A DNA stretch of 35,063 nucleotides, taken from a bacterium. GTDB taxonomy: Bacteria > Bacillota_I > Bacilli_A > RF39 > UBA660. Made by a program: the position numbers and the translations under genes. The stretch's first letter is position 1. Each line of letters begins with the position of its first letter. The notes beneath the pieces were generated by a model, which worked only from the letters and a program-made list of their open reading frames with translations, was not told where the DNA came from and ran no database searches. Of the stretch, positions 1 through 35,063 are shown one piece after another. The stretch is from the NCBI GenBank assembly GCA_963589235.1, contig CAVAJX010000058.1, positions 1 to 35,063 on the forward strand, in the 5' to 3' direction.

Positions 1-10
1 ATAATAAAAG

Positions 11-37
11 TAAAAAGATAGAGATTATTCTCTATCT
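11..37 (-). terminator. Rho-independent terminator after the yabQ-like gene
   Basis: Perfect 9-bp stem AGATAGAGA/TCTCTATCT (16-24 / 29-37) with a 4-nt loop. On the minus strand it is followed by a T-run (plus-strand A-run 12-16). Confidence 0.65.
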
Positions 38-63
38 CGGCTGTGAATAGTAACACTTTACAG

Positions 64-339
64 TCACTTTTTACGTAAAAATCTAAAAAAAGAATAACTT
101 AAAAGAAATCCCAAAATTAAAAGTAATAAAAAATAAATATGTAAAATACCATTATTAATTAATTTAATACCTAAAAAATATATTAAAGAAAAATCAAATA
201 AAAACAAAAAGTTACCCAGTATTTTAATTTTCTTATTTTTATTGAACAATAATCCATAATTTAAATTAGTAAAAACACTAAGAATAGTTCCAAATAAAAA
301 TGAAAATACAAAACTATATATTTGTAGTTTTAAATTCAC
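64..339 (-). CDS. yabQ: Small hydrophobic membrane protein, YabQ-like (spore cortex biosynthesis)
   Basis: 91-aa multi-TM ORF. Its GTG start overlaps the yabP TAG by 1 nt (TAGTG). The call rests mainly on its position directly after yabP, as in Bacillus/Clostridium, plus its size and hydrophobicity. Confidence 0.55.
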   Translation of the reverse strand: MNLKLQIYSFVFSFLFGTILSVFTNLNYGLLFNKNKKIKILGNFLFLFDFSLIYFLGIKLINNGILHIYFLLLLILGFLLSYSFFRFLRKK

Positions 340-632
340 TACTTAAATAACCTATTAAAAATACTTTCTTCTTTATTCTTCTTAGTATTTTCTTCTACAT
401 AATTAATACCAGAAACATTTCCTTTTATTGAAACATTTCCTTGCAAAGTATCAAGTTTAACTAACTCTAATTCACTACCCTTAATAACCATAAAACCCAT
501 AATTGTTTCTAATAGAAATTGTTCATTATCAAAATTCTCTATTTTTTTAACTCCTGTAATTATCAAACTCTTTCTCTCAAACAAATTAATACCATGATTA
601 TAACTGTTAATACTATTTTCTTGTTTATCCAT
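339..632 (-). CDS. yabP: Sporulation protein YabP
   Basis: Aligns by eye to B. subtilis YabP (FDNEQFLLETIMG..IKG..L....L....G.VSIKG....Y, C-terminal FNRLFK). The ATG at 632 is preceded by AGGAGG. The track start at 680 adds 16 unsupported codons. Confidence 0.85.
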   Translation of the reverse strand: MDKQENSINSYNHGINLFERKSLIITGVKKIENFDNEQFLLETIMGFMVIKGSELELVKLDTLQGNVSIKGNVSGINYVEENTKKNKEESIFNRLFK

Positions 633-676
633 GCAATTCCTCCTAACAAAGTATATGACAAAAAGAAAATAATAGA

Positions 677-703
677 ACAAAAAAAAGATGCCTTAAGCAT
701 CTT
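677..703 (-). terminator. Rho-independent terminator after spoVG
   Basis: 7-bp stem AAGATGC/GCATCTT (685-691 / 697-703) with a 5-nt loop that overlaps the spoVG stop codon. A T8 run follows on the minus strand (plus A-run 677-684). Confidence 0.65.
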
Positions 704-974
704 CCTCTTCTGAATCGTCTTCAGCATTTTTATAAGCTTCTAAAATAGCTTCTTCAAACATAGCACGAACTTCTGGATTTATAGGATGAGCTATATCACG
801 ATAACCACCAGTAGCAGTCTTTCGGCTAGGCATTGCTATAAATAGTCCGTTGTCTCCTTCAATAATACGAATATCATGTACTGCAAAACTGTCATCTAGT
901 AATACAGAAGCAATACCCTTCATACGAGATCCTTCTTTTTCAATTTTACGTACATTTACAGATGTAATTTTCAT
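693..974 (-). CDS. spoVG: Septation/sporulation regulator SpoVG
   Basis: 93 aa with the characteristic SpoVG sequence: [11 protein letters not shown]...[31 protein letters not shown]...[14 protein letters not shown]. It has an acidic tail. Confidence 0.92.
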
Positions 975-1075
975 GTGAATTTTCCTCCCTCATAAAGTAT
1001 AATCACTTTATACAATTATTTTATAATATAAAACTATAAAAATCAAGCATTTTATAGCGAGTAAATATAGTAAAA

Positions 1076-2329
1076 TCAATAAAAAGAACAATAAATAATA
1101 ACATTATCCAAACTAGTATCAAAAGAGGCATTATATCTAGTAATTTTAAGATTCTTATCTAACAAATACTTATAATTATCTGTTCTATAAACTAATATAA
1201 TTTTACCAGTTTCATTCAAAATCTTATTCTTAATATTTAATAAAAACTCATAAAACAAAGAAGTATCACAATAATCACCAATATTACTTAAATAAATATA
1301 GTCAAATTTTTCCATATTATCTAAATCTAAGTCAAATAATGATGAAACATACATATTTAAAACAATATCATCTTTTAAAAGTAAACTCTTAAGTTTATTA
1401 TAATTATCCTCACTACTTAAATATAAATTATGAGTCCTAAAAAAATCAATTTTCCTACTAATATTATCCAAATTATTAAATTCATAAGAACAAGACCAAG
1501 AAATATTTTTTACAAATAACGAAACATCATCAGCATATAATGAAAATTTATTTATAATCCTATTTCTAATATCATCTTTTATAAAGGAACTATATTCATT
1601 AAATTTATAATAAATATTATCTAAATCTTTATACATAGTTATAAATTCTTCATAATTATATTTCTTAATCATAGCCCTTTTAATTTCAAAATAATAATAA
1701 GCATATTCATTAATATCAACCAAGGTCATATTTTTACAGCCAAAAAGACCTGAGTTAAAGAAAAAATCCCCTGAAGCAATTATCGAAAATATACTTTTAT
1801 TACTTAAATCAGCATCATTAAAAAATGTCTTATCCGTAAACATTAATTTTAAAGGTTCATTAGAAAATAAATAGACTCTAGATCTATGTGAAAATAAAGT
1901 ATCAATATCAAATAAATCATTAAATTTCTCATAATGAACACATCTATTAGAAAAATACTCTCTATACAAACCATCAAAATTATTACTTAAAATGTTATTT
2001 TTTAAACTTTCAGCATAATCAAAAACACTTTTTAAAGAGTTTAATTCTTCTAAATTTAATTTTTCATTGTCATATATTTTTATAAAAAAGCCTTCCTGAC
2101 AAGAAATTTCTAATGTTTTAATAAAACTATTAGGACCAAAGAATTCAAGTTCCATACTAACATCAGCTAACGTTACTGTGATAGATTCACCTACATTAAC
2201 AAACTTCAAAGAAAAAACTCCAGTTTTTTCACAAAAACTAGATAAAGACCGAATATAATAATTAACTTTTACTTTCCAATCAAGATGATTTTCTAAATAG
2301 AAAAAGAGATCTAACATATCATTATTCAT
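1076..2329 (-). CDS. Hypothetical protein; C-terminal half possibly a DUF3419/BtaA-like SAM-binding fold
   Basis: Uninterrupted 417-aa ORF with an ATG start and a GGTGA-type SD upstream. The segment IIASGDFF..G....MTLVDINEYAYYYFEIKRAMIKKYNYEEF and the later FDYIYLSNIGDY...LNETGKIILVY resemble class-I methyltransferase/DUF3419 motifs. This is from memory and unverified. Confidence 0.5.
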   Translation of the reverse strand: MNNDMLDLFFYLENHLDWKVKVNYYIRSLSSFCEKTGVFSLKFVNVGESITVTLADVSMELEFFGPNSFIKTLEISCQEGFFIKIYDNEKLNLEELNSLKSVFDYAESLKNNILSNNFDGLYREYFSNRCVHYEKFNDLFDIDTLFSHRSRVYLFSNEPLKLMFTDKTFFNDADLSNKSIFSIIASGDFFFNSGLFGCKNMTLVDINEYAYYYFEIKRAMIKKYNYEEFITMYKDLDNIYYKFNEYSSFIKDDIRNRIINKFSLYADDVSLFVKNISWSCSYEFNNLDNISRKIDFFRTHNLYLSSEDNYNKLKSLLLKDDIVLNMYVSSLFDLDLDNMEKFDYIYLSNIGDYCDTSLFYEFLLNIKNKILNETGKIILVYRTDNYKYLLDKNLKITRYNASFDTSLDNVIIYCSFY

Positions 2330-2368
2330 ATCCTATCACCATAACAATTATAGCAAAACCATTCCTTA

Positions 2369-2581
2369 CTAATCAATTATTTCTAAACTATCAACAAGTA
2401 AATCACTATAACTAAATGACTTAACTTTACTATTGTCTAATGTAATAATAAAAATAGCTGGATATAAATCAGTTATAATACCTTGAAACTCATCAACTTG
2501 ATTCCTAGTACCCTTAAATCTAAATGAATGAACAATACCCTTATTACTAGCCACATACTCCTTTATTTTATCAAGTGTCAT
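2369..2581 (-). CDS. veg: Veg-family small protein
   Basis: 70 aa. It follows yabG as in B. subtilis, with a 4-nt overlap. It shows Veg-like motifs (..G.....F...G.RN.......GII.DLYPAIFII.LD...). Confidence 0.7.
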   Translation of the reverse strand: MTLDKIKEYVASNKGIVHSFRFKGTRNQVDEFQGIITDLYPAIFIITLDNSKVKSFSYSDLLVDSLEIID

Positions 2582-3360
2582 CTTGGATACCCTACATACA
2601 TAGTACCATTAGTTATAATACCACCTATGCCATCCTTACCATATTTTGTTTTTTCTATTAAATGAATCAAATCAATACTTTTATTTCTATCCGACAATGC
2701 CAAAGAAGACGCAATAATAGCCGGATCAAGTGCATGAATATTAATTCTTTTTGGACTAGACGCAAAGTTAGCACCAGCTTTTATCAATTCTTCATAATTA
2801 GACTGACAAGCACCAGCTATTATAATTAATTTATCATGACTTTTCTCATATTTTCTAGCAACCTTAACAGCATCTATAAAATTAATAGTATTTTGATAAT
2901 TATTATTATCTTTCATATCATCTTTTTTTGAATAGTACGCATCATGTCCTGTAACTACAACAATATCCGGTTGAAACTCTTCAAGTAAAGCTAAAATCTT
3001 ATTAGGCATTTCTATTTCTTTCAAAGTAATACCATTAGCTTTAACATTCATATCTTCATAAAACTTCATACATCTTTCTAAATAATCATTATCACCATCT
3101 ATATGAAGTATTTTACCAGGTAAATAAAAATACTGACTTCTATCAATATTCAAATCTCTTACATTCTTTTCTATAATACTTTTATCATCATTTTCTTTAT
3201 GATCTAAAACTTTAACTAAGTCATCAATATAAGAATCAGCAACTAGTCTCAAATCAACACCTTTTAAAAATACAATATCTCCTTCAAAACCAACAATTTT
3301 AAATAAAATATCATGTTCATGTGATATTCTAGTTACCTGGTCACCTATTTTTAAATTCAA
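2578..3360 (-). CDS. yabG: Sporulation-specific protease YabG (peptidase U57)
   Basis: 260 aa. Strong by-eye match to B. subtilis YabG along the full length: IGD.V.R.S...D.LF.I.G; LPGK.LH.DGD..YL..C...Y; PDI.V.TGHDAY; II.AGACQS..E.LI.AGANFASSP.R.NIHALDP. Confidence 0.9.
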   Translation of the reverse strand: MNLKIGDQVTRISHEHDILFKIVGFEGDIVFLKGVDLRLVADSYIDDLVKVLDHKENDDKSIIEKNVRDLNIDRSQYFYLPGKILHIDGDNDYLERCMKFYEDMNVKANGITLKEIEMPNKILALLEEFQPDIVVVTGHDAYYSKKDDMKDNNNYQNTINFIDAVKVARKYEKSHDKLIIIAGACQSNYEELIKAGANFASSPKRINIHALDPAIIASSLALSDRNKSIDLIHLIEKTKYGKDGIGGIITNGTMYVGYPR

Positions 3361-3384
3361 AATATCCCTCCCAATTAAGTATAT

Positions 3385-3412
3385 AAAAAAAAGAGCAGCA
3401 ATATTACTCTTT
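3385..3412 (-). terminator. Possible weak intrinsic terminator after the SleC-like gene
   Basis: 6-bp stem AAAGAG/CTCTTT (3390-3395 / 3407-3412) with an 11-nt loop. A T-run follows on the minus strand (plus A-run from 3385). The stem is AT-rich and overlaps the stop codon. Confidence 0.35.
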
Positions 3413-4759
3413 CTGTTTTGAATATTCTACAATAGTATACCAAGTAACCGGATCTATAACACCCGTCATCTCTTGATTAAATATTGACTGTATTTTCATT
3501 ACTGACCTTTCCATTAAGTCATCAAATATTCCAGATACTCTAACTCCAGGAATATTACCAGTTTGCTGACAAATTTTTAATAAAAACCTTTGTATAATTC
3601 TAACATCATCACCAGACATCCCTAGAGCTAATAATCTACCTTGAAACAACTCATCTTCATACTGAGCATACTCTTCTGGAATATTACGTATTGTCTCTCT
3701 ATACACCGTAACCAATTCATTCCAAGTATCAGCATCAACTACACCAGTAGCTGGCAGACCATATTTTTTCTGAAAGTTTATTACCATTGCCTTAGTATTA
3801 TCGTTAAAGACACTATTAAGTCTTAAACTTGGTAAATCTGGAGCAAAATAAGCAATTGTTAATAAAACATAATGTAATACTTGAACTCCTAAACCAACAT
3901 CTGAATACTTAAGTTCATTACCATAATCATAAATAGCCTCTTCTTCACCTATTCCTTCTGAATAAATATCATTAACCCTTTTAACAGCATTATAAATATA
4001 CTTTATTTTATACCAAGTAGAATAATCAACAATACCAGTAGGATTCAAGTTAAATATTTCTTGAAATTTTTTTACACTATTTTGCGTATAAACACCAAAG
4101 ACACCATTGATTCTAGGAATCTTAGGAATAGCTGGATAATTATTTGATATTCTATTTAATTCTCTCTGTATTATTCTTACCTTATCACCAGCATTACCAA
4201 GTTCAATAGGATAACCCGGATAAGCACCAAACACTTCCCCTGTCGGAGCATCTTCTTTTATATTAACATCATTACCATAATAATATTTTAATATTTCTAA
4301 AGGAGTTTTATTTTGTCTTGCCAAAGAGACACTTCCCCATTGCGATAACCCGTTACAAGTAGTAACTTTTCCATCACAATAAACAGCATTTAAAGGTTGT
4401 ATCTGACCAGTACGATAAATATAATTGTTAAATATTTGATCTACTTTTTTAGAAATAGTATCAAATACTTGTCTATTCTTAACAAATGACTGATCATATG
4501 CCGGTAAAGATGTAATATCAAATGTATAACCTTTACTAGGATACCATTCATTATAAATACGATTTAACGCAAATGATATTTGCGCAAGTATATTTGCCTC
4601 TATCGCACTATCAGGCCAAGTAGGATAAATTTCATTAGAAGCTACGTTTTTGATATAATCAACAAAAGGTAAACTTAAATTTTCAGCGGCCTCATCAGGA
4701 GCCCCTAAATGTACTACTATCTCAGTTGGAATAGTAGGATAATTAATAACACCATTCAT
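3404..4759 (-). CDS. SleC-like spore cortex-lytic enzyme: catalytic region plus three PG_binding_1 repeats
   Basis: The N-terminal 260 aa resemble the mature part of clostridial SleC, recalled from memory (P.EIVVH.G.P.......L.F.DYIKNVAS.EIY.TWP..AI.AN..A.ISF.LNR...EWY...GY.F.ITS..AYD..F...R..F; YCDG....C.GLSQWGS). Three peptidoglycan-binding repeats follow (GD.V..IQ..LN.I...YP.IP....G.F......V..FQ..F.L...G.VD..TW). The ATG is preceded by AGGTGA. Confidence 0.75.
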   Translation of the reverse strand: MNGVINYPTIPTEIVVHLGAPDEAAENLSLPFVDYIKNVASNEIYPTWPDSAIEANILAQISFALNRIYNEWYPSKGYTFDITSLPAYDQSFVKNRQVFDTISKKVDQIFNNYIYRTGQIQPLNAVYCDGKVTTCNGLSQWGSVSLARQNKTPLEILKYYYGNDVNIKEDAPTGEVFGAYPGYPIELGNAGDKVRIIQRELNRISNNYPAIPKIPRINGVFGVYTQNSVKKFQEIFNLNPTGIVDYSTWYKIKYIYNAVKRVNDIYSEGIGEEEAIYDYGNELKYSDVGLGVQVLHYVLLTIAYFAPDLPSLRLNSVFNDNTKAMVINFQKKYGLPATGVVDADTWNELVTVYRETIRNIPEEYAQYEDELFQGRLLALGMSGDDVRIIQRFLLKICQQTGNIPGVRVSGIFDDLMERSVMKIQSIFNQEMTGVIDPVTWYTIVEYSKQKE

Positions 4760-4761
4760 AA

Positions 4762-5166
4762 TTATTCACCTGCACCTTCAAATGAAGAACTTGTTATTGG
4801 AAACTGTATTGGTTGAATAATTTTTACATCATCAAAAATATATATAACATAATCTTTAGTCTCATTAGTATTTATATTTTTAGCAGTAATGTTATAAGTA
4901 GTAGAAACAATATCATCAGCAGACTCTACATCACTCTTCATTTCCTTTGTCGGTAAACTGATATTATCAATAATACCAGAAGAATCAGTAACACCTTCAT
5001 AAAAAACAACTCGTTTACCATCAATATCTTTATAAATAGTAATATCAACATCTTTCAAAGGAAAAGCCTGATTAGCAGTAAATACTTGAACTTTTAAAAG
5101 TCCAGAACCAGTATTTTGACTAGCAAAATCTGGATAATTTTTACTATCATACAAAGTATCATTCAT
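4762..5166 (-). CDS. SleC N-terminal pro-domain-like protein (carboxypeptidase-regulatory-like beta-sandwich), encoded as a separate ORF
   Basis: 134 aa from the ATG at 5166 (SD AAAGGGTG upstream); the track start at 5175 is a GTG. The segment GLLKVQVFTANQAFPLKDVDITIY...GVTDSSG resembles the N-terminal pre-pro region of clostridial SleC. Its stop lies 2 nt before the ATG of the catalytic ORF, in a different frame. Confidence 0.6.
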   Translation of the reverse strand: MNDTLYDSKNYPDFASQNTGSGLLKVQVFTANQAFPLKDVDITIYKDIDGKRVVFYEGVTDSSGIIDNISLPTKEMKSDVESADDIVSTTYNITAKNINTNETKDYVIYIFDDVKIIQPIQFPITSSSFEGAGE

Positions 5167-5182
5167 ATAAAACACCCTTTCT

Positions 5183-6013
5183 TTATATTATTAATTTTTG
5201 ACCAAGTGAAAGTAAATTACTAGTCAAATTATTTTTTCTTTTAATGGCATCTACTGTAGTATCAAACTTTCTTGCTATAGAATAAAGACTATCTCCAGCT
5301 TGAACAGTATAATAAGTATCACCAGTACTTGGAATTTTTAAAACTTGACCTATTGATAAATTATTAGTACTAAGATTATTAAGAGATTTTATTTCTGAAA
5401 CACTAGTATTATATTTTCTAGCTATTGAATAAAGATTATCACCTGATTTAACAGTATAAGTAATATAATCCTCCGGAACAACAAAGTCTTCACCATAACA
5501 CTCTTCAACTGAAGAAACACCTTTATTATCGTCTACTATTAAGACCTGACCTATTGATAATACATCAGTCTTTAAATTATTATCTTTTTTAATTTTATCT
5601 ACTGTAGTTCCAAATTTATTCGCAATACTATATAAACTATCACCAGCTTGAACAGTATAATTTACATAGTCTGACATTGTTGTATTATCACTATCATCCA
5701 TGTAACAAGGTATTCTAATTCTTTGTCCTATTGAAAGATTATTACTAGTTAAATTGTTATATCTCTTAATAGCGTCTACTGTAGTATCATATTTTTTTGC
5801 TATTGAATATAAATTATCCCCTTTAACAACAGTATAAATAACACATTCAGATGGATTATTTTCATCTCCTCTAGAAATAATAAGTACTTGTAATGGAACA
5901 ATATTATCATCAGATAAATTATTCAATTCCCTTAATTTCTGTACACTAGTGTTAAACTGTCTAGATATTCCATACAACGTATCACCTTTCTGAACTACAT
6001 ACGTATTATTCAT
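5183..6013 (-). CDS. Protein made of five LysM peptidoglycan-binding repeats, with no catalytic domain or signal peptide
   Basis: Five copies of the YTV..GD.LY.IA.K..T.V..I...NNL....L..GQ.L.I motif. The ATG at 6013 has GGAG upstream. The track start at 6052 adds 13 unsupported codons. Confidence 0.85.
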   Translation of the reverse strand: MNNTYVVQKGDTLYGISRQFNTSVQKLRELNNLSDDNIVPLQVLIISRGDENNPSECVIYTVVKGDNLYSIAKKYDTTVDAIKRYNNLTSNNLSIGQRIRIPCYMDDSDNTTMSDYVNYTVQAGDSLYSIANKFGTTVDKIKKDNNLKTDVLSIGQVLIVDDNKGVSSVEECYGEDFVVPEDYITYTVKSGDNLYSIARKYNTSVSEIKSLNNLSTNNLSIGQVLKIPSTGDTYYTVQAGDSLYSIARKFDTTVDAIKRKNNLTSNLLSLGQKLII

Positions 6014-6050
6014 AGAATTACTCCTTTCATTAATATATATGAAAAAAGTC

Positions 6051-6074
6051 AAAAAAAAACCCGTATTTTTCGGG
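6051..6074 (-). terminator. Rho-independent terminator after rsmA
   Basis: Minus strand reads CCCGAAAAATACGGG followed by T9 (plus CCCG 6060-6063, CGGG 6071-6074, A-run 6051-6059). Confidence 0.55.
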
Positions 6075-6081
6075 CAAATAA

Positions 6082-6885
6082 CTATTTAGTACATAATTCA
6101 TTAGCTAAATCAACAAATACCTTAACAGGTAAAGCCTCAGCTCTTACAGATAAATCATAGCCAGACTTCTGTAAAACCATATTAACTTTTTCTAAATCAT
6201 AACCTACTAAATTATTCTTAATAGTCTTTCTTTTTTGTTGAAAACTATCTCTAACTAATTTCTCAAAAAATTGACCATCTAAAAGTTCATACTTATTTTC
6301 TTTTTCTTTAAAAGAAATAATAACACTATCTACATTAGGTACTGGAACAAATTCATTCCTAGAAACCAAGAACTCCTTATGAGCATCAAAATAATACTGT
6401 AATAAAACAGATATTGAACCATATGACTTATTACCAGGACCAGTTGTAAATCTATCACCAACTTCTTTTTGAACCATCATAACTATTCTTTTAAATTTCA
6501 ATTTGCTATCTATAAGTTTCAAAATAATTGGCGTTGTTATATAATAAGGAACATTACTAACAAAATACAAATTTTCATAATCATATTTTGAAACATCACC
6601 ACATAAATCAGAAGTTAAAAAGTCTTTAAACAAAACTTCTACGTTATTTAGACCCTCTAATCTACTATAAAGTTCATCTTTTAAATCTTCATCTATTTCA
6701 TAAGCTAGTACATTATCAGCTCTTTTAGCAAGTTCTCTAGTCATAATTGCGCCACCTGGACCAACTTCAATAACTAAAGATTTTTCTTTAATATCCGCAA
6801 CATCTACAATTCTTTTAACTACACTTATATTCTTCAAAAAGTTCTGTCCAAACTTTTTCTTAAAATCAACATTATATCTTTCCAT
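6082..6885 (-). CDS. rsmA: 16S rRNA (adenine1518/1519-N6)-dimethyltransferase RsmA/KsgA
   Basis: 267 aa with FGQNFL near the N-terminus, the VIEVGPG SAM motif and the NVPYYITTPI motif. Confidence 0.92.
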   Translation of the reverse strand: MERYNVDFKKKFGQNFLKNISVVKRIVDVADIKEKSLVIEVGPGGAIMTRELAKRADNVLAYEIDEDLKDELYSRLEGLNNVEVLFKDFLTSDLCGDVSKYDYENLYFVSNVPYYITTPIILKLIDSKLKFKRIVMMVQKEVGDRFTTGPGNKSYGSISVLLQYYFDAHKEFLVSRNEFVPVPNVDSVIISFKEKENKYELLDGQFFEKLVRDSFQQKRKTIKNNLVGYDLEKVNMVLQKSGYDLSVRAEALPVKVFVDLANELCTK

Positions 6886-6913
6886 TCAACATCACCCTTA
6901 TACATGTAAAAAA

Positions 6914-7567
6914 CTAAATAATTTCCAATTCTTCTTCCTTTGCTTTACTCTTCCATTTAGAAACTATTTTTAAAATATCAAATATTAAAATCGCAATAGC
7001 TGGTACTACTATTCCTAACATAAATCCATATGAAGTAGTTAAAAATCTTCTAACAGCACCAAGCTTAGGTATTTTTAAAATTACTTTTCCAAATATTCTA
7101 TCTTCCGCAACTATTGAAGGATCCATAATACTATTATTATCACCCTTAGTTCTAAATAAATATGCACCAGAACTAGATTTTTCTTTACTAACTATTCTAT
7201 GTGTAACAGTTAAATCTGGATAAGACGGATCAATAGATGAGAATGTTATTATATCACCTAATTCCAAATTTTTACCAGTTTCTCTTCTAATAACAATAGC
7301 GTCATCAACATTAATTGTTGGTACCATACTTTGAGAAACAATAATATAAGCATCAAATAATGGTGTTTTATTATTACCTTTACTTAAGTTATAAACCAAA
7401 TCACCAAAGTATAAAGCCATTACTAAACCAAAACCTACAAAGAAGACAAAAATTGCATATAAAAATGCCTGAGCTATAAAATGAAAAATATACTTTATTT
7501 TTTCAAAAGTACTCAACTCAGTCTGAAAATTATGCACTTTATCATTTAAATCAGCATGAATTCTCAT
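6914..7567 (-). CDS. sipW: SipW-type (ER/archaeal-type) signal peptidase I
   Basis: 217 aa. It has an N-terminal TM, a catalytic Ser box (IVSQSMVPT), a His box (VTHRIV), a GDNN box and a C-terminal TM. This is the Ser/His architecture typical of SipW rather than the Ser/Lys LepB type. The ATG is preceded by AGGAGG. Confidence 0.8.
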   Translation of the reverse strand: MRIHADLNDKVHNFQTELSTFEKIKYIFHFIAQAFLYAIFVFFVGFGLVMALYFGDLVYNLSKGNNKTPLFDAYIIVSQSMVPTINVDDAIVIRRETGKNLELGDIITFSSIDPSYPDLTVTHRIVSKEKSSSGAYLFRTKGDNNSIMDPSIVAEDRIFGKVILKIPKLGAVRRFLTTSYGFMLGIVVPAIAILIFDILKIVSKWKSKAKEEELEII

Positions 7568-7647
7568 GAAATTGCCTCCTAATCTATAACAATTATAATA
7601 CTTATCAAAGTTAAAAATCTATATTTTTACAAATAAAAAAGAACGCT

Positions 7648-8259
7648 TTACACGTCCAAATTATAATTAACTTTCACAATAGCCTTAAAATTTTTAGAAG
7701 AACTACCTATAACAGTCTCCTCATCAGTCCATATTTTAAGTCTATAATTATCACAAAATTGTTTAGTATCTTCAGTTGTATTTCTAAAAACACCAGAATA
7801 TAAAATCATACTATTACTTGAATTATCAGTATTAAAAATATTATTTTCTAAAGTAGAAGTAAAATAACTAGGATAATTATCAACAGGAACATATCTTCCA
7901 TTAACAAGTTTTTCTAAATATATTCTAACTTCATTATCACCAAGTAAAGCATAATCATCATCTTTAACTCTTTCTAACAACACTTCATAATTAATAGTAT
8001 TATTTAAAGACACATTAGAAATAACTTTAAAGTCTAAATAACTACTCATACCAATTCCTTCTGAGTCTTTCATCGGTAAAGTTCCAATTAAAGAAATACC
8101 ATCATCGTCAGTATCATAATCAATATAAACAATGTCTTTAGAATTTAAACTAGAATTAGGTTCAACTAAAACAGCATAACTAACACCAACTATCGCAACT
8201 ATTAAAATAGCCAGTCCTAGTATTGACAATAATAATTGTTTTGACAAAGTATTATCCAT
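7648..8259 (-). CDS. Secreted/anchored protein, paralog 3 of 3 (candidate SipW substrate, TasA/camelysin-like?)
   Basis: 203 aa with an N-terminal hydrophobic signal/anchor ending GVSYAVL. It shares motifs with the two upstream ORFs: LPMKDSEG, YLDFKV, NYEV, RIYLEK, NYRLKIWTDEE, VKV. Confidence 0.55.
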   Translation of the reverse strand: MDNTLSKQLLLSILGLAILIVAIVGVSYAVLVEPNSSLNSKDIVYIDYDTDDDGISLIGTLPMKDSEGIGMSSYLDFKVISNVSLNNTINYEVLLERVKDDDYALLGDNEVRIYLEKLVNGRYVPVDNYPSYFTSTLENNIFNTDNSSNSMILYSGVFRNTTEDTKQFCDNYRLKIWTDEETVIGSSSKNFKAIVKVNYNLDV

Positions 8260-8277
8260 AATACCACCGCCTCAAAA

Positions 8278-8865
8278 CTACTTATCTTTTCCAAATACAT
8301 CTACTTTTACAGAAACATAATAAACATTATCAGGAACAACAGTACTCTTTTCATCTAAAAATACTCTAAGACGGTAATTATCAACTGAATCACGTTTCTT
8401 AGTATCTTCTAATAGTACCATAGAACCAGCTGGAGTTGAAAGTTTACTACTCTTAGTAAGACCTTTAAAAACAGAAGGCCCAAATACTTTACTAAAAGAA
8501 CCAGAATTTTGTTTTTCTAAATAAAACTTAATCATATCACCAGTAACATTAGATTCATCTTCAATAATAGAAGCTGCTATTTCATAATTAATTTCATCAG
8601 AATCTTCCAACTTAGTATTAACAACAAAATCAAAATATTGTTCACTGGCCTTTCCAGGTGAATCTGTTAAAGGGACTAAATTAGTAAACTTAAATGTATT
8701 ACTATCAGTATAACTCATAGTAATTACACCAGGATTATATTCATCAACAGTATCATCCTTTTTATTACTTAAAAGACCAAATGCTAATACCACTATCAAA
8801 ATAACTAAAACACTAATTAATATAATCCAACAAATAACTTTTTTTGATACACCCTTTTTATCCAT
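8278..8865 (-). CDS. Secreted/anchored protein, paralog 2 of 3
   Basis: 195 aa with an N-terminal TM. Shared motifs: VPLTDSPG, YFDFVV, NYEI, KFYLEK, NYRLRVFLDE, VKVDV. Confidence 0.55.
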   Translation of the reverse strand: MDKKGVSKKVICWIILISVLVILIVVLAFGLLSNKKDDTVDEYNPGVITMSYTDSNTFKFTNLVPLTDSPGKASEQYFDFVVNTKLEDSDEINYEIAASIIEDESNVTGDMIKFYLEKQNSGSFSKVFGPSVFKGLTKSSKLSTPAGSMVLLEDTKKRDSVDNYRLRVFLDEKSTVVPDNVYYVSVKVDVFGKDK

Positions 8866-8879
8866 ATAAGTTAATCCTC

Positions 8880-9467
8880 CTAAGATAATTTCTTAACTTT
8901 TATTATACCATTAAATTCTTTTTTTGTATCACTTAAAAAATAAGTTTCATCTAACCAAAGACGTAATTTGAATTCTTGCTTCTGATTTCCAAAAATTGTA
9001 CCAGAATATAATAACTTACCAGATGCACTACTCTTTGAAACTCTTAAATTTCGATATGTCATAACTTCATTACCAGAATAATCTTTAAAAGCTTTTCCAT
9101 CTCCATCAGTCAAATAAACTTTTACATAGTTTGGATCAATAGTATCATCGTTTTCTTCACTCTCTAAATAAACTTCATAATTACTAGAAATATTCTTATC
9201 ACCAGTACTTTCTACTGAAAAAGATATTTCATTCAGAATATCATCATCCACATTAGAAGCATCAAGAGTTCTACCAGATTCATCTGTTAATGGTAATTTA
9301 TTAGATATATGAATACTATTAGTACCAGTTAAACTAACACTATTAGAATTAGAGTTAAATTTATCTTTTGTTAAAGCAATCACAATAATAACCAAAAAGA
9401 AAAAAACAATAGACATTACAAATAAAAACGTATTCTTATTAAAATATCTAGACATTTTATAGTTCAT
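8880..9467 (-). CDS. Secreted/anchored protein, paralog 1 of 3
   Basis: 195 aa with an N-terminal TM. Shared motifs: LPLTDESG, ISFSV, NYEVYLE, KVYLTD, EFKLRLWLDE, IKVKK. The start could instead be the ATG at 9455. Confidence 0.5.
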   Translation of the reverse strand: MNYKMSRYFNKNTFLFVMSIVFFFLVIIVIALTKDKFNSNSNSVSLTGTNSIHISNKLPLTDESGRTLDASNVDDDILNEISFSVESTGDKNISSNYEVYLESEENDDTIDPNYVKVYLTDGDGKAFKDYSGNEVMTYRNLRVSKSSASGKLLYSGTIFGNQKQEFKLRLWLDETYFLSDTKKEFNGIIKVKKLS

Positions 9468-9510
9468 ACACCATCAACCCTTATCTAAAATAAGATTAAC
9501 ATAAAGGTAA

Positions 9511-10257
9511 TTACAAGTCAAATAAATTACTAGCAGTCTTAGTAGTCTTTTCTTCTACTTCAGATAAAGAAACATTAAATATATCAGCTATTTTTGTTGC
9601 GATAACAGGTATATACTTTGAACTGTTTTGCTTACCACGAAAAGGTTCAGGTGCCAAATAAGGAGCATCTGTCTCTAACACTATATTATCAAGTCCAACA
9701 TGTTCAACAACTTTATATAAATTACTATTTTTAAAAGTAACCACTCCACCAATACCAAGTTTATAACCAAGCTTAATATAAATATCTGCAGTCTCTACAC
9801 TACCAGAAAAACAATGTATAACACCTTTTACATTATGTTTCTTCAAAGTTTCAATAGTATCATTAACAGCATCTCTACTATGTATAACAACAGGTAAATG
9901 TAATTTTTCAGCCATTATTAATTGCTTTTCAAATAATTCTTTTTGTATATCAATATCATCTTTTCCATAATGATAATCAAGTCCTATTTCACCAACACCA
10001 ACAACTTTATCAGTTTTTAATAACTCTTCAAGTAACTCTAAATCAGCATCAGTAGTATCAACTTCAGAAGGATGAAATCCTAAAGTAACATATATTGAAT
10101 CATATTTTTTAGCTAGAGCCAAAGCTTCCTCAAAAGTATTTTTAGTACAAGCAGAAACTATAAGTTTTTTAACACCGGCCTTGATATTTTCTTTAACTAC
10201 TTTATCTATATCTTCATAATCTTCAATAGATAAATGACAATGTGTATCAATAAACAT
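9511..10257 (-). CDS. TatD-family metal-dependent hydrolase/DNase (YabD)
   Basis: Begins MFIDTHCHL. It carries the GE.GLDY, VIH.R.A and ETD.PYL motifs. The ATG at 10257 is preceded by GGAGG. The track start at 10284 is an unsupported extension. Confidence 0.88.
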   Translation of the reverse strand: MFIDTHCHLSIEDYEDIDKVVKENIKAGVKKLIVSACTKNTFEEALALAKKYDSIYVTLGFHPSEVDTTDADLELLEELLKTDKVVGVGEIGLDYHYGKDDIDIQKELFEKQLIMAEKLHLPVVIHSRDAVNDTIETLKKHNVKGVIHCFSGSVETADIYIKLGYKLGIGGVVTFKNSNLYKVVEHVGLDNIVLETDAPYLAPEPFRGKQNSSKYIPVIATKIADIFNVSLSEVEEKTTKTASNLFDL

Positions 10258-10285
10258 AAAATACCTCCAAAATAAAAATACCATA

Positions 10286-10450
10286 TTAATGGCATTTTTT
10301 CCATCTATATATTTTTAAACTAATATAAGAGTACAACATAAAACAAAAATAAACGATATCTATCATGTTCCAATTCATCAAGATATTATACAACAGCACT
10401 AACTGAAATAATATGAAAATTAAATCAGTAACAATAAAACGATTACGCAT
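10286..10450 (-). CDS. Small (55 aa) two-TM hypothetical membrane protein
   Basis: The ATG at 10450 is preceded by AAGGAG. The ORF sits between metG and the tatD-family gene. There is no recognisable motif. Confidence 0.35.
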   Translation of the reverse strand: MRNRFIVTDLIFILFQLVLLYNILMNWNMIDIVYFCFMLYSYISLKIYRWKKCH

Positions 10451-10502
10451 GACAATCTCCTTAAAAATGTATTTGTACTGCGAAACAATATAAATATAAC
10501 AC

Positions 10503-10540
10503 AAAAAAGAGAAAATTAATTTCTAACTTTCTCTTTTTTT
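10503..10540 (-). terminator. Intrinsic terminator after metG
   Basis: Arms AAAAAGAGAAA (10504-10514) and TTTCTCTTTTT (10528-10538) with a 13-nt loop. On the minus strand the stem runs into a T-run. Confidence 0.5.
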
Positions 10541-10558
10541 ATAATTGTACACTTCATT

Positions 10559-12094
10559 TTACATATCTTGAAGAAATTTATCTTTATCTATTCTTTGGAA
10601 TAAAACCTCTGGTTGTCCTAATTTGTATTTATTATCTTCTACATATTTAAATTCAGGAACTTCATTATTTATCTGTTTTAAAATTTCTTTACTTGTATTA
10701 GTAATAAATGGCTCTAATAAAAGTGCACATACTCTAATAGCTTCTAATAAGTTATAAATTACTGTTTCTAATCTATCTTTCTTAGCCTCATCTTTAGCTA
10801 ATATCCAAGGAGTAGTATCATCTATATATTTATTACTAGCTCTTAAAACATTCATAATTTCAGTTAAAGCATCACTTACTTGATAATCATCCATTTTAGC
10901 AACTAATTTACTATCTAATTCATTGATACTATCAATAAAAGGCTTATCTATATCTTCATATACTTTCTTGTTACAAACAGTACCTGAAAAATACTTATTA
11001 CCCATTGAAATAGTTCTTTGAACTAAGTTACCTAAAATATTTGCTAAATCACTATTGATTTTTTCAATAAGAAGTTCATATGTAATATTACCATCATTAG
11101 CAAAAGGAATTTCATGTAATAAATAATATCTAACTGCATCAACACCAAATTTCTCTACTAATTCATCAGCATAAATAACATTACCTTTAGATTTACTCAT
11201 CTTATCATTATTCATTAATAACCAAGGATGTCCAAAAATTCTCTCTGGTATTTCTAAACCTAGTGACCATAAGAAACAAGGCCAATAAATTGAATGGAAA
11301 CGTACTATATCTTTACCAATTAAATGTAAGTTAGCTGGCCATAGCTTTTTAAATTGTTCTGTTTGACTATCAACATCATATCCAATATTAGTAATATAGT
11401 TAGTTAATGCATCAAGCCATACATAAACAACATGTCCTTCATCAAAAGTAACTGGAATACCCCAAGTTAATGATGTTCTTGAAACACATAAATCTTGTAA
11501 ACCAGGTTTAATAAAGTTATTTAACATTTCATTTCTTCTAGAAACTGGTTGAATAAAATCAGGATGTTCTTCTATATATTTTTCTAACTTATCTTGATAT
11601 TTACTTAATCTAAAGAAATATGCCTCTTCTCTTGCTTCATGAACTTCTCTATTACAGTCTGGACATTTTCCATCAACTAACTGAGACTCAGTCCAAAAAG
11701 ACTCACAAGGAGTACAATATAATCCTTTGTATTCACCTTTATAAATATCTCCTGAATCATACATCTTTTTAAAGATATGTTGAACAACTTCTTTATGATG
11801 AGGATCTGTAGTTCTTACAAATTTATCATAACTAGTATTCATTAAATCCCAAATACCTTGAATTTGTTTAGCTATACCATCAACAAATTCCTTTGGTGAT
11901 ACACCAGCATCTCTAGCTTTTTCTTCAATTTTAATACCATGTTCATCAGTACCAGTCTGAAAATAAACATCATATCCATGTTGTCTTTTAAATCTAGCAA
12001 TTGAATCTGCCAAAACGATTTCATATGTATTACCTATATGTGGCTTACCAGAAGTATAAGCAATAGCAGTAGAAATATAAAACTTTTTACCCAT
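10559..12094 (-). CDS. metG: Methionine--tRNA ligase (short form without the C-terminal tRNA-binding domain)
   Basis: Class I HIGN signature (KPHIGNTYE), the KMSKS motif and the zinc knuckles CTPCE...CPDC. The ATG at 12094 is preceded by GAAGGAGG. A T-box leader lies upstream. Confidence 0.93.
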   Translation of the reverse strand: MGKKFYISTAIAYTSGKPHIGNTYEIVLADSIARFKRQHGYDVYFQTGTDEHGIKIEEKARDAGVSPKEFVDGIAKQIQGIWDLMNTSYDKFVRTTDPHHKEVVQHIFKKMYDSGDIYKGEYKGLYCTPCESFWTESQLVDGKCPDCNREVHEAREEAYFFRLSKYQDKLEKYIEEHPDFIQPVSRRNEMLNNFIKPGLQDLCVSRTSLTWGIPVTFDEGHVVYVWLDALTNYITNIGYDVDSQTEQFKKLWPANLHLIGKDIVRFHSIYWPCFLWSLGLEIPERIFGHPWLLMNNDKMSKSKGNVIYADELVEKFGVDAVRYYLLHEIPFANDGNITYELLIEKINSDLANILGNLVQRTISMGNKYFSGTVCNKKVYEDIDKPFIDSINELDSKLVAKMDDYQVSDALTEIMNVLRASNKYIDDTTPWILAKDEAKKDRLETVIYNLLEAIRVCALLLEPFITNTSKEILKQINNEVPEFKYVEDNKYKLGQPEVLFQRIDKDKFLQDM

Positions 12095-12121
12095 AATATC
12101 ATCCTCCTTCAAATTTAATAC

Positions 12122-12354
12122 CAAAAAAAAATATTATAAACATAAGGACGAGAAGTCTCTCGCGGTACCACCTTATTTTATAATACTTCTGATATTATAC
12201 ACTCAAGTAGTTAACGCCTACCTACGATTATACCTACATATCGATATAATAGTTCAAAAGCCATACTTAAATTAATTTTTATACTCATTCCCACCAAACA
12301 GAGTTCTCTTAATAAAAATTTAATTCAAGCTCTTCATCACAACATTTAAGATAT
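12122..12354 (-). promoter_or_regulatory. T-box leader (tRNA-sensing riboswitch) controlling metG
   Basis: The minus strand carries the conserved T-box sequence GGTGGTACCGCG (plus 12161-12172). Upstream are a GTGATGA/AGAGA stem-I region and a candidate specifier GGGAAUGAG, with AUG (Met) at 12288-12286. Downstream, hairpin segments run into a U-rich tract (plus A-run 12123-12130). I could not resolve the expression platform cleanly by eye. Confidence 0.7.
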
Positions 12355-12360
12355 GCATGA

Positions 12361-12389
12361 AGTATAACATAATTTTTTTTATTCTTCAA
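12361..12389 (-). promoter_or_regulatory. Putative sigma-A promoter for the metG T-box leader
   Basis: Minus strand reads TTGAAG (12389-12384), a 17-bp spacer, then TATACT (12366-12361). The -35 overlaps the last codons of spoVT. Confidence 0.45.
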
Positions 12390-12909
12390 TATGTTTTCCT
12401 AAAAATTGTGCAACTACGCAAATTAATTTCTCATCTAGTTTTGTTATGTCAGCTTTATCAGATATAACCAATACTAATCCTATAGCATCACCATTCATAA
12501 TTATAGGTTGAATAACATAAGATAACTTTTCCTTTTCATTTTCAATTAATTCAACAGTATGAAGACTAGATTCAAATAAAGTTTTCCTATCATTCATAAC
12601 ACTTTCTAAATATCTAGAAATATTAGAATCAATATATTTTTTCTTTAAATTACCAGATCCAGCAACAAATTTATCTCTATCAGTAATTAATACTGTTTTT
12701 TTAATATTAGCATTAATTATTTCAACCAACTCTTTTGAAACATCATCCATATCAGACATTTTTGAAAACTTCTTTAAAGCAATCATTTCTCTATCAACAA
12801 ATATTTCTAAAGATTCTCCATCACGAATTCTAAGAGTACGTCGAATTTCTTTGGGAATAACAATTCTTCCTAAATCATCTACTCTTCTCACTACACCAGT
12901 TGACTTCAT
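12379..12909 (-). CDS. spoVT: Stage V sporulation protein T (AbrB-type N-terminal domain plus GAF-like C-terminal domain)
   Basis: From the ATG at 12909 the protein reads MKSTGVVRRVDDLGRIVIPKEIRRTLRIRDGESLEIFVDR. This is almost identical in pattern to the B. subtilis SpoVT N-terminus. Total length is about 177 aa, as in SpoVT. The track start at 12969 is an extension. Confidence 0.9.
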   Translation of the reverse strand: MKSTGVVRRVDDLGRIVIPKEIRRTLRIRDGESLEIFVDREMIALKKFSKMSDMDDVSKELVEIINANIKKTVLITDRDKFVAGSGNLKKKYIDSNISRYLESVMNDRKTLFESSLHTVELIENEKEKLSYVIQPIIMNGDAIGLVLVISDKADITKLDEKLICVVAQFLGKHIEE

Positions 12910-13080
12910 AAAATTATTCCTCACTTTCTTCATACTAATATTTTCTCTAGAACTACACTTTTTATACAAAATATTTGTTTCTCACCTATATTATAATAAA
13001 TATTTCCAAAAATTCCCTTGGTAAATATTTCCATAGGAGTATCAATTCGTTCATATTTAAAAGTATTTTTCATTACGCAC

Positions 13081-13104
13081 AAAAAAAAGACTGAAATATC
13101 AGTC
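13081..13104 (-). terminator. Rho-independent terminator ending the holB-to-mfd gene run
   Basis: Stem GACTGA/TCAGTC (13089-13094 / 13099-13104) with a 4-nt loop. T8 follows on the minus strand (plus A-run 13081-13088). Confidence 0.65.
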
Positions 13105-13105
13105 A

Positions 13106-13813
13106 TTATTGAACATCAAATAATCTAGAGTTTTCAAGAGTAAATAAATATCTTTCACCTTGTTCTTTAATACTATTAGTTAATATTGTATCTTTAACCA
13201 AAATTTTAAAATCAATATTTTCAAGCAACTGTTTTAAATAATTATTATTAATATACTTAGTAACATCAGTAATTATTCGTTTTTTAATAGTTGAATCCAC
13301 ATCATTATCAAACAACAAATCCATTTTTTCAAATATTTCAGTATTTAATGTATCTTTAATAAAATTTTTAATTTCTGACTTTATAGTTTTATTAACACTC
13401 GAAAAATCTTTTTTCATTAACTTAATAGTATCATTATCATTTATTAATTTAAAATCATTTATTATTTTAGACAAAGTATTAATTCTAATATCTTTTAGCG
13501 TCTTACAAAATTCTAAACATTTACTACGATAACTATCTAAAATATTATCTAGTTTTTCAGCATTTAAAATTATTTTATTTTTCTTTGCCAAGTCCAAAAA
13601 TCTACTTTTAATAACATCCATTGAATCTAATGGCGGCTTTTTCAATAAGGAAGCAATATCTTCATCAAATAAAGCATTAGTATTATTCACTAAAGTATCA
13701 ACTAAAGCCCTTCTATAATTATCTAAATGAGTCTTTTTAAAATCTTCAACATTATTCGTCACATCATCACTCCTAGTATAATAAATATAACCAGTATAAA
13801 TCAATTTAGTCAA
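13106..13813 (-). CDS. Hypothetical protein (235 aa, predicted helical, no signal peptide)
   Basis: Uninterrupted ORF whose start overlaps the mfd stop by 8 nt. It ends just before a good terminator. I could not recognise any motif. Confidence 0.5.
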   Translation of the reverse strand: MTKLIYTGYIYYTRSDDVTNNVEDFKKTHLDNYRRALVDTLVNNTNALFDEDIASLLKKPPLDSMDVIKSRFLDLAKKNKIILNAEKLDNILDSYRSKCLEFCKTLKDIRINTLSKIINDFKLINDNDTIKLMKKDFSSVNKTIKSEIKNFIKDTLNTEIFEKMDLLFDNDVDSTIKKRIITDVTKYINNNYLKQLLENIDFKILVKDTILTNSIKEQGERYLFTLENSRLFDVQ

Positions 13814-16800
13814 TACTATTTTTGTATCTAGAATAAATTTTATCTAAAAGAGAAACTAAATAATAAATAGGATGTTTTTCTAATTTTATTATGTCTAGTA
13901 CAATAATCAAGTTTGTTCCTTTACTTATAAATCTAAACATATTTGAAATATAAAATGCATCCATAAAAATATCATCGACACTAACCTTACTGATTAATTC
14001 TTCAGATAAAACAATTTCTATTGAATTTTTATTTTGATGAACATTTTTAATATTCAGTTTATGTGCTAATTTTTCAAACCATTCTTCATACATATAAATA
14101 GAAATATCTTCATTAATTTTACCAAATCTATCTTCTAACTCTAATTTTATAGCGTTAAATTTCTCCAATGAATCAACTTCATTAATTTTACGATGAATTT
14201 CAATTTTTAAATCATCATCACTAACATAACTATCATTAATGTGAGTAGAAACATTAATCAATGGTTTAGTATCAACTTCTTCTGACTCTTCTACTGCAGT
14301 CTCATTTCTACTACTAACTTCTTCATTTAACATTTTTAAATATAAGTCAATACCAACAGAATCAATAAAACCGGCTTGTTCACTACCTAAAATATCTCCA
14401 GCTCCACGGATAGACAAATCTCTTGCCGCAATAGAGAATCCCGAACCAAGTTCGGTAAATTCTTTTATAACATTTAATCTCTTTATAGCCTGCTCAGTCA
14501 AAATTTTTCTTTCATCATACATTAAATATGCATAAGCAAATCTATCACTACGTCCAACACGTCCACGAATTTGATACAACTGACTTAACCCAAACCTATC
14601 AGCATCTATTATTATCAAGGTATTAACGTTAGGTATATCAATACCAGTTTCAATAATTGTTGTACACACTAAAACATCATATTTTTTATTAACAAAGTCA
14701 AAAATCTTACTTTCAAGTTCATTCTTAGTCATTTGACCATGAGCAACAGCAATACTAGCCTCTGGAACTAATTTTTGAATTTTTAAAGCTTCCTCATTAA
14801 TAGACTGAACTTTATTATAAAGAATATATACTTGTCCATTTCTACTTAATTCCTTGTAAATAGCGTCTTTTAAAATCTGCATATTTTCCTGAATAACATA
14901 AGTTTGAACAGGATATCTATTAACTGGTGGCGTTTCAATTAATGAAAGACTTCTTATACCAACCAAAGACATTTGTAAAGTTCTAGGTATAGGTGTAGCT
15001 GATAAAGTAAGTACATCAACATTTGTTTTATATTCTTTTATTTTTTCTTTGTGTAAAACTCCAAAACGTTGTTCCTCATCAATTATAAGTAATCCCAGAT
15101 CTTTAGGTTTTACATCATCACTAAGTAATCTATGTGTACCAAAGACTAAATCTATTGTTCCATTCTTTAAACCTTCGATAATGTTATTAACTTCTTTTGC
15201 TGGAGTAAATCTATTAAGTAAAGCAATAGATACTGGAAAGTTTTTAAATCTTTCTTTAGCATTTTCATAATGTTGATTAGATAAAATAGTAGTAGGACAC
15301 AAAAATAGTACTTGTTTTGAATCTAAAATAGCTTTAAATCCCGCCACAAATGCTACTTCAGTCTTACCAAAACCAACATCACCACAAAGTAATCTATCCA
15401 TAGGAACAGACTTTTCCATATCTGTTTTTATTTGTTGAATTGCCGTTATTTGATCCTTTGTTAACTCATATGGAAAGTCATTCTCAAAATCATGTAACAT
15501 ATCACAATCAGGCGAAAAAGCAAATCCTTTTTTTGACTCCCTTTCAGCATACAATTTTAACAATTTATCAGCCATATCTTTTACTTTACTTCTGACTCTT
15601 GCTTTTGTTTTTTCCCATTCTGTTCCGCCTAGTTTATTGATTTTAGGTAATACTCCATCCTTTGTAGAATACTTAGTCAATAAATCTATTTTTTCAACAG
15701 GTATATATATCTTATCAGTACCTTGATATAATACTTCTAAATAATCTTTTTCATAACCAAATGAAGATAAAGTCTTAATACCATTATACATTCCAATACC
15801 ATGAACACTATGAACTACATAATCACCAATATTTAACTTTGAAATATCAGAAATAGATGAAGAATACTTAAACGTAGTATTATATTTCCTCTTACGTTCA
15901 TTATTAATAAATAATTCATTAGCAGTAAGTAAAACAAAATCATTGAAAATATAACCATGATTAAATTCTTTTTCAATAAGATTAACTTTATTTAAAGAAA
16001 TATTATCTAATGTTGCCTCAACATAATTCATATTTAATTTTTTACTAATACTCTTTAATTGATATTTTTTTAAACAAATAAGTACAGTCTTACCAGACAC
16101 AATATTTTCTCTAATGAATGAATTAATGCGATCTATATCTTCAGCAAAGTTATTTATAGTCTTAACATCATATTTTAAAATATCTAAATCACTATTAGTT
16201 ATATTATTAATAGACATATAATAAACAGGATAACTAACTTTAATATCATCTAAAGAAAACATATAATTACCCTTAAACTTAACGTCACGTTCACTATTAT
16301 AAGTATTAATCTCATCAAGCATATGTAAATAACTAGTTTTTAATTGTTCATAATCTTTATAAAATACATAACCAGAATTAAAATATTCAGATATAGAAAC
16401 AACATCTTCATATGTTGGCAAGTATTTTTGCTTGCCAAAGTTTTCTTCAATAACATCACTATCAGTTAAAAATTCAGAAAAAGGATTAATTGAAATCTTA
16501 TTTATCTTCTTTATTGTCTTTTGTGTATCTACATCAAAATATCTAATTGAATCAATTTCATCACCAAAAAATTCAATTCTAACTGGATACTCTTCATTAA
16601 TAGGAAAAACATCAATAACAAATCCTCTTACACCTAATTCTCCAGTTTTAGTAACCAAGGTTGTACGAGAATAATTTGCTTTAATAAGTTTTTCCACAAG
16701 AAATTTAGGCGAAATTTCCTCACCTACACATAAATTTAAAACAAAGTCTTCATACGTTTTTTTACTAGGTAAAAATCTTAAATAACCTGTTAAATTAGTA

Positions 16801-17114
16801 ATAACAATACAAGGTTCACCATAAATCAAATCATTTAAAGTATTTAATCTATTTATTTTTAAATCAGGACTTATTGCTAGAGCTTCACTTGTTAAGAAAT
16901 CATCCATAGGAAATAATTTTACTTTATCAGTGTAATTATTCAATGTTGAAAACAAAGTATTAGCTTCGTATAAAGAATTAACAACTAAAAGTATATTCTT
17001 ATTTTTCTCTGCAAATAATTTGTACAAATAAACACAAAAAAGCTCATCTGAAAGACCAGCTATACACATATTTTTCTTAACATCAACATGAATTAAATTA
17101 TCAAAAAAATTCAT
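13806..17114 (-). CDS. mfd: Transcription-repair coupling factor Mfd
   Basis: 1102 aa. It has a UvrB-homology N-terminus, a CarD-like domain (VHSVHGIGMY), and a superfamily-2 helicase core (GDVGFGKTEVA, DEEQRFG, SATPIPRT, QLYQIRGRVGRS). Confidence 0.95.
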   Translation of the reverse strand: MNFFDNLIHVDVKKNMCIAGLSDELFCVYLYKLFAEKNKNILLVVNSLYEANTLFSTLNNYTDKVKLFPMDDFLTSEALAISPDLKINRLNTLNDLIYGEPCIVITNLTGYLRFLPSKKTYEDFVLNLCVGEEISPKFLVEKLIKANYSRTTLVTKTGELGVRGFVIDVFPINEEYPVRIEFFGDEIDSIRYFDVDTQKTIKKINKISINPFSEFLTDSDVIEENFGKQKYLPTYEDVVSISEYFNSGYVFYKDYEQLKTSYLHMLDEINTYNSERDVKFKGNYMFSLDDIKVSYPVYYMSINNITNSDLDILKYDVKTINNFAEDIDRINSFIRENIVSGKTVLICLKKYQLKSISKKLNMNYVEATLDNISLNKVNLIEKEFNHGYIFNDFVLLTANELFINNERKRKYNTTFKYSSSISDISKLNIGDYVVHSVHGIGMYNGIKTLSSFGYEKDYLEVLYQGTDKIYIPVEKIDLLTKYSTKDGVLPKINKLGGTEWEKTKARVRSKVKDMADKLLKLYAERESKKGFAFSPDCDMLHDFENDFPYELTKDQITAIQQIKTDMEKSVPMDRLLCGDVGFGKTEVAFVAGFKAILDSKQVLFLCPTTILSNQHYENAKERFKNFPVSIALLNRFTPAKEVNNIIEGLKNGTIDLVFGTHRLLSDDVKPKDLGLLIIDEEQRFGVLHKEKIKEYKTNVDVLTLSATPIPRTLQMSLVGIRSLSLIETPPVNRYPVQTYVIQENMQILKDAIYKELSRNGQVYILYNKVQSINEEALKIQKLVPEASIAVAHGQMTKNELESKIFDFVNKKYDVLVCTTIIETGIDIPNVNTLIIIDADRFGLSQLYQIRGRVGRSDRFAYAYLMYDERKILTEQAIKRLNVIKEFTELGSGFSIAARDLSIRGAGDILGSEQAGFIDSVGIDLYLKMLNEEVSSRNETAVEESEEVDTKPLINVSTHINDSYVSDDDLKIEIHRKINEVDSLEKFNAIKLELEDRFGKINEDISIYMYEEWFEKLAHKLNIKNVHQNKNSIEIVLSEELISKVSVDDIFMDAFYISNMFRFISKGTNLIIVLDIIKLEKHPIYYLVSLLDKIYSRYKNSID

Positions 17115-17118
17115 TAAA

Positions 17119-17688
17119 TCACCTATTCTTTTTATTGTGTTTACTCATCAAATCTGAAAAATTCATAGTAAAATAGTCATCTACAACTACATTTAAAGTA
17201 TTGAATAATTCATCATAAACCTTCAAATCATCATTAGATATTTTACCCAAAACATAGTCTTTTATATCTCCACCAGTAGATTTTGAAATACCTACTTTTA
17301 AACGCTTGAATTTTTCTGTACCCAAACATAGTGCAATATTTTTTAAACCATTATGTCCGCCAGATGATCCAGATTCTTTTAATTTAAAGTTACCAACTAA
17401 CAAATCAAGGTCATCAGAAATAACCAAAATATCTGATACATCAATTTTAAAATAATTAGCACACTCTAAAACCGCATTACCAGACAAATTCATATAAGTA
17501 CTTGGCTTTAAAAATATAACCTTTTCACCAGAAATATTTGTTTGAAAATACAAACTATTAAATTTTTGTTTCCAGTCACCATCACATTTTTTATATGAAA
17601 TATAATTATCCACAACCATAAAACCTATATTATGTCTCGTTTTTTTATACTCTTTTCCAGGATTACCTAATCCAACAATAAGTTTCAT
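17119..17688 (-). CDS. pth: Peptidyl-tRNA hydrolase
   Basis: 189 aa starting MKLIVGLGNPG..Y..TRHNIGF, with the GGHNGLK motif. Confidence 0.93.
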   Translation of the reverse strand: MKLIVGLGNPGKEYKKTRHNIGFMVVDNYISYKKCDGDWKQKFNSLYFQTNISGEKVIFLKPSTYMNLSGNAVLECANYFKIDVSDILVISDDLDLLVGNFKLKESGSSGGHNGLKNIALCLGTEKFKRLKVGISKSTGGDIKDYVLGKISNDDLKVYDELFNTLNVVVDDYFTMNFSDLMSKHNKKNR

Positions 17689-17692
17689 TTAA

Positions 17693-18532
17693 TCACTTCC
17701 CATTATGATATTCTTTATAAATAATAGACTTAGCTACATTTCTCTCTTTTGCCACTAATTTTATAGCATCTTTTTCCGAAATACCATCTTCTAAATAAAT
17801 ATTGACATGTTCAATAATAGTCATATCACTATAATCAACTTTTTCATGATTACCATCAACAATAAGAACAAATTCCCCTTTTAAACTTGACGCTACAGGT
17901 ATCAAGTTTTCAATATAATCTCTATATATTTCCTCATGAATTTTAGAAATCTCCCTAGAAATAGATATTTTTCTATTACCAAGTACTTCTAACATATTCT
18001 TCAATGTATTTTCCAGTCTATGAGGTGATTCATAAAAAATCATTGTATACTTATAATCCTTCAAGCCAAGTAATTCTTTCTTTTGTTTAGAATCCTTTGC
18101 ATTTAAAAAACCATAAAATAAGAAAGGTGAAGGAGAAATACCAGAAGATGTTAAAGCAGGTACAAAAGCTGTAGCGCCAGGTAAACTAATAACATTATAA
18201 TTATTAGAAATAACTTCATTTACAATTACATATCCTGGATCACTGATTATAGGAGTACCCTGATCAGTAACAAGACCAATATTCATACCTTTAGACAATT
18301 GTTCTACAACATAAGATTTAACCTTATCTTCATTAAATTCATGACAACTAACTAATTTCTTTTTAATATCATATTTACTTAATAACTTACCAGTTTCTCT
18401 AGTATCTTCACATAAAACTAAATCCACTTCCTTTAGTGTATTTAAAGATCTTATAGTAATATCGTCCAAATTACCAATGGGCGTAGGTATTAAATATAAG
18501 CTTGCTGTATCATTATAACTAATTTGACTCAT
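17693..18532 (-). CDS. rsmI: 16S rRNA (cytidine1402-2'-O)-methyltransferase RsmI
   Basis: 279 aa. Tetrapyrrole-methylase-fold motifs: LYLIPTPIGNL.DIT.R....L.....CEDTR and SDPG..V. It occupies the position equivalent to B. subtilis yabC. Confidence 0.88.
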   Translation of the reverse strand: MSQISYNDTASLYLIPTPIGNLDDITIRSLNTLKEVDLVLCEDTRETGKLLSKYDIKKKLVSCHEFNEDKVKSYVVEQLSKGMNIGLVTDQGTPIISDPGYVIVNEVISNNYNVISLPGATAFVPALTSSGISPSPFLFYGFLNAKDSKQKKELLGLKDYKYTMIFYESPHRLENTLKNMLEVLGNRKISISREISKIHEEIYRDYIENLIPVASSLKGEFVLIVDGNHEKVDYSDMTIIEHVNIYLEDGISEKDAIKLVAKERNVAKSIIYKEYHNGK

Positions 18533-19262
18533 TATTTTTCACCTCTTTACAAAATAATTCATATTCTTCAGTCATGCTTCCATCTTCATTATACATGATA
18601 AAAGGTTTCTCAACTTTAAGACCAGGTTTACCATCCTTCTGACCTTCAACTAAAATTAAAATAGCATCTTTTGACATTTTTTCATATACGAACTGTAATC
18701 TTTTTGGATAAATTCCATTACTTCTAAATAAATCAACAATTTCTAATAAACGTTCTGGTCTATGAACAATGGCAAAGTTTCCACCATTTTTTAATAATTT
18801 TTTAGAAACGCAAAAAACATCACTCAAAGTGACACCAACCTCATGCCTTGCTAATACCTTCTCTTCACTTAAATTAAAATAATTTTTTTCATTCACCTTA
18901 AAATAAGGTGGATTACATGTTAAAACATCAAACTTATCAACATTTGAATCAAATGCAAATTCTTTCATATCCTGATTAACAATAGTAATTTGTTCACTTA
19001 AATTATTAAGTTCTACAGACCTATTAGCCATATCAGCAAGTTTTTTTTGTAGTTCAACACCAATTATTTTTTTATTAGTTCTAAGAGAAAGTATTAAAGG
19101 AATTACACCATTCCCAGTACCTAAATCTAAAATATTTTTATCACGATGCCTAATAGTTACAAAATTTGAAAGCATTACACTATCTAGAGAGAAAGAAAAA
19201 CATTCATCATCCTGAAAAATTTTTCTATTTTTATATCCTAATATATCATTAATTCTTTCCAT
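18519..19262 (-). CDS. trmN6: tRNA1(Val) (adenine37-N6)-methyltransferase family protein (YabB/TrmN6-like)
   Basis: 247 aa with the SAM motif LDLGTGNG and the NPPY motif (CNPPYF). It occupies the position equivalent to B. subtilis yabB. Confidence 0.75.
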   Translation of the reverse strand: MERINDILGYKNRKIFQDDECFSFSLDSVMLSNFVTIRHRDKNILDLGTGNGVIPLILSLRTNKKIIGVELQKKLADMANRSVELNNLSEQITIVNQDMKEFAFDSNVDKFDVLTCNPPYFKVNEKNYFNLSEEKVLARHEVGVTLSDVFCVSKKLLKNGGNFAIVHRPERLLEIVDLFRSNGIYPKRLQFVYEKMSKDAILILVEGQKDGKPGLKVEKPFIMYNEDGSMTEEYELFCKEVKNNESN

Positions 19263-20049
19263 AACTACCTTCTAGTTTAAATTCAACAATACCTTTTTCT
19301 TTCAAATCAACACTATAAGTACGTTTAAAAACATCAATTTCAACAATTTTTCCAATGCCATATTCAGTTTCCATAATAGAACCTAGCTTTGGAAAATCTT
19401 TTTTCAATTCAGTATATACATCATTTTCATAGCCTAAACAACATAATAATCTACCACAAACACCATTAATTTTAGAAGGATTTAAAGCTAAAAACTGATT
19501 TTTTGCCATATTAATTGAAACGCTGTTAAAATCAGTTAAAAATGAATTACAACATAAAAACAAACCACAAGGACCTAGCCCACCAACTCTCTTTGCCTTA
19601 TCTCTAACACCAATTTGTCTAAGCTCAATTCTAGTCTTATATTTTTGTGCCAACTTTTTAGCAAGTTCCCTGAAATCAACTCTATCATCAGCTAAAAATG
19701 AAAACAACAATTGAGATTTATCAAGGTTATAAAAAGCATCCAAAAAATTCATATCTAAATTTAAATCTTTACTTATCTTTTTGGCCTCAATTAACGCCTT
19801 TTCAGCATTTTTCAAATTATCATCATACTGTTTTAAATCTTCATCCGTAGCTTTTCTCACAACTTTATCCAAAGGTAATACAAGATTTTCTTTTTTTTGT
19901 TTATAATTACCTTTTTTAACAGTAGCTAAATGAAACCCATTTTCTGTACTAACAATTACCTTATCACCAACTTCATAATTTGAGTCTCCTGGAGCCAAAA
20001 AATTAATTTGCTTAGTACTATCATAAGTTACACACAATACATCAATCAT
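19249..20049 (-). CDS. ricT: PSP1-domain protein YaaT/RicT (stage 0 sporulation / RNase Y maturation complex)
   Basis: Strong by-eye match to B. subtilis YaaT: DGRVDFRELAK.LA...KTRIELRQIGVRD.AK..GG.GPCG..LCC..FL.DF..VSI.MAK.Q.L.LNP.KI.G.CGRL.CCL.YE. The track start at 20064 is a TTG. I prefer the ATG at 20049. Confidence 0.88.
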   Translation of the reverse strand: MIDVLCVTYDSTKQINFLAPGDSNYEVGDKVIVSTENGFHLATVKKGNYKQKKENLVLPLDKVVRKATDEDLKQYDDNLKNAEKALIEAKKISKDLNLDMNFLDAFYNLDKSQLLFSFLADDRVDFRELAKKLAQKYKTRIELRQIGVRDKAKRVGGLGPCGLFLCCNSFLTDFNSVSINMAKNQFLALNPSKINGVCGRLLCCLGYENDVYTELKKDFPKLGSIMETEYGIGKIVEIDVFKRTYSVDLKEKGIVEFKLEGSYGKN

Positions 20050-20884
20050 TACTACCACCACCAATTAATTTAGCAAACATAGAATCTAACCATAATTTAT
20101 AATTAACATTATATTCCAATTCTTTTAAACCTTTTTGTATAATTTTTAAATCTGACATTACCTGTTTTTTAGAAGCATCTTCAAGACTTTGATACAAAGT
20201 TATATCAGTTTGTAAATATAATAGAAAAACATTTTGAATATGCATAAAATAAGAAAAAGCCTCTAACTTAGTAGGTAAAATAGATAATATTTCATTATAA
20301 TTTGTAAATAATCTATTACCATTCAAAATATATGTAATTAATTTGTTCATATTTTCATTAAAAACAGAATCAAATCTATCAGTACCAATAGTTAATATCT
20401 GACATCTTGATAAAACTGTATCAATAATTTTATATCTATTAGTAGTAAGTAAAATAGCTATAACATCATCAACCGGTTCTTCAAGAAACTTTAGTAGAGT
20501 ATTAGAAGCAAATAAATTCATTTTGTTCGCTTCTTTGATTACATAAATTCTCTTATTATCGAGCATAGATTTATTACCATAATCTCTTATAATTTCAAGA
20601 AGTTGGTTTTTCTTAATTTCTTTACCATCAGGTTCAATATATCTAACATCAGGATAATTAAAATCATCAACTAATTTACATACATTACATTTACTACAAT
20701 TTAAAGCATCAAAAGAAGTACAACCATGCTTACATAAAATTAATTTTATAAAAGCATTTACAAGTACCATATCACTTTCATAATCACATAGTTCTATAAT
20801 ATAGGCATGTGATATTTTCTTATTCTTAATAATGTTTTGAACAAAATTCTCATACTTCTCTTCTTTAGTACTTAACTTTTCCAC
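20042..20884 (-). CDS. holB: DNA polymerase III subunit delta' (HolB)
   Basis: 280 aa. Clamp-loader AAA+-like N-terminus (ISHAYIIE), a Cys cluster (CSKCNVCK) and LLKFLEEP...SRCQ motifs. The GTG start at 20884 is preceded by AGGAGG. Confidence 0.8.
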   Translation of the reverse strand: MEKLSTKEEKYENFVQNIIKNKKISHAYIIELCDYESDMVLVNAFIKLILCKHGCTSFDALNCSKCNVCKLVDDFNYPDVRYIEPDGKEIKKNQLLEIIRDYGNKSMLDNKRIYVIKEANKMNLFASNTLLKFLEEPVDDVIAILLTTNRYKIIDTVLSRCQILTIGTDRFDSVFNENMNKLITYILNGNRLFTNYNEILSILPTKLEAFSYFMHIQNVFLLYLQTDITLYQSLEDASKKQVMSDLKIIQKGLKELEYNVNYKLWLDSMFAKLIGGGSND

Positions 20885-20897
20885 GAAAAATAACCTC

Positions 20898-21083
20898 CTA
20901 TAAGGCCAATATTTTAAACAAAACTAAAGCAATCAAAGCAGGACTACCCAAAAAAGTAATAAAGCCTAATGTGTAAACATTGATTGGAATAATCATATTA
21001 AAATTGACAGCTATTAAATTATAACCATACAAAATAAAGGCACTTAAAATAATTTTTTTTACTACAAATAATATAAATTTCAT
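20898..21083 (-). CDS. bofA: BofA-like small membrane protein (inhibitor of pro-sigma-K processing family)
   Basis: 61 aa with two TM segments. The C-terminal IPINVYTLGFITFLGSPALIALVLFK resembles B. subtilis BofA (VPINLVT...GILGIPGIAALVVIK). It lies downstream of recR, as in Bacillus. Confidence 0.6.
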   Translation of the reverse strand: MKFILFVVKKIILSAFILYGYNLIAVNFNMIIPINVYTLGFITFLGSPALIALVLFKILAL

Positions 21084-21125
21084 AACAATATCTCCTCAGT
21101 AGAAGATTATGAACAAAATAAATTA

Positions 21126-21722
21126 TTATTCTATTTCTTTTCGATCAATTAATGCTCTTTCTAACGTTAATTTATCTACATACTCCATATCAGCACCTAT
21201 TGGTAAACCAGATGCTAGTCTACTAACAACAACATCCATATCAGATAAGATCTTTTTTATGTATAAAGCCGTAGTCTCCCCTTCAATACTAGGTTTGAAA
21301 GCTAAAATAATTTCTTTAAATTTATCTTTTGAAATTCTTTCAATAAGCTTATTAAGTCCTATATCTTCAGGATTAACACCATCTAAAGGAGAAATAAGAC
21401 CATCTAATACATGATAATATCCATTAAACATTCCTAGTTTTTCAAACAAAAATACACTTTTGGTATCATCAACAACACATAAAATCTCATTATCTCTTAA
21501 ACTATTACTACACACAAAGCAAACATCATTTTCTGTTAAAGTATTACAAATAGAACACTTTTTAATCTTACTTTTTACATCAAGTAGACTTTGAGAAAAA
21601 AGTTCACATTGATCCTCATCAAACTCTAAAACAGCAAACGCCAAACGTTCAGCTGTTTTTTCACCAATACCTGGTAAATACTTAAAAGATTCAATTAAAT
21701 TTTTTAAACTATCAGGATACAT
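21126..21722 (-). CDS. recR: Recombination protein RecR
   Basis: 198 aa with a helix-hairpin-helix N-terminus (LPGIGEKTAERLAF), a C4 zinc finger (C..C......C..C) and a Toprim domain. Confidence 0.93.
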   Translation of the reverse strand: MYPDSLKNLIESFKYLPGIGEKTAERLAFAVLEFDEDQCELFSQSLLDVKSKIKKCSICNTLTENDVCFVCSNSLRDNEILCVVDDTKSVFLFEKLGMFNGYYHVLDGLISPLDGVNPEDIGLNKLIERISKDKFKEIILAFKPSIEGETTALYIKKILSDMDVVVSRLASGLPIGADMEYVDKLTLERALIDRKEIE

Positions 21723-21724
21723 AA

Positions 21725-22021
21725 CTAAAATAATCCAGGAATATTAGCAAATTTTCCCATTTTCTTTTCAGTTTCGTCATCTATTTTCTTTAATGCATCT
21801 TTAAAAGCAACAGTAATCATATCTTCTAACATTTCTATATCATCAGAAGTTAAATCAGAATTTTTATCTATTTCAACACTTTTAATATCTTTTGATCCCA
21901 ATAAAGTAATCTTTACTAAAGAACTTTCTCCAACAAATTCTTTCTCATCAATTTCCTTTTTTGCTTTCATCATATCTTTTTGCAAAGCTTGTGCTTGCTT
22001 CATCATAGCTTGTATATTCAT
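21725..22021 (-). CDS. ybaB: Nucleoid-associated protein YbaB/EbfC
   Basis: 98 aa beginning MNIQAMMKQAQALQKDM. It has the conserved position between dnaX and recR. Confidence 0.88.
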   Translation of the reverse strand: MNIQAMMKQAQALQKDMMKAKKEIDEKEFVGESSLVKITLLGSKDIKSVEIDKNSDLTSDDIEMLEDMITVAFKDALKKIDDETEKKMGKFANIPGLF

Positions 22022-22038
22022 ATTTATTCTCCTTTATA

Positions 22039-23721
22039 TTAATCAATTTCAACAATATCACCAAATAGATTTATCGCATCATTAGATATTATATCACTTT
22101 TTTCACTTTCATCCAATAACTCTTCCTTTGGTTCTTCAATAATTTTATATGAGCCACCAGACTTAATTACACTTATATAATTCTTTTTTTCTGTTTCCCA
22201 GTCAGAATCACTTATAATAGCAATAGCATAATTGGTATTACAAATTTTATTATAAATTTCTGTAATTTTCTTTATATTAGAAATATTTTGTTTAACTATT
22301 GAATCATATTCGTAGCTAAGAATAAACCCATCAGAACTAGCAGCACGAACATTTGCATCCAATAAAGCACATGCAGCAAATCCTATTTCGGTATCGAAAG
22401 TATAATCATTAAATATATTCATATTATCAATTGTTGATTTTAAAATATTTTTATTAGCTTGAGCCATAATATTATTTACTCTAGCCTTCATAATATCATC
22501 AATATTAAGAGGAACCAAACTTTTTACAGCAAAATCAGTAGAAACTATATTAGTTTCATTGCTGCGAACATTAGTTTGTTTTTTTTCTGCTGTATCTTTA
22601 TTTTCAACATTTTTATTACTTTCAGTTTTAACATTAGACTCAGGCAAAATTATTTCCCGGGAAATAATTTTAGTTTCACCAGCAGAAATTTTATTACTAC
22701 AAAAATCAACTAAAAACATCTCAATATAAATTCTAGGATTATCAGCTCGTTTAATTTCAAACAAATTATTATTTATTTCATTTACTAAAGAAAGTACTAC
22801 ATTAACAGAATAATCACACTTAGTATTATTAACATAATAATCCACAACAATATTACGTAAATAATTCATCAGTTGAACAATAACTTGAACCAAGTTTTTA
22901 CCTGAATCATTATAATTATCCAAAGATGATAATACATTAGGAATATCAGCTTCAAAAATACATTTGGAAAATTTTTCCAATTCATCTTTAGTTATAATGC
23001 CATTAAGCTCTGCAAAAGACTCCTCCGTAATTTTTTTATCAGTATAAGAACTAAGCTTATCAAGTAATCCAAGTGCATCTCTCATACCACCATCACAAAA
23101 AGATGAAATTTCATTTAAAACTTTAGAATCAATTGAAATATTTTCTTTTTCCACAATGCTTTTTAAACGATTAACTATAGAGCTTTCTGAAATTCTTTTA
23201 AATGAAAAGCATTGACAGCGTGAAATAATAGTTTCAGGAACTTTTTGTGGATCAGTAGTCGCTAAAATAAATATTGCGTGTTCAGGTGGTTCTTCTAATG
23301 TTTTTAACAATGCATTAAACGCACCAATTGAAAGCATATGAACTTCATCTATTATATAAACTTTATATTTAAGTTCAGCTGGAACTAACGAAATTTTACT
23401 CTTTAATTCTCTAATTTCATCAACACCATTGTTACTGGCTGCATCTATTTCTATAATATCAACACATTCCTTTTCCATTGAATGAATACAATTATCACAC
23501 TCATTGCATGGACCAGACTCAGTTGGATTACTACAATTTACAGCTCGAGCAAATATTTTAGAAATAGTTGTTTTACCAGTTCCTCTAGGTCCAAAAAACA
23601 TATAAGCATGTGTAAATGTTTTATTAATAATCGAATTTTTTAAAGTAGTAACAATAACATCTTGTCCAACTACATCATCAAAATTACTAGGTCGATATTT
23701 TCTATATAATGCATGATACAT
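22039..23721 (-). CDS. dnaX: DNA polymerase III subunit gamma/tau
   Basis: 560 aa. It has YRP..F..VVGQ, Walker A GPRGTGKTT, a zinc module C..C..C, DEVHML and SRCQ motifs. Confidence 0.95.
   Translation of the reverse strand: MYHALYRKYRPSNFDDVVGQDVIVTTLKNSIINKTFTHAYMFFGPRGTGKTTISKIFARAVNCSNPTESGPCNECDNCIHSMEKECVDIIEIDAASNNGVDEIRELKSKISLVPAELKYKVYIIDEVHMLSIGAFNALLKTLEEPPEHAIFILATTDPQKVPETIISRCQCFSFKRISESSIVNRLKSIVEKENISIDSKVLNEISSFCDGGMRDALGLLDKLSSYTDKKITEESFAELNGIITKDELEKFSKCIFEADIPNVLSSLDNYNDSGKNLVQVIVQLMNYLRNIVVDYYVNNTKCDYSVNVVLSLVNEINNNLFEIKRADNPRIYIEMFLVDFCSNKISAGETKIISREIILPESNVKTESNKNVENKDTAEKKQTNVRSNETNIVSTDFAVKSLVPLNIDDIMKARVNNIMAQANKNILKSTIDNMNIFNDYTFDTEIGFAACALLDANVRAASSDGFILSYEYDSIVKQNISNIKKITEIYNKICNTNYAIAIISDSDWETEKKNYISVIKSGGSYKIIEEPKEELLDESEKSDIISNDAINLFGDIVEID
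22647..22670. promoter_or_regulatory. Perfect Noc-binding-site (NBS) type palindrome inside the dnaX coding sequence
   Basis: AAATTATTTCCCGGGAAATAATTT is identical over 24 bp to the intergenic copies at 24701 and 25058. The core TATTTCCCGGGAAATA lies at 22651-22666. It encodes the palindromic peptide K-I-I-S-R-E-I-I in the dnaX linker. Confidence 0.8.
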
Positions 23722-23762
23722 AATAACACCCCACTACAAAAATTATATCATATATACGTTAA

Positions 23763-24212
23763 CTATTTTATTCTTTTTGATGAAAAAAACTTTTTTAACA
23801 AAGAAGAAACTTCTTCAACACATAAATTTGTTTCAAAGTTAACACCAGGATTAGTATTATCTGCTGAAAATATTTTTTCCACAACTAAAGTATTTTCAAT
23901 ATCAGAGTTAGTTAACCCACAATAAACATTTTTTATTCTAGACTGCTTAATAGCACTGGCACACATAGGACAAGGATTTAAGGTAATATACATATCACAG
24001 TCTTCTAATCGCCAATTATTAATTTTTTTGCAAGCTTCTTCTATAGCAAGCATTTCAGCATGAAAAATAGAACACTTTCTCTTTTCCTTTTCATTATGAG
24101 CCATTGCTAAAACTCTATTATCCTTAATTATAACAGCACCAACCGGTACTTCATCTTCAAAAAATGCCTTTTCAGCCTCTTTTAAAGCTAATTTCATATA
24201 TTTATTATTCAT
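23763..24212 (-). CDS. tadA: tRNA adenosine(34) deaminase TadA
   Basis: 149 aa with the CDA zinc motifs HAEMLAI and PCPMCASA. Confidence 0.92.
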   Translation of the reverse strand: MNNKYMKLALKEAEKAFFEDEVPVGAVIIKDNRVLAMAHNEKEKRKCSIFHAEMLAIEEACKKINNWRLEDCDMYITLNPCPMCASAIKQSRIKNVYCGLTNSDIENTLVVEKIFSADNTNPGVNFETNLCVEEVSSLLKKFFSSKRIK

Positions 24213-24238
24213 ATAATCACCCTATAAAAACAAAAAAA

Positions 24239-24310
24239 GTGCACATGAGAATTTAAATGTTAAGGCTGCTACCTTCCGATCCTGACCTGATTCCACCGTT
24301 CTCATTGCAC
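24239..24310 (-). ncRNA. ffs: Small (4.5S-like) signal recognition particle RNA
   Basis: Minus strand reads GUGCAAUGAGAACGGUGGAAUCAGGUCAGGAUCGGAAGGUAGCAGCCUUAACAUUUAAAUUCUCAUGUGCAC. It contains the universally conserved domain IV motif CAGGUCAGG..CGGAAGG.AGCAGCC with the GGAA tetraloop. The 5' and 3' ends pair (GUGCAAUGAGAA / UUCUCAUGUGCAC). A T7 run follows immediately. Confidence 0.85.
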
Positions 24311-24316
24311 AAATTA

Positions 24317-24345
24317 ATTCTAATATATATATTTTATTTTGTAAA
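24317..24345 (-). promoter_or_regulatory. Putative sigma-A promoter of the SRP RNA
   Basis: Minus strand reads TTTACA (24345-24340), a 17-bp spacer, then TAGAAT (24322-24317). A further 6 nt leads to the G at 24310 that starts the predicted RNA helix. Confidence 0.55.
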
Positions 24346-24385
24346 CATAATTAATAATTCTACACAATAATTAATTAAAATATTC

Positions 24386-24405
24386 AATGTTTCACGTGAA
24401 ACATT
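24386..24405. promoter_or_regulatory. parS: parS site 1 (ParB/Spo0J centromere consensus, 16/16)
   Basis: 20-bp perfect palindrome AATGTTTCACGTGAAACATT. The core TGTTTCACGTGAAACA lies at 24388-24403. Confidence 0.85.
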
Positions 24406-24504
24406 ATAGTAAACAGTGCAAAAACATTTTCTTATTTATAAAAAAAGAAATAAATTAAATATACATAAACAAAATTGCTTATAGTTAAATATAAATCTAT
24501 TTTA

Positions 24505-24520
24505 TGTTTCAAATAAAACA
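24505..24520. promoter_or_regulatory. Decayed parS-like site (13/16)
   Basis: TGTTTCAAATAAAACA sits inside a 10-bp-arm AT-rich inverted repeat (24500-24525). All three differences from parS are G/C-to-A changes in the central CACGTG. Confidence 0.35.
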
Positions 24521-24643
24521 TAAAAAAAGTACTATTAAACAAATTATATTATTCAAAAATAAGCATACATTTATCTGCGATATTTTAATTTAATTATATA
24601 TAAAATTAAAGCAATAATTAGCTGATCTTAATAAAATAATACT

Positions 24644-24663
24644 AATGTTTCACGTGAAACATT
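24644..24663. promoter_or_regulatory. parS: parS site 2 (16/16)
   Basis: AATGTTTCACGTGAAACATT (a 22-bp palindrome with flanks). The core lies at 24646-24661. Confidence 0.88.
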
Positions 24664-24700
24664 AAATAAATAATTTAAAATAGCTAGTTTCAACTACATT

Positions 24701-24724
24701 AAATTATTTCCCGGGAAATAATTT
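24701..24724. promoter_or_regulatory. NBS (Noc-binding-site consensus, 16/16), partner of parS site 2
   Basis: AAATTATTTCCCGGGAAATAATTT (a 28-bp perfect palindrome with flanks). The core TATTTCCCGGGAAATA lies at 24705-24720. Its centre is 59 bp from the centre of parS 2. Confidence 0.85.
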
Positions 24725-25001
24725 AAGCATATTTAAACCGAAATTATTACATTAATTATTAAAATTAAAATAACAAATCAAATATATTTTCTTATAAAAA
24801 TAACCAATAAAAAAAAATAATATTAATATTTAAAATATAAAATTGATTAAAAATCAAAGTTTAAATATAAATATTAAAAAAAATACCATATTTGATATAT
24901 ATACCATACACACATAAACTAAATTATGGTTTCTATTATTTTTAATCAATAATAAATTTTTTATTTACTAACAAATATTACTTATATCAGTATACATTTT
25001 C

Positions 25002-25021
25002 AATGTTTCACGTGAAACATT
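25002..25021. promoter_or_regulatory. parS: parS site 3 (16/16)
   Basis: AATGTTTCACGTGAAACATT (a 22-bp palindrome with flanks). The core lies at 25004-25019. Confidence 0.88.
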
Positions 25022-25057
25022 GGATAAAAACATAATAATAATATCTTTTAGTAGCCT

Positions 25058-25081
25058 AAATTATTTCCCGGGAAATAATTT
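25058..25081. promoter_or_regulatory. NBS (16/16), partner of parS site 3
   Basis: AAATTATTTCCCGGGAAATAATTT (a 28-bp perfect palindrome, CTAAATT...AATTTAG). The core lies at 25062-25077. Its centre is 58 bp from the centre of parS 3. Confidence 0.85.
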
Positions 25082-25246
25082 AGATGAATTATAAAGTAAA
25101 TTTGCATATGATCATAAAAGTTTAAATATATTTATATAGTATTACACTTATAAACTTTAAAGAACTAAATTGTAATTTTTAGCATTTTTAAACAACAATA
25201 TTTCATTATTTAATATCAAACATTACTATTAAATTATAATATTGCT

Positions 25247-25264
25247 ATGTTTCACGTGAAACAT
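25247..25264. promoter_or_regulatory. parS: parS site 4 (16/16)
   Basis: ATGTTTCACGTGAAACAT. The core lies at 25248-25263. Confidence 0.85.
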
Positions 25265-25300
25265 TAAATAATCAAATAGATGAAACAAATCTAGTTATCA

Positions 25301-25323
25301 AAATCATTTCCTAAAAATAATTT
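25301..25323. promoter_or_regulatory. Decayed NBS, partner of parS site 4
   Basis: AAATCATTTCCTAAAAATAATTT. The flanks and the ATTTCC half are retained. The central CGGG is eroded to TAA with a 1-nt deletion. It sits at the expected offset of about 56-57 bp. Confidence 0.5.
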
Positions 25324-25426
25324 AAACAATTAACAATGAAAAAATACGTATCGTGTAAAAACTAAAAGACATATAAATTAAGTACAATTATTAATATAGT
25401 AAAAGCTAAATTAATAAATTGATATC

Positions 25427-25446
25427 AATTTTTCAAGTGAAACATT
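25427..25446. promoter_or_regulatory. Decayed parS site 5 (14/16)
   Basis: AATTTTTCAAGTGAAACATT. It has two G/C-to-T/A substitutions in the left half-site. The core lies at 25429-25444. Confidence 0.5.
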
Positions 25447-25483
25447 ACGATTTTACTAAACAAATAAGTAAAAATACACATGT

Positions 25484-25506
25484 AAATTATTTCCCGGGAA
25501 ATAATT
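25484..25506. promoter_or_regulatory. NBS (16/16), partner of decayed parS site 5
   Basis: AAATTATTTCCCGGGAAATAATT. The core lies at 25488-25503. Its centre is 59 bp from the centre of parS 5. Confidence 0.8.
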
Positions 25507-25651
25507 CATCACTAAAACAAAAAATAAATACTGATACATACATAGTAAAAAAAATATTAAAATAATAAAAATAAATTCTAAATTGATCAGAAAATATTCA
25601 AAAAACTTTTTTCCACAAGTAAAATTATGTAAAATTTATCGATAAAAACAC

Positions 25652-25677
25652 AAAAAAGAAAGGCACAACGCCTTTCT
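25652..25677 (-). terminator. Rho-independent terminator after gyrA
   Basis: Minus strand reads AGAAAGGCGTTGTGCCTTTCT followed by T6 (stem 25657-25664 / 25670-25677). Confidence 0.75.
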
Positions 25678-25696
25678 TAAATTTTAGTTTTATAAA

Positions 25697-28120
25697 TTAA
25701 TTATCTTCTTCATCCTTTGTTACTAAAGCAACAGTAGAAACTAATTCGTTATTCTTTAAATTGATAAGTCTAACACCTTGAGTAGCACGTCTTAAAAGTG
25801 AAACTTGATTCAATGGCATTTTCATAATAGTACCATTATCAGTAACAATTGCAATATCATATTCTTCACTTTCAATACGCTTTAAAGCAACCATAGTACC
25901 ATTCTTTTCAGTAATATTTAATGCTTTAACACCCTTACTACCTCTATGAGTTAATCTATATTCATCAATAACGGTTCTTTTACCATATCCTTTATCAGTA
26001 ACAATTAAAATTTCTTGCCCTGGATTAACAACTTCTGATCCAATAACATAACTTCCATCTAAATCAATACCTTTTACACCAGAGCTACTTCTTCCCATAG
26101 GTCTTATTTCACTTTCAACAAAGCGAACCATTCTACCATTATTAGCTCCAATAGCAATTTCATCATTTCCACAAGTCTTTCTCACAGAAATTAACTCATC
26201 ATTTTCCTTTAATACAATAGCAATTTTACCAGATTTTCTAATATTATTAAATTCTGAAATATCAGTTCTCTTAACTATTCCATTCTTAGTAGCAAACACC
26301 AAATATTTAATATCATCAGACGAAGCAGAAATTTCCACAATCGAACTAATGTTCTCGTCTTTATCCAATTGTAGTAAATTTATTATTGGAAGACCCTTTG
26401 ATTGCCTTGAAAATTCAGGAACTTCATAACCCTTCATACGATAAACTCTACCCTTATTAGAGAAGAACAATATATAGTCATGAGTTTTCATAGAAATTAA
26501 CTGTTCCACAAAATCTTCTTCATGAGTAGTCATACCATTAACACCTACACCACCACGATTTTGCGTACGGTAAGTATCAGATCTTAATCTTTTAATATAA
26601 CCATTACGAGTTAATGTAATAATTACATCTTCATTAGGTATTAAAGACTCATCCTCAATATATTCAATAGCAGTCATATCAATATTTGTACGACGTTCAT
26701 CTCCATATTTTTCCTTAATTTCTAATAATTCATTTTTAATAACCTCTAAAACTCTAGAATCACTAGCTAAAATGCCACGTAACTCTTCAATTAATTTTAA
26801 TAAGTCATTTAATTCATTTTCAATTTTTTCACGTTCTAAGCCGGTTAAACGACGTAATTTCATTTCTAGAATAGCATTAGCTTGAATTTCACTTAACTTA
26901 AAGTTATTCATCAAACCAGTTCTAGCCTCATCATCAGACTTAGCAGCTCTAATTAATTTAATAACAGCATCAATATTATCAAGTGCTATCTTTAAACCTT
27001 CTAAAATATGAACACGTTTTTCAGCAACGTCTAAATCATACTTAGTTCTTCTAATAATTACTTCGCGTTGGAAATCAATATATTTAACTATAATATCCTT
27101 TAAACCTAAAGTCTTTGGAACCCCTTGATCCAACATTAAGAATATAATTCCATACGTAGTTTGGAATGAAGTATGCTTATATAATTTATTTAAAACAACT
27201 TGGGCATTTGCATCTTTCTTTAAAGTTATTGTAATTTTAATACCATTCTTTAAATCCGAATGATAATCAGCTATACCCTCTATTGTCTTATTATGAACAA
27301 GTTCAGCAACCTTATTTTTCAACTCTAAAGTATTTACACCATAAGGAACTTCATCAATTATTATACATTGCTTACCATTTACTTCTTCAATTGTAGCCTT
27401 ACTTCTGATAGTAATAGTACCTCTACCTGTTTCATAAGCTTTCCTAATACCAGCATTTCCTAAAATTGTTGCGCCAGTAGGAAAATCAGGTCCTTTAATA
27501 TATTGCATTAATTCATCAAGCTCAATATCATGATTATCAATATAAGCAACACAACCATCAATTACCTCTCTTAAATTATGAGGTGGTATATTAGTAGCCA
27601 TACCAACAGCAATACCAGTAGTACCATTAACTAAAATGTTAGGGAAACGTGAAGGTAAAACTTCAGGCTCTCTTTCACTTTCATCAAAGTTTGGACTAAA
27701 ATTAACCGTATTTTTATTAATGTTTCTAAGTAATTCCAAAGAAATTTTTGAAAGACGAGACTCAGTATAACGCATTGCTGCGGCACCGTAACCCTCAATA
27801 TTACCAAAGTTACCATGACCATCAACTAACATATATCTATATGAGAAGTCTTGAGCCATTCTTACCATTGCCTCATATATACTAGAATCACCATGAGGAT
27901 GATATTTACCCATAACATCTCCAACAATTCTAGCACTCTTTTTATGAGGCTTATCAGGAGTATAGCCAGACTCATACATAGAATAAAGAATTCTTCTGTG
28001 TACTGGCTTTAAACCATCTCTTAAATCAGGAAGTGCACGAGCAACGATAACACTCATAGAATACTCTAAAAAAGAATCTTGGACTTCTTTAACAATATTA
28101 TTTTTTTCTAATCTATCCAT
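25697..28120 (-). CDS. gyrA: DNA gyrase subunit A
   Basis: 807 aa. It has the [16 protein letters not shown] motif, the catalytic region AAMRYTE and a C-terminal beta-pinwheel repeat region. Confidence 0.97.
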
Positions 28121-28132
28121 ATCTAAACCCTC

Positions 28133-30061
28133 CTACACATCCAAATTTTCCACATAAGTAGCATTTGTTTCAATAAATTCTTTTCTTGGTCCTACTTCTT
28201 CACCCATAAGTTTAGAGAAAACCTCATCTGCAGCAATAGTATCATCAACAGTTATTTGTCTTAGAATTCTTTTATGTATATCCATTGTAGTTTCATTTAA
28301 TTCTTCAGCATCCATTTCTCCTAAACCTTTCATACGCATAATATCATACTTTGTATTAGGAGATAATGTAGCTAAATACTCATCTCTTTCTTGTTCATTT
28401 AATACATATTTAATAGTTTTTCCATGTTTTATAACAAATAATGGTGGCTGAGCTGCATAAACATGACCAGCTTCTACAATAGGTCTAAAGAATCTATAGA
28501 ATAAAGTTAATAATAAAACTCTAATATGACTTCCATCAACATCGGCATCGGTCATGATAATTATTTTATGATAACGCAATTTACTTAAATCAAATTCATC
28601 ACCAATACCAGTACCAAATGCTGTAATAATAGTTCTTATTTCTTCATTTGATAAAGCTCTATCAATTCTAGCCTTTTCAACATTCAAAATCTTACCACGT
28701 AAAGGTAAAATAGCTTGAGTCATACTATCTCTACCTTTTATAGCAGATCCACCTGCTGAATCTCCCTCGACTAAGAATATTTCACTAATACTAGCATCTT
28801 TACTCTTACAGTCAGAAAGTTTACCATAAAAATTAGTTACATCTAAGTCACCTTTTCTTCTAGTTAACTCCCTAGCCTTTTTAGCAGCAACACGAGCTCT
28901 ACTAGCAGTCATAGATTTATCAATAATTACCTTAGCCTGATCAGGATTTTCCATTAAAAATCTCTCAAAAGACTCTGCAAAAATTTTATCCACAACCCCA
29001 CGAACCTCGCTATTTCCTAGTTTCGTCTTAGTTTGTCCCTCAAATTGAGGATCAGGATGTTTAATAGAAACGATCATTGTTATACCCTCTCTAACATCAT
29101 CACCAGTTAAAGGATCATCATTTTGTTTTAACATTCCTGCAGACACTGCATATTTATTTAAAACTCTTGTTAAAGCTCTTCTAGCTCCATCTTCATGAGT
29201 ACCACCTTCAGGAGTAGTAATATTATTAACAAATGAATAAATACATGAATTATATGTTTCATTGTATTGTAAAGCTATTTCAACACTTATATCCTTATCT
29301 TTTCCAGATACATCAACAATAGTTTCATGAATAGGATTTTTATTAGCATTAATCATAGCAACATATTCACTTATACCACCTTCATAGCAAAATGAATCTT
29401 TTTTATCTGCTTCTCTTTCATCATATAAAGATATTCTAAGACCTTTATTTAAAAAGGCTAATTCTCTTAATCTTTTCATTAAAATATCATAGTCATAAAC
29501 CGTAGTTTCAGTAAAAATTTCATCATCTGGTAAAAAATGAACTGTAGTACCTGTTCTATCATCATCACATTTATCAATTATTTTTAAACTATCATCAGGA
29601 TGTCCACCATGACTAAATCTTTGATAATAAACATTTCCATTTTTATATACTTTTACTTCTAGCCAGTCACTTAAAGCATTAACAACACTGGCACCAACAC
29701 CATGAAGACCACCAGATACTTTGTAACCTCCACCACCAAATTTACCACCAGCATGCAATACTGTATAAACTGTTTCAACAGTACTTTTACCAGTTTTTGG
29801 ATGGATATCAACAGGTATACCTCTACCATCATCTTTTACAGTAATACTATTATCCTTACCAATAATAACTTCAATATGTGAACAATAGCCAGCTAAGGCT
29901 TCATCTATAGCATTATCAACAATTTCCCATACTAAATGATGTAATCCTCTAGAACTAGTACTTCCAATATACATTCCAGGTCGCTTTCTAACGGCCTCTA
30001 AACCTTCAAGAACCTGAATTGAAGACGAATCATATGATCCTTTAACTTTTTCTTCATTCAT
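28133..30061 (-). CDS. gyrB: DNA gyrase subunit B
   Basis: 642 aa. GHKL ATPase motifs ([29 protein letters not shown]), the Toprim EGDSAGG motif and the PLRGKILNV motif. Confidence 0.97.
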
Positions 30062-30069
30062 TAAATAAT

Positions 30070-31182
30070 CTACTTCCTTTCCACATTTCCATTAGAAACT
30101 TTATATATATAAGCATTTTCTAAATATTTTTTATTTATACCATTCAAATTAGTAGTAGTTAAAATACTCTGAATATCCTTACTATTAATCAGTTTCAACA
30201 ACTTATTTTGCTTTTTCAAATCAAACTCACTAAATATATCATCTAATAAAACTACCGGATAAAATCCAGTTAAGTTCTTAAATATATCAATTTCTGATAA
30301 TTTAAAAGATAATATAGCTAATTTTTGTTGTCCTTGTGATCCATAATATTTTAAATCATTTCCATTAAATTGAAAGATAAAATCATCTCTATGAGGACCA
30401 AAAATAGTCATACCATAGTTCAATTCCTTCATGTAATTTTTTTCAAATGTTGCTTCCAATTTTTCTTTCATAGATATAGAATCATAACTACTAAATTCAA
30501 CATTAGGTAAATAAATGATTTTTAATCCAGATGTATTAGAAATTTTCCTGAAATAGTTATCAATATTATCATTGATTAAATCTATATATTCTTTTCGTTT
30601 TTGATAAATAATTATAGCTTTTTCTATTAAACGTTCAGTAATTACATCTAAGTATTTTTTATCAGCTATACTATTGCTAAAAAGAATTTTTAAATATTCA
30701 TTACGCGTTTTCAAAATTTTATTATACTCATTATAAGTATTTAAATAAACTTTAGAAATTTGAGATAACTGAATATTTAATAAATTTCTTCTGATACTTG
30801 GTGAATCTTTAATTATATCTAAATCATCAGGAGTAAAAGCAATAACATTTAAATTAGATATATAATCTGCTATTTTTTTAACATCTGTCTTATTAACACT
30901 AATTTTTTTACTATCATTTGTTATTACAACCTCTAATTTAGAAGTAATAATATCTTTTTTTATTATTCCTTTAATAGTACACTTACTTTTATTAAATTGA
31001 ATTATATTAGGATTTGCACCTATTCTATGAGATTTAGTAAGTGCCAAAAACACTATAGATTCCAATATATTTGTTTTACCTTGAGCATTATCACCGATAA
31101 AAATATTCATTTTTTTATTAAAATGAATTTCAGCATTGGAATAATTTCTGAAATTAACCAAGTTTATTTTAGTTATTTTCAT
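30070..31182 (-). CDS. recF: DNA replication and repair protein RecF
   Basis: 370 aa. It starts [14 protein letters not shown], with Walker [10 protein letters not shown], an SMC-like signature SQGQQK and Walker B LLDDIFSE. Confidence 0.93.
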
Positions 31183-31279
31183 TTAAATCCGCAAAAAAGA
31201 CACATATTCTCACCTATCCCCTATTTCAGTATTCCTATACACACATACATATTATACCATAAGAAGCCAAATAAAGCAC

Positions 31280-31304
31280 GAAAAAAATAGTTATAATCAA
31301 CTAT
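31280..31304 (-). terminator. Intrinsic terminator after the ComK-family gene
   Basis: Stem ATAGTT/AACTAT (31287-31292 / 31299-31304) with a 6-nt loop. T7 follows on the minus strand (plus A-run 31281-31287). The stem is AT-rich. Confidence 0.5.
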
Positions 31305-31306
31305 TT

Positions 31307-31753
31307 TTATTTATTTTTTCGCTTTCTCATAATTAAATCTAAGCGAGAGGCTCTAGATATCTGATTTTCAATTGTTCTATACGAACATGGAACAATTATT
31401 TCCTTAAAATTATCAAATATTATCTTTGTATTAGTATTATCTACTTTTTCAAAACTTTTAACTCTACTTAAAGATATCCAAGCACAGTCTTGTGCTGAAG
31501 GTGAAGTCGTTGGAAAAACAACTATATTATTAGTATCTTCAACGATAATAGGAACTTTATACTCCGCTCCTAAAATAGATCTAGCACTGTCTTTACGACC
31601 ATTATAAGTACTACCAAAATACTTACAAGACTCTTCCATTATTTTAAATGGTGTTTCATCAATGATATATCTATCATCATCTTCATAAACTAAACTACTT
31701 TCTTCTTCATTTGGAACAACAGCTAATGTTCCTTTACTAAATTCATATTTCAT
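31307..31753 (-). CDS. comK: ComK-family competence transcription factor homolog
   Basis: 148 aa from the ATG at 31753. By eye it aligns to B. subtilis ComK: GT.AV.P; P..IM..SC.YFGS.Y.GRK......LG...K.PI.V....N...FPT.S.....C.WI....V..F.K; and the ISY..ENQ-like PCSYRTIENQ. The track start at 31846 is an unsupported extension. Confidence 0.7.
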   Translation of the reverse strand: MKYEFSKGTLAVVPNEEESSLVYEDDDRYIIDETPFKIMEESCKYFGSTYNGRKDSARSILGAEYKVPIIVEDTNNIVVFPTTSPSAQDCAWISLSRVKSFEKVDNTNTKIIFDNFKEIIVPCSYRTIENQISRASRLDLIMRKRKNK

Positions 31754-31848
31754 CTTATTTCCCCCTATAGAAAACGACTTTTTCCTCGTTTTCATACAAA
31801 ACATAACAAATTTTTTTATCAAAATTTGTCGAAAAATGTAGAACAAAC

Positions 31849-31875
31849 AAAAAAATAGAAGAATTTTATCTTCTA
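31849..31875 (-). terminator. Rho-independent terminator after dnaN
   Basis: Stem TAGAAGA/TCTTCTA (31856-31862 / 31869-31875) with a 6-nt loop. T7 follows on the minus strand (plus A-run 31849-31855). Confidence 0.6.
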
Positions 31876-31910
31876 CTTATATTATTATCATTAAATTTAA
31901 ATATCCTAGA

Positions 31911-33038
31911 CTAATATGTACGAATTGGTAAAACTAGTTGAGTAAGACTAGTATCTTCTGAAGATTTAATCAAAATTGGCTTAATTTCACCAACAAAATG
32001 AATATCAACAGTTTCTGTGAAAAAACTTCTTAAAGCTTCCATCATATATTTAGCACTAAATGAAATCTTAATATTTTCATCATTATTCTTAGTAATTGGC
32101 ATTTTTTCTTCAACCCTACCAATTTCTGCAGAACTACTTCTCAAAATCAAATACTCATCAGTAGTTTCTAAAGTAACTATATTCTTCTCTTTATCACTTG
32201 TTAATATACTAACTCGGTCAATAACATCATAAAAATCGTTAAGTTTAGTACTAATAACTAATAATGAATCATCTGGTAACAAATTAGCTGTATTAGGATA
32301 AGTACCAGAAATTAATCTAGATTCAAATTTCAAATTATTATTTTTAAATAAAATCTTATTATTAAAGATATGCAATTCAACAGTATCCTCGTCATCACCT
32401 AATATTTTACTGAATTCAACAATATTTTTACTAGGAATAACAATATTATAGTTTTCTTCACTTTCTCTATCTAATTTAACAATTTTTCTAGCTAAACGAT
32501 AAGAATCAGTAGAATTACATTCTAATACATCCCCTACTATATTAAAGTTAATACCAGTTAATACTAACTTACCCTCTTCATTTGAAGATGCAAAAGCAGT
32601 TTGATTAACAATACTCTTAAATACACCAGCATTAATACTAATTTTCTTTTTACTTTCTTCCAAACCAATATTAGGATATTCACTTTCACTAATACCATTT
32701 AAATTAAATTCACTATTTTCTGTGTAAATTAATATTTTTAATTCATCAACAACTTCAATATTAATATATTTATCTGGTAATTTTCTAACAATATCAAGAA
32801 TATACTTACCTTGAATAATAATACTACCTTCATTTTCTATTTTAAAATCAGCTTCATTAACACAATCTATACTAGTTTGAATAGTAATATCATTATCACT
32901 AGCAGTTAATGTTAATTTCTTCTTTTTTAATTCAAATTTAATTCCTGCTAAAACTGGTATTAAGTTTTTTGTAGAAATAGCTTTAGAAACTTTATTTAAA
33001 GCATCTAATAATAAATCCTTTTTAATTGTAAATTTCAT
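31911..33038 (-). CDS. dnaN: DNA polymerase III beta sliding clamp
   Basis: 375 aa beginning MKFTIKKDLLLDALNKVSKAIS.KN.IPVL.GIKFEL, ending LPIRTY. It is directly downstream of dnaA. Confidence 0.95.
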   Translation of the reverse strand: MKFTIKKDLLLDALNKVSKAISTKNLIPVLAGIKFELKKKKLTLTASDNDITIQTSIDCVNEADFKIENEGSIIIQGKYILDIVRKLPDKYINIEVVDELKILIYTENSEFNLNGISESEYPNIGLEESKKKISINAGVFKSIVNQTAFASSNEEGKLVLTGINFNIVGDVLECNSTDSYRLARKIVKLDRESEENYNIVIPSKNIVEFSKILGDDEDTVELHIFNNKILFKNNNLKFESRLISGTYPNTANLLPDDSLLVISTKLNDFYDVIDRVSILTSDKEKNIVTLETTDEYLILRSSSAEIGRVEEKMPITKNNDENIKISFSAKYMMEALRSFFTETVDIHFVGEIKPILIKSSEDTSLTQLVLPIRTY

Positions 33039-33169
33039 ATATATTCCTTCTTTCTTTTATATTATTTATATTATTAATGTGGAAAAAGTTGAAAACTCTA
33101 ATTTTACTAATATTTATCATGCTTTTTTTTAACATTTATTTGTGGATAAAATTAAATTTAATTGAAGTT
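33039..33169. other. oriC: oriC part 2: dnaA-dnaN intergenic DnaA boxes plus an AT-rich candidate unwinding region
   Basis: Perfect DnaA box TGTGGATAA (= TTATCCACA) at 33141-33149. A one-mismatch box TGTGGAAAA lies at 33078-33086. The remainder is almost pure A/T. Confidence 0.7.
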
Positions 33170-34537
33170 TTACACAACACCTATATCCTTTTTCAACTTT
33201 TCTATTATGTTTGCCAAGTCTTTATTGATTTTTATTTCGTTTTCTATCTTTTCCACAGAATGCATAACAGTTGAATGATCTTTTCCCCCAAATTCAGTTC
33301 CTATCTTAGGAAAAGACTCACTTGTCATATTCCTACAGAGGTACATAGCAATTTGCCTTGGGAAAGATATATTTGAACTCCTCTTTTTACTCCTAATATC
33401 TTCAACAGAAATCTGAAAGTATTCAGAAACTATTTTTTGAATTCTTTGAATGTCATTCTTTTCGCACATTCCTTTACTAATAAAGTCTTTCAGAGCTTCA
33501 ATAGCTAAATCTAAAGTAATTTCAACGCCACCCATAATCGTAGAATAAGCAACTATTCTTGTTATAGAACCTTCCAGTTGTCTTACATCAGTACCAATAT
33601 TTGACGCTATATATTCAATAACTTCTTCAGAAATTTCTTTTTCAAAGTTACCAGCAATTATCTTTTTCTTTAAAATTTGCATTCGTAAAGAAAAGTCAGG
33701 TGGAAAAATATTAACTGTTAATCCCCAACAAAACCTAGTTCTTAACCTATCTTCCAACAATTTTAAGTCATCTGGAGAACGGTCTGAAGAAATTATTATT
33801 TGTTTACTATCATTATATAACGAATTAAAAGTATGGAAAAATTCTTGTTGTGTCTTAGTAGCACCGCCTAAAAATTGTATATCATCAATTATAAGAACAT
33901 CAATATTCCTATATTTACTCTTAAAAAAGTCTACATAATTAAAGTTAGTTCCAGAATCATCTTTCTTATTTAATTTGATAAAGTCTTGTGTAAATTGATC
34001 AGAAGTAACATATAAAACCTTTTTATTACTATTTTCTAATATATAGTTACCAATAGCATGCATCAAATGGGTCTTACCTAGTCCACTATTTCCATATATA
34101 AATAATGGATTGTACATTTTACCAGGATTTTCGGCAACCGACAACGCCGCAGCATGTGCAAACTTGTTACTATTCCCTACTATAAAGTTTTCAAAAGTAT
34201 ATTTAGAAATAAGATTTGAATGTACTTTATTATTAGGTATACCCTCTACTACCTCTTCTATTTCAACTTTTTTAGGTAGCACTTCCTCTATTTCTTCTTT
34301 TAAAATCAATACTAATTCAAAATTAGTGCCTGTAATATCATTTAAAGTTTTTGTAATTAAATCAGCATAATTATCCATCAAATGCTTTTTATGTATAGGC
34401 ATTGGAACAATTATATATGCTTTACCGTTTTCTAATCTATGTAACTGCGTATCAGCAAACCAAGTGGTAAAAGATAAAGAAGTTAGTTCATCTTTTATTT
34501 GACCTAAGAACTTGGTCCATAAAATATCGACATTCAT
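33170..34537 (-). CDS. dnaA: Chromosomal replication initiator protein DnaA
   Basis: 455 aa from the ATG at 34537 (SD GGGGAGA): MNVDILWTKFL..IK. It has AAA+ Walker A GNSGLGKTHL, Walker B LIIDDIQF, and the C-terminal DNA-binding signature (GGKDHSTVMH). The track start at 34720 runs through the DnaA boxes and is not credible. Confidence 0.96.
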   Translation of the reverse strand: MNVDILWTKFLGQIKDELTSLSFTTWFADTQLHRLENGKAYIIVPMPIHKKHLMDNYADLITKTLNDITGTNFELVLILKEEIEEVLPKKVEIEEVVEGIPNNKVHSNLISKYTFENFIVGNSNKFAHAAALSVAENPGKMYNPLFIYGNSGLGKTHLMHAIGNYILENSNKKVLYVTSDQFTQDFIKLNKKDDSGTNFNYVDFFKSKYRNIDVLIIDDIQFLGGATKTQQEFFHTFNSLYNDSKQIIISSDRSPDDLKLLEDRLRTRFCWGLTVNIFPPDFSLRMQILKKKIIAGNFEKEISEEVIEYIASNIGTDVRQLEGSITRIVAYSTIMGGVEITLDLAIEALKDFISKGMCEKNDIQRIQKIVSEYFQISVEDIRSKKRSSNISFPRQIAMYLCRNMTSESFPKIGTEFGGKDHSTVMHSVEKIENEIKINKDLANIIEKLKKDIGVV

Positions 34538-34584
34538 TCTACCATCTCCCCACAAGATAAATAAACTACGATTAGTGTACATTA

Positions 34585-34760
34585 AATTGTGAAAAAAATA
34601 AACCATTTTATTGCAAAATTTTTTTTCAACACGATTTCCACATTTTTTTACACAACTTAAACCATTAATAAATAAGAATAAAATTAACTTATCCACAGTT
34701 TCCACAGATTTTAATTCCACATGCTAAAAAAACATATCCACAAACATGTGGATATTGTTT
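34585..34760. other. oriC: oriC part 1: DnaA-box cluster upstream of dnaA
   Basis: A perfect TTATCCACA lies at 34689-34697. One-mismatch boxes ATATCCACA at 34734-34742 and inverted TGTGGATAT at 34747-34755 are head-to-head, 4 bp apart. Two-mismatch boxes lie at 34634-34642, 34698-34706 and 34713-34721. Confidence 0.8.
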
Positions 34761-34784
34761 AAAAATAAAAAAGTACGATTTTAA

Positions 34785-34814
34785 TTGACAAAACAACACT
34801 TATATTATTATAAT
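34785..34814 (+). promoter_or_regulatory. Putative sigma-A promoter of rpmH
   Basis: TTGACA (34785-34790), an 18-bp spacer, then TATAAT (34809-34814). It lies about 30 nt upstream of the rpmH ATG. Confidence 0.55.
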
Positions 34815-34844
34815 AATGTAGATTTATGTCTGGAGGTGGAGCAA

Positions 34845-34967
34845 ATGAAAAGAACATATCAACCAAACAACCGCAAAAAAGCTAAAAAATTAGGCTTCTT
34901 TGCACGTAAAAAAACAAATATTTTGAATCGTCGTCGTCGCAAAGGGCGTAAACTACTTTGCAAATAA
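34845..34967 (+). CDS. rpmH: 50S ribosomal protein L34
   Basis: MKRTYQPNNRKKAKKLGF.AR.....NRRRRKGRK signature. The ATG at 34845 is preceded by GGAGGTGGA. It diverges from dnaA as in most bacteria. The track start at 34785 is an extension. Confidence 0.9.
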   Translation: MKRTYQPNNRKKAKKLGFFARKKTNILNRRRRKGRKLLCK

Positions 34968-34968
34968 G

Positions 34969-34995
34969 CCGCTGCCTAAACGTCAGTGGTTTTTT
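34969..34995 (+). terminator. Intrinsic terminator after rpmH
   Basis: Stem CCGCTG/CAGTGG (one G-U pair; 34969-34974 / 34984-34989) with a 9-nt loop, followed by T6. Confidence 0.55.
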
Positions 34996-35063
34996 ACTCT
35001 TAGAATTTAAAGAACATCTGGTAAAAGTCAATAGATAATTTATGGCAGATTTAATATAATTTG

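Follow-up and report, generated by a model that had tools for sequence, protein, structure and literature searches.

In the window (the whole stretch of DNA analysed here, 35,063 nucleotides in length) the gap separating the SRP RNA gene from gyrA holds an array in which perfect parS palindromes are interleaved with perfect Noc-binding sites (NBS). Based on these sites, their recurrence in related genomes and the ParB-family proteins of the same species, we propose that this gap is probably a dedicated zone near the origin where two ParB-family CTP clamps are loaded, with the Noc-derived one acting as an origin-domain factor. The binding, clamp loading and spreading invoked here, as well as the cellular role of the paralogue, are what we infer from these data. 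Our literature searches found no published account of an interleaved parS/NBS array.

Palindromic sites between the SRP RNA gene and gyrA

The 16-bp palindromic consensus of parS, TGTTNCACGTGAAACA, is present in four perfect copies in the gap, and the NBS palindrome, ATTTCCCGGGAAAT (16-bp form TATTTCCCGGGAAATA), occurs as four perfect 16-mers in the whole window, three of them in the gap, where two decayed parS and one decayed NBS bring the total to six and four sites, respectively (Table 1). The number of matches expected by chance is 0.01 per motif, and none of 100 dinucleotide-preserving shuffles reached the observed count. All palindromes claimed by the first-pass annotation are present where it had placed them, and the centre-to-centre offsets that it gave (59, 58 and 59 bp) hold in the window. 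Both motifs match the established ParB and Noc sites with which it had equated them, the NBS exactly over 16 bp. Its site list was nevertheless incomplete, as it missed the NBS inside dnaX and the parS copy with three mismatches. The spacers are, as it had stated, barely alignable between perfect palindromes: their ungapped identity is 41%, versus 37% expected from composition and 90% among the parS 16-mers, and at this level of spacer identity TRF detects no tandem repeat in the window's gap.

Table 1. Sites of the array and its flanking features, in window coordinates
Feature	Position	Strand	Description	Relation to other features
Unpaired NBS	22651-22666		perfect 16-mer	inside dnaX, codons ~352-357, read as ISREI
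SRP RNA gene	24223-24321	-	with promoter-like site TTTACA-17-TAGAAT, together 24223-24345	far boundary of the array
Gene-free gap, whole array	24322-25696		1.37 kb	between SRP RNA gene and gyrA
parS-1	24386-24405		perfect 20-bp palindrome AATGTTTCACGTGAAACATT; perfect 16-mer TGTTTCACGTGAAACA from 24388	~65 bp upstream of SRP RNA start
Decayed parS	24503-24522		TGTTTCAAATAAAACA, 3 mismatches, still palindromic; 16-mer from 24505	
parS-2	24644-24663		perfect 20-bp palindrome; 16-mer from 24646	
NBS-1	24701-24724		perfect 24-bp palindrome AAATTATTTCCCGGGAAATAATTT; perfect 16-mer from 24705	59 bp centre to centre from parS-2
parS-3	25002-25021		perfect 20-bp palindrome; 16-mer from 25004	
NBS-2	25058-25081		perfect 24-bp palindrome; 16-mer from 25062	58 bp from parS-3
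parS-4	25247-25264		perfect 18-bp palindrome; 16-mer from 25248	
Decayed NBS	25300-25323		AAAATCATTTCCTAAAAATAATTT, one central base lost	
Decayed parS	25427-25446		TTTTTCAAGTGAAACA, 2 mismatches; 16-mer from 25429	
NBS-3	25484-25507		perfect 16-mer (from 25488) inside a 23/24 palindrome	59 bp from decayed parS
gyrA intrinsic terminator	25656-25678	-		origin-side boundary of the array
gyrA	25697-28120	-		flanks the gap

The decayed NBS, which had been noted as one half of a decayed pair, corresponds to a perfect NBS at the homologous position in a related genome (L118), and for the decayed parS at 25429 the sister genome L060 has a perfect copy at the homologous position. Judging from these homologous sequences, both are true former sites. 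The dnaX NBS is likewise found at the same relative position of the gene in 17 of 68 related loci examined; in two of the 17 it is read in another frame (NYFPGNN), and the flanking peptide is not conserved. The retention of this site in two reading frames, together with the decayed sites that are perfect in sister genomes, points to selection at the DNA level.

The gap is indeed gene-free and origin-proximal, as had been proposed: none of its ORFs exceeds 48 aa, it contains neither a tRNA nor a match to an Rfam family, and the dnaA/rpmH intergenic region (oriC) is 9-10 kb away, in the order dnaA-dnaN-comK-recF-gyrB-gyrA-gap. Every parS found in the ~52 kb around oriC sits within it; the 20 kb scanned on the other side of oriC contain no copies of the sites, and no parS is present inside spo0J.

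Conservation of the mixed cluster and variability of its spacing

A genome scan that selected loci by a parS-NBS pair within 44-74 bp recovered such a pair in at least 120 stretches, ~115 of them in the same gyrA-tadA gap (species-level genomes among the matches listed), with GyrA proteins 55-99% identical to that of the window. In a small unbiased subset NBS were present in only 4 of 8 gaps, suggesting that the interleaving is common but not universal, and many relatives display a parS-only cluster with NBS 1-2 kb off in dnaX or rsmI. Across the listed loci, site density is 7.6 per kb inside the gap versus 0.2 per kb outside, and 434 of the 634 pairs of neighbouring sites join a parS to an NBS, as against 325 +/- 11 by permutation; within 200 bp, only 22 adjacencies join two NBS versus 369 joining sites of unlike type. 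The extended 22-24-bp NBS palindrome is conserved clade-wide. We also analysed an NBS-anchored metagenome sample chosen blind to parS: among the matches listed, an NBS lies within 100 bp of a parS in 28 of 89 cases in low-GC DNA versus 0 of 53 in DNA of at least 40% GC, and 49 of 55 low-GC NBS loci (89%) are syntenic with the ~50-kb origin region.

Comparison of this gap across relatives thus supports the persistence of the mixed cluster but not of its spacing, which the first-pass annotation had taken for a conserved design. The 58-59 bp offset holds only within the window's genome, other genomes using offsets of 22 to ~75 bp, with differences even between close relatives. Raw per-locus parS-NBS distances show peaks near 24, 35, 48, 58 and 68 bp (Rayleigh nR2 ~24); however, we rejected a helical phasing of 10.5-11 bp, as nR2 drops to 1.8 after collapsing related spacers and the signal is absent in the independent metagenome sample.

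In two relatives the locus is a true tandem array: a unit bearing a single parS and a single NBS is repeated in 10.7 copies of 125 bp in L045 and in 8.1 copies of 82 bp in L019. An origin of the NBS half-unit of such arrays as a diverged parS half-unit was considered and rejected, the similarity of the flanks not being above that of shuffles (z <=2). MAG assemblies often break inside the array. In one further genome (L089), whose array still has fragments of gyrA and dnaX on its flanks, an alternative genetic code was entertained and dismissed, the broken ORFs being better explained by a frameshift-rich assembly.

The ParB and Noc-type proteins of the same species

The Noc-type ParB paralogue anticipated beside soj and spo0J is encoded at that position on a conspecific contig (L132), on which, rather than on the window, the ParB and Noc genes were read (97.9% nucleotide identity over 4.8 kb). 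This contig was reached by a search for RsmG homologues; look-ups of GyrA and DnaN gave conspecific contigs ending just past rsmG, and an exact look-up of DnaA returned no match. It encodes rsmG, a 439-aa ParB-family protein, ParA (262 aa) and a 300-aa ParB, which is the canonical arrangement rsmG-noc-soj-spo0J. The 300-aa protein has Spo0J of B. subtilis as its best PDB match (3e-63, versus 2e-49 for Noc) and an N-terminal LGRGL, the ParA-stimulating peptide, whereas the 439-aa paralogue is without the ParA-interacting N-terminal peptide and best matches Noc (2e-61), with 8e-53 for the best ParB match (4umk) and 4e-48 for B. subtilis Spo0J (6sdk). A neighbour-joining tree places the paralogue with Bacillus/Geobacillus Noc (80% bootstrap) and the ParB with Spo0J (85%).

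Inspection of the helix-turn-helix specificity residues, which the first-pass annotation had singled out as discriminating parS from NBS, gave a concordant picture. The ParB carries R173 and G201 (GKSRSHITNM...AGHAR), the parS-type residues of Jalal et al. 2020, and the paralogue has the equivalents of Q173, K179 and R201 (QKSR), which are of the NBS type; 118 of its 120 closest relatives parse as QK[A/S]R, and the other two show Q and K by eye. Q173 and R201 with one permissive lysine (179 or 184) suffice for NBS specificity (PMC7383237); as the paralogue has S or A at position 184, where K is usual, its NBS specificity is a predicted one. The GERR and ENLQR CTP motifs of the paralogue are invariant across the aligned sequences.

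On sequence criteria, the paralogue is a Noc orthologue, yet not a canonical Noc. Its N-terminus (MNTETKDEVVYLYLDDIIPNRFQPR) starts ~22 residues later than those of B. subtilis and Geobacillus Noc, the alignment beginning at residue 4 with Noc residues 23-26, and it therefore lacks the 10-aa N-terminal amphipathic membrane-targeting helix that is required for Noc function (PMC8429893). Five codons before its start there is an in-frame stop, and the short N-terminus is common to 120 of 120 relatives. Hence, the membrane tethering attributed to Noc cannot be assumed for this protein, all the more as the sites are concentrated at the origin and not dispersed, although it may bind the membrane via another part of its sequence. 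Its score against the NCBIfam model TIGR04285 (nucleoid_noc), 283.8 bits, falls short of the curated cut-off of 315; the ParB encoded in that genome scores 244.2. Residues 203-392 form a disordered linker of ~190 aa carrying the conserved short motifs NYGKVTIAPP, KFINYGEID, ADLDNLLNI, ITPAEAIVK and DYFxP, followed in an AF2 model by a putative C-terminal dimerisation domain of one helix and two strands at residues 399-438. A GERR-motif search for ParB genes across the 120 array loci found none, suggesting that the paralogue genes are not adjacent to the array. The Noc-type proteins of more distant species are encoded in the same operon and have no accession in common with the array-bearing assemblies.

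Proposed function, alternatives and known systems

We propose that the parS sites load the canonical ParB (the Spo0J orthologue) and that the interleaved NBS load the Noc-derived paralogue encoded beside soj-spo0J, such that both clamps would nucleate within ~1.3 kb and spread across one origin domain. The clade's Noc orthologue would have lost its membrane-targeting helix and gained the ~190-aa disordered linker, with its sites collapsing onto the centromere region. Taken together, these three changes suggest that it is most likely an origin-domain factor beside ParB and not a nucleoid-wide, membrane-tethering occlusion factor; it might, for instance, recruit a partner to the origin or link the origin to the control of division or replication. 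Likewise, the combination of a Noc-type protein without the usual membrane anchor and a recurrent mixed array suggests that Noc acts here at the origin alongside ParB. The arrays probably expand when a parS-spacer-NBS unit is duplicated in tandem, the copies later diverging while selection retains both sites, and the 58-59 bp offset of the window would be a legacy of such unit duplication.

One alternative is canonical nucleoid occlusion, wherein an ordinary Noc loads at NBS and, once it has spread, anchors the origin region to the membrane and prevents Z-ring assembly over that region, its co-location with parS being incidental as both site types are origin-proximal. The orthology of the paralogue to Bacillus Noc, its canonical gene position, intact CTP motifs and NBS-type specificity residues, as well as the occurrence of intragenic NBS as in B. 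subtilis, are all consistent with this. We consider it rather unlikely in light of the absence in all 120 relatives of the helix that Noc needs (PMC8429893), the nucleoid_noc score below cut-off and the alternation of parS and NBS far above chance. Furthermore, 89% of the low-GC NBS loci among the matches listed fall in the origin region, whereas the 40-70 NBS of the B. subtilis and S. aureus system are scattered across the half to two thirds of the chromosome nearest the origin (PMC5540599). The same significant alternation, with NBS rarely neighbouring NBS and usually lying between parS (22 versus 369 adjacencies in the listed loci), could also mean that the NBS-bound paralogue, itself devoid of the ParA-interacting peptide of ParB, modulates ParB as a roadblock or insulator, or as a competitor for CTP or DNA, thereby tuning the sliding clamps and setting the size of the partition complex. 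This is an unlikely reading: neither phasing nor a fixed distance marks a defined contact between ParB and the paralogue, parS-only clusters with NBS 1-2 kb away in dnaX or rsmI are found in many relatives, and loaded clamps leave their nucleation site, so that a static roadblock is not expected.

Two further explanations may be considered. The CCCGGG palindrome might not be bound by the paralogue, with one dual-specificity ParB taking both sites or an unrelated factor using the second. The S or A at position 184 in place of the usual K leaves room for this, but it is hard to reconcile with a ParB that has R173 and G201, with paralogues carrying contrasting residue sets sufficient for each specificity (PMC7383237) and with a site that is the exact Noc consensus over 16 bp, and we regard it as very improbable. 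Still more far-fetched is the notion of a neutral or selfish repeat, either a REP/MITE-like element or a functionless hitch-hiking tandem repeat. While tandem amplification in relatives and the frequent breaks of MAG assemblies in the array might be seen in this light, the copies are limited to one syntenic gap, with a few conserved intragenic positions, across genomes with widely divergent GyrA. Moreover, the sites are perfect while the spacers are randomised, and there are no copies in the 20 kb beyond oriC and no parS/NBS pairs in 2.9 million viral contigs. The REP/MITE-like dispersal that the first-pass annotation had named as evidence against its reading is accordingly not observed in the sequences scanned.

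Returning to the origin-proximal loading zone, a bolder version of it is conceivable, though we would not yet call it probable: the Noc orthologue may have been repurposed throughout a large clade of gut Bacilli that are uncultured, low in GC and small in genome, losing its anchor and gaining a long disordered linker with conserved docking motifs while its sites collapsed onto the parS centromere, so that ParB and the former Noc co-assemble on one array as a kinetochore-like complex of two components and the former Noc recruits an origin partner. Such recruitment, if true, might serve origin anchoring or a coupling to replication or division. The textbook example of a duplicated DNA-binding clamp gaining a new site and a new job is ParB and Noc, whose sites are described as separate and unpaired. 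The locus described here is a natural system in which both site types are interleaved at one conserved address and the Noc-type protein is without its mechanism-defining feature. It thereby offers a case in which functional reversal, or repurposing, following neofunctionalisation can be tested, and natural DNA on which to ask if two different CTP clamps loading next to one another cooperate, compete or obstruct each other. In practical terms, the mixed parS/NBS array between gyrA and tadA would flag the centromere near the origin across hundreds of genomes from uncultured gut bacteria, and the arrays would account for the recurrent assembly breaks at this locus.

The system resembles chromosomal ParABS, as typified by Spo0J/parS of B. 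subtilis, in its origin-proximal 16-bp parS consensus, its cognate ParB with R/G residues and LGRGL ParA-interaction peptide, and its adjoining ParA gene, and it groups several sites as do the multi-parS clusters of Caulobacter, Corynebacterium and Myxococcus. It differs in that the parS found here are all in one gene-free gap of <=1.4 kb, not scattered in genes, and have the sites of another ParB-family protein interleaved among them. With Noc/NBS of B. subtilis and S. aureus it shares the identical 16-bp NBS, some of them intragenic, and an orthologue in the same operon position with Q/K/R residues and CTP motifs; unlike those proteins, the paralogue has no membrane helix, has the long linker and falls below the nucleoid_noc cut-off, and its sites (among the matches listed) are concentrated within ~20 kb of oriC, alternating with parS. 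The sopC locus of the F plasmid is an iterated centromere of tandem repeats, which the head-to-tail arrays of the relatives, with units of 76-127 bp bearing ParB-family sites, recall; however, each of these units bears two kinds of site, serving two paralogous proteins, in a chromosomal locus, and the window's own repeats have diverged beyond detection. RacA-ram and RefZ-RBM of B. subtilis are origin-proximal site sets for sporulation or division factors and likewise involve a DNA-binding protein other than ParB with sites concentrated around oriC, but these belong to unrelated families, whereas the second factor here is a ParB/Noc paralogue with sites interleaved with parS. The host also carries the sporulation genes spoVT, spoVG, yabP, yabG and bofA.

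The parS/NBS array and its conservation

Perfect matches to the parS (ParB/Spo0J-binding) and NBS (Noc-binding) 16-mers are found in the gap between the SRP RNA gene and gyrA, where dinucleotide-preserving shuffles predict 0.01 by chance for each motif. The site coordinates, the 20-bp and 24-bp extended palindromes and the 59/58/59 bp offsets described in the first-pass annotation were all recovered; it had overlooked a parS relic and a fourth perfect NBS, within dnaX. The gyrA terminator and the SRP-RNA promoter mark the two ends of the gap, in which we detected neither tRNA genes nor Rfam families, no ORF exceeding 48 aa, no enrichment of promoter-like matches and, with TRF, no tandem repeats. 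Spacer identity between modules is 41% versus a composition expectation of 37%, and that of the parS 16-mers is 90%. On MAG contigs with exact GyrA and DnaN matches the gap is identical to this one or nearly so. Sequence comparison indicates that parS/NBS sites turn over: both sites that have decayed in the window are perfect in the sister genomes L060 and L118.

Positions of the sites and other features in the window and in compared contigs
Feature	Contig	Position	Strand	Basis
Gene-free gap	window	24322-25696		
parS 16-mer TGTTTCACGTGAAACA, perfect	window	24388, 24646, 25004, 25248		motif match
parS 16-mer, 2 mismatches	window	25429		motif match
parS relic, 3 mismatches	window	24505		
NBS 16-mer TATTTCCCGGGAAATA, perfect	window	24705, 25062, 25488		motif match
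Unpaired perfect NBS in dnaX	window	22651-22666		motif match
dnaX	window	22039-23721	minus	
rsmI ORF	window	17693-18532		
ComK-family gene	window	31307-31846	minus	Pfam ComK, 5e-43
T-box leader	window	12141-12349	minus	Rfam RF00230, 102 bits
Methionyl-tRNA synthetase gene	window	10559-12124		
Three tandem paralogous genes	window	7648-8259, 8278-8865, 8880-9467	minus	
rsmG-noc intergenic region	L132; L007; L009	10640-10942; 1-342; 1-386		
Canonical-length Noc, ParB adjoining	L188	3936-4862, 5615-6478		
Mixed NBS/parS cluster	L013 (CAZXKH010000075.1)	35-549		

A genome scan with the pattern parS-N{29,59}-NBS, taking one genome per species and ascertained on pairs 44-74 bp apart, matched at least 120 stretches, nearly all from uncultured Bacilli, 'Erysipelotrichaceae', 'Tenericutes' or 'Mycoplasma' MAGs. 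Among the matches listed, about 115 of 120 have the cluster between gyrA and tadA/dnaX (with 55-99% GyrA identity to the window), sites number 7.6 per kb inside the gap versus 0.2 per kb outside, at least 75 loci carry two or more parS and two or more NBS, and at least 20 display three or more consecutive alternations. Among these same matches, unlike-type adjacencies number 434 of 634 versus 325 +/- 11 in ascertainment-respecting permutations, and NBS-NBS neighbours are scarce (22 versus 369 unlike-type pairs). Some relatives have true tandem arrays whose repeat unit contains a single parS and a single NBS (L045, 125 bp x 10.7 copies; L019, 82 bp x 8.1 copies), and across the clade the consensus reaches 18 bp for parS and about 24 bp for NBS. 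Judging from these comparisons, the mixed array recurs clade-wide at a single address, with interleaving frequent rather than universal, because NBS are present in only four of the eight gaps of a small unbiased subset.

The spacing, taken earlier to be fixed at 58-59 bp, is indeed constant within this genome, but relatives differ (58/68, 57/70, 48/35, 49/27, 44/32, 29-30 and 61, among others), even close ones (L057 46/52, L044 49/35). An apparent 10.5-11 bp periodicity was lost once related spacers were collapsed, and was absent in an independent sample. The simplest reading of these sequences is that the offset would have been inherited from a parS-spacer-NBS unit that was duplicated and afterwards acquired few indels; spacing may be locally constrained, though nothing demands this. 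In the 'Clostridium sp. nC27_bin.11' chromosome (L089, CP091739.1) coding density under table 11 is 0.42, gyrA and dnaX are fragmented, and the parS/NBS cluster still lies between their fragments; we rejected an alternative genetic code, as this looks instead like a frameshift-rich long-read assembly.

A Noc-type paralogue and its departures from canonical Noc

Via an RsmG homologue we reached a conspecific contig, L132, which overlaps the window with 97.9% nucleotide identity over 4.8 kb and codes for rsmG, a 439-aa ParB-family protein, ParA (262 aa) and ParB (300 aa). Specificity for parS is set by ParB R173 and G201, and that for NBS by Noc Q173 and R201 with a lysine at 179 or 184 (Jalal et al. 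2020, PMC7383237). The 300-aa protein has R and G at these positions (GKSRSHITNM...AGHAR), the N-terminus RALGRGLEELF, and B. subtilis Spo0J as its best match (3e-63, versus 2e-49 for Noc). The 439-aa paralogue has Q, K, S and R (GKSQSAVANKLRLLSL...SERHAR), and its closest match is Noc of Geobacillus and B. subtilis (2e-61), versus 8e-53 for the top ParB match (4umk) and 4e-48 for B. subtilis Spo0J (6sdk). QK[A/S]R was parsed in 118 of its 120 closest relatives, with Q and K visible by eye in the other two. Neighbour-joining on the core 192 residues clusters its family with Bacillus/Geobacillus Noc (80% bootstrap) and ParB with Spo0J (85%). The first-pass annotation had counted lack of a Noc-type ParB paralogue against its reading; such a paralogue exists, because L132 codes for it. 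The rsmG-noc intergenic region, about 300 bp, is of odd A/C-rich composition, the words aaccaa/aagc recurring in it. Several MAG contigs stop exactly there, and L004, L005, L060 and L118 stop inside the parS/NBS array. Short-read assemblies appear to break at both places.

Judged by predicted sequence features, the 439-aa protein is no canonical Noc. Its start falls about 22 residues downstream of that of Noc, so that the 10-aa amphipathic membrane-targeting sequence is missing; five codons upstream of this start there is an in-frame stop, and the short N-terminus is common to 120/120 relatives. That sequence is needed for Noc liposome binding (PMC8429893), where its requirement for nucleoid occlusion is also cited. 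Furthermore, a stretch of about 190 aa separates the DNA-binding from the C-terminal domain; AlphaFold2 models residues 203-392 as disordered (pLDDT <50), and short motifs are kept within this stretch (NYGKVTIAPP, KFINYGEID, ADLDNLLNI, ITPAEAIVK, DYFxP). The NCBIfam nucleoid_noc score of 283.8 bits is below the cut-off of 315, and source annotation, where the protein is named, gives only ParB/RepB/Spo0J family protein. Canonical Noc proteins elsewhere in the samples have an F-rich N-terminus, as in L188, a 29% GC metagenome contig of a separate low-GC lineage, whose Noc begins MKFPFL and has a KR-rich C-terminus. As this Noc is canonical, the membrane-targeting loss is specific to the long-linker family rather than to low-GC genomes generally.

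Distribution of NBS and the proposed role of the gap

A search of metagenomes for the NBS 16-mer by itself, irrespective of parS, matched at least 120 stretches. Among the matches listed, parS lies within 100 bp of NBS in 0/53 cases where GC is 40% or higher and in 28/89 in DNA below 30% GC, and 49/55 low-GC NBS loci share synteny with the origin region of the window and L132, the recurrent positions being the gap, dnaX and rsmI. Motif placement thus indicates that the coupling of parS with NBS is particular to this clade, and that the clade's NBS are origin-restricted. Neither site, with up to two mismatches, was found in 20.6 kb beyond oriC, on its far side from the gap, or inside spo0J, the latter unlike B. 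subtilis, and 2.9 million viral contigs contained no parS/NBS pair.

The dnaX NBS has the same relative position in 17 of 68 related loci, reading (I/N)ISREI in 15 and, in a different frame, NYFPGNN in two, and sits where the protein is poorly conserved. Since two species use the second frame and the flanking peptide is not conserved, selection appears to act on the DNA site and not on the peptide. Another recurrent intragenic NBS lies in an rsmI (TP_methylase) homologue about 6.5-7 kb from the array in at least eight low-GC metagenome loci (e.g. L140, L160, L170, L191, L236, L237, L242, L256); the window's rsmI ORF has none. Contig L013 ('uncultured Clostridia', 41% GC), of another lineage and genomic context, has three perfect NBS and one perfect parS within 520 bp, adjoining glycine-cleavage and lipoate-ligase genes.

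From this computational evidence, we propose that the gap is probably a dual loading zone: ParB-CTP clamps would load at parS, serving ParA and, by analogy, SMC, and a Noc-derived clamp would load at the interleaved NBS, sharing ParB's origin domain; binding, spreading and cellular role are what we infer. Taken together, the membrane-targeting loss, the motif-bearing linker and the restriction of sites to the origin suggest that the role of the paralogue has changed. It may now act specifically at the origin, for instance by recruiting a partner, anchoring the origin, or coupling it to division or replication, with nucleoid-wide occlusion less likely.

Canonical occlusion would be consistent with the clustering with Noc and, set against those same three departures, is unlikely. 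That the paralogue modulates or roadblocks ParB would accord with the alternation of sites; with offsets so variable among relatives, we consider this unlikely too. A different binder at the NBS, or a ParB of dual specificity, is highly improbable beside two proteins bearing separate residue sets. The tandem units of L045 and L019 might recall a neutral or selfish repeat, an explanation with hardly any likelihood beside barely alignable spacers and a shared address. Full-text literature searches turned up no description of interleaved parS/NBS arrays, origin-restricted NBS, or Noc without a membrane-targeting sequence; the components are known, the arrangement of sites and the paralogue architecture are not.

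Genomic surroundings

Every gene of the window (26% GC) lies on the minus strand, pointing away from oriC, in the order rpmH / dnaA, dnaN, ComK-family gene, recF, gyrB, gyrA, gap, SRP RNA, tadA, dnaX, ybaB, recR, and then bofA, holB, mfd, spoVT, metS, ksgA, yabG, spoVG, yabP; this resembles the B. subtilis origin region, and sporulation genes are also present here. The three tandem paralogues (195-203 aa) share 21-27% identity, each with an N-terminal hydrophobic segment, and have no Pfam match. The T-box leader is upstream of metS. The ComK-family gene keeps its position between dnaN and recF across the clade (32-88% identity in related loci), where B. subtilis has yaaA.
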